This document shows, piece after piece, positions 1-41,779 of a stretch of DNA of 41,779 bases. The number at the start of each line of letters is the position of its first letter. Positions within the stretch are counted from its first letter, which is position 1. The position numbers were made by a program, and so were the translations under genes. Source of the DNA: a virus (Duplodnaviria; Caudoviricetes); the IMG/VR virus record IMGVR_UViG_3300032219_000342, positions 1 through 41,779 of that record. One strand, 5' to 3'. Below the pieces are notes generated by a model. It did no database searches. It had not been told where the DNA came from and saw nothing but the letters and a program-made list of their open reading frames with translations.

Positions 1-1
1 A

Positions 2-922
2 AATGGAACGGTAGGAAGTTACAACAACAACCAACTAGTCCTTAGAGGAGACGGCAACGTAGGAATCGGCACGGCTAGTCCTACGGCAAAGATTCACGCA
101 GTAGATAATACAAACGGATTTGTGGCTAGGTTTACAGGTGGTACTTCTTCAAATATTTTAGGAGGTATTTTTGCAAGTACTGCATCTGGTTTTGCCAGTA
201 TTGGAGTTCAGAGTAATCATGAATTTAGAATATTTACAAATGATACAGATAGACTGATTATCACTTCGGGTGGCAACGTGGGGATTGGATTGACTAGTCC
301 AACAAAAAGATTGCAAGTAGAAGCATCTGTTGCAGGAGAAGTAACGAACATAGAAAACACTAGGAATAGCGCATCAGGAGACTATGCCCTAGTCACTGAA
401 TTAGGATCAAATTGCAACAATACTAATAATTATCACTATATAGCAGCAACAGGCGGATCGGATAGGGTTTATATTTTTGGAAATGGAAATATTCAAAACA
501 CTAACAATTCCTATGGTGGTATTTCAGATGCTAAACTAAAAGAGAATATTCAGGATGCTACCTCTAAACTAGAAGATCTATTAAAAGTCAAGGTAAGAAA
601 CTACAATTTTATAGGGGAAGATACTAAGCAAATCGGGGTAATTGCTCAAGAACTTGAGGAAGTATTCCCTGCAATGATTGACGAATCTGAAGACTTTGAA
701 GAGGTAGAAGTGCCTCAACTAGATGAAGAAGGAAACGAGGTGCTAAATGAAGAAGGCGAAGTTGTAACTAAAAAAGAAAAAGTAAGCAAAGGTACTATCA
801 CAAAGTCCGTGAAATATTCAGTTTTTGTACCTATGTTGATCAAGGCTATTCAAGAGCAACAAGAGATTATAAATGAAATGAAATCAGAAATTAGTTCACT
901 TAAAAACCAAATAAACAAATGA
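2..922 (+). CDS. Tail fibre/spike protein, C-terminal part (5' truncated by window), with intramolecular chaperone (Peptidase S74-like)
   Basis: Frame is open from position 2 (NGTVGSY...GNVGIGTASP) with repeated GNVGIG motifs. The C-terminus has SDAKLKENI...GVIAQELEEVFP...VKYSVFVPMLIKAIQE plus a coiled coil, typical of autocleaved fibre chaperones. Confidence 0.9.
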   Translation, partial: NGTVGSYNNNQLVLRGDGNVGIGTASPTAKIHAVDNTNGFVARFTGGTSSNILGGIFASTASGFASIGVQSNHEFRIFTNDTDRLIITSGGNVGIGLTSPTKRLQVEASVAGEVTNIENTRNSASGDYALVTELGSNCNNTNNYHYIAATGGSDRVYIFGNGNIQNTNNSYGGISDAKLKENIQDATSKLEDLLKVKVRNYNFIGEDTKQIGVIAQELEEVFPAMIDESEDFEEVEVPQLDEEGNEVLNEEGEVVTKKEKVSKGTITKSVKYSVFVPMLIKAIQEQQEIINEMKSEISSLKNQINK

Positions 923-996
923 AAATCACGCTTAACGAAGACCAAATCAAAATGCTAGAAGCGTGGGCCGGGATGTCCTTTATACAATTTAAATAA
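919..996 (+). CDS. 25-aa micro-ORF MKITLNEDQIKMLEAWAGMSFIQFK, possibly a truncated gene
   Basis: ATGA overlap with the fibre stop codon and A-rich upstream sequence. Fills the gap before 1006. Confidence 0.45.
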   Translation: MKITLNEDQIKMLEAWAGMSFIQFK

Positions 997-1005
997 CAAG
1001 ATAAT

Positions 1006-1242
1006 ATGTCAAACATTAGCTCATACGCTGTAGATGGAAGCGTATCATACAACGACAAACTTATTGGTACTGATGCTGAGGATAGCAACAAGACTAAGAA
1101 CTTCACTATAGGAAGCATTCTATCTATGCCTCTACCAAATGTGCCTGTATACGCTAACAACGCAGCGGCTATTGCAGCAGGGCTTGTTGTTGGACGTGTA
1201 TATAGAATCACAGGGACAGGAAATCTAGGGATAGTGTTCTAA
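1006..1242 (+). CDS. Small hypothetical, probably virion/fibre-associated protein
   Basis: 78 aa, co-oriented. N-terminus (ISSY...DKLIGTD...TKNFTIG) resembles fibre attachment N-termini. Confidence 0.7.
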   Translation: MSNISSYAVDGSVSYNDKLIGTDAEDSNKTKNFTIGSILSMPLPNVPVYANNAAAIAAGLVVGRVYRITGTGNLGIVF

Positions 1243-1267
1243 ACACTTCTCAATAAAATTTAATCTA

Positions 1268-1495
1268 ATGGACATAAGAAAGATATCGGTAGGCCCAGAT
1301 TACAAGGGCAGCTCAATGCATTACATTGTGGGGCAGAAGGTCCTTGGTGACAGCCATGAGATTCATCTCATCAAGTTTGTCATAGACACAGGATCAATTA
1401 GAATTTATATTATAAACGATAAGCAGGAGGTAGTAATGTGGAAGGAATTCAACTATACAATGCCTATTGCAATTGAATACAATATAAACTACTAA
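1268..1495 (+). CDS. Hypothetical protein
   Basis: 75 aa, A/T-rich start context, TAATG overlap with next gene. Confidence 0.75.
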   Translation: MDIRKISVGPDYKGSSMHYIVGQKVLGDSHEIHLIKFVIDTGSIRIYIINDKQEVVMWKEFNYTMPIAIEYNINY

Positions 1496-2058
1496 TGCAG
1501 TCCCCATTTGATTTTATCGTAAAGCCAATTAATGGTGAGCGATACAACAACACCAAGGATATTGGTGGCATTGAGTTCATTGTCAACACATCAGAGGAGG
1601 ACCACAAGTTCTCCAACAGATATGCTGAGGTGATTGAGGTGCCCTATGGATACGATGGTCCTATTCAGATAGGTGATACACTACTAGTCCACCACAATGC
1701 CTTCAAGTTCTACAACGACATTAGAGGTAGACGTAAGAGTGGTCGGGCATTTTTTAGAGACGATAAGTTCTTCATAGAGCATGATCAGTTCTATATGTAC
1801 AAGCGTGACGATAGGTGGTACACCTATGACCGATACTGCTTTGTTAAACCAATCCTTGCTATTGACTCTTACATTAAGAAGCCATTTACCAATGAGCCAC
1901 TTATGGGTGAGATGGTGTATCCAAACGAATACTTATTATCACAGAACGTGAGTTCTGGTGACCTAGTGTGCTTCAAGCCAGACAGTGAGTATGAGTTTGA
2001 TGTAGATGGTGAGAAGCTGTACAGGATGTATGATCATCAGATAACTATCAAGCTATGA
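1495..2058 (+). CDS. GroES/Cpn10-like co-chaperonin with two tandem repeats
   Basis: Two FxVKP...G/AE-V...GDxV/L units. The second ends GDLVCFKPDSEYEFDVDGEKLYRM, similar to the GroES C-terminal half. Confidence 0.65.
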   Translation: MQSPFDFIVKPINGERYNNTKDIGGIEFIVNTSEEDHKFSNRYAEVIEVPYGYDGPIQIGDTLLVHHNAFKFYNDIRGRRKSGRAFFRDDKFFIEHDQFYMYKRDDRWYTYDRYCFVKPILAIDSYIKKPFTNEPLMGEMVYPNEYLLSQNVSSGDLVCFKPDSEYEFDVDGEKLYRMYDHQITIKL

Positions 2059-2348
2059 GAGATCCAAAGGAAATAAAGCTAAAGATAATTGAGGCAGGTC
2101 ACCAGGCTGTAGAGCAGCTTATTAAGGTGGCTAAGGAGGCAATCATAAAGCATGAGTCTGAGGATGAGCTATCTGCTGATAGATTAAAGAATGCCGCAGC
2201 TACAAAGAAGTTAGCCATCTTTGATGCGTTTGAAATTCTCAATAGGATAGAGGCTGAGCGTGAAGCTCTTGAGATGTTGGATAAGGGAATAAGTAGAACA
2301 GAAACCAAACAAGGATTTGCAGAACGAAGGTCTATATCAAATCGTTAA
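2055..2348 (+). CDS. Putative terminase small subunit
   Basis: 97-aa helical protein directly upstream of and overlapping TerL. Assignment is positional. Confidence 0.55.
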   Translation: MRDPKEIKLKIIEAGHQAVEQLIKVAKEAIIKHESEDELSADRLKNAAATKKLAIFDAFEILNRIEAEREALEMLDKGISRTETKQGFAERRSISNR

Positions 2349-4554
2349 GGACTACGTTCCTCAGAATGCTCTAAGTAAAAAGAACAGCGGAAGGACATGG
2401 CTGTACGGATACAATGAGCAGTACGACATGGTCGTAATATCTAGGACCGGAGAGATAGGTGATATCATAAATATCTCAGGGCTATATGTGGCCTTACCCA
2501 AAGCACCAAAAGAATGCTTCTCAAGGAGCCAGAACATTAGGGATCAGTACTGGGAGAGACAAGATCTACCAAAGGAGCTATCAAAGATACAGTCAATCTT
2601 CCACTGGAATGAGATGCCTGCTGAGTTTAAGGACCGGTGGGTAGACTACATTGAGGAGGAGTTTAATAGACGTGAGGATGGGATGTGGTTCATGAACGAT
2701 GGTCATCCAACTTACATGACAGGATCTCACTACATGTACTTGCAGTGGTCTAGCATTGATGTAGGATACGCAGACTATCGTGAGGCTAACCGTATATTTT
2801 TTATATTCTGGGAAGCATGCAAGGCAGACATGAGAGCATTTGGTATGATCTATCTAAAGATTAGACGTTCAGGATTCTCATTCATGTCATCATCAGAGTG
2901 CGTTAATATCGCTACTCTTGCTCGTGACTCTCGTGTTGGCATACTATCTAAGACAGGTGCTGATGCTAAGAGGATGTTTACTGACAAGGTGGTACCAATA
3001 AATAGCAGGCTACCATTCTTCTTCAGACCTATCATGGATGGTATGGACAAGCCTAAGACTGAGCTTGCCTACCGTGTACCGGCATCTAAGATTACAAAGA
3101 AGAACATGGTCAATACTAATGACAATGATGTACTTGGTCTTGACACCACTATCGACTGGAAGAACACTGAGGAGAACTCTTACGATGGTGAGAAGCTACT
3201 ATTCCTGGCACATGACGAGAGTGCTAAGTGGACTAAGCCAAACAATATCCTAAACAACTGGAGGGTAACCAAGACCTGCCTCAGGGTGGGTAGCAAGATT
3301 ATTGGTAAGTGTATGATGGGATCTACATCCAATGCCTTAAGCAAGGGTGGGGATAACTACAAGAAGCTATATGAGGATTCAAATGTTGTTAATAGAAATG
3401 CTAATGGACAGACTAAGAGTGGACTATACTCTCTATTTATACCAATGGAGTGGAACATGGAGGGATTCATTGATAGGTATGGCATGCCTATACTTAGAAA
3501 GCCTGCTGCTCCTATACTTGGTGTTGACAACCAGATGATTAGAAATGGTGCTATAGACTATTGGGAAGCTGAGGTGGACTCATTAAAGAATGATGCCGAT
3601 GCACTCAACGAGTTCTATAGACAGTTCCCTCGCACGGAGTCACATGCATTCAGGGATGAGAGCAAGTCATCTATATTTAACTTAACTAAGATATACCACC
3701 AAATAGATTACAATGACTCTATGATTGAGGGTCAGATGATTACACGTGGGGGGTTTCATTGGAAGGATGGAGACAAGGACACTAAGGTTATATGGACACC
3801 TGACCAGCGTGGCAGGTTCTTGATTAGCTGGGTGCCTCCTACCAACATGCAGAACAATGTCATCACAAGGAACGGAATGAAGTACCCTGGGAATGAACAC
3901 CTTGGATCATTTGGCTGTGACCCATACGACATTTCTGCTGTAGTAGGTGGGAGAGGGTCTAATGGAGCACTGCATGGTATGACTAAGTATCACATGGACG
4001 ATGCTCCTGCAAACCAGTTCTTTCTTGAGTACATTGCTAGACCGCAGACTGCTGAGATATTCTTTGAGGATGTGCTGATGGCGTGTATCTTTTATGGTAT
4101 GCCTGTGCTTGCGGAGAATAACAAGGCACGTATACTGTATCACTTTAAGAACAGGGGCTACAGAGCGTTCTCATTAAACAGACCTGATAGGGTACTAAAT
4201 AAGCTCAGTAAGACAGAGCGTGAGCTAGGTGGTATACCTAACTCATCTGAAGAAGTTAAGCAGGCTCATGCCTCTGCAATTGAGTCATACATCGAAAAGT
4301 TTATAGGCTTTGATATGACATCTACCTACCGACCGGCTGATGAGATAGGGACCATGCCATTTATTAGAACGCTTGAGGACTGGGCTAAATTTGATATTAA
4401 TGATAGAACAAAGCATGATGCTTCAATCAGTTCGGGATTAGCTATAATGGCAAATCAAAAACATGTATATTTACCAGATAAAAAAGAATCGAAAATTAGT
4501 GTTAATTTCGCGAAGTACGCTAACACTGGAAATCAAAGTAAAATTATTAGATGA
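2317..4554 (+). CDS. terL: Terminase large subunit
   Basis: Walker A-like KIRRSGFS, Walker B FLAHDE, coupling motif GSTSN, RNase H-like nuclease GCDPYD...HDASISSGLA. The start is TTG and uncertain. Confidence 0.92.
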   Translation: MQNEGLYQIVKDYVPQNALSKKNSGRTWLYGYNEQYDMVVISRTGEIGDIINISGLYVALPKAPKECFSRSQNIRDQYWERQDLPKELSKIQSIFHWNEMPAEFKDRWVDYIEEEFNRREDGMWFMNDGHPTYMTGSHYMYLQWSSIDVGYADYREANRIFFIFWEACKADMRAFGMIYLKIRRSGFSFMSSSECVNIATLARDSRVGILSKTGADAKRMFTDKVVPINSRLPFFFRPIMDGMDKPKTELAYRVPASKITKKNMVNTNDNDVLGLDTTIDWKNTEENSYDGEKLLFLAHDESAKWTKPNNILNNWRVTKTCLRVGSKIIGKCMMGSTSNALSKGGDNYKKLYEDSNVVNRNANGQTKSGLYSLFIPMEWNMEGFIDRYGMPILRKPAAPILGVDNQMIRNGAIDYWEAEVDSLKNDADALNEFYRQFPRTESHAFRDESKSSIFNLTKIYHQIDYNDSMIEGQMITRGGFHWKDGDKDTKVIWTPDQRGRFLISWVPPTNMQNNVITRNGMKYPGNEHLGSFGCDPYDISAVVGGRGSNGALHGMTKYHMDDAPANQFFLEYIARPQTAEIFFEDVLMACIFYGMPVLAENNKARILYHFKNRGYRAFSLNRPDRVLNKLSKTERELGGIPNSSEEVKQAHASAIESYIEKFIGFDMTSTYRPADEIGTMPFIRTLEDWAKFDINDRTKHDASISSGLAIMANQKHVYLPDKKESKISVNFAKYANTGNQSKIIR
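4503..4510 (+). promoter_or_regulatory. Possible variant -7 box (TAATTTCG) inside the terL 3' end, upstream of portal
   Basis: One mismatch to TAnnTTTG. Lies in a small inverted repeat (4490-4510) 40 nt before the portal ATG. Confidence 0.25.
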
Positions 4555-6986
4555 AAGATGTCGTAGTCAATATATCATCCACAGCTTTTCCTAGTCAATT
4601 TGTATCTGATGCTGAGAAGGCATCTCCTGAATTTGGACTACAGATTGGTCAAGCTATTCAGTATGAGTGGTTTAGGAAAGATGGTAGCCAATGTAGATAC
4701 TATAACCAGTGGTCTGAGTTTAACCGCCTGCGTTTATATGCACGTGGTGAGCAGTCTGTCCAGAAGTATAAGAATGAGTTAGCCATAGATGGTGACTTAT
4801 CTTATCTAAATCTTGACTGGACTCCTGTACCTATTCTACCAAAGTTTGTAGACATTGTTGTTAATGGATTGTCTGATAGACTATTTAAGGTTAAGGCATA
4901 TGCACAAGATGCAATGTCTCAAGCCAAGAGAAATAAGTATCAGGATATGATTGAGAGTCAGATGCTTGCTAAGGATCTTCTTTCTAAGATACAGAATGAA
5001 ACAGGTGTTGATCCATTTGTAACAAACCCAGATGAGCTTCCTCAAACTGATGAGGAGCTATCACTATACATGCAGCTTAAGTATAAGCCAGCAATTGAGA
5101 TAGCTGAAGAGGAGGCTATCAATACAATATTTGATGAGAACCACTACCAGGATACACGCAAGCGTATCGATTATGACATTGCTGTAATAGGCATTGGTAT
5201 GGCTAAGCATCAGTTCCTACTAGGATCTGGTGTTGACGTGTCCTATGTTGACCCAGCGAATGTTGTGTACAGTTACACTGAGGACCCATTTTTTCAAGAC
5301 TGTTTTTATTGGGGAGAAATAAAGACTCTTCCTATGACAGAGCTTTTAAAGATTGACCCTACTCTTACAAATGAGCAGCTAGAAGAAATATCTAAGTACT
5401 CTCAGAGCTGGTATGACTACTATAATGTAGCTCGATTCTATGAGAACAGTATGTTCAATAGAGACACCTGCACACTACTATACTTCAACTACAAGACCAC
5501 TAAGAAGATGGTCTACAAGAAGAAGATTCTTGAAGGCGGTGGTACTCGTATTATAGAGAAGGATGACAAGTTCAATCCTCCTGTAGAGATGATGGATGAG
5601 GGCAAGTTTGAGAAGTTGGAGAAGACTATTGATGTGTGGTACGATGGTGTCATGGTGATGGGTACTAACTTCTTATTGAAGTGGGAGCTATCTGAGAATA
5701 TGGTTAGACCAAAGTCTGCCTCTCAGCATGCTATACCAAACTATGTGGCATGTGCTCCTCGAATGTACAAGGGTGCTATTGAGTCGTTAGTAAGAAGGAT
5801 GATTCCTTTTGCTGACTTAATTCAAATTACCCACCTAAAGTTACAGCAGGTTATTGCACGTATTGTACCTGATGGTGTCTTTATTGATGCTGATGGATTG
5901 AATGAGGTTGATTTGGGTACCGGTGCAGCATACAACCCTGAGGATGCGCTAAGATTATACTTCCAGACTGGTAGTGTGATTGGTCGTAGCTATACTCAGG
6001 ATGGTGAATTTAACAATGCACGAGTTCCAATCCAGCAGCTTACATCTAACTCAGGTGCTGCTAAGACTCAGATGTTAATTGCTAACTACAATCACTACCT
6101 AGAAATGATCAGGTCAGTGACTGGTCTCAATGAGGCTAGAGATGGGTCTACACCTGACTCTAATGCATTGGTAGGGGTACAAAAGCTTGCGGCTCTAAAT
6201 TCAAATACGGCTACTCGCCACATACTTGAAAGTGGTCTCTTTATTTACAGGTCACTTGCTGAAGCCCTTACCTACCGTGTTGCTGATATTCTTCAGTACG
6301 CAGACTTTAAGGATGACTTTGCTAATAAGATTGGTAAGTACAACGTATCTATACTTAATGATATTAAGGATCTATACATATATGACTTTGGTATCTTCAT
6401 TGAGATTTCTCCAGACGAGGAGCAGAAGGCACAGCTAGAGCAGAATGTTCAGGTAGCTTTATCCAAGGGAGATATTAATCTTGAGGATGCTATTGACATT
6501 AGAGAGATTAAGAATCTTAAACTTGCCAACCAGCTACTTAAAATGAAGAGAGTTAAGAAGCAGGAGCGAGAGGAACGAATGATGATGGAGAAGCAGGCTA
6601 TGATGTCTCAGCAGCAGCTACAATCTCAAGAGTTAGCTGCTCAGGTGGCTATGCAACAACTACAGCTGGACACTCAAGCCAAGATGCAGATTAAGCAGGC
6701 AGAGGTGGCTTTTGATATTGAGAAGTTAAAGGCAGAGGCTGAGCTTAAGAGAATGCTTATGGCTGAAGAGTTTAGTTATCAGATGCAGATTGCTGGTGTT
6801 AAGGAGACTGCACTTGCTGGTAGAGATACCATGAAGGAGGATTCTAAATCCAAGCGAATCAGTCAGCAGAACTCTGAGCAGTCTAAGTTGATTAATCAAA
6901 GGAAGAATAACTTACCTCCATTGAGCTTTGAATCTAACGAGGATACGCTTGATGGGTTTGACATGGCACAGTTTGAGCCACGTTAG
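4551..6986 (+). CDS. Portal protein
   Basis: 811 aa between TerL and scaffold/MCP. Long Q/E/M-rich C-terminal coiled coil as in podoviral barrel portals. Confidence 0.85.
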   Translation: MKDVVVNISSTAFPSQFVSDAEKASPEFGLQIGQAIQYEWFRKDGSQCRYYNQWSEFNRLRLYARGEQSVQKYKNELAIDGDLSYLNLDWTPVPILPKFVDIVVNGLSDRLFKVKAYAQDAMSQAKRNKYQDMIESQMLAKDLLSKIQNETGVDPFVTNPDELPQTDEELSLYMQLKYKPAIEIAEEEAINTIFDENHYQDTRKRIDYDIAVIGIGMAKHQFLLGSGVDVSYVDPANVVYSYTEDPFFQDCFYWGEIKTLPMTELLKIDPTLTNEQLEEISKYSQSWYDYYNVARFYENSMFNRDTCTLLYFNYKTTKKMVYKKKILEGGGTRIIEKDDKFNPPVEMMDEGKFEKLEKTIDVWYDGVMVMGTNFLLKWELSENMVRPKSASQHAIPNYVACAPRMYKGAIESLVRRMIPFADLIQITHLKLQQVIARIVPDGVFIDADGLNEVDLGTGAAYNPEDALRLYFQTGSVIGRSYTQDGEFNNARVPIQQLTSNSGAAKTQMLIANYNHYLEMIRSVTGLNEARDGSTPDSNALVGVQKLAALNSNTATRHILESGLFIYRSLAEALTYRVADILQYADFKDDFANKIGKYNVSILNDIKDLYIYDFGIFIEISPDEEQKAQLEQNVQVALSKGDINLEDAIDIREIKNLKLANQLLKMKRVKKQEREERMMMEKQAMMSQQQLQSQELAAQVAMQQLQLDTQAKMQIKQAEVAFDIEKLKAEAELKRMLMAEEFSYQMQIAGVKETALAGRDTMKEDSKSKRISQQNSEQSKLINQRKNNLPPLSFESNEDTLDGFDMAQFEPR

Positions 6987-7003
6987 AAAAATATATATAT
7001 TTG
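6972..7003 (+). promoter_or_regulatory. Bacteroidota primary-sigma promoter for scaffold/MCP
   Basis: TTTG (6972-6975), 20-nt spacer, TATATTTG (6996-7003): matches the TTTG-N19-21-TAnnTTTG consensus. Confidence 0.75.
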
Positions 7004-7022
7004 TAACATAAAATCTAATTAA

Positions 7023-8120
7023 ATGGAAATCAAAGTAAGATCACTAGATGGGTTTGAACAAAAGAGTGTTCAAGAAGTAGAAAAAGAATTGCTTGAAAAG
7101 CATGAAATGGAGATCAATAGTGAACTGCAAGTTGGGCTGGATACTTCTAGTATTGACAATGCAGCTCAGAACAGTCAGCCTGAAGAGGAGGAATTATCTG
7201 AAGAAAAAGTTCTTTCATATATTGGGAAAAGATATAATAAGCAAATCAATTCGTTTGATGATTTGATGGAACAAAGACAGAGCAATGAAGAATTGCCTGA
7301 GGATGTTGCAGCTTATTTGAATTATAAGAAGGATACTGGAAGAGGTTTCGAAGATTTCCTAAAGCTTAGGAAGGACTACGATACTATGGATCAGACAAAA
7401 CTTCTTAAAGAGTACCTTGTAGATACACAGCAAAATTTAGATGATGAGGACATTGAAGTCTTAATGGAGGATTACACCTACGATGAGGACCTAGATGATG
7501 AGTCAAAGATTAAGCATGTAAAGATTGCAAGAAAGAAAGCTATTGCCGAGGCTAAAAAACACTTCAACAATCAGAAGGAGAAATATAAGCTTCCACTTGA
7601 GTCAAGTGGAACAGGCTTGTCTTCAGAAGAGAAAGAAGAATTTCAAGCTTACCGCCAATATACACAAGAGTCAAAGACGATAGAAGAGGAAAGTAATCGG
7701 AAGCGTAAATGGTTCGACCAAAAGACAGATGAGGTTTTTAGTAAAGACTTTAAAGGATTTGAGTTCGACATTAACGATAAGAAGATTTTATTTGCTCCGG
7801 CATCTGGTTCAGAATTAAAGAGTGCTCAGTCAAGTCCGTTGAACTTTGTTAATAAGTTCTTGGATGAGAGTGGTCTAATTAAGGATGCATCTGGATACCA
7901 TAAGTCTTTGTCTATCGCAATGAATCCTGAAAAGTTTGCCAAGTTCTTTTATGAGCAGGGGCAAGCGGATGCTACCGATGACGTTTTACGAAAGACCAAA
8001 AATATAAATATGTCTGAGCGTAGAGCTCCTGAGGTTGTTAATAAGGGTGGGATGCAGGTGAAGGCGGTTACGCCAGACTCTGGAAGGAGTCTAAAAATCC
8101 GCAGTATTAAAAAAATATAA
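7023..8120 (+). CDS. Capsid scaffolding protein
   Basis: Very acidic, helical 365 aa with basic C-terminus, directly upstream of MCP. Confidence 0.75.
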   Translation: MEIKVRSLDGFEQKSVQEVEKELLEKHEMEINSELQVGLDTSSIDNAAQNSQPEEEELSEEKVLSYIGKRYNKQINSFDDLMEQRQSNEELPEDVAAYLNYKKDTGRGFEDFLKLRKDYDTMDQTKLLKEYLVDTQQNLDDEDIEVLMEDYTYDEDLDDESKIKHVKIARKKAIAEAKKHFNNQKEKYKLPLESSGTGLSSEEKEEFQAYRQYTQESKTIEEESNRKRKWFDQKTDEVFSKDFKGFEFDINDKKILFAPASGSELKSAQSSPLNFVNKFLDESGLIKDASGYHKSLSIAMNPEKFAKFFYEQGQADATDDVLRKTKNINMSERRAPEVVNKGGMQVKAVTPDSGRSLKIRSIKKI

Positions 8121-8142
8121 CAACTAAAAACAAAACAAAACA

Positions 8143-9558
8143 ATGGCAGTATTAAACACCCCAGGTTTCCAGTTGCAGCCGAGTGCTGAACAGGTACCTT
8201 TATCAACAAACTATATTACCAACTTTGATTTCTTGAACCAGTATCTACCTGATACCTACGAGAAAGAATTCGAGCGTTATGGTAATCGTACAGTAGCTTC
8301 CTTCCTTCGAATGGTTGGAGCTGAAATGCCTTCCAACTCTGACATGGTCAAGTGGGCTGAGCAAGGTCGTTTGCATACTAAGTATGTGAACTGTGATTCA
8401 TCTGCGGCAGCTGCGGCTGATTCCGCAACTATTACTGTTTCTGATGCTAACGTAACCGCTATTGCAATACGTGCTGGACAGACTGTATTTATCTCTGATA
8501 ACGCTACAGGACTTTCTAACAAGGGTATTGTTACAGCCGTTAACACTTCTACTGACACTTTCGAAGTAGCTTACTACGAAGCTGGAGGACAGACTTTCTC
8601 TGGAACTGCTGTTCTTTCAGTATGGATCTACGGTTCTGAATTTAGAAAAGGAACTGTTGGAATGATCGGATCTTTGGAGGCTGAAGATGAGTTCTTTAGC
8701 AACTCTCCAATCATCATCAAGGACAAGTATGCAGTATCTGGTTCTGACATGGCTCAGATTGGATGGGTAGAAGTAACTACCGAGAATGGTGCGACTGGAT
8801 ACCTTTGGTATTTGAAGTCTGAGCACGAGACTCGTCTACGTTTCGAAGACTATCTTGAGACAGCAATGATTGAAGCAGTTCCTGCTGAGTCTGGTTCTGG
8901 TGCTGCTAACGCTGCATTAAACCCAGTGTATGGCAACAAAGGTTCTGAAGGTATCTTCTACGTTGTTAACAGCCGTGGTAACGTATGGGGTGGTGGTAAT
9001 CCAACTACTCTATCTGACTTTGATAGCATCATCTCTCGTCTTGATAAGCAGGGATCTATTGAAGAGAACGTAATCTTCTTGAACAGAGCATTCAGCTTTG
9101 ACATTGACGATATGTTGGCAGCTCAGAATAGCTACGGTGCTGGTGGTACCTCTTATGGTCTATTTGACAACGATGAGCAGATGGCTTTGAATCTTGGATT
9201 CACTGGATTCCGTAGAGGTTATGACTTCTACAAGTCTGACTGGAAGTACTTGAATGATCCTACCATGCGTGGTGGATTATATGCTGGTGGTTCTGGAACT
9301 GTAACTGGTCTATTGGTGCCTGCTGGTTCTACTAGTGTGTACGATCAGGTCCTTGGTAAGAACGCTAAGAGACCATTCTTGCACGTTCGTTACAGAGCTT
9401 CTGAGACTGAAGATCGTAGATACAAGACTTGGATCACTGGTTCTGCCGGTGGTGCACAGACTAGCGATCTTGATGCAATGGAGGTCAACTTCTTGTCTGA
9501 GCGTTGTGTATGTACCTTGGGTGCAAACAACTTCGTATTGTTCAGATACGGAGCTTAA
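8143..9558 (+). CDS. Major capsid protein
   Basis: 471 aa after the scaffold, strong codon bias, followed by a terminator. Has an A/T/V-rich beta insertion domain at about aa 80-165. Confidence 0.88.
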   Translation: MAVLNTPGFQLQPSAEQVPLSTNYITNFDFLNQYLPDTYEKEFERYGNRTVASFLRMVGAEMPSNSDMVKWAEQGRLHTKYVNCDSSAAAAADSATITVSDANVTAIAIRAGQTVFISDNATGLSNKGIVTAVNTSTDTFEVAYYEAGGQTFSGTAVLSVWIYGSEFRKGTVGMIGSLEAEDEFFSNSPIIIKDKYAVSGSDMAQIGWVEVTTENGATGYLWYLKSEHETRLRFEDYLETAMIEAVPAESGSGAANAALNPVYGNKGSEGIFYVVNSRGNVWGGGNPTTLSDFDSIISRLDKQGSIEENVIFLNRAFSFDIDDMLAAQNSYGAGGTSYGLFDNDEQMALNLGFTGFRRGYDFYKSDWKYLNDPTMRGGLYAGGSGTVTGLLVPAGSTSVYDQVLGKNAKRPFLHVRYRASETEDRRYKTWITGSAGGAQTSDLDAMEVNFLSERCVCTLGANNFVLFRYGA

Positions 9559-9569
9559 TTGTAAATAAT

Positions 9570-9595
9570 GGAGGGGCCAATTGGCCTCTCCTTTT
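9570..9595 (+). terminator. Rho-independent terminator after MCP
   Basis: GGAGGGGCC-AATT-GGCCTCTCC followed by TTTT. Confidence 0.8.
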
Positions 9596-9615
9596 ATCTT
9601 TAAATAAATAAGATA

Positions 9616-9933
9616 ATGGCTAAGAAAAAAAATGGAGGCGATCCAATTAAAGGACCAAAAACACTTCCTCAGGTTACAGTAACTGCTTCTAGAATTGTTG
9701 ACAAACCAATAAAGAAACCTATTAATAGAACATTAATGGAGGTTGATCTTCCTAAAGGATATAAAATGTCAATTGATACTACAAATATGAACAAGCCAGA
9801 TCAAAACACCTATAATTATATGGTTAAGGATCCAACTGGAAAAGTTACTAGTAAGGGAAACATAGCTAGTGCCGAAGGTAAGTTTGGAGCTAGACAAGTA
9901 GTTAATAAGTTTAAGGCAAATAAAGGTAAATAA
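9616..9933 (+). CDS. Lys-rich basic small protein
   Basis: 105 aa, K/G/P-rich termini, A-rich start context. Confidence 0.7.
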   Translation: MAKKKNGGDPIKGPKTLPQVTVTASRIVDKPIKKPINRTLMEVDLPKGYKMSIDTTNMNKPDQNTYNYMVKDPTGKVTSKGNIASAEGKFGARQVVNKFKANKGK

Positions 9934-9945
9934 ATATAAAAAGAT

Positions 9946-10350
9946 ATGGCTATTGGAAAAGGACCTGGTCCTAAGAAAAAAGATCAACCAAAATCAAAAA
10001 TTGGAGGTGGAATTGGTAAAACAATCGCCGCTCCAGGATACAAAATGGCTATTACTCCTAAAAAGGGTGGTTCAAGCGATCAACTTGTAAGTGTCGGAAA
10101 ATTTTCAAACAATGTACAAAGCGGTATATATACTCCTCAACCAGTTGCACCAGCTACTAAAGTTGCTGTTGCTCCTGCTAAAAAAGTTGATAAGAGATAT
10201 GGAAAAGGATTGACTGCTACTGGCAAGGTATTAAGAAAAGTTAAAGAGGCTGTAGATCCTGGAAATTATTCGTTTAAATTAGGTAAAGGAGGAGGAGGCG
10301 GAGGTAAAACTTGTGCCGCTTATTCCGGTTATCCGAATAGACGTAAATAA
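9946..10350 (+). CDS. Lys/Gly/Pro-rich basic low-complexity protein
   Basis: 134 aa, strongly basic and likely disordered. Confidence 0.7.
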   Translation: MAIGKGPGPKKKDQPKSKIGGGIGKTIAAPGYKMAITPKKGGSSDQLVSVGKFSNNVQSGIYTPQPVAPATKVAVAPAKKVDKRYGKGLTATGKVLRKVKEAVDPGNYSFKLGKGGGGGGKTCAAYSGYPNRRK

Positions 10351-10360
10351 AACAATTACT

Positions 10361-10389
10361 GAGGGGGCAATTGTGGCTCCCTCTATTTT
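10361..10389 (+). terminator. Second terminator-like hairpin, similar in sequence to 9570-9595
   Basis: GAGGGGGC-AATTGTG-GCTCCCTC followed by TATTTT. Confidence 0.65.
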
Positions 10390-10412
10390 AAATTCTAATC
10401 AAATTATATCCA

Positions 10413-11162
10413 ATGAAAAAATCAGCAATAAGTTCTGACAAAGTTTACAAACTTAAGGGAGAGTCTGCTCCTTTATCATTCACTCTACCATCAAGAAATA
10501 CTAGAAGGTATCCACTCCTTTACTTTGATGAAGATAATAATGTTAACAGACCACTAAGGTATGCCATCAATCAGAAGTCCCCATTTGAGGATGAGCAAGA
10601 TGGCAACGCAATTGTAGAGCCAATCGTATTTGAGAATGGCTTCCTATCAGTTCCAAGAAATAATCCTGTACTACAGCAGTTCCTTCACTATCACCCACTT
10701 AATGGGATCTCATTTATGCAGGTTGACTATGAGAGGGATGCGGCTAAGGAAGTAGAGCAACTTACATCTGAGGTAGATGCATTGATTGAAGCACGTTCAC
10801 TTAGTGTTGATCAGCTTGAAACGATTGCTAGAGTATTGTTTAGCAAAGATCCAAACAAGTTCACAACATCTGAGCTTAAGCGTGACATCTTAATTTACGC
10901 AAAGAGAGATCCAAAGGGATTCTTAAATATCCTACATGATCCAATGCTGAAACTTCAGTCAAATATCCACGTATTCTTTGAGAATAAGTTATTGACATTT
11001 AGAAATAACAACAAGGAAGTGTGGTTTAATACCCCTTCAGTAAAGAAAAAAATGCTTACTGTCTCCTATGGTGATGACCCATACTTTGCAGTATCTCAAT
11101 ATTTAAAGACAGATGATGGCATTGATGCTTTGAAAATGCTAGAAAATAATTTAGATTTGTAA
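10413..11162 (+). CDS. Hypothetical protein of the head/morphogenesis module
   Basis: 249 aa, clean ORF between terminators. No motif recognised. Confidence 0.8.
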   Translation: MKKSAISSDKVYKLKGESAPLSFTLPSRNTRRYPLLYFDEDNNVNRPLRYAINQKSPFEDEQDGNAIVEPIVFENGFLSVPRNNPVLQQFLHYHPLNGISFMQVDYERDAAKEVEQLTSEVDALIEARSLSVDQLETIARVLFSKDPNKFTTSELKRDILIYAKRDPKGFLNILHDPMLKLQSNIHVFFENKLLTFRNNNKEVWFNTPSVKKKMLTVSYGDDPYFAVSQYLKTDDGIDALKMLENNLDL

Positions 11163-11192
11163 TCATAGTTTTTTGGGTTTAAGTTTAAAAAT

Positions 11193-11221
11193 GGGGGTGT
11201 AATAACACCCTCTTTTTTTTT
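11193..11221 (+). terminator. Rho-independent terminator
   Basis: GGGGGTGT-AATA-ACACCCTC followed by a long T run. Confidence 0.8.
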
Positions 11222-11224
11222 GTT

Positions 11225-11232
11225 TATATTTG
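11225..11232 (+). promoter_or_regulatory. Bacteroidota -7 promoter box for the tail operon
   Basis: TATATTTG directly after the terminator and 13 nt before ATG 11246. No clear -33 box. Confidence 0.6.
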
Positions 11233-11245
11233 TAAAAAGACTAGA

Positions 11246-11989
11246 ATGATCAACTCAGTTCGAAATACCGTATTGGCAATTCTCAATAAGAATAATTACG
11301 GATACATCTCCCCATCTGACTTCAACCTGTTTGCCAAACAGGCTCAGCTAGAAATATTTGAAGAGTACTTTTCTGAGTATAATACTACTATTAACAAAGA
11401 GAATGCTCGTATTTCTGGCACTGACTACGCAGATATAAATAAAGCATTAGCTGAAGCTATTGAGTTATTCTCTACAACATCTACACTCACTCAGGTGGCT
11501 GCGGCTACAAATAGATTCTACCTGCCATCAGTAACAACCACTGGCTTTGATTACTATATGCTCAACAAGGTTCTTTGCTATGATGCATCTGGTGCTACTA
11601 GAGTATTTAAGGGTGAGGCAGAGAAGGTAACACATGGTAAGATTACTATGTTGATTACCTCTAATTTGACTACTCCTACCGAAACATATCCAGCTTATAC
11701 TCAACAGGGAAGTATACTAACAGTATTCCCTACCACTATTAATTTAGCGAATGAGGTTGATGCTGTTTACTTTAGATACCCAAAGGACCCGAAGTGGACG
11801 TTTACTACACTAACGAATGGTGAACCTGTGTTCAATCAGTCGGCTGGTTTAGGATACCAAGACTTTGAGGTTCCTATTGAGGATGAAATAAAATTAGTAT
11901 CAAAAATTCTTCAGTATGCTGGGATGTCTATACGTGAGATTCAGGCAGTTCAATTCGGTGCTGGTGAAGAACAAAAACAATCTGTATAA
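11246..11989 (+). CDS. Head-tail adaptor / tail ring protein
   Basis: N-terminal helix pair (FNLFAKQAQLEIF), beta core (VYFRYPKDPKW) and C-terminal helix, a layout typical of podoviral ring proteins. Confidence 0.65.
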   Translation: MINSVRNTVLAILNKNNYGYISPSDFNLFAKQAQLEIFEEYFSEYNTTINKENARISGTDYADINKALAEAIELFSTTSTLTQVAAATNRFYLPSVTTTGFDYYMLNKVLCYDASGATRVFKGEAEKVTHGKITMLITSNLTTPTETYPAYTQQGSILTVFPTTINLANEVDAVYFRYPKDPKWTFTTLTNGEPVFNQSAGLGYQDFEVPIEDEIKLVSKILQYAGMSIREIQAVQFGAGEEQKQSV

Positions 11990-11991
11990 TC

Positions 11992-12915
11992 ATGGCATAC
12001 ATTACTCAAGAGAAGTACTACGAAAATAATGGAGTAGCTCCTACAGATGAAAACTGGGGATCATATCAGTATGTTAGTCTACAGGATGTTGTAAACAACT
12101 TCTTGTTGATGTACTCTGGGAATCACTCATTGATAAATAATGAGGAGAGATACAAGGTCCTGTTCCATGCCAAGAGGGCTATACAGGAACTTAACTATGA
12201 TGCATTCAAGCAGATAAAAGTATTGCAACTAACTGTTAATGATACACTTAAGTATATTCTACCATCTGATTATGTCAACTGGGTTAGAGTAAACTTATAT
12301 AGAGATGGGTACCTAAGACCATTGACTGAGAACATCCAAGTACTTTCTGCTAAGGCATACTTGCAGGACAATACCGGTAAGATATTGTTTGACAATCAAG
12401 GTAATGCCTTGTCTCCTGAGTTCTCTGAGATTGATTTGCAGAGATTAGAGGGTGTTAAGAAGAACATTTACTTGAACACTAATAGTCCATACAATGGACA
12501 AGAGGGATGGAACATAGATGGTGAGTGGTATTTTGATTACAGCATTGGCGCAAGCTTCGGGCTTAATACTGAGACTGCTAACTTCAATCCTACATTCAAT
12601 ATAGATGCAAAGAGTGGTGTCATTAACTTTAACTCAGACATGTACGGTGAGTCAGTTGTACTAGAGTACGTATGTGATGGCATGGAAAATGGGGATGACT
12701 CAAGAGTAAGCGTTAATAAATTGTTTGAAAAGTTTATTTATGCGTACATTACGTATGAAATACTGAACTCTAAGCTTGGAGTACAAGAATATATTGTGGC
12801 TCGTGCAAGGAAAGAGAAGACTGCTCTTATGAGGAATTCCAAAATAAGAATGAGTAACATCCACCCAGGCAGACTATTGATGAATCTACGTGGCATGGAC
12901 AAGTGGTTGAAATAA
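11992..12915 (+). CDS. Second tail ring / tubular protein
   Basis: AKRAIQELNYD...LPSDYVNWVRV...VVLEYVCDG, an LPxDY motif typical of ring proteins. Precedes the nozzle. Confidence 0.65.
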   Translation: MAYITQEKYYENNGVAPTDENWGSYQYVSLQDVVNNFLLMYSGNHSLINNEERYKVLFHAKRAIQELNYDAFKQIKVLQLTVNDTLKYILPSDYVNWVRVNLYRDGYLRPLTENIQVLSAKAYLQDNTGKILFDNQGNALSPEFSEIDLQRLEGVKKNIYLNTNSPYNGQEGWNIDGEWYFDYSIGASFGLNTETANFNPTFNIDAKSGVINFNSDMYGESVVLEYVCDGMENGDDSRVSVNKLFEKFIYAYITYEILNSKLGVQEYIVARARKEKTALMRNSKIRMSNIHPGRLLMNLRGMDKWLK

Positions 12916-12916
12916 T

Positions 12917-15900
12917 ATGGCAAATATTACAAGAAACTTCATAGCTGGTAGAATGAATAAAGTCGTTGATGAACGACTCATTCCTGATGGGGAGTATATC
13001 GATGCGCTCAATGTTCGCATGGGTTCTACAGAGAACTCTGAGATTGGTGTCATTGAAAATACTAAGGGCAACAGCAAGCTTACTACAATTAAGTATGTGA
13101 ATGGAACAGCACTTAGCTCTTCAGCTAGATGTATTGGCACTATAGCCGATAACACAAGTGAGACTATATACTGGTTTATTCATGACTCCAACTTCCCAGT
13201 AGGTGCTACAGGTAAGCTTGATATGATTGTGTCCTTCAATGTGTACAACAACATATTGACCTACCACTTGATTAGTATCAATGATGGGGGTGGTGATAAT
13301 ACTACTCTAAATTTTGATCCCGGATATCTTATTACTGGGGTAAGCATCATTGATGATTTAATATTCTTTACTGATGACTATAACCCCCCAAGGGTAATAA
13401 ACAGATTTAAGAACTATGCTGATCCTGTGGGTAATTTAGACCAGTTTAGTGCTGAGTCTATTCTTGTGATTAAGAAGCCACCTGTTGAGTCTCCTGGCGT
13501 TACGTTAATAAACACAGGTGATGAGAGTAACTTCCTAGAGAACAGGTACATATGCTTTGCATATCGATATCTGTATGAGGATGGAGAGTACTCCGCCACA
13601 TCTCAGTGGTCTGCTCCTGCGTTTCAACCTAAGCAGTTTAGCTTTAGCATTAACAGCTATCTAAATGATGGGATGCAGAACCAGTTTAATGCTGCTAGAG
13701 TAACGTACAATACAGGTGGTCCACTAGTGGTTGGCATTGACTTATTGTTTAAAGAAGCCAATAGCAATGTTATTAAGGTTATTGAGAAGCTTAACAAGGC
13801 TGATCTTGGATTTACAAATAACACTAACCTTACATATACATTTACTAACAGCAAGATATTTACTATCCTGCCTGATAGTGAGCTACTTAGATTGTACGAC
13901 AACGTACCATTGCTGGCTAAGGCTCAGACCATCATGGGCAACAGGCTCATGTATGGAAACTATGTTGAGGGATATGACATGGTTGACATTACTGGCAACC
14001 CAATAAATCTTCAGTACTCTGCTAACTTAATATCTGAGGAAATAGATAACGCTGAGATAACAAATTCACTTGGCTCAGGAACCTATAATTTTGGACCTCC
14101 TGAGACTATCCCAGGGTCGGTAGTATACTTAGACCTTTCGCCATTTGAACTCATCCCAGGGGCCTCTATTACATTGGATGTAACCATTGATCATGAAGGG
14201 TTTGCAGGTGATACTCCATTTCCTACAGAGACCACTGATAGCGTATCTCTTAACTTCTCTTTTGTATTACCTAGATCATACTCATCAGTATATGAACTTG
14301 CAAGTAGCGTTGAGTTTCAAGATGCTATAGGGCAAACACCATTATCTATAGTAAATTCTTGTGATGGTACAACATTTACAGACCAGTTTAACTGTGCTCT
14401 GCCTTTTGACTTAACCGGAACTCCTACTGTTTTTAAATATCAAAGTGGTATTGGATCAGCTGGTCAGGGATTAGGGATAATTACATCACCAGCTAGTCAA
14501 TTAATTGGTCTTCAGTTGCTTACAATGCGGTATGTAAATAATACTACTACACCTACATTTAGCGTGTATGAGTACTATGAGTATACTTATGTTAATGCAT
14601 TCTATCAGAAGATAAATACTTCTAGAAGCTTGCATAGCAACAGAGGGTATGAGATTGGAATTGTTTATATGGATGACTTTAACAGATCAACAACTGCTTT
14701 AGTTAGTCCAAACAATACGGTTCATGTACCATGTTCAGCATCTGATTTAAAGAACTCTATACAGGTAACTATACCTATTACTCAGAATGTTCCTTACTGG
14801 GCTACACGATATAAGTTTGTCATTAAGCCTGATGAAGAAAACTATGATATAATATATAGTAGCATATTCTTCAATGATCCTCTAACTAATAATGTGTTCT
14901 TCTTACTTGAAGGTGAGAATGCTAGAAAGGTACAGGTTGGAGATAGACTTATAGTTAAGGCCGATACAAATGGCCCTACAAATACTTGCATATATACCAC
15001 TGTGCTTGAGAAAGAATCTCAGGCATCAGGATTTATTGAGATCCCTAGTGAATTAGATCCAGCAGTAGATATTCCTGTTCCCGCTGGTGTATATATAAAG
15101 ATTAATCCAAACAACTTCTCTGTAGTTAAGGACCAGTCATCAATAATAGCTCCTGGGACAATTCAGGTAGATGAGAATAATGCAGGGGAATATCCTATAC
15201 TACAGTATTCAATGAATTCAGAGCGTGTGGTTGGATATGATCTTAGTAACCCTACATGGGTTTATGAGGATTATAGTGTTCCTGCTGGTAGTAGAATAAA
15301 GATAAATCTCAAGTTCCAAAGACTTGGACCTGGTGCTGGCAATGGAGATTGTGAAAGAAGAATCTATACTTTAGAGAAAACTATGATAGCTTCAGCTAAC
15401 TATGATAGCATGGTTGATTGGTTTGATGGAGATAATGTTCAGGTTGTTCTTAACGAAGGCATTTCAGAAATAGGTGGAGATGGATGTGTGATTAATAATG
15501 ATTACATATCTTCAGTCTATAATTATACTACAGGACCAGTAACAAATGCTATTTCTAATCCTGAAATATGTACTAATAAGTATCGATTCGCTAGAAATAC
15601 AATCACTAATGAGTTGTCACTCGTTATGTCTGGTACAGTTCGTTGTACTGGAGTGGCTGAAAGACAGAAGAGAAGATCTACTATTATTGCTACGTTTGAA
15701 GTATTTCGTGCGGATACTACAATTATATTTGAGACAGAACCATCTGATGCTTTGCCTGATGTATTCTTTGAAAATGAATTATCCCTCCCAATTGTAAATG
15801 GATACCACGGAGGTAATGTTCAAAATCAAACAGCTTCATTACCAGCAATCATTGATACTCAGTTCTTTAACTGCTTTGCATTTGGTAACGGAGCGGAGAG

Positions 15901-17341
15901 TTATAAGATTCTTGACTCAATTATTGGCAGGACATTCTCACTAGGGAATAGAGTAACTGCTGTATCAGCACAGGATTACAGAAGAGTAAGGAGATTTGCA
16001 GACATGACATATAGTGGTGTCTATAACTTTGAGAACAATGTAAATAAGTTGAACGAGTTTAACCTTGGTCTACTTAACTACAAGTACCTTGAGGTAGCAT
16101 TTGGCCCTATTTTTATACTAGATGGTCGTGAGACAGATGTGCTTGTATTACAGGAAGATAAGATATCATATGTCCTTGCTAGTAAGAATTTAATTTCTGA
16201 CTCAGCAGGAGGCGGTGCTATTTCATCTGTTCCTGAGATACTTGGTACTCAGATAGCTAGACAAGAAGAGTTTGGAATTAGCTTTCACCCAGAGAGTTAT
16301 GTGCAGTGGGGATCTGATAGATTCTTTACAGATGTAAAGCGTGGTGCTGTAATTCAGTTGAGAGGCAATGACCTTGCTGTAATCTCTGAGATGGGCATGA
16401 GGACTTGGTTTAGAGATGAGTTTATTGAGTCATTTAATACTCAGAAGCTAGGTGGTTACGATCCGTATCTAAATGAATACGTGCTAAGCACTAACTCTCA
16501 GGAGCTTCCAAGACCTTTTGACTGCCTTGCCTGTGGTATTGCTCAGACATTTACTATACCTGATGGTGATACATTTACTTACTGCGTTGATCTAGATCAG
16601 CCAGTTGGACTTACAACAGTAACTTATAGTGTTCCTGCTGGATCTACTGCATCGTTTACTATATCAGTAACTTATAATGGTGTTACTCAAACCTCAGGGG
16701 CTGTAACTACATCAGGAAGCCTACAGTTTAATAAGAATTCTAACACTGTAAATGTTGCTACTGTAGTAATAGTTGCTAGTGATCCACTTGAGATAACTGT
16801 GACACCTAGCTGTCCTGTTCAGGAGTCGCTTACTATTGTAAGTGTAACTCTTACTAGTGTAGTTGATGCAGGCAAGTTCATCCACAATCAGTACAGATAT
16901 ACTCAAGGAACTTTTGTGTCACCATTACAGTCAACTCTTGTTACATTTGCTACAGACAATACTAGTCCGGTAGTATCTCAATATGATCAAATTACAGGGG
17001 CAATGGGAGCGGCTGGTATACCAACAGCAGGGTCTAGCTTACAGATTATATCGAATAAGATTAACTTTGATACATTTAATTTTGTATTAGGCCAGGATAA
17101 GTTTAGATATATTCGTAGCAATACGTTATATCCAAATACTTCTGTTGGCATTTCAAACTTACTAGCTGCATCTTCACTGGTATCACCAATAACAGGAGGG
17201 TCTGGATTATTCTCAGGTTCTTTTATTGTACCTAGTAGTGGACAATATCTTTATTTGATTTGGGATTATAGAAATTCATTATCTCTAAATCTTTGCTACT
17301 CTAATACAACTACTCTAGACGCATGCTGCGGCTGCGCATAA
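12917..17341 (+). CDS. Tail nozzle/stabilisation (muzzle-like) protein, N-terminal and main part
   Basis: Starts NFIAGRMNKVVDERLIPDGEYIDALNVR. Contains FAYRYLYEDGEYSATS, GNRLMYGNY, GISFHPES and FFTDVKRGAV; beta-rich. Confidence 0.8.
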   Translation: MANITRNFIAGRMNKVVDERLIPDGEYIDALNVRMGSTENSEIGVIENTKGNSKLTTIKYVNGTALSSSARCIGTIADNTSETIYWFIHDSNFPVGATGKLDMIVSFNVYNNILTYHLISINDGGGDNTTLNFDPGYLITGVSIIDDLIFFTDDYNPPRVINRFKNYADPVGNLDQFSAESILVIKKPPVESPGVTLINTGDESNFLENRYICFAYRYLYEDGEYSATSQWSAPAFQPKQFSFSINSYLNDGMQNQFNAARVTYNTGGPLVVGIDLLFKEANSNVIKVIEKLNKADLGFTNNTNLTYTFTNSKIFTILPDSELLRLYDNVPLLAKAQTIMGNRLMYGNYVEGYDMVDITGNPINLQYSANLISEEIDNAEITNSLGSGTYNFGPPETIPGSVVYLDLSPFELIPGASITLDVTIDHEGFAGDTPFPTETTDSVSLNFSFVLPRSYSSVYELASSVEFQDAIGQTPLSIVNSCDGTTFTDQFNCALPFDLTGTPTVFKYQSGIGSAGQGLGIITSPASQLIGLQLLTMRYVNNTTTPTFSVYEYYEYTYVNAFYQKINTSRSLHSNRGYEIGIVYMDDFNRSTTALVSPNNTVHVPCSASDLKNSIQVTIPITQNVPYWATRYKFVIKPDEENYDIIYSSIFFNDPLTNNVFFLLEGENARKVQVGDRLIVKADTNGPTNTCIYTTVLEKESQASGFIEIPSELDPAVDIPVPAGVYIKINPNNFSVVKDQSSIIAPGTIQVDENNAGEYPILQYSMNSERVVGYDLSNPTWVYEDYSVPAGSRIKINLKFQRLGPGAGNGDCERRIYTLEKTMIASANYDSMVDWFDGDNVQVVLNEGISEIGGDGCVINNDYISSVYNYTTGPVTNAISNPEICTNKYRFARNTITNELSLVMSGTVRCTGVAERQKRRSTIIATFEVFRADTTIIFETEPSDALPDVFFENELSLPIVNGYHGGNVQNQTASLPAIIDTQFFNCFAFGNGAESYKILDSIIGRTFSLGNRVTAVSAQDYRRVRRFADMTYSGVYNFENNVNKLNEFNLGLLNYKYLEVAFGPIFILDGRETDVLVLQEDKISYVLASKNLISDSAGGGAISSVPEILGTQIARQEEFGISFHPESYVQWGSDRFFTDVKRGAVIQLRGNDLAVISEMGMRTWFRDEFIESFNTQKLGGYDPYLNEYVLSTNSQELPRPFDCLACGIAQTFTIPDGDTFTYCVDLDQPVGLTTVTYSVPAGSTASFTISVTYNGVTQTSGAVTTSGSLQFNKNSNTVNVATVVIVASDPLEITVTPSCPVQESLTIVSVTLTSVVDAGKFIHNQYRYTQGTFVSPLQSTLVTFATDNTSPVVSQYDQITGAMGAAGIPTAGSSLQIISNKINFDTFNFVLGQDKFRYIRSNTLYPNTSVGISNLLAASSLVSPITGGSGLFSGSFIVPSSGQYLYLIWDYRNSLSLNLCYSNTTTLDACCGCA

Positions 17342-17351
17342 ATAATTTAAT

Positions 17352-18569
17352 ATGGCAACATCAGGAACATTTTATTTAGATGCACCATCACTTAGTACTG
17401 CTACGGTGGTATACTCAAATGCTGCGTTAACAACTGTAGCTGCTAATGGATTTTACTCTGATGGATCTATTGTGAGACAGCAAGCATCAGGAGCATTGTT
17501 GCCTCAACAATCTTGCCCTGCATGTGCAGTTGCATGTGGAGGAACTATAAGTGCCAATGGTACACAGGGTGTATATTATTTAAATACAAATCTTGGTAGT
17601 CCTACTGGAGCAATAATTGTTAGGTTTAATCCTACATCTGTGCCTGAGGGAATTAAAGCTGTTTATAATAGTATTGTTTATAATGGATTGTCATCCCCAT
17701 CATTTGGATGGAGGCAAGGTACGGCAGGATTGTCTACTTATCTTGGGTCATTAGCTGATGCTTGTAGTAGTGGTATAGTTGCAGGTTCTCCTTATACACT
17801 TAATAAATTCCAATATAACGGAACAACATTTGCTCCATTAGGAACTACAGAATCTGTAACTATAGCCGCAGGTCAGATGCAACTTACTGCTTCAGCTCCA
17901 GGCAATAGCGTAATGGTTATACCTAAGACAGCGGCATCTCCATCTATTCTAAACCTTACATTTGTTGGGCCCTGTACTGGTGCTGTATTTAGCATTTCAG
18001 TATCATGTCCAGCTGCTCTCCCATCATTCGCTTCTAGCACAGTGAATGGTAGTACTGCATTGGCATGTGCTGACGCTATTGATCAGACATACTACGTTGC
18101 TTATGTTAATGGGGGTGCTGGTGTTCTGGGGTTATATGACTTAGTATTTAGTGATGCTAATGGACAGTTTAAACTTGCGGCAGGATACTATAAGACCACT
18201 GCTGCTGGAGCAAACAACTGGTTTCAAGTGGATGCTAATGGTGTTATTATTGCATTCGGTAGTTGTACATCTAATCAATTCATAGTATATTTTGATTCGA
18301 CTACAAGTCCTAATACTTACGGATGGGGAAGTTCTGCTGCTGCTTGTGCAGGGACTGGTACACCTTTAACAGTGTACATTACTGGAACAGCATCTTCTTT
18401 ATTTGAGGCGGTAGTAACATTGGGTAAAGTACTATACACAAACGTAGGACTTACCACACCTTTAAATGGCAACAATACACACTATAAGACTGTGTCGGCT
18501 CCTGCTTTAGGAGAGACATTATTAATTGATGCAGTTGGAGTAACTTCAAGTTGGGGAGGACCTTGTTAA
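17352..18569 (+). CDS. Virion protein with repeated small Cys-containing beta domains
   Basis: A/G/S/T-rich 405 aa with three YS/TN/D...(N/A)GxY...C units. Confidence 0.7.
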   Translation: MATSGTFYLDAPSLSTATVVYSNAALTTVAANGFYSDGSIVRQQASGALLPQQSCPACAVACGGTISANGTQGVYYLNTNLGSPTGAIIVRFNPTSVPEGIKAVYNSIVYNGLSSPSFGWRQGTAGLSTYLGSLADACSSGIVAGSPYTLNKFQYNGTTFAPLGTTESVTIAAGQMQLTASAPGNSVMVIPKTAASPSILNLTFVGPCTGAVFSISVSCPAALPSFASSTVNGSTALACADAIDQTYYVAYVNGGAGVLGLYDLVFSDANGQFKLAAGYYKTTAAGANNWFQVDANGVIIAFGSCTSNQFIVYFDSTTSPNTYGWGSSAAACAGTGTPLTVYITGTASSLFEAVVTLGKVLYTNVGLTTPLNGNNTHYKTVSAPALGETLLIDAVGVTSSWGGPC

Positions 18570-18572
18570 ACT

Positions 18573-19379
18573 ATGGCAAATTATACACTAACATACAGCG
18601 AATCAGCACAGGGATGGCCATCATTCTATTCCTTTATTCCTGACTACATGGTTGGGATGAACAACTACTTCTATACATTTAAGGGAGGGAACTTGTATCG
18701 TCACAATGTGAATGAGACCAGGAATAACTTCTATGGAACTCAGTACAACTCTACAATACAGAGTGTGTTCAATGTGTCTCCTCTTGAGAATAAGATATTT
18801 AAGACTCTTAATCTAGAGGGTAACTATAGCTGGGCAACTTTAATGGAGACAGACATTCAGACCTCAGGGTTTATTGAGGCTGCTTGGTATGAGAAGAAGG
18901 AGGCATCATGGTTTGCATTTGTAAGGAACGCAGGTACTGTCCCGGCACAGCCATCACAGTATGCGCTTAGATCAGTGAATGGCATTGGTCTAAGTCAGAA
19001 CGTAACAGGATCTGCACCAGCATTAACTGTATCGTTCCCTATTAGTCCAGACCTAACAGAGATTGGAAGCATAGTAAGTGTAGGGGACTACTTATACTAC
19101 AGCTTGCCAGCATCATATTCAACACCGATATTATGTGGTCAGATTACTAGCATTGTAGTGGACTATCCAACGAGTATAAATAGGATAGTTGTGAATGCTT
19201 CAATAGCAGGTGGAGGTATCCCTCCAATAACTACCCCATTCTTTATGTATATTAAGGGCTCCGTAGCGGAGTCACATGGAGTACTTGGTCACTACTGCGT
19301 ATTTACTTTGGAGAACACCAGAGTAGATAAGGTAGAGTTATTTGCAGTTGAGTCAGAAGTAATGAAAAGTTATCCTTAA
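18573..19379 (+). CDS. Probable C-terminal portion of the nozzle protein encoded as a separate gene
   Basis: TLTYSESAQGWPSFYSF...KIFKTLNLEG...KKEASWFA...ELFAVESEV resembles nozzle C-terminal segments as I recall them. Confidence 0.6.
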   Translation: MANYTLTYSESAQGWPSFYSFIPDYMVGMNNYFYTFKGGNLYRHNVNETRNNFYGTQYNSTIQSVFNVSPLENKIFKTLNLEGNYSWATLMETDIQTSGFIEAAWYEKKEASWFAFVRNAGTVPAQPSQYALRSVNGIGLSQNVTGSAPALTVSFPISPDLTEIGSIVSVGDYLYYSLPASYSTPILCGQITSIVVDYPTSINRIVVNASIAGGGIPPITTPFFMYIKGSVAESHGVLGHYCVFTLENTRVDKVELFAVESEVMKSYP

Positions 19380-19384
19380 ATTTG
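19377..19384 (+). promoter_or_regulatory. Bacteroidota -7 box directly before the GNAT gene
   Basis: TAAATTTG overlaps the upstream stop codon and ends 5 nt before ATG 19390. Confidence 0.45.
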
Positions 19385-19389
19385 CATAC

Positions 19390-19800
19390 ATGGGAATCTT
19401 AGTAAGGCAATTAAATGCAAGTGACTACGATGACATCCTAGTTGGATGGTGGAAGGACTGGGGATGGACAGCCCCTGCTAAAGACTTCTTGCCTGAAGAT
19501 GGAGAAGGAGGATTGATTGTATTTGATGATGACGAACCAGTGTGTGCTGGATATATGTATACGACAAACTCAAAACTTGCATGTGTTGATTGGATAATAT
19601 CCAGTCGGACATACAGAAAGAAACCTGCACGGAAGGAGTGCTTGGATTTATTAATATATGCGCTTACAAATATTTGTAAAAGTAGGGGACATAAATATGT
19701 TTATGCTTTGATAAAAGACAGGAATCTAATATCTACATATGAGAATTTTGGATATGTGAAAGGAGATTCATACACAGGAGAAATGATAAAAATATTATAA
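19390..19800 (+). CDS. GNAT-fold acetyltransferase-like protein
   Basis: VRQL...DY start, LIVFDDDEPVCAG strand pair, WIISSRTYRK, and YENFGY end motif. Position resembles T7 gp13. Confidence 0.7.
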   Translation: MGILVRQLNASDYDDILVGWWKDWGWTAPAKDFLPEDGEGGLIVFDDDEPVCAGYMYTTNSKLACVDWIISSRTYRKKPARKECLDLLIYALTNICKSRGHKYVYALIKDRNLISTYENFGYVKGDSYTGEMIKIL

Positions 19801-19801
19801 C

Positions 19802-20680
19802 ATGGGAGTAGCAACAGCGATAGCAATATCAACATCACTAGCAAGTGCAGGCGCATCTGCTAAGCAAGCATCTAATGCGGCAGGATTTGCCAGGGCAGCA
19901 AAAGCAGATTCAGCTCGTGCATTTGACAGAGCCATGAATGAATTGACTTCAAATAAGTTTGCAGGACTAAGTCTTCCAAAAGAAGCTTATGAGCGTGAGC
20001 GTGAGGCATTATTATCTGCTGGAGCTCAGGCTATTGAGGCAGGAAGAGAGAGTGAACGTGGAACCGCTGCTACGGCAGGTCGTGTTCAGATGGCTCAGCA
20101 AGAAGGGCAGAGACAAATATCTGGTGCTATGGGTGAAGAACTTATGAAGCTTGAGGGACTTACTGCACAAGAGGAAGCTAGTCTTGCATCTCAAAGAGCT
20201 GGCCTTGAGTTAGCTCAGGCAGAGGGTGGACAGGCAGCTGCTGCTCAGTTTGGTGCTCAAAGTGATGCTGCTCTAACTGGAGCGTTCTCATCATTGGCAA
20301 GTGCAGGCCAGCAGTACCTACAGGGAACTGAGTTATACAAAAAGGGTGAGGGACAAAGAGAGCTTAATAGGCTTAATAAAGAATACGATAGGGCCGAAAA
20401 TGTATCTGGTACATTTAAAGATGCCAGTGGAAATAAACTTTCATTTGATGATGCAACTTCAAAATTAATTAGATACGATAAAGCGTTTTCTCCAATGATA
20501 AATATGACTGCACTTCAAAGACAAGATTTTCTTGCTCGCAATCCTAATTTATTAAAATCATTAGATGCTAGTATTTTTGGTCAAGAATTAGGACAAGGAT
20601 ATTTAGTTGATTCCGCTCCTAAATTAGGAATGCCACAGGCACAACCCTTTCTGGTTAAACCAATTATAACTACTAGATAA
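19802..20680 (+). CDS. Internal virion/ejection protein 1
   Basis: Hydrophobic A/G/S-rich N-terminus and A/Q-rich helices; first of three genes of increasing size. Confidence 0.7.
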   Translation: MGVATAIAISTSLASAGASAKQASNAAGFARAAKADSARAFDRAMNELTSNKFAGLSLPKEAYEREREALLSAGAQAIEAGRESERGTAATAGRVQMAQQEGQRQISGAMGEELMKLEGLTAQEEASLASQRAGLELAQAEGGQAAAAQFGAQSDAALTGAFSSLASAGQQYLQGTELYKKGEGQRELNRLNKEYDRAENVSGTFKDASGNKLSFDDATSKLIRYDKAFSPMINMTALQRQDFLARNPNLLKSLDASIFGQELGQGYLVDSAPKLGMPQAQPFLVKPIITTR

Positions 20681-20683
20681 AGT

Positions 20684-22153
20684 ATGGCTAGTTACTACAA
20701 ATTCGCTGAGAGGCAAGCTGACAGCTTTGTAAACTGGGCAGAGATCGGTAAAGGAATTACCGACATGATACAGACTGAGGTTGGAATCCGTGAGCAGAAG
20801 AAGGCGGCTATAGACCAGGCTACTAGAGATAATCTAAAGAGAGTAGCAGAGGCTCCTGTAGGCGCACATGAGGGATTAAATACATGGACATTAAATTACG
20901 CTGACGATGCAAGGCAGGCTATCCTACTACAGGATAGACTACTAAAATCTGGTGGATTAAAGCTGAAGGACTATACCATCATGAGACAGAATTTAAATGA
21001 TGGCACTGATGAATTGTTTGGTGTCATTAAGAACTTCCAAAGTACATTTAAAGATAAGAGAGATAGACTAATCAGTAACGACCCAAAGAATAAGTCTCAG
21101 GCTTTTGAGATGGACTTGATGGCATACAGTGAACAGTTCGGAGATTTCTCTAAGTCTATGGCTATTATCGACCCAAGAAACTTCAGTGTTAATGTTGGTC
21201 TAATGGAACCTGATCCTAACAATCAGGGTGTAATGAAGGTTGGAAAGCAGATTGCTACATCAAGTTTTCTTAGAAAGATACAAGATACCAAGGTAGATTA
21301 CTTTGATTCTGATGGTGCCTCTGAGGCCGTAAGCAAAAGCTTTGGTTCATTTACTGAATCTACTATTCAGGATTTGAATAGGTTGCAAGGTAAGGTTGTT
21401 ACTATTGAGGATGTAAGGAAGAGACCTGGATATGAGGATGCTATTAATGAGGAAATTAATTCATTATTCGCTAATCCATTTAACATGACATCAGTACTTA
21501 CTAATGATCTTGTTAAGGATAAGGCAGGAAGGTCATACGTATCAAACATATCTGGTAAGGATGGTAATGTGATTAAGTACGTGTTCGATCCTCAAACAAA
21601 TTTCTATAAGCCAGAGTTAACAGCAGAGCAAGAGCAGGCCGCTAGAGATTACATGAGACGTAAGATTGAGCAGAGACTTGATATAAAGCTTAAGGAAGAT
21701 CCGTTCAATAAACCACAGCCTAATGTAGTAAAAGCTGAAACACCAACTCCCACTGGTCCAAGCTATGCTGAAAGCATTAATCAGTTTAAAACTAAATTAA
21801 AAACTGTATCGCCTAAACGTGGGCTTACTATATTTACTGGAACAGGAGACATTACAGCTCAGAATATTCAGGGTCTATTAAATTCTGATCCAGCATTAAT
21901 AGGCAAATTCAAAGTTGGAAATGCTGAAGATGTAATAACTCTTACAGACAATGATGATGTTGTTATAGGAACATTTGATTTATTAAAAGCTCCACCAACT
22001 CCGGCTGGTATTAAACAGAGGGAAAAATACCTAGAAGATTTAGTTGATCTAGTAACAAATTACGCAATCTCTAAAGACCCAACAAGTATTGGTGTATCTT
22101 TGATGACAGGCGGAGTTGGAGGATCAGGATCAGGACTACCACCATCTAGATAA
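20684..22153 (+). CDS. Internal virion/ejection protein 2
   Basis: 489 aa, helical N-terminus, located between ejection protein 1 and the giant gene. Confidence 0.65.
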   Translation: MASYYKFAERQADSFVNWAEIGKGITDMIQTEVGIREQKKAAIDQATRDNLKRVAEAPVGAHEGLNTWTLNYADDARQAILLQDRLLKSGGLKLKDYTIMRQNLNDGTDELFGVIKNFQSTFKDKRDRLISNDPKNKSQAFEMDLMAYSEQFGDFSKSMAIIDPRNFSVNVGLMEPDPNNQGVMKVGKQIATSSFLRKIQDTKVDYFDSDGASEAVSKSFGSFTESTIQDLNRLQGKVVTIEDVRKRPGYEDAINEEINSLFANPFNMTSVLTNDLVKDKAGRSYVSNISGKDGNVIKYVFDPQTNFYKPELTAEQEQAARDYMRRKIEQRLDIKLKEDPFNKPQPNVVKAETPTPTGPSYAESINQFKTKLKTVSPKRGLTIFTGTGDITAQNIQGLLNSDPALIGKFKVGNAEDVITLTDNDDVVIGTFDLLKAPPTPAGIKQREKYLEDLVDLVTNYAISKDPTSIGVSLMTGGVGGSGSGLPPSR

Positions 22154-22161
22154 TAACAAAA

Positions 22162-25100
22162 ATGGAAGAAGAACTATTAAAAGAATATGTGTCAACATAT
22201 TTAAATCCGAAGTATAATAGTGATTGGGATGTGGTTAATTCAAAGTTTCCTGAGTTATCTGGAGTTGACAAGGGACTATTAAAAGAGTACGTTGCAACAT
22301 ATTTAAATCCAAAATATAATAGTGATTGGGATGTGGTTAATTCAAAGTTCCCTGAACTATTCCCAGCAGGCCAGACTGCTGCCGAGCAACCTATAGCCGA
22401 GCAGCAAAAAAAAAACAGAAGTTCGGTATCACCATTTGTGGATGGTGGTTCGGAGCTTACAAAGTTTGATCCACGTACTGGTCAGGTTGTACAGGAGACT
22501 CCTGCGTTCACTAAGCCAAAAGAGAGAGACTTTAGTGGACTAGAAGTTAAAGTACAAGATGAAAAGATATTAACTAAGCAGCCTAGAGTAGAGAGACCTA
22601 TAGTTTCTAGTGAGTCAACTAAGACTGATCCTGATCAAATTGATTTTGATGGTAAGCTTGCGAAACAGAAAGTTTCTGCTCCAATGTCTTATTCAAATAT
22701 TTTCGCAAAAACAATAGCAGATCTTCCATCAGACTTAGCTGAAACCTGGTCTGTTGCATCAGCATTTATAGAAAGACAACTTGGTAAAGCTGGTGTCCCA
22801 GGAGCTAATCCTAATTTAACAGCTAAGGATATATATTTTTACAATGTAAGTGATGATTGGAGAAAATACACAGATGAAGTTTTTCCTACTAATCAAGAGG
22901 ATAGATCTACATTTTTAGGAGGAGTTGTTTCTGGACTAGGACAGGCAGTTCCTATGGTTATGTCTGGAGGAATATCAGCTGTATCCAAGGGGAAAGCGGC
23001 TATGGATATAGCCAAGGCTGCATTAAGTACTGGAACAAAACTTACTCCATTTATAAAAATGGGCAAGGATCTGGCAAAGCAAGCAGCATCTCCCTCTGGT
23101 TTAATAGGTGGATCTCAAATGTCTTCATCAATGTATAGACAAGCTATAGATTCTGGGGCAACTGAAGATCAGGCGCAGCAATACGCTATTGAAAACTTTT
23201 TTGTTGGAACAGTGGTAGAGTCACTCCCAATACAGTCAATGTTCTCAAGAATATTGAAGAAGGAACCTACTGCAAATATTTTAAGAATATTAAAAGAAGG
23301 TGGTGTTGGTGCCGGTGAAGAGTTCACTACCGAGATGTGGCAAGCCACTTATGAGAACTGGTCTGCTCAAAGAATATATGACTTCAATAGAGAAATGCTA
23401 GATGGAGTTGGTGAGGCTGGAGCAGTTGGTGGAACGGTTGGCTTTATCTTAAACACAGCACTGGCTGCATTGGTAGGTAGAAGGGCTAGAGTAAAGACTA
23501 AGGAGGAGGAAGTTATTTTAGATAAGTCAATAGATGAAGTTAAGTCAAAAATAAATACTGTAAATACAAACAATGAGAACATATCATCGGTTGCTGAAGA
23601 ACTAGATTCTATAGAGCCAATTGTTTTAAATTACGGAGACTCTAAATACTTTTTTGCTAGAGATAAATCTGGCAGAATGGAATTAGCTGATGAACCTATG
23701 CTTGAAGACCAAGCAAAGTCAATGTCTAATATGCTTGGCAAAGTTTATAAAGGACTTGAGTTTTCTATTGAAGAGGTGGCATCTAATGATCCATACACTC
23801 CAGTAAAATATAATGTTATTGCTAAAGAAAAAATAAACGAACAACAAAATGCCATTCAAGAGCAAGCAGCAGGTCAAGTACCTGTACAGCCAGGAGCCAC
23901 AGTTAGCCAAGAAGTGGAGCAAGGAGTACCCCAAGTAGAACCTCAAGTCACTGCCGAAGCGGGTGTCCAAGAAGAAATAAATGAGGAGGATATAGCCCTA
24001 AGCGGATTGAGTGATGGGTTTAGGGCAGTTACTCGTAACTCTTTTGATGTAAGGTCTGATAAAGAAGTTATGGATAATATAACTAAGAGAAAATCTTTTG
24101 CTACTTCTGTTACTAAAAATGGTAAAAAATATGTAGTAGTAGGTCTAAGACTAAATGAAGATGTTGGAGCTACTACATCAGGAAGAGATGGGTATTCTTT
24201 TGCTACAATAGAAGACAATGGAAATTTACCTGCTAACACTGTAGATGTTCTTACTCAAAAAGCTATATCTAATATTTCATCTGTTTACCCTAATATAAAG
24301 AATCCTACTGTTGATTTATTTAGACCAATAGAAGTTCAAGAAGTATCTCCTACTCAGCAGCCAGAGATAGATGCTATTGAAGCTCAGAGAAAACAAGCTC
24401 TCGAAGCAAATAAGGGTGGACTAAACAAGCCTTATTACTTAGGGGATACAGAGGGTCCAACATTAGGAGAGTTCATCAATCAAGAGTATGACGCTAAGAT
24501 AAATGCCCTGAGAGCCAAGGCTACTACACCACAAGTACAGGAAGTAACTCCACAACAAGTAGAGAAACAAAGAAAGGACTTGGATATGGAGGTTAAGGCT
24601 CTTGAAGATTTGCTTTCTGATCCTAATGAAGAACCTTTGTTTAAGAAGTCAGATAACGATACCAAGTTTGGTGAGTCAGCAGATGTTGTTGAAGATGTAG
24701 TACGTCAGATGAATGATTTGCCATCTGGCAATGTGACTACAACTATTACTCCTAAGCCACAAAAACCAATTGATATAGCTGACCTAGAGTCAAGAGCAGA
24801 TGTTCCTGTGAAGCGAACTACATTTGATGTTATCAAAGGTATACCTGCGGTGTTCTCTATATCTGACCAACTTAGAATTGGTAATGTGACTAACCCTAAT
24901 ACTGGTAATGTAATCGATAGACTATTTGGTGGTCTAGGATTTGGTTTCACTAAAGGACATGAAGGATTTGCATGGGCTAACACTACAAAAGATGAGGCCC
25001 AGAATCTTGTGAATAGAGCCGTGTCTGTCTACAATAATAACAAAGCATTGTTTGATGATTGGTGGGCTAAGAATCCAGAGTACAATGGACTAGTTCCATT

Positions 25101-28100
25101 GAACATAGCCAAGATGGCTGAAGGATCTATCATGTCAAACGAAGCATTGTATCGTGTTATTAAAGATAACTTTGCCTCATTCCCTAAGAAGAATAAAGTA
25201 GATGCTCTTAACTATCTTACAAATAATAGAATACCATCTATTATTGATTCATTAAATAAGAGTTTAAAAAATCCAAACCTAGCAAAGAACGCTAGGAAGA
25301 GTGTTGAGAAAAGGATAAAAGCTTTAACTAGCATACAGACAAAAATAAAGGATGGTAAGTTAAAGTCTGTAGACCAGTTGCTAGACCCTGAGTTTTATGG
25401 ATCACTTTCATTACCTGTAAGGGCAGAACTAATAAGCCAACTAACAATTGGTACTCCTAATAAACCAGGAGAACAAAAAGCTTCTGGCTTACCTGGAAAG
25501 AATACAGTACCACGAGCTCTACTTGGAATTGATCAAGAAGCTTCTGTATCTGCTAAGTCTATTGGACAAGCTAACCTAAATAAGGTAAGTCTTTCAAATG
25601 CGGCAGAGATTATTACTGAGCCGGCTATGAAAGATATTGAGCCTCGTCAGATAATTGCTATCTATGGAATAGATGTATTAAATCCAGGAGTAAAAGATAC
25701 AGTACACCCTAACTACAAGTTTGGTGTTAATGGTAGACCAATTGGTGTGCTTGAGAATAGCGTATCAATACAAGAGGCTTATCCTTTTGCTTACACAAAT
25801 ATACTTGAGTCTCTTATAGCTCAAGAAGAAAAGAGTGGAGAAGAATTGAAGGCGGCTCCTATTGACTCATTAATAAATGAGAAGATACCTGTTGGTATTG
25901 GGTTACCTAACCTTGAGTTTATTGGGGCTATTTCTCAGGGAGTAATGAGCAATGCTCAAAAGCTTTCTGCTTGGATAAACAAATCATTCCCTAGTGTAAT
26001 AATGTCTACTGATGCAGAGACATTTGCTAATGTACTTAAGTCTGATGGCGTAAGGGTTCAGCTAAAGGGTGATGAAGTAGTGTACGGTGTAACTGTTGAT
26101 GGAGACATCTATATAAATCCAGATGTACACAATAGTGATTCAGCATTATTTAACACAACTATTCACGAGTTCGGTCACGTATGGTTGAACTTCTTAGAGA
26201 CAACAGCTGAGGGTAAGTCTTTACTTAATCGTGGAATTAATCTTGTAAAGAAGACTGGTGAATATCAGGATCAACTTAAGAAGTTTAATGGAAATCAAAC
26301 TAAGGCTGCTAACGAGGCACTTGCTATATTGATAGGCAACAGAGGAGAGACCATTGTCAATGCCTCATTGAAAAGCAAGTTTCAGGAATGGTTACTTGGA
26401 GTGTGGAAGTATGTAAAGGATAAGTTCAAATTATCTGGTGACCTAACCCCACAAGAAATTCAAGATTTAACTCTTGATCAGTTCTTGGGTACAGCTATTG
26501 CTGATTTGTTTAGTGGTAAAGCATTGCCTGTTGGTGAGATTCAACTAAAGAAATTAAAGAACCCGGAGGCAGCATTCAGTAAGTCAGACTCAATAGATAG
26601 CATAGTTCAGAAAGGTAGGGCTAATGGATTCTCTGAAGAATCAATTAAGATTGTATTAGATAAGAGAGGATTCACTGAGCAGGCTATCAATGAAGCATTG
26701 GGCAAGCAGACACCTGCCGCTAAGAAGGTTGAGGTAACTGAGAAGCTACCTGCTAATTATGAGCGAATGATTGGTCAGCTTGAGGGTGTGATTGAGAAGT
26801 CATTGAAGAAGCGTGGTACTAGCCAAGAGACAGCCATGCAGAATGCCATCAACTACCTACAGGGTACGAAGGTATACGAGGAGGCTACTGACGTTCAGCG
26901 CGAGGCTATGTTCCGTGATGTACGCAAGCGATTCAAGAAGCGTGAGAAGTCTGCACCTACAGCTAAGAGAGTACTAGGTCAGAAGAAAGACGTTGTAACA
27001 ATCACTGTTGATTTGGCTAAGGAGAGAGATAGAATCATTAAGGAACAGATAAAGCAGGCTAAAGAAATCACTGGTGACCTTAATGATAAGAGAGCAGCAT
27101 TGGCTAATTCAATACGTTTGTTTGAAGATGGAGGAGTTATAACGACTGCTCAAACTAAGACCATAGTAAACAGAATTAGCAAAGTCAATCTAAATAATCC
27201 TATCATGGTAGATAGGTTACTTGCATACATTGAGAAGGTATTTGATAATGCTAACTATGCAGCTGACATGACCGAGCTAAGAAAGCTACAACGTCAGGCA
27301 AGAACCAAGAGGCATACATCAATGAAGGACTTTGTTGATAGGTTTACTTATATTAATCCAGAGATTATACCACTTGATAGAATACAAGACTACAAGGAAG
27401 CACTTGACTTCTTGAATAACCTAACTCCTTCTTATGCTAGAATGAATGAGATGCTTCCTGAGATTGAATCTTATCAGGTGTCTGAAGAGTTTGATGCTGC
27501 TAAGACTATGGATAGTCTTATGAGTAAGTATGAAAACATAGCATTGAATCAGGTTGGTAGTGTAGAGGATTATGTTAATCTAATAAAGGACATAAACTCC
27601 TTCAAGAGAAAGGCATTCCAGTTACTACAGAACGAAGCTATTATTCAGAAGGATTATGATGACCTAATCAATATGGTTGGAAAGGATCAAGCTGCTGTAG
27701 AGAAGAGATATGAAAAAGAAATCGCTCAGAGAAAGAAGGACTTAATCGCTGAGATAAAGAAGCAGCGACCAAAGACTAATCCTGAATTCACTAAGGAAGA
27801 GAATGATTTAATCAGGGAATACCTAGAGCTTAGCGATGCTGACCTTCAGAGTCTATCACCTGAGGACTTGTTTGTACTAAATGATTTGCTTGAGAACGTA
27901 AGCAATGGAGAGATTGACTACTATAGATTTAAAAATGTAGTTTCAAAAGCAGCCAATAACAAGGCTGGTGTTGAGGTTGGTAAGCAGTTAAAAGGATCTA
28001 AGTTAAGTCTTGGGTCAGCAGAATTGAGAAAGAAAATGGCTCAGTTTGAAAGCTCATTCTGGGAAGGGCTTCTTGGTTTAGGTAGAGCTACATCAGGACC

Positions 28101-30474
28101 ACTACAGAAGTTTATTATCTCCCCTTTCAATAGAGCAATTGGGTCTTATGAGAAATTTATCAGAGAGGGATTCAATGATTTCTTAAAGCTTAAGAAGAAG
28201 TATAAGATTGATGACAAGGGTATGAACAAGATTGGTATGCTAACCACATACCTTCAAGAGTACATGGCTCAGTTTGACCCTAAGAACAAAGGTGTTAAGG
28301 ATATCGGTAAGCGTGATTGGTTCAAGGAAATCTTAGCTACCGAAACCATGAGAGATGACTACTCCCCTGAAGAGCTTAAGATTATTGAAGAGATTCATAA
28401 GAGTCTACCTAAAGATAATGATGGTAATGTAAATCCAAAAGCAGTATATGATAGCTACATATCTAACGATGGCAATTTCTTTAACAAGAATGAGAAGGAT
28501 TTCTTTGATGCAATTCTAGAATGGAAGAAGAATAACTCAACATCAAAGCAGAAGGCAGCCAATGAGATGAGTGGCAATGCATTTAAGGAGATTCCTTTTC
28601 ACATGCTTAGATCAAGATACTCTGGCCAGACTTCACAGATTACCCCATCAACATCTGGTGATAATGGTATGGTAAGAATCAAAGCTGGGACTGGTAAGGA
28701 GAGAATTAGTGAGGCTGTTGGTGCAATCAACACAGACTTTGAAAAGCTATTTATAAAAGGACTAGAGCAGACTGGAAGAGATTACTTCTTGTCTAAGACA
28801 CTGAAGGATATAAATAACGTGTTGGCATCTGCTAAGAAAGAACTTAATGGAGACAAAGATCCTCTGGTTAAGGCAATATCTTATACGCTATCTGATGCAT
28901 TGGCTTACGAGTTCAGTGATACGGCTAGTCAGAACATATTGAAGAGATTGGTTCAGGCAAGAGCTGCCATGACATTGTTCGATCCTATCAGAGCAGGCGT
29001 TGAATTTACATCAACACTACTATCATTTGGTTTAAGAGCTAGAACATTATCTGGATACAAGAATTTATTCGGTAGTCAGGGAGAGATGAAAAATCTACTT
29101 GAGTTCACGGATAGCCCACTAAGACTACGTCAGAATATCAATAATGCAATTGATATCAATGATGGAAGGATAGAACCACAGGGTATGCTTATGAAGTGGA
29201 CCACATTCTTATCTGGTCTTCCAGAAAGAACAATGATGGTAACCTCGTGGATGCCAACATTCACTAGTGAGTTTCAGAATATCACGAAGGAGAAGTTCGA
29301 CATGAAGAAGTTTAATGATAGCGAAGCATACAGAGAGAAGTATGGTAAGGCAATCAAAGAAGCTTCTGCTGTAGCTGATGCTCAGACTGAGAAGATTATT
29401 GGTCCAACTACAAAGGCAGGACAGAGAAGAGACATTGTAATTGCTCCAGGCAAAACTGTTGGCAGAGACACGGTGTCTGGTCAGATCCTTGGATTTTTTA
29501 GTAACTATCCTTATAGAGAAATAACTGAATTTGTAAATGGATTCAGGGAAGCAGGAGAGGTATTGAAAAAGGGTGATACAGTAGAAGCAATCAGTCAGTT
29601 GCAAAAGCCACTGGGTATTGCATTGAATGTGGCTACTTATGGATTCTTATCATCAGTAGTATACGCCTCCAGATTAATTCTTCTTGGAGACGAGGATGAA
29701 GAGGAGAGAGGTAACAAATTGCTGGAGGAGTTGATGACTGCTAAAGGATTCATTGAGGAGACAGCAGCAAATGCAGCAGCATTAGCAGCAAGTAAGTACG
29801 CAGGGGGAGGTAGAGCTATTCTACAAGTACTAGGTACACTTGGAATGATGCTGACTGACAATGAGGAAACAAAGGCTACAATTAAAAAGATGCTAAAGGG
29901 AAGTGTCTACGTAGATCCTCTACCTACTCAGAAGTTAAGTGGATATGGCACCGCTGATAAAGTAAATACAGCAATACTAAAATACATCCCCCAGTTCGTG
30001 GTGCTTAGTAATATAATTATAGATACTATTGGATTGGGTAATGAATTAAAAGCCATAATTGACACGGTAGAAAAGAAAGGTGTGGAAGCATTGACAGAAG
30101 ATGAGAAGCTAAAAGTACTAGCATTGAGTGTCGTATTTACTGGAACTCAATTGTTACTAAACTATAGAGGGACATCCTTGCCATCTTACAACAACTTGAA
30201 AGCTGGTATGAAGAAGGTTAAGGAAGAGGCTGGAGTTGCTGATATATCTGCTGGGAAGGTTCCTGCTAAAAAGAAATCATCTGGAGGTGGAAGCAGCAGA
30301 GGTGGAGGAATGAACAAGACAGACATGAAGAAATATAAACCTGAGTTATATAATCAGATGTATGGACCTGGATCTGCCGGATATGAAGTAGAGCAGCAGG
30401 TAAAGGAATTTGAAAAGGAACAGAGAGAGTTTAAAAAGAAGATGAAGGATCAGATATATGGGGGCAAGGACTAA
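22162..30474 (+). CDS. Giant internal virion/ejection (polyvalent) protein with zincin metallopeptidase motif
   Basis: 2770 aa. HEFGH at 26164-26178 with a downstream NEALA; G/A-rich hydrophobic segments near aa 250-440 and in the C-terminal region. Confidence 0.8.
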   Translation: MEEELLKEYVSTYLNPKYNSDWDVVNSKFPELSGVDKGLLKEYVATYLNPKYNSDWDVVNSKFPELFPAGQTAAEQPIAEQQKKNRSSVSPFVDGGSELTKFDPRTGQVVQETPAFTKPKERDFSGLEVKVQDEKILTKQPRVERPIVSSESTKTDPDQIDFDGKLAKQKVSAPMSYSNIFAKTIADLPSDLAETWSVASAFIERQLGKAGVPGANPNLTAKDIYFYNVSDDWRKYTDEVFPTNQEDRSTFLGGVVSGLGQAVPMVMSGGISAVSKGKAAMDIAKAALSTGTKLTPFIKMGKDLAKQAASPSGLIGGSQMSSSMYRQAIDSGATEDQAQQYAIENFFVGTVVESLPIQSMFSRILKKEPTANILRILKEGGVGAGEEFTTEMWQATYENWSAQRIYDFNREMLDGVGEAGAVGGTVGFILNTALAALVGRRARVKTKEEEVILDKSIDEVKSKINTVNTNNENISSVAEELDSIEPIVLNYGDSKYFFARDKSGRMELADEPMLEDQAKSMSNMLGKVYKGLEFSIEEVASNDPYTPVKYNVIAKEKINEQQNAIQEQAAGQVPVQPGATVSQEVEQGVPQVEPQVTAEAGVQEEINEEDIALSGLSDGFRAVTRNSFDVRSDKEVMDNITKRKSFATSVTKNGKKYVVVGLRLNEDVGATTSGRDGYSFATIEDNGNLPANTVDVLTQKAISNISSVYPNIKNPTVDLFRPIEVQEVSPTQQPEIDAIEAQRKQALEANKGGLNKPYYLGDTEGPTLGEFINQEYDAKINALRAKATTPQVQEVTPQQVEKQRKDLDMEVKALEDLLSDPNEEPLFKKSDNDTKFGESADVVEDVVRQMNDLPSGNVTTTITPKPQKPIDIADLESRADVPVKRTTFDVIKGIPAVFSISDQLRIGNVTNPNTGNVIDRLFGGLGFGFTKGHEGFAWANTTKDEAQNLVNRAVSVYNNNKALFDDWWAKNPEYNGLVPLNIAKMAEGSIMSNEALYRVIKDNFASFPKKNKVDALNYLTNNRIPSIIDSLNKSLKNPNLAKNARKSVEKRIKALTSIQTKIKDGKLKSVDQLLDPEFYGSLSLPVRAELISQLTIGTPNKPGEQKASGLPGKNTVPRALLGIDQEASVSAKSIGQANLNKVSLSNAAEIITEPAMKDIEPRQIIAIYGIDVLNPGVKDTVHPNYKFGVNGRPIGVLENSVSIQEAYPFAYTNILESLIAQEEKSGEELKAAPIDSLINEKIPVGIGLPNLEFIGAISQGVMSNAQKLSAWINKSFPSVIMSTDAETFANVLKSDGVRVQLKGDEVVYGVTVDGDIYINPDVHNSDSALFNTTIHEFGHVWLNFLETTAEGKSLLNRGINLVKKTGEYQDQLKKFNGNQTKAANEALAILIGNRGETIVNASLKSKFQEWLLGVWKYVKDKFKLSGDLTPQEIQDLTLDQFLGTAIADLFSGKALPVGEIQLKKLKNPEAAFSKSDSIDSIVQKGRANGFSEESIKIVLDKRGFTEQAINEALGKQTPAAKKVEVTEKLPANYERMIGQLEGVIEKSLKKRGTSQETAMQNAINYLQGTKVYEEATDVQREAMFRDVRKRFKKREKSAPTAKRVLGQKKDVVTITVDLAKERDRIIKEQIKQAKEITGDLNDKRAALANSIRLFEDGGVITTAQTKTIVNRISKVNLNNPIMVDRLLAYIEKVFDNANYAADMTELRKLQRQARTKRHTSMKDFVDRFTYINPEIIPLDRIQDYKEALDFLNNLTPSYARMNEMLPEIESYQVSEEFDAAKTMDSLMSKYENIALNQVGSVEDYVNLIKDINSFKRKAFQLLQNEAIIQKDYDDLINMVGKDQAAVEKRYEKEIAQRKKDLIAEIKKQRPKTNPEFTKEENDLIREYLELSDADLQSLSPEDLFVLNDLLENVSNGEIDYYRFKNVVSKAANNKAGVEVGKQLKGSKLSLGSAELRKKMAQFESSFWEGLLGLGRATSGPLQKFIISPFNRAIGSYEKFIREGFNDFLKLKKKYKIDDKGMNKIGMLTTYLQEYMAQFDPKNKGVKDIGKRDWFKEILATETMRDDYSPEELKIIEEIHKSLPKDNDGNVNPKAVYDSYISNDGNFFNKNEKDFFDAILEWKKNNSTSKQKAANEMSGNAFKEIPFHMLRSRYSGQTSQITPSTSGDNGMVRIKAGTGKERISEAVGAINTDFEKLFIKGLEQTGRDYFLSKTLKDINNVLASAKKELNGDKDPLVKAISYTLSDALAYEFSDTASQNILKRLVQARAAMTLFDPIRAGVEFTSTLLSFGLRARTLSGYKNLFGSQGEMKNLLEFTDSPLRLRQNINNAIDINDGRIEPQGMLMKWTTFLSGLPERTMMVTSWMPTFTSEFQNITKEKFDMKKFNDSEAYREKYGKAIKEASAVADAQTEKIIGPTTKAGQRRDIVIAPGKTVGRDTVSGQILGFFSNYPYREITEFVNGFREAGEVLKKGDTVEAISQLQKPLGIALNVATYGFLSSVVYASRLILLGDEDEEERGNKLLEELMTAKGFIEETAANAAALAASKYAGGGRAILQVLGTLGMMLTDNEETKATIKKMLKGSVYVDPLPTQKLSGYGTADKVNTAILKYIPQFVVLSNIIIDTIGLGNELKAIIDTVEKKGVEALTEDEKLKVLALSVVFTGTQLLLNYRGTSLPSYNNLKAGMKKVKEEAGVADISAGKVPAKKKSSGGGSSRGGGMNKTDMKKYKPELYNQMYGPGSAGYEVEQQVKEFEKEQREFKKKMKDQIYGGKD
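22174..22359 (+). repeat. Two-copy tandem repeat, 102-bp period (LLKEYVxTYLNPKYNSDWDVVNSKFPEL)
   Basis: Copies start at 22174 and 22276; differences are mostly synonymous. Confidence 0.95.
22410..22456 (+). other. Candidate -1 programmed frameshift signal (A_AAA_AAC + stem-loop)
   Basis: A10 tract 22406-22415, in-frame heptamer 22410-22416, hairpin TTCGGTATCACCAT-TTGTGG-ATGGTGGTTCGGA starting about 5 nt later. Confidence 0.6.
23849..23980 (+). CDS. Nested small basic protein in the +1 frame of the giant gene (TAG at 23936-23938; TAA at 23978-23980 if read through)
   Basis: MPFKSKQQVKYLYSQEPQLAKKWSKEYPK*NLKSLPKRVSKKK with A-rich leader AAAAAATAAACGAACAACAAA-ATG. Confidence 0.65.
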
Positions 30475-30668
30475 AAGTCCTCCTCGTACTCTATTGTCTT
30501 GATGATATCTCTCAGATCTTTTATTAGTAACTTCACGTCATCATTAACAGATTCGTACTCTCTGTCCACGAGCTTCTCGTAGATCATAGCAACGCTGGCA
30601 TGAAAGCCTTCTGTAGTGAAGGCTATCCTTGCGGCTCTGTCTCTCTCTTCTTGGAGTCTTGCATCCAT
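30471..30668 (-). CDS. Hypothetical protein
   Basis: 65-aa helical ORF; last gene of the leftward operon. Confidence 0.7.
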   Translation of the reverse strand: MDARLQEERDRAARIAFTTEGFHASVAMIYEKLVDREYESVNDDVKLLIKDLRDIIKTIEYEEDF

Positions 30669-31084
30669 TCTTTCTCAGTTATAAAATTATAAATAGGTGT
30701 CATTCTTTCCTTTAGCAATCTAATCTCCTGCTTAAGTGCCTCATTCTCTTGCACTAATCTACCAACAATATTGTATGAATTGACAGGTTCGTCCTTAAAT
30801 TTATTCATAACCACCATCTCCTTGCACTTGAGGTATAAACTTCTGAATTTTGAATCCAGTTCAAGTAAGTCCTCAATCTTCTTTAGGTAGTACTCAGCAG
30901 CGTATCTGCTCTTCTTCATGCTAAGTGCAATGCTCTCAACGTGCATGCCTGTGTCCTTGAGTATAGAAGAGAATATCATTCGGGCTTCTACCTCACCACG
31001 ATACCTTGTGGTGGACAGAATCCTTTCACCTGTTACCAGCTCAACGATGTTCCGTAGATCATCAATCTTTTTCTGATCCTCCAT
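30623..31084 (-). CDS. DnaA domain IV (HTH)-like DNA-binding protein with coiled coil
   Basis: Likely start MEDQKK at 31084. RYRGEVEARMIFSSIL...ESIALSMKK resembles the Bac_DnaA_C pattern. Confidence 0.55.
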   Translation of the reverse strand: MEDQKKIDDLRNIVELVTGERILSTTRYRGEVEARMIFSSILKDTGMHVESIALSMKKSRYAAEYYLKKIEDLLELDSKFRSLYLKCKEMVVMNKFKDEPVNSYNIVGRLVQENEALKQEIRLLKERMTPIYNFITEKEWMQDSKKRETEPQG

Positions 31085-31316
31085 AAAAGAGTTCCGCTTT
31101 AATTCCATGTTTCTGTAGTTCTTTAATTCTATATTCCTGTAGTTTACTTGGCTTACCTGTGGCACGTTTGACTTCATAGAACTCAACGTCAGAGTCCTTA
31201 GGTATGGCTATGAGATCCGGTATACCATTCTTGTTGGTCTTGATTAGCTTGATTACATAGTATCCCTGATCCTCAAGGTCCTTGATAAGCTTAGTCTGTA
31301 CCTGCTGCTCTGTCAT
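31062..31316 (-). CDS. VRR-NUC family nuclease (Holliday junction resolvase-like)
   Basis: MTEQQVQTKLI...GIPDLIA...FYEVKRATGKPSKLQ, a PD-(D/E)xK motif. Confidence 0.88.
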   Translation of the reverse strand: MTEQQVQTKLIKDLEDQGYYVIKLIKTNKNGIPDLIAIPKDSDVEFYEVKRATGKPSKLQEYRIKELQKHGIKAELFYGGSEKD

Positions 31317-31509
31317 ATGGCTTAAAGTTTCTCTTAGCAATCATTAATGATTCTGCCTCAGTGTCAGCGAACCCTGTATCGTATGTGAACCCATCGCTGT
31401 ACCAGTACAACCACTCACCTACGTGTGATTGGAACACACCTATAGATCCTACTGGAACCTCCCTCATGTAGAATAACTTCTTTGCTTGGTCTCCTATGTA
31501 TATTATCAT
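31291..31509 (-). CDS. Hypothetical protein
   Basis: 72 aa, tightly packed in the operon. Confidence 0.65.
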   Translation of the reverse strand: MIIYIGDQAKKLFYMREVPVGSIGVFQSHVGEWLYWYSDGFTYDTGFADTEAESLMIAKRNFKPYDRAAGTD

Positions 31510-31510
31510 G

Positions 31511-31786
31511 TCAATGCATATTATTTAAGTATTCAATCATATTATTAAGAATTAATTTACGTAACTCACCTTTAATTTTTATGCCATCATACTCAACCCT
31601 ATAAGACATTATATCAAATCCTAATATCCCTCTCTGTACTACTGCTTCTACAAACCAATAGTCATCATAGTATCCAAACAAATAAACATCATCTGATAAT
31701 TTAGTAGCACCCATTTCAATAGGTCCAACTTCTCCATTATGTATCTCTATAAAATTCATTTCAAAATTTCTTTTAGTTGATTCCAA
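31511..31786 (-). CDS. Hypothetical protein (AT-rich; start may be 31760)
   Basis: ORF fills the gap; composition visibly more AT-rich than its neighbours. Confidence 0.6.
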   Translation of the reverse strand: MESTKRNFEMNFIEIHNGEVGPIEMGATKLSDDVYLFGYYDDYWFVEAVVQRGILGFDIMSYRVEYDGIKIKGELRKLILNNMIEYLNNMH

Positions 31787-31947
31787 ACTGACTCTGCATT
31801 CTCGCCCCAGTACATCTCACACTTACCATCCTTGATTGGTGATTCTATGAAGTATGATTGCCAATGTTCACATGGCTTAGCCATGTATCTGTAGCAATTT
31901 TCTTTCTGAGGACAGTTTGTGCCTGGGCACATTGTGATATCAGGCAT
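31756..31947 (-). CDS. Small Cys-rich putative metal-binding protein
   Basis: MPDITMC-x4-C-x5-CYRY...C pattern. Confidence 0.75.
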   Translation of the reverse strand: MPDITMCPGTNCPQKENCYRYMAKPCEHWQSYFIESPIKDGKCEMYWGENAESVWNQLKEILK

Positions 31948-32119
31948 TTAGTTTTTCCCTTTGTAATTCATTGATAGCAATCTCTGCCAATCTCTCCGCA
32001 TCTTTTCTAACTCTCTTATGATACTCTGAGTTGTCAGTAAATGGAGACTGCCACTTTGTGCTTGACACCTGATCATAGATTAAGGCATCGTAGAATCTTT
32101 CTGTTAGTAACTTTTTCAT
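31940..32119 (-). CDS. Hypothetical 59-aa protein (not in ORF track)
   Basis: MKKLLTERFYDAL...ELQREKLNA; overlaps both neighbours. Confidence 0.65.
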   Translation of the reverse strand: MKKLLTERFYDALIYDQVSSTKWQSPFTDNSEYHKRVRKDAERLAEIAINELQREKLNA

Positions 32120-32277
32120 GTGTTTGTTAGTTTAATAATTAAATTGTTTATGTCCTCATCTGATAGGAAGTTCTCCTTGTCAGTACTCCAATACTCTAGG
32201 TACCTGTCCCTGTGTACAGCGTACCATTTCTGTGTGTATTCGTTCCAATGAAATACGTAGTTCCAAATCTTTTCCAT
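32116..32277 (-). CDS. Hypothetical 53-aa Trp/Tyr-rich protein (not in ORF track)
   Basis: MEKIWNYVFHWNEYTQKWYAVHRDRYLEYW...; TAATG overlap with the helicase stop and ATGA overlap downstream. Confidence 0.7.
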   Translation of the reverse strand: MEKIWNYVFHWNEYTQKWYAVHRDRYLEYWSTDKENFLSDEDINNLIIKLTNT

Positions 32278-33644
32278 TATGTATTTTTAAAATGATTAAC
32301 TGTGTAGTCCTTCTTCTTTATAACTGCCTTGTACACGTCATGCTCAATGCCTCCCTTACTGAAGACCCAGTACACATGGTTGAACGAACGATCTTTTGTT
32401 GTCATCCTGTCCCTGCTCTGCCAGTAGCTCGTAGCACTGAAGTCAATGTTGTAGTACACCAAAAACTTGGCATGCCTAAGACTGATCCCCTCCCTGCCAC
32501 TAACTATCTGGAGTGCAATGCTCTTATCCGTGCTCTCAAATATACTAAGATCAGTTGTTAGTTCATCATTAAATACTGACTGTAAGGCAGATAGCTCTTC
32601 CTTAAATTTATAGAAGATCCCTATCTTACTTCCTTGAAATTTTTGTTTAATGAACTCAGCCTTGCTGGTGTCCAGCACCATGCTGTTACCACTCTCAAAC
32701 TTAATAGTCCCACTGCATAGCTGGTGCACCTTCATCATCAACTTCACTGCCGTGTCAGCCAAGATCACCTCAGTCTTGCCCTCAATCACCAAGTCTTTCT
32801 TTAGTCTCTTAATAAGCTGCATGGTAGACTCCTTCATCTCCACCTCTAGGATCTCCTCAGTAACTGATGACACGAACCCTGCATCCTTCTGTGAGAAGTT
32901 TATCATGTGTGGCTTCATCTCCTCGATGATACTATCCAACCCATCGCTGTAGTCATTGATGAATAGACCATTGATGTTCTTCTGCTTCACCTTCACATGA
33001 ACCTCAACAAACTTATAGAAGTTAACGAACCGCTTGAATGGACTCTTGGGTATGCCGTACACCTGATGGTACATCTGTGAGTAGCTCTCCGGTGTTGGAG
33101 TACCCGACATGAGTATCACCATAGGCTTATACTTAGAGATGGCGTGTCGTATCATTACAGCCCGATTGCTGGGCTTTGGGAACGCACCTATACTATGTGC
33201 CTCATCGATGACTATCAAGTCAAATTTAAAGCTGTCTACCACGTTGTGAAGGCTCTCATAGTTCACCACCTTTATGGTGAAGCTAGGCTTCAGCAAATCG
33301 TAGTCCTTCTCGATGCTGCCGATGGCCTTCTTCTTGGTTACGAACAGCACAGATTTAGCTCCGCACTCACTGGCTATGCCTAGGCTAGTCAATGTCTTGC
33401 CTGTCCGCACCTCCATCGCTAGGTACACGAAGCCATATGTCTCAATGGCTCGTGTTCCCTTTGATATAATCTCCCTCTGGTATGGTCTAAACTGCATGCT
33501 ATATGTCCCGTAATAAGATAGACTGTTCTTTATTTTAGTTACTACATCTGGATCAACAAACTTACTCTTTGATACCACATCGTAAAGTGTACCGCAGTAT
33601 CGTAGCATCTGCTGATCTGAATAACCAGGTACTCTATCAATCAT
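32277..33644 (-). CDS. SF2 (SNF2-like) DNA helicase
   Basis: Q motif FRPYQ, Walker A MEVRTGKT, Walker B IDEAH, motif III SGTP, motif VI QSRDR. Confidence 0.92.
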   Translation of the reverse strand: MIDRVPGYSDQQMLRYCGTLYDVVSKSKFVDPDVVTKIKNSLSYYGTYSMQFRPYQREIISKGTRAIETYGFVYLAMEVRTGKTLTSLGIASECGAKSVLFVTKKKAIGSIEKDYDLLKPSFTIKVVNYESLHNVVDSFKFDLIVIDEAHSIGAFPKPSNRAVMIRHAISKYKPMVILMSGTPTPESYSQMYHQVYGIPKSPFKRFVNFYKFVEVHVKVKQKNINGLFINDYSDGLDSIIEEMKPHMINFSQKDAGFVSSVTEEILEVEMKESTMQLIKRLKKDLVIEGKTEVILADTAVKLMMKVHQLCSGTIKFESGNSMVLDTSKAEFIKQKFQGSKIGIFYKFKEELSALQSVFNDELTTDLSIFESTDKSIALQIVSGREGISLRHAKFLVYYNIDFSATSYWQSRDRMTTKDRSFNHVYWVFSKGGIEHDVYKAVIKKKDYTVNHFKNT

Positions 33645-36027
33645 TCGAATGAATTATAATCCACCTACCCATCATGTCTCTGCCCTCCTCTGGTGCAACA
33701 CCATACTTGAACAGACCATATGATACCAACCACTTGTAGAACTTAGTCCTGCTGATTGTCATCTTAGACTTTGGTCCGTAGTCAGGGTACTCGTTGACGA
33801 AGTCATTGTACAGCTCGTTCTTGTACAGCCTTGTATCTGTCTCCAGCGTGTTGTTCGTAGGCTGACCCTCCACCAGACCGCACCACTCGATGAAGTCATG
33901 AGCGGTCTCCGCAGATAGCTGTCTGATCTTTAGGTTCACGAAATTACTCTTCACTATACCTGTATGTAGGTAGTTGGATAGACACCCGATCATGTAGTTG
34001 TCAAACTCACACCAGTCATCATCATTCCAGTCCCCGAACATCAGCTTACCAAACTCATCCAATGGCGTGAACGACTTGGAGTAGTGCTGGTGTAGCTCCA
34101 GTTCAGACTTACGTCTGGCAAAGCTGTTGCCCGATCCCTTGATGGCATAGTTAGTAGTGATGGCAATCTTTGGAGACTTACTGAATGGGATCTTAATCGC
34201 ATCCTTGTTCTTCTTCTCCAGAGTTAAGCCTTCAGTCACCACGCTAAACAAACGCTCAAATTCAAAGTACTTCTTCACATCATCGAACACTAGGATTTGG
34301 GTATCAGCAGACACCAGCTGGTAGGCGAAGCTTCGCTCAAATGCAAAGGACTTACCATCAATCGTTACCACCTTCTTCATCTTTGCTAGTGCGTTCATGA
34401 ACAGACCCTTGCCTGTGCCACCCTCAGGGTTGTCGCTGATCACCTCATCGTTTAGGATCACTGCCGGACAGAAGCTTAGGTTCTTGTAGCCATGCATCAG
34501 GAACCCTATGTTACTCTCCATCGCCTGTACCCTACCAGCATCACCCCCACAGATGTTAAGTATGAACTTCTTGTAGTCACACGCATCCGTTACATCACAC
34601 ATGATGAAGTTGCGATCAATCACGTGATCATTCCACACATATCCACCCAAGTCAAGGTAGTCGATAGCCTTAACACCAGTCTTGGTAACCTGCACAGCAC
34701 AGTTCTTGTAGTATAGGTAGGATGTGTCCTTGGTATCCTCAATAAATAAGATGTCTATGGTTGACAGCATCGATAGGAACTCCTCCTTGAAGAACCTAGT
34801 GTTGTCTGCAAAGTAGTTGTACACCCCGATGTCATCCAGCTCTAGCAGATGGTTCAGCACGTAGTCCTTCATCTCCTTCTCAGAGGTGTGGTCTATCAGG
34901 TTGTTGGTGACCTTGACAAACACGTAGTTCTTACTACCCTCAGGGCAGAACTTGTAGAACCCATTGTCCTCAAGGAACTGCTTAAATAGAATGTGTACTA
35001 TTCGTATGACTCCCTTATCGCTCTTGTCCCAGAATGTCTTCTTTGAGTTCTCCTCCTCCACCTTGGTCAAGACCGCTTCGATAGTATCCGTATCCAGTTG
35101 AGAGTCCTGTAGCTGAATACGTATTTCTTTTTTTGATACACCCCTTCTTAGCTTAGCCTTGATGGAGTTGATCTTCTCCTCATCCTCGTAGTACTTGGTA
35201 CCAAAGTTACCAGTTTGTCGGTAGGCTGAGTCAATTGTCATACCTATCTCACGTACAGTGAAGTCCTCTGTAGCATACTCGTTCAGCACGTAGGATGCAA
35301 GGGGCTTGCTGATACCGAAGTCATTGAATGCCATCGCTAGGATGTACACGTTATGGTTTCGCTGTCCCTCAATCATTGGGTACTTCTTAGTCCACCACTT
35401 GACAAGGATCTCAATCACCTTGTTCTCATCTGTGATAGGTATGGTTGGCTTGTCCTTGAACTTACTTACCTCCGTGTACTCTAGATCCTCTATGACATCC
35501 CACAGGGACGAGTTCTCGTTAACGAATATCAGTGGATCGTATGACTCGTAGCATACACGTGATACGTTCTTACTAGTCTTGTCGAAGTACTGGCTGTTGA
35601 AGTGCTTCTCTAGGCTGTTGAAATAGTTGATGTGGTTGTCTTGATCGGCCGGTATTTTTACCAATACCTTCAAGCCATTGCCAGATGGTGATAAGAATAC
35701 GGAGTAAACGTACTTGTTCTTTGACATCCTCTCCTTGTCCTCATTTAAGTCCTTGGTCTTCTGATAGCCATCAAAGTCTAGGCATATCAAACCTGAGTGC
35801 TGAATCAGGGATGCATCTGTTCTCTTGTTGAATATACCACTAAAGCATATGGCAGGCAGTAACTTCTTCAAGTCATTCCTCTCCTGCTTATTCTTCTCTG
35901 CTCTGATCCTCTTGATCAGATCCTTGGATGATCCAGATCGTATTCTGTCAAGGATTAGACTCACATTCCTAGGGAATGGGGTACTAGTATCCTTGATACT
36001 CTGGAATATTGTCACTTGATATGTCAT
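33637..36027 (-). CDS. Primase-helicase: AEP (VirE_N/BT4734-like) + PriCT + SF3-like ATPase
   Basis: KKLLPAICFSG, LICLDFD, SPSGNGLK and SYDP motifs; EGQRN (PriCT); Walker A GGTGKG, Walker B FDD, ITTN. Confidence 0.9.
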   Translation of the reverse strand: MTYQVTIFQSIKDTSTPFPRNVSLILDRIRSGSSKDLIKRIRAEKNKQERNDLKKLLPAICFSGIFNKRTDASLIQHSGLICLDFDGYQKTKDLNEDKERMSKNKYVYSVFLSPSGNGLKVLVKIPADQDNHINYFNSLEKHFNSQYFDKTSKNVSRVCYESYDPLIFVNENSSLWDVIEDLEYTEVSKFKDKPTIPITDENKVIEILVKWWTKKYPMIEGQRNHNVYILAMAFNDFGISKPLASYVLNEYATEDFTVREIGMTIDSAYRQTGNFGTKYYEDEEKINSIKAKLRRGVSKKEIRIQLQDSQLDTDTIEAVLTKVEEENSKKTFWDKSDKGVIRIVHILFKQFLEDNGFYKFCPEGSKNYVFVKVTNNLIDHTSEKEMKDYVLNHLLELDDIGVYNYFADNTRFFKEEFLSMLSTIDILFIEDTKDTSYLYYKNCAVQVTKTGVKAIDYLDLGGYVWNDHVIDRNFIMCDVTDACDYKKFILNICGGDAGRVQAMESNIGFLMHGYKNLSFCPAVILNDEVISDNPEGGTGKGLFMNALAKMKKVVTIDGKSFAFERSFAYQLVSADTQILVFDDVKKYFEFERLFSVVTEGLTLEKKNKDAIKIPFSKSPKIAITTNYAIKGSGNSFARRKSELELHQHYSKSFTPLDEFGKLMFGDWNDDDWCEFDNYMIGCLSNYLHTGIVKSNFVNLKIRQLSAETAHDFIEWCGLVEGQPTNNTLETDTRLYKNELYNDFVNEYPDYGPKSKMTISRTKFYKWLVSYGLFKYGVAPEEGRDMMGRWIIIHSND
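35089..35134 (-). other. Candidate -1 frameshift signal (A_AAA_AAA + stem-loop) between primase and helicase domains
   Basis: Minus strand TCA AAA AAA GAA ATA, followed by a 9-bp stem CGTATTCAG/CTGGATACG after a 6-nt spacer. Confidence 0.45.
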
Positions 36028-36180
36028 AAATGTCTAATAAATGTTGTAAATATGTCGGTTAACTCACTGATAGTAAGCTCAATGTCGATTATGTCAATTT
36101 CAAATTTAAAATGAGATCAGAAAAATAATAATAATAATATATAAATAGTATATATATATAGGAAAAATTAAAAACGACAT
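36021..36180. other. Putative replication origin (ATGTC iterons + AT-rich tract)
   Basis: ATGTC at 36021, 36030, 36052, 36082 and 36091, ATGTT at 36041, inverted CGACAT at 36175. Nearly pure A/T at 36121-36174. Confidence 0.6.
36101..36108 (-). promoter_or_regulatory. Bacteroidota -7 box (TAAATTTG) for the primase-helicase operon
   Basis: CAAATTTA on the + strand, between the terminator and the primase start. Confidence 0.5.
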
Positions 36181-36189
36181 AGTCTGGAG

Positions 36190-36225
36190 AAAAAAAAGAG
36201 GGGGGCTTTTACCCCCGTCCCTTTT
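36190..36225 (-). terminator. Rho-independent terminator of the leftward recombination operon
   Basis: Minus strand GGGGGT-AAAA-GCCCCC hairpin followed by CTC and T8. Confidence 0.8.
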
Positions 36226-36227
36226 CA

Positions 36228-36473
36228 TTAGAAAGGCATCTGGTTGGTAGCCTCTCTTTTGATTGGAACAAATGTGTCCAGCTCAACGTAAAGTTCTCCG
36301 CCTTTATTTTTGCAGATCTGAAAATTAATCTTGCCATCCTTTAGGTGTTCCTTAATGAAATCACCTGCTCCCTTCTCGATGTTAATCTGAAGATTACATA
36401 CTACAAATTCTGGTGCCTTCTCATTTCTTTTGGCATAGAATCCTTTTGCGAAAATTTTTTCTTTCTTTTCCAT
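36228..36473 (-). CDS. Small SSB-like protein
   Basis: Beta-rich 81 aa ending in PF, next to the exonuclease and annealase. Confidence 0.5.
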   Translation of the reverse strand: MEKKEKIFAKGFYAKRNEKAPEFVVCNLQINIEKGAGDFIKEHLKDGKINFQICKNKGGELYVELDTFVPIKREATNQMPF

Positions 36474-36477
36474 TTGA

Positions 36478-37209
36478 TTAAATTGTTTCGTTTATAAAGT
36501 AATTGTTAATGTTATCTGTTGGATTTGGTCCGAAGTACTTGTAGTATACCTCCATTGCTCGCTCTACCTTGGCTTCACCACCACTTAAGAACTCTTCGGA
36601 TGGCCTGAACAGACCTAGCTGCTCAGATTCCTTGTCAATAACGTAAAAGTATAGCGGCTTTCCAAATAATTTCTGGTAAATGTAGCACTGAGAGTCGTAG
36701 TTGTAGCTTTTTGCAGACCATCTGAACTTGTTTATGTCTGATGTGGTCTTCAGATCTATGATGCAGTCGCTCGTAACGATGTCTGCCTTCGCCTTCCATT
36801 GCAGTCCCTTGATCTCACCAATGATTGGCTCCTCGTATAGGTTGCCCTCCCTGTAGATCGCATCGTAGAACTGGATGTTGGACTTCATTACACTCGCCAG
36901 ATGCAAGATCTCCTCGTACTCCTTGGTCAGCATTACGAACTCAAGGTTGTTATCAGTACAGAATGTCTTGTACTCCTTTGTATTCCTTGTACTAACATCC
37001 ACGTGTGGCACGTTTACAGCCTTGTCAGGCTCAAGAATTAGCTGATGGAATAGTCTACCCTCATGGAAGTGTTTTGAGTCGCTCCTGTGGGCTCTAAATA
37101 GCTTCGGGTTTGTGAGCAGTGCAGAGATGTCTGAGTTGGATAGGTAGTACTTACCCTTTCCATTGTAGTACTCATTATCATTTCGTAGTTCTTCGATTAT
37201 TAATTGCAT
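36478..37209 (-). CDS. RecE-like PD-(D/E)xK exonuclease (DUF3799-like)
   Basis: YLSNSDI, GRLFHQLILEP, KAKADIV, IDLKTT and YDSQCYIY motifs. Confidence 0.85.
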   Translation of the reverse strand: MQLIIEELRNDNEYYNGKGKYYLSNSDISALLTNPKLFRAHRSDSKHFHEGRLFHQLILEPDKAVNVPHVDVSTRNTKEYKTFCTDNNLEFVMLTKEYEEILHLASVMKSNIQFYDAIYREGNLYEEPIIGEIKGLQWKAKADIVTSDCIIDLKTTSDINKFRWSAKSYNYDSQCYIYQKLFGKPLYFYVIDKESEQLGLFRPSEEFLSGGEAKVERAMEVYYKYFGPNPTDNINNYFINETI

Positions 37210-37754
37210 GCTTGAGCTATTTCTTTCTTCAACTCTACAGAGATGTCATACTTGGTAGTCAGCTGACTGATAATGAACGATAGTCCCTTGCTCTTGTTGT
37301 CAACCACATACTTAAGCACCTTGCCCCAGTTTTCACTGTCCTTTACTAGAGCCACCGTTTTAGTTGGTGCTGAACCATGATTGTTTGTAGAGTCTGCATC
37401 TTTATTATCATCTATCAAGAACAGACCATTCAAACAGTACTTACGAGCATAGGAACTAGATGCACCAAAGCACTGAGCTATGTCCATGCCCTTACGATTG
37501 ATGTCTATACCTGCCTGTGCTTTTACTAACACAGATCCAGTCTCTGAACTGATGTGTGCAGTAGCCTCAATAAATACAATGCCGGCCACCTCCTTTACCT
37601 CATCGTTAATTGTCAGTACACATCCATACATATTTAATAATGGCTTTACTGCCTCAAGGATATCCTCACATGATCGGTAGTTGTACTTACCGAACGCATT
37701 AAACTGACCCTTTGGAGCTCTTAACTCCGATTGAATTTGAATTAGTTCTTTCAT
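37200..37754 (-). CDS. ERF family single-strand annealing protein
   Basis: APKGQFNAFGKYNYRSCEDILEAVKP...GASSSYARKYCLNGLFLIDD. Confidence 0.92.
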   Translation of the reverse strand: MKELIQIQSELRAPKGQFNAFGKYNYRSCEDILEAVKPLLNMYGCVLTINDEVKEVAGIVFIEATAHISSETGSVLVKAQAGIDINRKGMDIAQCFGASSSYARKYCLNGLFLIDDNKDADSTNNHGSAPTKTVALVKDSENWGKVLKYVVDNKSKGLSFIISQLTTKYDISVELKKEIAQACN

Positions 37755-38041
37755 TTCTCTAGATTTTTGATTAGTTGTTTGTAGTCGGCATCCTCCTTTA
37801 CTTTAGTCTCGATAGACTTTACCCCATGGATAATCGATGAGTGCCCTATTGCATACCCATTGTTGTCCATGTACCTCTGGATGTATCCTATGGATATGTT
37901 CCTGTTGAAACACATGTAGTATAGCATGTGCCTTGCATCCACTACCTCCCTCTTCTTGTTCTTGGAGAAGATCCAATCCTTGGGGATTGAATAAAGATTA
38001 ATGATGTTGCCTAAGTAGTTATTAAAGATTTCAGATTTCAT
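37751..38041 (-). CDS. Stand-alone DnaA domain IV-like HTH protein
   Basis: KKREVVDARHMLYYMC...HSSIIHG, compared with the DnaA pattern RQIAMYL...DHTTVLH. Confidence 0.7.
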   Translation of the reverse strand: MKSEIFNNYLGNIINLYSIPKDWIFSKNKKREVVDARHMLYYMCFNRNISIGYIQRYMDNNGYAIGHSSIIHGVKSIETKVKEDADYKQLIKNLEK

Positions 38042-38201
38042 AATTGTGTACGATTAAAATATATGCTAGGAATAGAGTGATTGATATTCCTATGCTGATT
38101 GCATCGATTAGGATTCCCCTTCGATCATTTTTGTATAGCAGCCTATTGGCTACCGAACTGGCTAGTATAACTGCCAACCCGACTATGAAGTATACTATCA
38201 T
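38031..38201 (-). CDS. 56-aa two-TM membrane protein (not in ORF track)
   Basis: MIVYFIVGLAVILASSVA-NRLLYKNDRRG-ILIDAISIGISITLFLAYILIV; ATGA overlap. Confidence 0.7.
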   Translation of the reverse strand: MIVYFIVGLAVILASSVANRLLYKNDRRGILIDAISIGISITLFLAYILIVHNYEI

Positions 38202-38473
38202 AGCTTATTAAAAATAGCATCCACGATAGCCTCAGTTATTTCTGTAGTGGGCACAATTGAAATTGTCTTGCCCTGCTCCTCATCCCATGTGCATAGCTGA
38301 TGAGTACCTAAAATATTTACAACTGTCTCGTTGTCACCAACATAGTCCCAGTCTGACTCCTCTCCATGACTAGCTACCTCGTAGCTACCCACCCAGAAGT
38401 AGTCCTTGTCATCAATGCTGAACTCAATTTCCTCATTGATAAACACCTCGCTTTCATTAAAATTTTTTCCCAT
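38198..38473 (-). CDS. Acidic hypothetical protein (start MGKNF)
   Basis: ATG at 38473 preceded by AAATCAAATCTA; very E/D-rich. Confidence 0.7.
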   Translation of the reverse strand: MGKNFNESEVFINEEIEFSIDDKDYFWVGSYEVASHGEESDWDYVGDNETVVNILGTHQLCTWDEEQGKTISIVPTTEITEAIVDAIFNKL

Positions 38474-38494
38474 TAGATTTGATTTAAATTTGAT

Positions 38495-38524
38495 ACAATA
38501 TAAGACAATAAATAAACAAGTCAA
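38495..38524 (-). promoter_or_regulatory. Putative promoter for the recombination operon
   Basis: Minus strand TTG-N19-TATATTGT (variant -7 box) in an AT-rich gap. Confidence 0.5.
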
Positions 38525-38652
38525 TCTTTTTTTGCAAAAACTTTTGATCTATTTAACCAGTAGTGTTCAGTGCAGATCCGATCGATCGCCTCCCACTTGG
38601 TAGTGCAGATTAGTCTTGCATAAAGACTTCCGCAGTAGTACACATTAAACAT
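38521..38652 (-). CDS. 43-aa hypothetical protein (not in ORF track)
   Basis: MFNVYYCGSLYARLICTTKWEAIDRIC...; overlaps the upstream stop. Confidence 0.55.
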   Translation of the reverse strand: MFNVYYCGSLYARLICTTKWEAIDRICTEHYWLNRSKVFAKKD

Positions 38653-38839
38653 TCGCTTCGCTTCCATGATTTAGTCTAGCTTCTGATCCATACCTCACCT
38701 CTCGTGGACATGGATAGGTTTTAAATAATATGTCAATTGATTTTACAAACTTCATCTTCTTCTTCTCATCCAGATAAAGCAGTCTGTCATTCATTCCATG
38801 CACCATCTGGAGCATCTGTAGTCTTTCTTCTAGTGTCAT
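38645..38839 (-). CDS. Hypothetical protein
   Basis: 64 aa, ATGA-coupled. Confidence 0.65.
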   Translation of the reverse strand: MTLEERLQMLQMVHGMNDRLLYLDEKKKMKFVKSIDILFKTYPCPREVRYGSEARLNHGSEANV

Positions 38840-39225
38840 TGTAGTTTTAATTTTACAAAGTCAATAATCTTATCCACCTTTCTACTCTCGTAGTTATTAC
38901 AGAACTCATTGGTCAAGTCAATGCCCAAGTCATACAGGCCTTCCAATCCATCATTTTCTATGATGTCAAGCAGTCTGACTGGCATGGTATCGTTGTCAAT
39001 CATCGCATAGATGGTACACACCACCTCATGGTGAGTCTCTGCCCAGTCCCTGAATCCCTTTGGTAGACTAGACTTCTTTGATGCCAACTGGTTGAGCATA
39101 CTTGCCACCAGAGTATACTCTGCTTGTGTTACATTTTGCGGCAGATACATTGCATCTGTCACTGACTGGTACGCATGGTCGAGATCCACTCCCTCTGGTA
39201 CATTTACTTCGATTGTAATTTTCAT
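38836..39225 (-). CDS. Hypothetical protein
   Basis: 129 aa, ATGA-coupled. Confidence 0.7.
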   Translation of the reverse strand: MKITIEVNVPEGVDLDHAYQSVTDAMYLPQNVTQAEYTLVASMLNQLASKKSSLPKGFRDWAETHHEVVCTIYAMIDNDTMPVRLLDIIENDGLEGLYDLGIDLTNEFCNNYESRKVDKIIDFVKLKLQ

Positions 39226-39443
39226 AGTTGTATGGGTGTTTGATAACTGAAATTTGATAAGACAATTTTACTAGGATACGCATCCTCTAAGGCAACCACA
39301 TAGTCCTCGATAAAGTAATTCATTTCATCTTGCTCCTTTACCATAGGCTCTAACACCTTTCTGATTTGTTCCTCTTTTAGGTTGGTGTAGATGACACACT
39401 GGTCACCATCCCATGTTCCGATTTTTAATTTGAATACATTCAT
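39222..39443 (-). CDS. Hypothetical protein
   Basis: 73 aa, ATGA-coupled. Confidence 0.65.
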   Translation of the reverse strand: MNVFKLKIGTWDGDQCVIYTNLKEEQIRKVLEPMVKEQDEMNYFIEDYVVALEDAYPSKIVLSNFSYQTPIQL

Positions 39444-39901
39444 CTTCCGTGATTTTTTCCTTGTAAGTCCTTCTTTGATATTCTTAATTTTGATTTTACT
39501 TCTACGTCAAGCATCTTACCTTTTTTCTGTTTTGTTATTAGCCATAACTCTTTATTAACATGTCCGTATTTTAACTTCTGATATATACATATTTTTCTTA
39601 GCCTGTCATAGGTCATTTCATGATAGTTGTTGTTGAATACAACATCATTCCACCCTTTCAACTTGGAAGGTTTATCTATTTCAATAAAGTTTGGGAACTT
39701 GTTCTTGAGAATATCAAGCACCTCTTGACTGAATGATATCTTTTCTTGCTCGTAATATGCTTTTAAAACAAGATATGATTTGTCATTTATTAGCTTGTCA
39801 ACAGTCCAATTTGGATCGTGATAAAAGAACGCCTTACTCTTTAGCGTTAATGTCCTTAGTCTAGTGATGTCCATCGATTGAGTTTGAGAATTGTACAACA
39901 A
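39440..39901 (-). CDS. Basic AT-rich hypothetical protein (probable start MDITRL, about 39874)
   Basis: Lys-rich ORF in the early cluster. Confidence 0.65.
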   Translation of the reverse strand: MLYNSQTQSMDITRLRTLTLKSKAFFYHDPNWTVDKLINDKSYLVLKAYYEQEKISFSQEVLDILKNKFPNFIEIDKPSKLKGWNDVVFNNNYHEMTYDRLRKICIYQKLKYGHVNKELWLITKQKKGKMLDVEVKSKLRISKKDLQGKNHGR

Positions 39902-40202
39902 TAAACTGCTCGTAGTTAAACATATTATCCTTTAGTGGTATTGATTTGTACATCTCCCTAAGTTTATGACCATTATGTCCCATGTATTCATACATCACCT
40001 CGAATACATCTGCTTGATGGCCTACTTCTATGCCTATGTCTAAGCCCCATTCCAAGCATACTTCCAAGTCCTCTGGACTATCTATCAATGATTCACTACC
40101 ATCTTCATATAGTGCATACAAATCGAATAGGCCACTTGCATACACTTCCTTTGCTTTGTCAGTTACTCCCAACCAAACAAAGCCATCTCTTACAATTCGC
40201 AT
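39861..40202 (-). CDS. Hypothetical protein
   Basis: 113 aa; DGFVWL...LYALYEDGSESLI...IGIEVG. Confidence 0.7.
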   Translation of the reverse strand: MRIVRDGFVWLGVTDKAKEVYASGLFDLYALYEDGSESLIDSPEDLEVCLEWGLDIGIEVGHQADVFEVMYEYMGHNGHKLREMYKSIPLKDNMFNYEQFIVVQFSNSIDGHH

Positions 40203-40387
40203 TCTGTCTGTAGTATAATTGAAGTTAGTAATGCGTTGTCATTTTCGTGGAATAAATCCTCACTCACAAACCCAACCACCTCCACATCAGAGTCATCATT
40301 GTGTCTGTAGTTAACACTTATTTGGGATAGGTCAATGCCATCCTGCTCCAGTTCCAGTAGGAACTCTAATAATTTTTGTGCGTTCAT
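40190..40387 (-). CDS. Acidic hypothetical protein
   Basis: 65 aa, TAATG-coupled. Confidence 0.65.
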   Translation of the reverse strand: MNAQKLLEFLLELEQDGIDLSQISVNYRHNDDSDVEVVGFVSEDLFHENDNALLTSIILQTECEL

Positions 40388-40635
40388 TAGTTATCTGATA
40401 AGTCTGTAAATTGATTAAAGTTATCTGCCATGTTAAACAGGTGATTGGTTGCTAGTAGCAGTAAGATGTTGTAGTCTACACATTTGTGCATCATCTCGCT
40501 TACCTTACTCACCCTATCTATGTCCCCATTAGATAATAGGGTTAGGATTGTGGCCAATTGGGCAGCATACTTGTGCCGCTCCACTCCTAGTGATTCCGCT
40601 AGGGATTCTGTGTTGTGATTAAATGTCATTTGCAT
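40387..40635 (-). CDS. Hypothetical protein
   Basis: About 80 aa, packed in the operon. Confidence 0.65.
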   Translation of the reverse strand: MQMTFNHNTESLAESLGVERHKYAAQLATILTLLSNGDIDRVSKVSEMMHKCVDYNILLLLATNHLFNMADNFNQFTDLSDN

Positions 40636-40832
40636 TTTCTTTTCCAGTTTTGTACAATTTTAGTTGCCTCGTATAGTGCATCGGCTGATTCACCCATGCC
40701 CATGTCCTCGTTGGACATGATCCATTGGTAGATATCATCCACCAACATCTGCTCATGCTCCTCACGGATCTCCTTGAGTCTTTTGATTTCGCTCCGTAGG
40801 AAATCATTTTCTAATCCTTCAATCGTTTTCAT
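40626..40832 (-). CDS. Hypothetical protein (start MKTIEG)
   Basis: ATG at 40832 overlaps the upstream ORF end. Confidence 0.6.
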   Translation of the reverse strand: MKTIEGLENDFLRSEIKRLKEIREEHEQMLVDDIYQWIMSNEDMGMGESADALYEATKIVQNWKRKCK

Positions 40833-40962
40833 ATTTGTAGTATTTAGCACTATTTATAAGTATCCTTATCAATTCTTTCTTGGTCATGTAGACCAACTCA
40901 CTGGAGTCAAACTCATCTGATAGTAACTCCTCCAAAGCTTCAATTATTTCTCTCCTTTTCAT
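40819..40962 (-). CDS. 47-aa hypothetical protein (not in ORF track)
   Basis: MKRREIIEALEELLSDEFDSSELVYMTKKELIRILI...; ATGA-coupled. Confidence 0.6.
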   Translation of the reverse strand: MKRREIIEALEELLSDEFDSSELVYMTKKELIRILINSAKYYKYEND

Positions 40963-41234
40963 TTTCTTTCTAAGTTTAAGTCTTCTGCTACTAAATAAAT
41001 TGTATCTGCAATCTGCTCCATGAGATACTCGTTTGTCAACGCCATCTCAAGTACCTTGTATGCATCCTTGTCGCTACATTCGTATGATGATGTCACATCT
41101 TCTATGTGCCATAGGTTTCCTGTAAAGAATCCCTGCTCTGCCAAGAATTCTCTTGCGTCATCGCTAGTCATTTGTGTTTTTGCGTACTCCAAGACCTCTT
41201 GTCTAGCAGTATCACTTGTCGGGTTAAATTTCAT
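40959..41234 (-). CDS. Hypothetical protein
   Basis: 91 aa; NLWHIEDV motif; ATGA-coupled. Confidence 0.7.
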   Translation of the reverse strand: MKFNPTSDTARQEVLEYAKTQMTSDDAREFLAEQGFFTGNLWHIEDVTSSYECSDKDAYKVLEMALTNEYLMEQIADTIYLVAEDLNLERK

Positions 41235-41443
41235 TTTGCTGATTCGATTGCTTTAGATATTTTCTTTTGCCAAACAATTGGCAGGGAAGCAACACACATC
41301 CATGAGTGACCTTCTCTTAATTTAAATCCATCGTTAACGATGTCAATCAAAGTGGTGTAATGGTACACAACTTCCAAATCTTCTAAAGGGGATTGGCTAA
41401 CTGAATCCCAGATAATGTAATCTTCTTTGCTAATGTTTTTCAT
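41231..41443 (-). CDS. Hypothetical protein
   Basis: 70 aa, ATGA-coupled. Confidence 0.65.
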   Translation of the reverse strand: MKNISKEDYIIWDSVSQSPLEDLEVVYHYTTLIDIVNDGFKLREGHSWMCVASLPIVWQKKISKAIESAK

Positions 41444-41646
41444 TTTGTTTCTAGTTTTAAGTCCTCATTATACAACCAATCACCTGTCTTCAGACCATTG
41501 GCAATCTCTTCTGCATACATATACTCATAGGTTATCTTGCCGACTTTTACATGGTAAGTCTTGCGACCTTCCACATCACCTGCTTTCTCAATCACAACCT
41601 TATCGTTGCATCCCCATATACATAGGGCAAGTAGTAGTGTTTTCAT
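41440..41646 (-). CDS. Putative small lipoprotein
   Basis: MKTLLLALCIWG|C: basic N-terminus, hydrophobic core, lipobox-like IWGC. Confidence 0.6.
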   Translation of the reverse strand: MKTLLLALCIWGCNDKVVIEKAGDVEGRKTYHVKVGKITYEYMYAEEIANGLKTGDWLYNEDLKLETK

Positions 41647-41777
41647 TTTCTCATTTGATTTATAAACATTCCAGTTACCTTGTCTTCCAATTCGTAATCA
41701 TCTCCGAGTTCAATAGTCTCATTGACTACACAACATTGCTCCAACTCTATCTGATATAGGTCTTTTTCAAATAGTTT
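41643..41777 (-). CDS. Hypothetical protein, 5' truncated by window
   Basis: Open frame ...KLFEKDLYQIELEQCC...NQMRK ends in an ATGA overlap. Confidence 0.55.
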   Translation of the reverse strand, partial: KLFEKDLYQIELEQCCVVNETIELGDDYELEDKVTGMFINQMRK

Positions 41778-41779
41778 TA

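Follow-up and report, generated by a model that had tools for sequence, protein, structure and literature searches.

The closest described architecture to the one reported here is that of the lambda spanin genes Rz and Rz1. According to a survey of spanins (PMC6139136), Rz1 is a small gene embedded completely within a larger one; it is read in the +1 frame and overlies a linker of the host protein that is genetically flexible. In the same survey, no spanin family was found to have embedded as well as separated or overlapped members; the extension of a neighbouring gene through loss of its stop codon was proposed as a route for spanins, with no family in which it had been observed. Another kind of nesting is viral overprinting, for example gene E within gene D of phiX174. 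As treated in PMC8227390, such genes overlap on the same strand, one of the frames is under low constraint, and the nested frame is usually new and has no remote homologues. So far, nested phage genes have mostly been either fixed pairs, like Rz/Rz1, or young overprinted frames.

The small gene described here, which starts at position 23849 and runs in the +1 frame within a giant phage gene, shares features with both kinds: it lies wholly inside a larger gene on the same strand, over a linker of low constraint. Unlike Rz1, it has neither a lipoprotein signal nor a lysis role, its host gene is not a fixed partner, and its family is found free-standing, fused and embedded in unrelated hosts. The architecture is that of an Rz1-type embedded gene, but the product is not a spanin. 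An Rz1-type o-spanin was rejected in view of a peptide with no cysteine and no hydrophobic leader, a host gene of 2770 aa and no family match. In contrast to overprinted frames, the nested frame has homologues in thousands of clusters, and a gene overprinted de novo was likewise rejected, given 4,129 clusters and free-standing members in distant phages.

The Phage Genome and the Giant Host Gene

The window, i.e., the whole stretch of 41,779 nucleotides that was analysed, is part of a phage genome estimated by CheckV to be 69% complete. Its genes run in the order terminase, portal, scaffold-like gene, capsid, crAss-type muzzle and, last, the 2770-aa gene. Among cultured phages, comparison of the capsid protein puts Panino (55%), Elemovirus (48%) and Callevirus (41%) closest, so that a flavobacterium is the likely host. 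A TAG-recoded phage (code 15), in which TAG would be read as Gln throughout, was considered and rejected: under table 11 the long genes have open frames, and TAG terminates the portal gene. The scaffold-like gene (7023..8120, + strand), named from its position between the portal and major capsid genes and having no family match, carries no nested copy in the window; its sister-clade homologue is one of the host genes discussed below. Directly 3′ of the capsid gene are two free-standing ORFs with Lys-rich starts (9616-9933 and 9946-10350), which have no PHROG match and are missing at the equivalent place in Elemo.

The giant host gene (22162..30474, + strand) is the final gene of the virion operon, and its product contains an HExxH motif at residue 1335. 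It is syntenic with Elemo gp21 and phi38:1 gp101, both annotated "structural protein", and a crAss-muzzle-like gene (crAss_MUZ, E 2.8e-9) is located upstream of it. The product is likely a virion cargo protein; the putative label "ejection protein" is derived from gene order alone. Compared with the cargo proteins of the crassvirus phiCrAss001, as described in PMC10172136, it is alike in its large size and in its place downstream of the muzzle gene; the resemblance is positional only, and a family search with the giant protein itself returned zero family matches. Near the start of the gene, at 22173-22355, there is a tandem duplication of ~81 nt with 91% identity that repeats a motif of ~30 aa.

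The Nested Reading Frame and Its Leader

In the + strand, the ATG at 23849 opens 29 codons that end at a TAG (23936-23938), followed by 13 more codons and a TAA (23978-23980), all in the +1 frame of ORF 22162-30474. The window allele as written (23849..23938) thus comprises 29 aa, which form the conserved two-helix core. The stretch 23939..23980 (+ strand) holds the Lys-rich tail and the normal stop TAA of the 43-aa allele, and it is untranslated in the window allele unless read through. In the host frame, the segment 23848..23979 (+ strand; residues 563-606) is an acidic Q/E/P/V/G linker with a net charge of -7, as opposed to +11 for the 43-aa peptide. The third-position GC of the nested frame is 0.88 vs. 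0.31 for the giant gene. With a profile built exclusively from 14 free-standing phage genes, the nested frame scores E=1.2e-16; of the window's 2221 six-frame segments, the second best reaches E=1.6. When a generic filter for basic, A-leadered, out-of-frame ORFs was applied to the 11 genes of at least 300 aa in the window, this ORF turned out to be the sole one to pass. The predicted structure (pLDDT 75) has helices at residues 6-15 and 17-26, and a homodimer prediction score of 0.01 weighs neither way.

Upstream of the ATG is an A-rich, G-poor leader (23824..23848, + strand), which also codes in the host frame and is predicted to be an SD-less initiation region of the Bacteroidota type. Initiation in Flavobacterium is favoured by A at -3, -6, -12 and -13, as stated in PMC6847099. 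The window leader has A at all four positions and, scored with a matrix derived from 237 ORF starts, comes second of the giant gene's 119 out-of-frame ATGs, in agreement with the initial annotation, which had likened it to the leaders of real gene starts. The 85 nested leaders, which as those of related copies are not independent of each other, have A frequencies of 0.85/0.72/0.73/0.80 at -3/-6/-12/-13 vs. 0.34-0.38 in 4566 control ATGs, and the scaffold-clade nested leaders 0.93/0.94/0.86/0.88. Only 54% of nested leaders lie above the control 95th percentile, compared to 86% of ordinary starts. As a sequence match, a translation initiation signal is present at the nested ATG. A sigma-70 scan for an own promoter stayed at chance level and no Bacteroidota-type motif was found nearby; translation from the late polycistronic mRNA is therefore assumed, with ribosomes probably initiating internally at the ATG of the small gene.

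A further candidate nested ORF of 40 aa was noticed in Elemo gp21 (L144:7987-8106, codon 882), upstream of the copy of the present family. It is basic and has an A leader with four of the four positions; it has no PHROG match, and nothing alike is found among the loci collected here.

Retention and Selection in Relatives

To avoid circularity, 64 loci were fetched through an acetyltransferase-like gene 4.4 kb upstream. The nested ORF is present in 39 of them, always starting from ATG and always at least 40 aa long, at 541-1323 host codons from the upstream stop. Of the 25 misses, 24 are loci read for <5 kb downstream, and where at least 7.4 kb is available, the ORF is kept in 33 of 34 loci. 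The contig L084 ends short of the homologous region and does not represent a loss. An earlier query with the host frame had given 31 loci, 30 of which show the ORF by pattern, the 31st being a variant. In whole records, a nested match is found in 28 of 42, as a single copy each time. Nine of 12 near-complete relatives contain a copy and three have none detectable; for this reason the nested gene is not considered essential. Beneath the ATG, all 39 loci have xAT as the host codon, although xAC accounts for 129 of the 421 D/N/Y codons of the window's giant gene. In 4/4 public runs, contigs of other phages begin matching the window at 23849 (loose ends), and the summed depth peaks in the bin of 23849 (3008 vs. 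~30 beside it in run X4).

In the giant-gene clade (34 distinct loci, codons 2-15), changes that are silent only in the small frame number 46, or 5.56 per site, against 21, or 1.76 per site, that are silent in the host frame alone (p=8e-6; a ratio of ~3:1). These counts are approximate, since they come from a spanning tree and not from a phylogeny, and the loci were entered via a profile of the small frame. The acetyltransferase-like gene, used as a control, shows the reversed direction, 1.75 vs. 10.3. In the scaffold clade (94 distinct sequences, codons 14-26), the corresponding values are 13.3 and 2.3 per site for changes silent in the small and the host frame, respectively. In divergent subtypes (Cys-pair, MPVRS, MPIKS) the core is preserved despite changed host residues, and more generally host residues vary at sites where nested residues are fixed. 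A comparison of 85% vs. 61% identity over 104 sequences is partly circular, 78 of the 104 having been filtered by the peptide pattern, and for this reason it is not relied on.

Judged from these substitution patterns, purifying selection is acting on the nested frame, and in two host genes. The proposal of the initial annotation, that a small basic gene lies in the +1 frame at this ATG, is borne out by its retention in relatives, by selection on its frame rather than on the host linker, and by the match to the free-standing profile; the apparent linker does behave as the shadow of a real protein. The ORF at 23849, with its own start and stop wholly inside an ORF of another frame, appears to be a functional nested gene, and in the clade a real translated gene is very probable.

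The TAG at Codon 30

At codon 30 (23936..23938, + strand), a TAG stands in place of the CAG (Gln) found in nearly all relatives and changes Ala to Val in the host frame. Since TAG is a real stop in this genome, where it ends the portal gene and three other ORFs, the window allele as written is 29 aa long. The 43 aa given for the peptide in the initial annotation hold for the normal allele with CAG at codon 30 (L001/L080), not for the window allele. The L080 contig is 99.96% identical to the window over 12,888 nt, with five differences, one of them at 23936, where L080 has C. The other four cluster in a 54-nt stretch (window 17769-17822) inside gene 17352-18569, which may reflect local diversification or recombination.

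At 23936, every covering contig in 4/4 public runs has C, as far as contigs, which drop rare variants, can tell. A scan of metagenome contigs, possibly omitting the window's own records, gave 0 matches with TAG at codon 30 vs. 101 with CAG. Because the near-identical contig, the run contigs and the metagenome matches all read C, the TAG is regarded as a rare variant, being either a recent mutation or an assembly error. All 107 distinct viral alleles are intact, with lengths of 41-60 aa, and the host frame is open around all 107 (118 loci, 37/64 parts scanned). The L008/L031 lineage has a second TAG at the same codon 30. Among 104 nested copies, 44 end in TAG, of which two are the codon-30 alleles; a tolerance of stops restricted to codon 30 would rest on two events, which is too weak to claim. 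According to the structural model, the 29-aa allele would still form both predicted helices but lack the basic tail. At L730:3001, a scaffold-nested copy is cut short after 22 aa and is likely a pseudogene allele.

A Widespread Family of Small Proteins

The stand-alone homologues that the initial annotation had proposed for the peptide do exist. At E<=1e-3, 4,129 clusters (50% identity) match the family. Its members are free-standing phage genes, N-terminal parts of polyproteins, or copies nested in one of several hosts. The motif is N-terminal in 148 of the 150 best representatives: it begins at residue 1 in 138 and at residue 3 in two, and is directly behind an internal Met in eight. Members are found in phages of Flavobacterium, Streptomyces, Synechococcus and Prochlorococcus, whereas 185,579 cellular genomes yielded only 39 family loci, nearly all in MAG contigs. 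Free-standing copies of cultured phages are annotated in FlowerPower, as gp48, and in 023Pt_psg01; those of S-CBS2, P-RSP2 and C75C1 (L226:7001, L228:6001, L230:6001) are unannotated in GenBank. DUF6321 is carried by 11 of 59 long members scanned, and directly behind the module a KxA or xES motif, a pattern picked post hoc, is present in 42 of 56 long members vs. 20.5 in shuffles.

Neighbours of the free-standing copies (37 hand-picked of 129 listed) include, among their matches, five portals, one head-tail adaptor and one terminase; several small basic proteins of DUF6321-like PHROG groups, three lysozyme-like genes and one ribonucleotide reductase are found as well. The 43-aa allele (L001) shows a weak match to phrog_1375 over the two-helix core (E 0.012), six other members reach E values of 4.5e-5 to 5e-3, and free-standing members match more strongly; the window peptide read with X has no phrog_1375 match at E<=0.01. 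Nothing meaningful was obtained from Pfam and NCBIfam for 28 members. Sequence matches of the family in PDB proved to be beta-propeller repeat artefacts, and Barnyard gp9 has none below E=1 among PDB sequences. Foldseek found no match in PDB for the predicted fold. Structure comparison with VIA-align gave a best Z of 2.7, and for the model with pLDDT 75 no structural match to a known DNA-binding fold (HTH, RHH and similar) goes beyond that value. BFVD returned uncharacterised proteins only (best E 0.03), and ESM Atlas unnamed clusters, with DUF3008 at 0.86 as a lead only.

Barnyard gp9 and Emalyn gp2 score 18-22 bits on the family profiles (0/1000 shuffles as high). They form a distant branch, are basic and lie in head modules. 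Patience gp10 reaches 3.3-6.6 bits only and is linked mainly through Barnyard gp9. Unlike the nested family, these three are free-standing, do not start with MP and are richer in Arg; the actinophage genes probably belong to phrog_1375. In PMC4324244, Patience gp10 is reported as expressed, with seven stringent peptides: one from particles, four at 30 min and two at 2.5 h. Our literature search, in which subscription journals and bioRxiv supplements were sparsely covered, found no description of this family or its nesting; the one phage mention of "MPFKS" turned out to be unrelated.

Nesting in Several Host Genes

Nested copies are found in the giant gene, in the scaffold-like gene of a sister clade and in LPD23 and LPD38 proteins, i.e., in virion-operon or polyvalent proteins. 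In 68 records of Elemo, cultured phages of Flavobacterium, the region with the nested copy is annotated "structural protein" and the small gene is unannotated; in NC_055852.1 the small ORF begins at 54224, within gp21. A pattern scan, with a pattern biased to nested codon use (120 loci, 8/64 parts scanned), gave 96 nested copies among 111 distinct matches; in 90 of the 96, the host protein is similar by BLAST to the scaffold-like protein of the window. No nested copy is present in the 80 scaffold loci nearest to the window's own. One genome (G024) has a scaffold-nested copy together with a complete giant gene that carries no second copy. Eighteen of the 39 cellular-genome loci are nested, including one in an LPD23 protein and one in an LPD38 protein; the latter host has 62% GC and no BLAST match to the giant proteins.

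Over 30 residues, one scaffold copy (L223) and the Elemo giant-gene copy share 97% identity. A single nested clade was rejected in a tree of 50 peptides (p-AU 0.0045; 38 columns, unrooted), from which the contig-edge artefacts L642 and L398 were left out; L544, also an artefact, was not among the rows. The tree and the likeness of L223 make repeated embedding of the small gene, or its exchange between hosts, likely. Nested copies are nearly free of T-ending codons (third-position T 0.03 vs. 0.29 in free-standing copies), which is why the host frame stays open; free-standing copies have stops in the would-be host frame in 35 of 36 cases. Read one base earlier, Lys codons would give Gln, Glu or Lys, so that the small gene could fit low-constraint acidic regions once T-ending codons are purged. 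The distribution suggests that the small gene is the older frame and the host linker derived. Embedding may have occurred either by a neighbouring gene extending over the small gene or by recombination that takes the small gene in.

In a single contig (L427:301-639), the module is fused in frame to the scaffold-like body and the original host frame stops, which may reflect true de-nesting or a frameshift introduced during assembly. Also in the +1 frame of the giant gene, at L680:5623-5763 (G010) and in L092 near 15427, there is a second basic small ORF that is unrelated to the first and has two database homologues and a weak phrog_38434 match. G010 contains the second ORF only; in L092 it is found along with the MPFKS-type gene, at a different site. 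Replacement at the same site by this second family was not confirmed, given the other site and the co-occurrence in L092.

Possible Function and Competing Explanations

The best explanation of the data is a conserved nested small gene that encodes a basic two-helix peptide of ~43 residues, associated with the head and binding DNA; we give it a probability of about 0.55. Granted a real translated gene, the odds of a head-associated nucleic-acid-binding role are slightly better than even. The stable, Lys-rich peptide would be made during head assembly, enter the phage head and bind DNA there, serving in charge neutralisation or compaction, and the same bases would give the giant protein an acidic, likely flexible linker. 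In polyproteins, the module may be cut free at the KxA or xES motif that follows it. DNA is proposed as the ligand because of the +11 charge, the tie to head operons and the spread across phages of unrelated hosts. Points against this explanation are a window allele without the basic tail, some free-standing copies located beside lysis genes or ribonucleotide reductase and, against a head role, the origin of six of the seven Patience gp10 peptides from infected cells.

Two other functions can be considered. The module may be a prohead-loading tag or a head-assembly cofactor that binds capsid, portal or scaffold instead of DNA, leads polyprotein cargo in and is then cut off. The N-terminal place of the motif in 148/150 representatives would suit this, as would DUF6321 in 11/59 long members and the post hoc KxA/xES excess (42/56 vs. 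20.5); nevertheless, the same motif is shared by phages whose groups and hosts are unrelated, the short free forms lack any cargo, and in Barnyard gp9 and Emalyn gp2 the motif stands behind a basic leader, so that we consider such a role unlikely. It also seems rather improbable that the product acts in the infected cell, on RNA, ribosomes, the nucleoid or in counter-defence, whether made late or delivered with the cargo. The gene is dispensable in three of 12 near-complete genomes, Patience gp10 peptides come mostly from infected cells, and the small basic size would suit an accessory factor, but the tie to head and virion operons is strong, and a host range across phyla would call for a very conserved target.

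Both readings without an independent gene product appear highly improbable. Ribosomal frameshifting into the +1 frame would give the N-terminal part of the giant protein a basic tail, and the in-frame fusion in L427, possibly an assembly error, could be cited for it. This is at odds with the invariant ATG (39/39), with in-frame stops 0-27 codons upstream at varying places, with the initiation features of the leader and with free-standing members that start at the same Met. As for a non-functional ORF, be it the shadow of a conserved host linker or the fossil of a captured gene, the TAG of the window and the second TAG at the same codon in L008/L031 would agree with it; however, the host frame is the less conserved one, 107/107 distinct alleles are intact, and the Cys-pair, MPVRS and MPIKS subtypes keep the core while host residues change.

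Implications

The nested family appears to be old, very common and able to move between free-standing, fused and nested states. Since all three states are present, the route from separate to embedded genes, only hypothesised in the spanin survey, becomes amenable to study within one family. In many contigs of aquatic phages, and in those Elemo records that contain it, the small gene has escaped annotation. With an Elemo phage and its host, Flavobacterium sp. BAL314, in culture, the expression and function of the family can be tested directly.

A broader reading is possible, if rather doubtful: small basic head peptides may be portable nested cassettes that lodge repeatedly in the +1 frame where prohead-bound proteins (scaffold, giant cargo, LPD) are acidic and disordered, move between these hosts and occur several per gene. 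The overlap could even have a function of its own, the basic peptide being paired with a linker of opposite charge that the same bases encode. If this is true, many of the "Q/E-rich linkers" in large phage proteins would reflect genes that annotation has missed.

What the first reader, a model, noticed from the sequence alone, without database searches (positions are those of the whole stretch)
22402..22469. -1 frameshift cassette at the start of the giant gene giving a 102-aa product with a Trp-rich tail
Seen: A10 run with in-frame A_AAA_AAC (22410-22416), about 5-nt spacer, then a roughly 13-14 bp hairpin with G-U pairs and a bulge (22422-22455). It sits right after the duplicated N-terminal domain and a short linker. 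The -1 frame reads QKFGITICGWWFGAYKV to TGA at 22467-22469. Established: X_XXY_YYZ plus a 3' stem-loop is the canonical -1 PRF architecture, and A runs of 9 or more also allow RNA polymerase slippage. Inference: one gene yields the 2770-aa cargo and a short isoform that shares the N-terminal domain but ends in an aromatic, possibly membrane- or partner-binding tail, at a fixed ratio. This would parallel tail-chaperone G/GT frameshifts but in a podoviral ejection protein.
Basis: partly seen in the sequence, partly recalled or inferred. Interest (0 to 1): 0.82.

Follow-up and report, generated by a model that had tools for sequence, protein, structure and literature searches.

The report
Slip site hides second phage protein
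A run of ten A's near the start of a giant phage particle-protein gene is kept in nearly all related phages examined and opens onto a conserved hidden reading frame, so the gene very likely also makes a small 102-residue protein, probably by RNA-polymerase slippage here, while a sister group of phages would make the same kind of protein by a ribosomal frameshift.

Summary
Real and conserved, but probably not a hairpin-driven frameshift here. The A10 run, A_AAA_AAC, hairpin and -1 peptide are as described. The phage is a Bacteroidota podovirus related to Elemovirus, Pachyviridae and Pervagoviridae. Of 47 non-redundant relatives picked by another gene, 46 carry A9-11 at this spot. The -1 frame (consensus YG[IF]x[IF]GxWF[FI]G, then stop) shows purifying selection: 59% synonymous changes, against 28% in the giant frame. 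A search for that motif alone found two access routes: A>=9 in 67 of 112 loci, and in the other 45 mostly classical -1 sites (G_GGA_AAN in 25) with an H-type pseudoknot about 6 nt downstream (34 of 45, against 3 of 67 A-run loci). So the short protein is likely selected, reached here most likely by one-A polymerase slippage and in one sister clade by ribosomal frameshifting, as for dnaX. The window's hairpin is lineage-limited. It is not G/GT-type. Expression and function are untested. Ten literature searches found no description; this scan noted both forms before on other genomes.

The parts
22162..30474 (+). Giant 2770-aa ORF, last gene of the virion module (frame 0 product); likely an internal virion (cargo/ejection) protein
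   Evidence: No PHROG, significant Pfam or PDB hit. The syntenic giant of Cellulophaga phage phi18:3 is annotated as virion protein by MS/MS. HExxH at residue 1335.
22162..22413 (+). Shared N-terminal 84 codons: two ~34-residue helical repeats and a linker ending in Lys codons
   Evidence: 76 of 87 nt identical between repeats; helical in the model of a natural homologue.
22406..22415 (+). A10 slip site (contains in-frame A_AAA_AAA and, with 22416, A_AAA_AAC)
   Evidence: A9-11 at this position in 46 of 47 anchor-picked relatives, against 5 runs in 838 kb elsewhere.
22413..22469 (+). Overlapping -1 frame coding for the short product's tail, stop TGA at 22467-22469; conserved motif at 22422-22457
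   Evidence: predicted beta-hairpin in a natural in-frame homologue, pLDDT about 61-65.
22419..22458 (+). Stem-loop (9-bp core 22428-22449) overlapping the -1 motif; found in the window's own clade only, role uncertain
   Evidence: In 17 close relatives the core is identical in 14; one compensatory pair in 2 sequences and two stem-breaking changes.
22415..22543 (+). +1 frame (126-aa product if one A is lost); not under selection, likely at most a by-product
   Evidence: 11% synonymous changes in this frame; length 0-58 codons among relatives.

Best explanation
The A10 run is a conserved site that likely works by RNA-polymerase slippage: one extra A in some transcripts would move ribosomes into the conserved -1 frame and give a 102-aa protein besides the 2770-aa one. 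Shown by sequence comparison: the run, the open and selected -1 frame, and the replacement of the run in one sister clade by a classical slippery site plus pseudoknot leading into the same frame. Inferred: that slippage happens and in the +1-A direction (about 0.6; ribosomal shift about 0.3), that the short protein is made and functional (about 0.9), and that the host polymerase does the slipping. The short protein keeps the giant's helical N-terminal repeats and ends in a basic stretch plus a predicted aromatic/glycine beta-hairpin. My working model for function (about 0.4) is a small co-packaged ejection or assembly subunit: the shared N-terminus would address both products to the same place in the virion, the hairpin would dock on a membrane or add strands to a partner, and recoding would set the small-to-giant ratio.
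For: Run conservation without selection for it: 46 of 47 non-redundant loci, lengths 9 (10), 10 (34), 11 (2); background 0.0024 per 400 nt. Elsewhere in these giants 0 of 69 KKK triplets use AAA-AAA-AAA although 53% of Lys codons are AAA. -1 frame selected: single-base codon differences are synonymous in 59% (-1), 28% (0), 11% (+1) over 34 sequences. The -1 frame is open from run to motif in 107 of 107 loci (pattern allowed any phase) and has no ATG of its own in 40 of 40. Motif-only scan: 67 of 112 have A>=9; of the other 45, 25 have in-frame G_GGA_AAN against 1 of 405 control windows; 73 of 73 GGGAAAG hits lie in the -1 phase. Pseudoknot in 34 of 45 non-run loci but 3 of 67 run loci; covariation. 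Literature: slippage is efficient in vivo at runs of 9 (PMC5009743 passages); dnaX uses slippage in Thermus and frameshifting in E. coli (PMC1088944 Background); ribosome sliding is weak at A9-A10 (PMC4363877 section 11); A_AAA_AAC is a poor E. coli -1 site and G_GGA_AAG among the best (PMC4066793 passages); E. coli polymerase showed no deletion on the poly(A) runs tested (PMC6260861 section 19), which fits selection on the -1 frame only.
Against: No RNA or protein evidence: the two RNA runs laid do not cover the site and are contigs only. The window does have a strong hairpin, kept in 14 of 17 close relatives with one compensatory pair, and A-run loci show a weak excess of structure (z < -2 in 16 of 67, controls 6 of 67), so a ribosomal share is not excluded. 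A_AAA_AAA and A_AAA_AAC are used by IS elements for -1 shifts. E. coli polymerase slips poorly on short poly(A) and prefers poly(T); nothing was found on Bacteroidota polymerase. One relative (L029) has lost both run and motif, so the product may be dispensable. The full motif is met in only 19 of 44 anchor-set tails, GxW/Y in 30 of 44. Pairwise counts are not independent.
Confidence: 0.6

Rival explanations
1. Ribosomal -1 frameshift at A_AAA_AAA/A_AAA_AAC stimulated by the 3' hairpin, or ribosome sliding on three AAA codons; same 102-aa product.
For: In-frame heptamers and a z -4 hairpin in the window; a sister clade clearly has the ribosomal architecture; most runs end on a codon boundary (60 of 68); IS elements use these heptamers.
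Against: Seven A's would suffice, yet pure runs are 9-11; the best bacterial form A_AAA_AAG is rare at the runs; no conserved spacer or structure in run loci; the window's pseudoknot score is reached by 13 of 100 shuffles; sliding is weak below A11.
Confidence: 0.28
2. DNA-level length variation (replication slippage): a minority of genomes carry A8 or A11 and encode only the short protein.
For: Databases hold 58-100-aa proteins with N-terminal domain and tail in one frame (25 of 26 hits); L204 has A8 in that state.
Against: 9 of the 10 clusters looked up are singletons and one has 2 members; several come from G_GGA_AAG-type loci with no run, so they look like assembly indels; 106 of 107 run loci keep the giant in frame; the pseudoknot clade cannot work this way.
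Confidence: 0.04
3. No recoding: a Lys-rich linker and an RNA or peptide motif in frame 0 explain the pattern, or the run only attenuates giant-protein output.
For: No expression data; L029 lacks the cassette; poly(A) tracts lower protein output (PMC4363877 abstract).
Against: Synonymous bias in the -1 frame and not in frame 0; two unrelated -1 signals in fixed phase to the same motif; AAA triplets avoided elsewhere.
Confidence: 0.08

Closest known systems
dnaX tau/gamma: Thermus thermophilus transcriptional slippage at a run of 9, E. coli -1 frameshift at A_AAA_AAG (PMC1088944 Background; PMC5009743 passages)
   Same: One gene gives a long and a short product; homologues reach the short one by polymerase slippage or by ribosomal frameshifting.
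   Different: In dnaX the shift lies late and just truncates; here it lies at about 3% of the gene and adds a conserved, selected tail. Phage virion gene, not a replicase.
E. coli copA / CopA(Z) (one review passage, PMC6771820)
   Same: -1 shift makes a short functional protein from the start of a much larger one.
   Different: Described as premature termination giving a truncated chaperone; here the transframe tail itself is conserved, and this window uses an A run.
Citrobacter rodentium tssM1 A11 slippage (PMC4256274 abstract and section 7)
   Same: Poly-A slippage (about 20%) gives two lengths of an envelope-spanning injection-machine protein; both forms and their ratio are needed.
   Different: There slippage restores the long form; here the long form is frame 0 and slippage gives a very short one with a new tail.
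Phage lambda G/GT tail-assembly chaperone frameshift (PMC5009743 passages)
   Same: Programmed -1 event in a phage morphogenesis gene that sets a product ratio.
   Different: G/GT shifts near the 3' end to make a longer fusion in long-tailed phages; here a podovirus-type giant gene shifts near its 5' end to make a shorter product.
crAss001 cargo proteins gp45-gp50 (PMC10172136 passages)
   Same: Block of large internal virion proteins at the end of the virion module in a Bacteroidota podovirus.
   Different: No sequence homology shown; no DFDGD/DYDGD motif in 0 of 93 long giants or the window's; 'frameshift' has 0 occurrences in that paper (listing).

Membership tests
Programmed transcriptional slippage (Thermus dnaX, tssM type) | Homopolymer of 9 or more A/T inside the coding sequence | tested here: met
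   A10 at 22406-22415
Programmed transcriptional slippage (Thermus dnaX, tssM type) | Run length conserved and not broken by synonymous AAG | tested here: met
   46 of 47 at A9-11; 0 of 69 KKK elsewhere are all AAA
Programmed transcriptional slippage (Thermus dnaX, tssM type) | Alternative frame gives a selected product | tested here: met
   59% synonymous in -1 against 28% and 11%
Programmed transcriptional slippage (Thermus dnaX, tssM type) | mRNA heterogeneous in run length while DNA is not | not testable with these tools
   Only assembled contigs available; RNA runs did not cover the site
Classical -1 programmed ribosomal frameshift (this window) | In-frame X_XXY_YYZ | tested here: met
   A_AAA_AAA at 22407 and A_AAA_AAC at 22410
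Classical -1 programmed ribosomal frameshift (this window) | Stimulatory structure 5-9 nt downstream | tested here: inconclusive
   Strong hairpin, but start at 2, 5 or 11 nt by fold; pseudoknot score matched by 13 of 100 shuffles
Classical -1 programmed ribosomal frameshift (this window) | Stimulator conserved among homologues with the same site | tested here: not met
   A-run loci: pseudoknot 3 of 67, first stem 8 of 67; kept only in the close clade
Classical -1 programmed ribosomal frameshift (G_GGA_AAG sister clade) | Slippery site, ~6-nt spacer, covarying pseudoknot, fixed phase | tested here: met
Classical -1 programmed ribosomal frameshift (either form) | Measured shift above background | not testable with these tools
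   Needs a reporter or MS
Lambda G/GT tail-chaperone frameshift | Chaperone gene of a long-tailed phage; shift near the 3' end giving a longer fusion | tested here: not met
   Shift at codon 84-85 of 2770 giving a shorter product; cultured relatives Gundel and Calle are podoviral
Internal virion (ejection/cargo) protein | Present in virions | tested here: inconclusive
   Syntenic phi18:3 gp123 annotated from MS/MS, but the window's giant did not match it by phmmer; assignment rests on synteny

The most novel reading that the evidence does not exclude
A broad group of Bacteroidota podoviruses (Pachyviridae, Pervagoviridae, Elemovirus and hundreds of uncultured lake and sea phages) all make an unannotated small virion protein from the first codons of their giant cargo gene; its beta-hairpin tail is a membrane- or portal-engaging part of the ejection machine, and evolution has swapped the recoding route between polymerase slippage and a pseudoknot frameshift while keeping the product.
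Probability: 0.35. Interest if true: 0.88.

Novelty: new variant of a known kind. Interest (0 to 1): 0.72.

Why it matters
It adds a likely missing gene product to a common group of aquatic Bacteroidota phages, in cultured models where it can be tested (Elemovirus, Gundel, Calle, phi38:1, phi18:3). It gives a phage counterpart of the dnaX case in which homologues reach one product by polymerase slippage or by ribosomal frameshifting, plus dozens of natural covarying bacterial pseudoknot signals. It also explains why this gene is split in the GenBank records of four Cellulophaga phages and Panino: the break falls on the run.

Tried and rejected
1) 'Long ORF in the shifted frame': phi18:3, phi19:3, phi46:3, phi13:2 and Maribacter phage Panino have A9 with the giant in the -1 frame. 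Panino was assembled from Nanopore reads alone; Illumina-sequenced Gundel and Calle have A10 in frame, and 106 of 107 IMG/VR run loci are in frame. I take these as probable homopolymer undercalls (about 70%), unresolved: the 2013 Cellulophaga paper is not held, 454 sequencing is my recall, phi38:1 from the same series has A10, and IMG/VR held only the same four genomes. 2) CxC motifs in the -1 tails of the sister clade: they coincide with pseudoknot stems, so I read them as likely by-products. 3) Reads: no raw reads; RNA contigs X13 and X20 do not cover the site; DNA contigs show no indel in the run. 4) Fold searches of the short-protein model: no BFVD hit at E <= 0.001, best PDB Z 4.9; ESM Atlas gave no usable hit; the giant could not be run there. 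5) Four-copy complex of the short protein: no answer. 6) Single-sequence fold showed no structure for the tail. 7) Rfam: 0 matches in 6 pseudoknot loci. 8) One search used a mis-indexed structure string and is void; one search is the corrected count, made after seeing the slide control. 9) Tetramer sites (A_AAG, U_UUY; 13 of 45) are common in controls (123 of 405) and count only with their pseudoknots. 10) Bacterial genome scan: of 120 motif hits about 8 are phage-like cassettes in MAG contigs of mixed labels; no host could be read from them. 11) The careful tree did not finish; only the quick tree is used.

Full report
Observation. A10 at 22406-22415 is the longest homopolymer of the window, A_AAA_AAA and A_AAA_AAC are in frame with the 2770-aa ORF, and of 30 in-frame slippery heptamers listed in 36 ORFs only these two have a downstream fold below -11 kcal/mol. 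The hairpin has z about -4 in 34-54-nt folds and -1.5 to -1.7 in 81-84-nt folds. One added A gives 102 aa ending at TGA 22467-22469; one lost A gives 126 aa.

Context. PHROG hits give terminase, portal and virion genes upstream and helicase, primase, exonuclease and Erf genes on the other strand. The portal and a 136-aa gene match Flavobacterium elemo phages, Maribacter phage Panino, Pervagoviridae (Calle, phi38:1) and Pachyviridae (phi18:3, Gundel); Gundel and Calle are podoviral (PMC8776804 passages). The giant follows two mid-sized genes at the end of the virion module; in phi18:3 the three syntenic genes are annotated from virion MS/MS. The window's giant has no family or PDB hit and did not match phi18:3 gp123, so 'ejection protein' is an inference from position and size.

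Conservation, tested without bias. I fetched 64 IMG/VR loci with the 136-aa gene. 47 besides the copy identical to the window reach far enough into the giant gene; with 6 GenBank records that makes 53, or 47 non-redundant. 46 of 47 have A9 (10), A10 (34) or A11 (2) within 400 nt of the start; elsewhere on the same strand there are 5 such runs in 838 kb. The exception, L029, has lost run and motif. Beyond residue 140 of these giants, 0 of 69 KKK triplets use three AAA codons, with AAA at 53% of Lys codons. phi38:1, Calle and Panino also carry the run.

The -1 frame is coding. In 44 complete cases it runs 15-43 codons past the run (median 20), is basic and 28% aromatic, with GxW/Y in 30 and the full G[IFAV]xxGx[WYCV]xxG in 19. 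A frame-blind ungapped 36-nt alignment of 34 sequences put 32 in one phase. Single-base codon differences were synonymous in 59% for -1, 28% for the giant frame and 11% for +1; mean identity was 0.43, 0.30 and 0.25 (pairs not independent). No ATG opens that frame in 40 of 40 loci, so it needs a frame change.

Two routes into the frame. A scan for the motif alone returned 120 loci (capped; about 460 estimated), 115 non-redundant; I dropped 3 (two chance matches, one with an early stop). 67 of 112 have A>=9. Of the other 45, 25 have in-frame G_GGA_AAN (1 of 405 control windows), 3 A_AAA_AAG, 13 tetramers and 4 others; three site calls (L204, L211, L253) are probably wrong. A simple pseudoknot score of my own, first stem 5-8 nt after the site, beat shuffles in 34 of 45 of these loci and 3 of 67 run loci. 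On 24 hand-picked sequences 84% of cells pair and 9 of 15 pairs change on both sides, against 25-47% pairing for slid controls; the structure was read from these sequences, so this leans in its favour. A pattern with GGGAAAG and a free 35-65-nt gap gave 73 loci (61 non-redundant), all 73 in the -1 phase; 72 lie 28-99 codons after an ATG and 71 have homologues of the window's virion genes nearby. Their giants do not match the window's by phmmer (0 of 69) but 53 of 55 long ones carry HExxH, as do the window's and 21 of 38 run-type ones. On a quick tree of the 307-aa virion protein (80 rows) the 32 G_GGA_AAG rows form one clade (SH-aLRT 100) with run-type lineages on both sides; root and long branches are unsure, so a run-type ancestor is suggested, not shown.

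Mechanism in this window. The window belongs to the run class. A heptamer needs 7 A's, yet runs are 9-11, the threshold reported for bacterial polymerase slippage (PMC5009743 passages). Ribosome sliding was weak at A9-A10 and robust at A11 in an E. coli system (PMC4363877 section 11). A_AAA_AAC is a weak and G_GGA_AAG a strong E. coli -1 site, though IS elements use both (PMC4066793 passages). The run class lacks a conserved stimulator; the excess of structure is small (z < -2 in 16 of 67, controls 6 of 67). The window's hairpin core is identical in 14 of 17 close relatives, with one compensatory pair (2 sequences) and two breaks; it overlaps the selected motif, so its conservation is not independent evidence. 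I put slippage at about 0.6 and a ribosomal route at about 0.3; both may add up. Against slippage, E. coli polymerase slipped little on poly(A) up to 8 and preferred poly(T) (PMC6260861 section 19). No RNA reads cover the site.

The product. I modelled a natural in-frame homologue (P0013) with a 57-row alignment: helical repeats (pLDDT 73-83), a loose linker, and a beta-hairpin at 81-96 (pLDDT 61-65). No fold or family match was found. A profile of 74 tails found 26 proteins among 1.84 billion; 25 are 58-100 aa and 24 of them end in the motif. They look like indel variants of these genes rather than a separate family. Function is inferred only: shared N-terminus as address, hairpin as membrane- or partner-binding part, recoding as ratio control, as with tssM, where both forms and their ratio matter (PMC4256274 abstract and section 7).

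Shifted-frame relatives. Four Cellulophaga phages and Panino show A9 with the giant out of frame. Panino is Nanopore-only (PMC11590407 passages); I judge these probable sequencing errors, not proven.

Known or new. Closest are dnaX (slippage or frameshift in homologues; PMC1088944 Background), copA/CopA(Z) (one passage of PMC6771820) and tssM. It fails the G/GT test. Ten searches of the held library listed no paper describing recoding in this gene; the Pachyviridae paper has 0 occurrences of 'frameshift' or 'slippage' in its main text, and the first 300,000 characters of the 2016 review have none of 'podovir' or 'ejection'. PMC13704836 (passages) mentions only T7 and lambda types; PMC6815119 had no copA passage. 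Subscription papers, the 2013 Cellulophaga paper and all supplements were not seen and could mention it. This scan has noted both the A-run form and the pseudoknot form on other genomes; those notes are not independent support. My results on run conservation and G_GGA_AAG sites came before I read them; the pseudoknot analysis came.

Verdict. A real, conserved recoding cassette that likely yields an unannotated small protein; new variant of a known kind; interest 0.72.

Noticed in passing
window 26164-26178 (+), residue 1335 of the giant: HEFGH, an HExxH motif as in zincin-like peptidases (family link recalled, not tested); HExxH is in 53 of 55 long pseudoknot-clade giants and 21 of 38 run-type giants.
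   Followed up: partly
window 35128-35134 (- strand, primase-polymerase gene 33637-36027): In-frame A_AAA_AAA with a -10 kcal/mol hairpin 6 nt downstream and a 37-codon open -1 frame; no homologue among stored loci to test conservation.
   Followed up: partly
L029 12955-13400: Relative that has lost both the A run and the -1 motif while keeping the giant ORF.
   Followed up: partly
L076 13310-13633; L081, L082, L327; L330 15718-15902 (-): GenBank/RefSeq records of phi18:3, phi46:3, phi13:2, phi19:3 and Panino split or truncate the giant gene at an A9 run; the 'structural protein' labels of the last two genes look shifted in some records.
   Followed up: yes
window 22416, run X4: A contig of depth 5.5 has A for C at 22416, which would lengthen the run to 12 without an indel.
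   Followed up: no
L330 (Panino), after the A run: The hidden frame carries the motif twice (RKWFIGF...GWFFGI).
   Followed up: no
L022, L026: Divergent -1 tails of a different pattern (FINWWHKFTGWLRLF), possibly helical rather than hairpin.
   Followed up: no
window 9625-9632 (+): A8 run in the first codons of the 105-aa ORF 9616-9933 after the major virion protein gene; -1 frame closes after 5 codons.
   Followed up: no
window 1495-2058 (+): GroES-like co-chaperonin gene upstream of the terminase, as in phi38:1.
   Followed up: no
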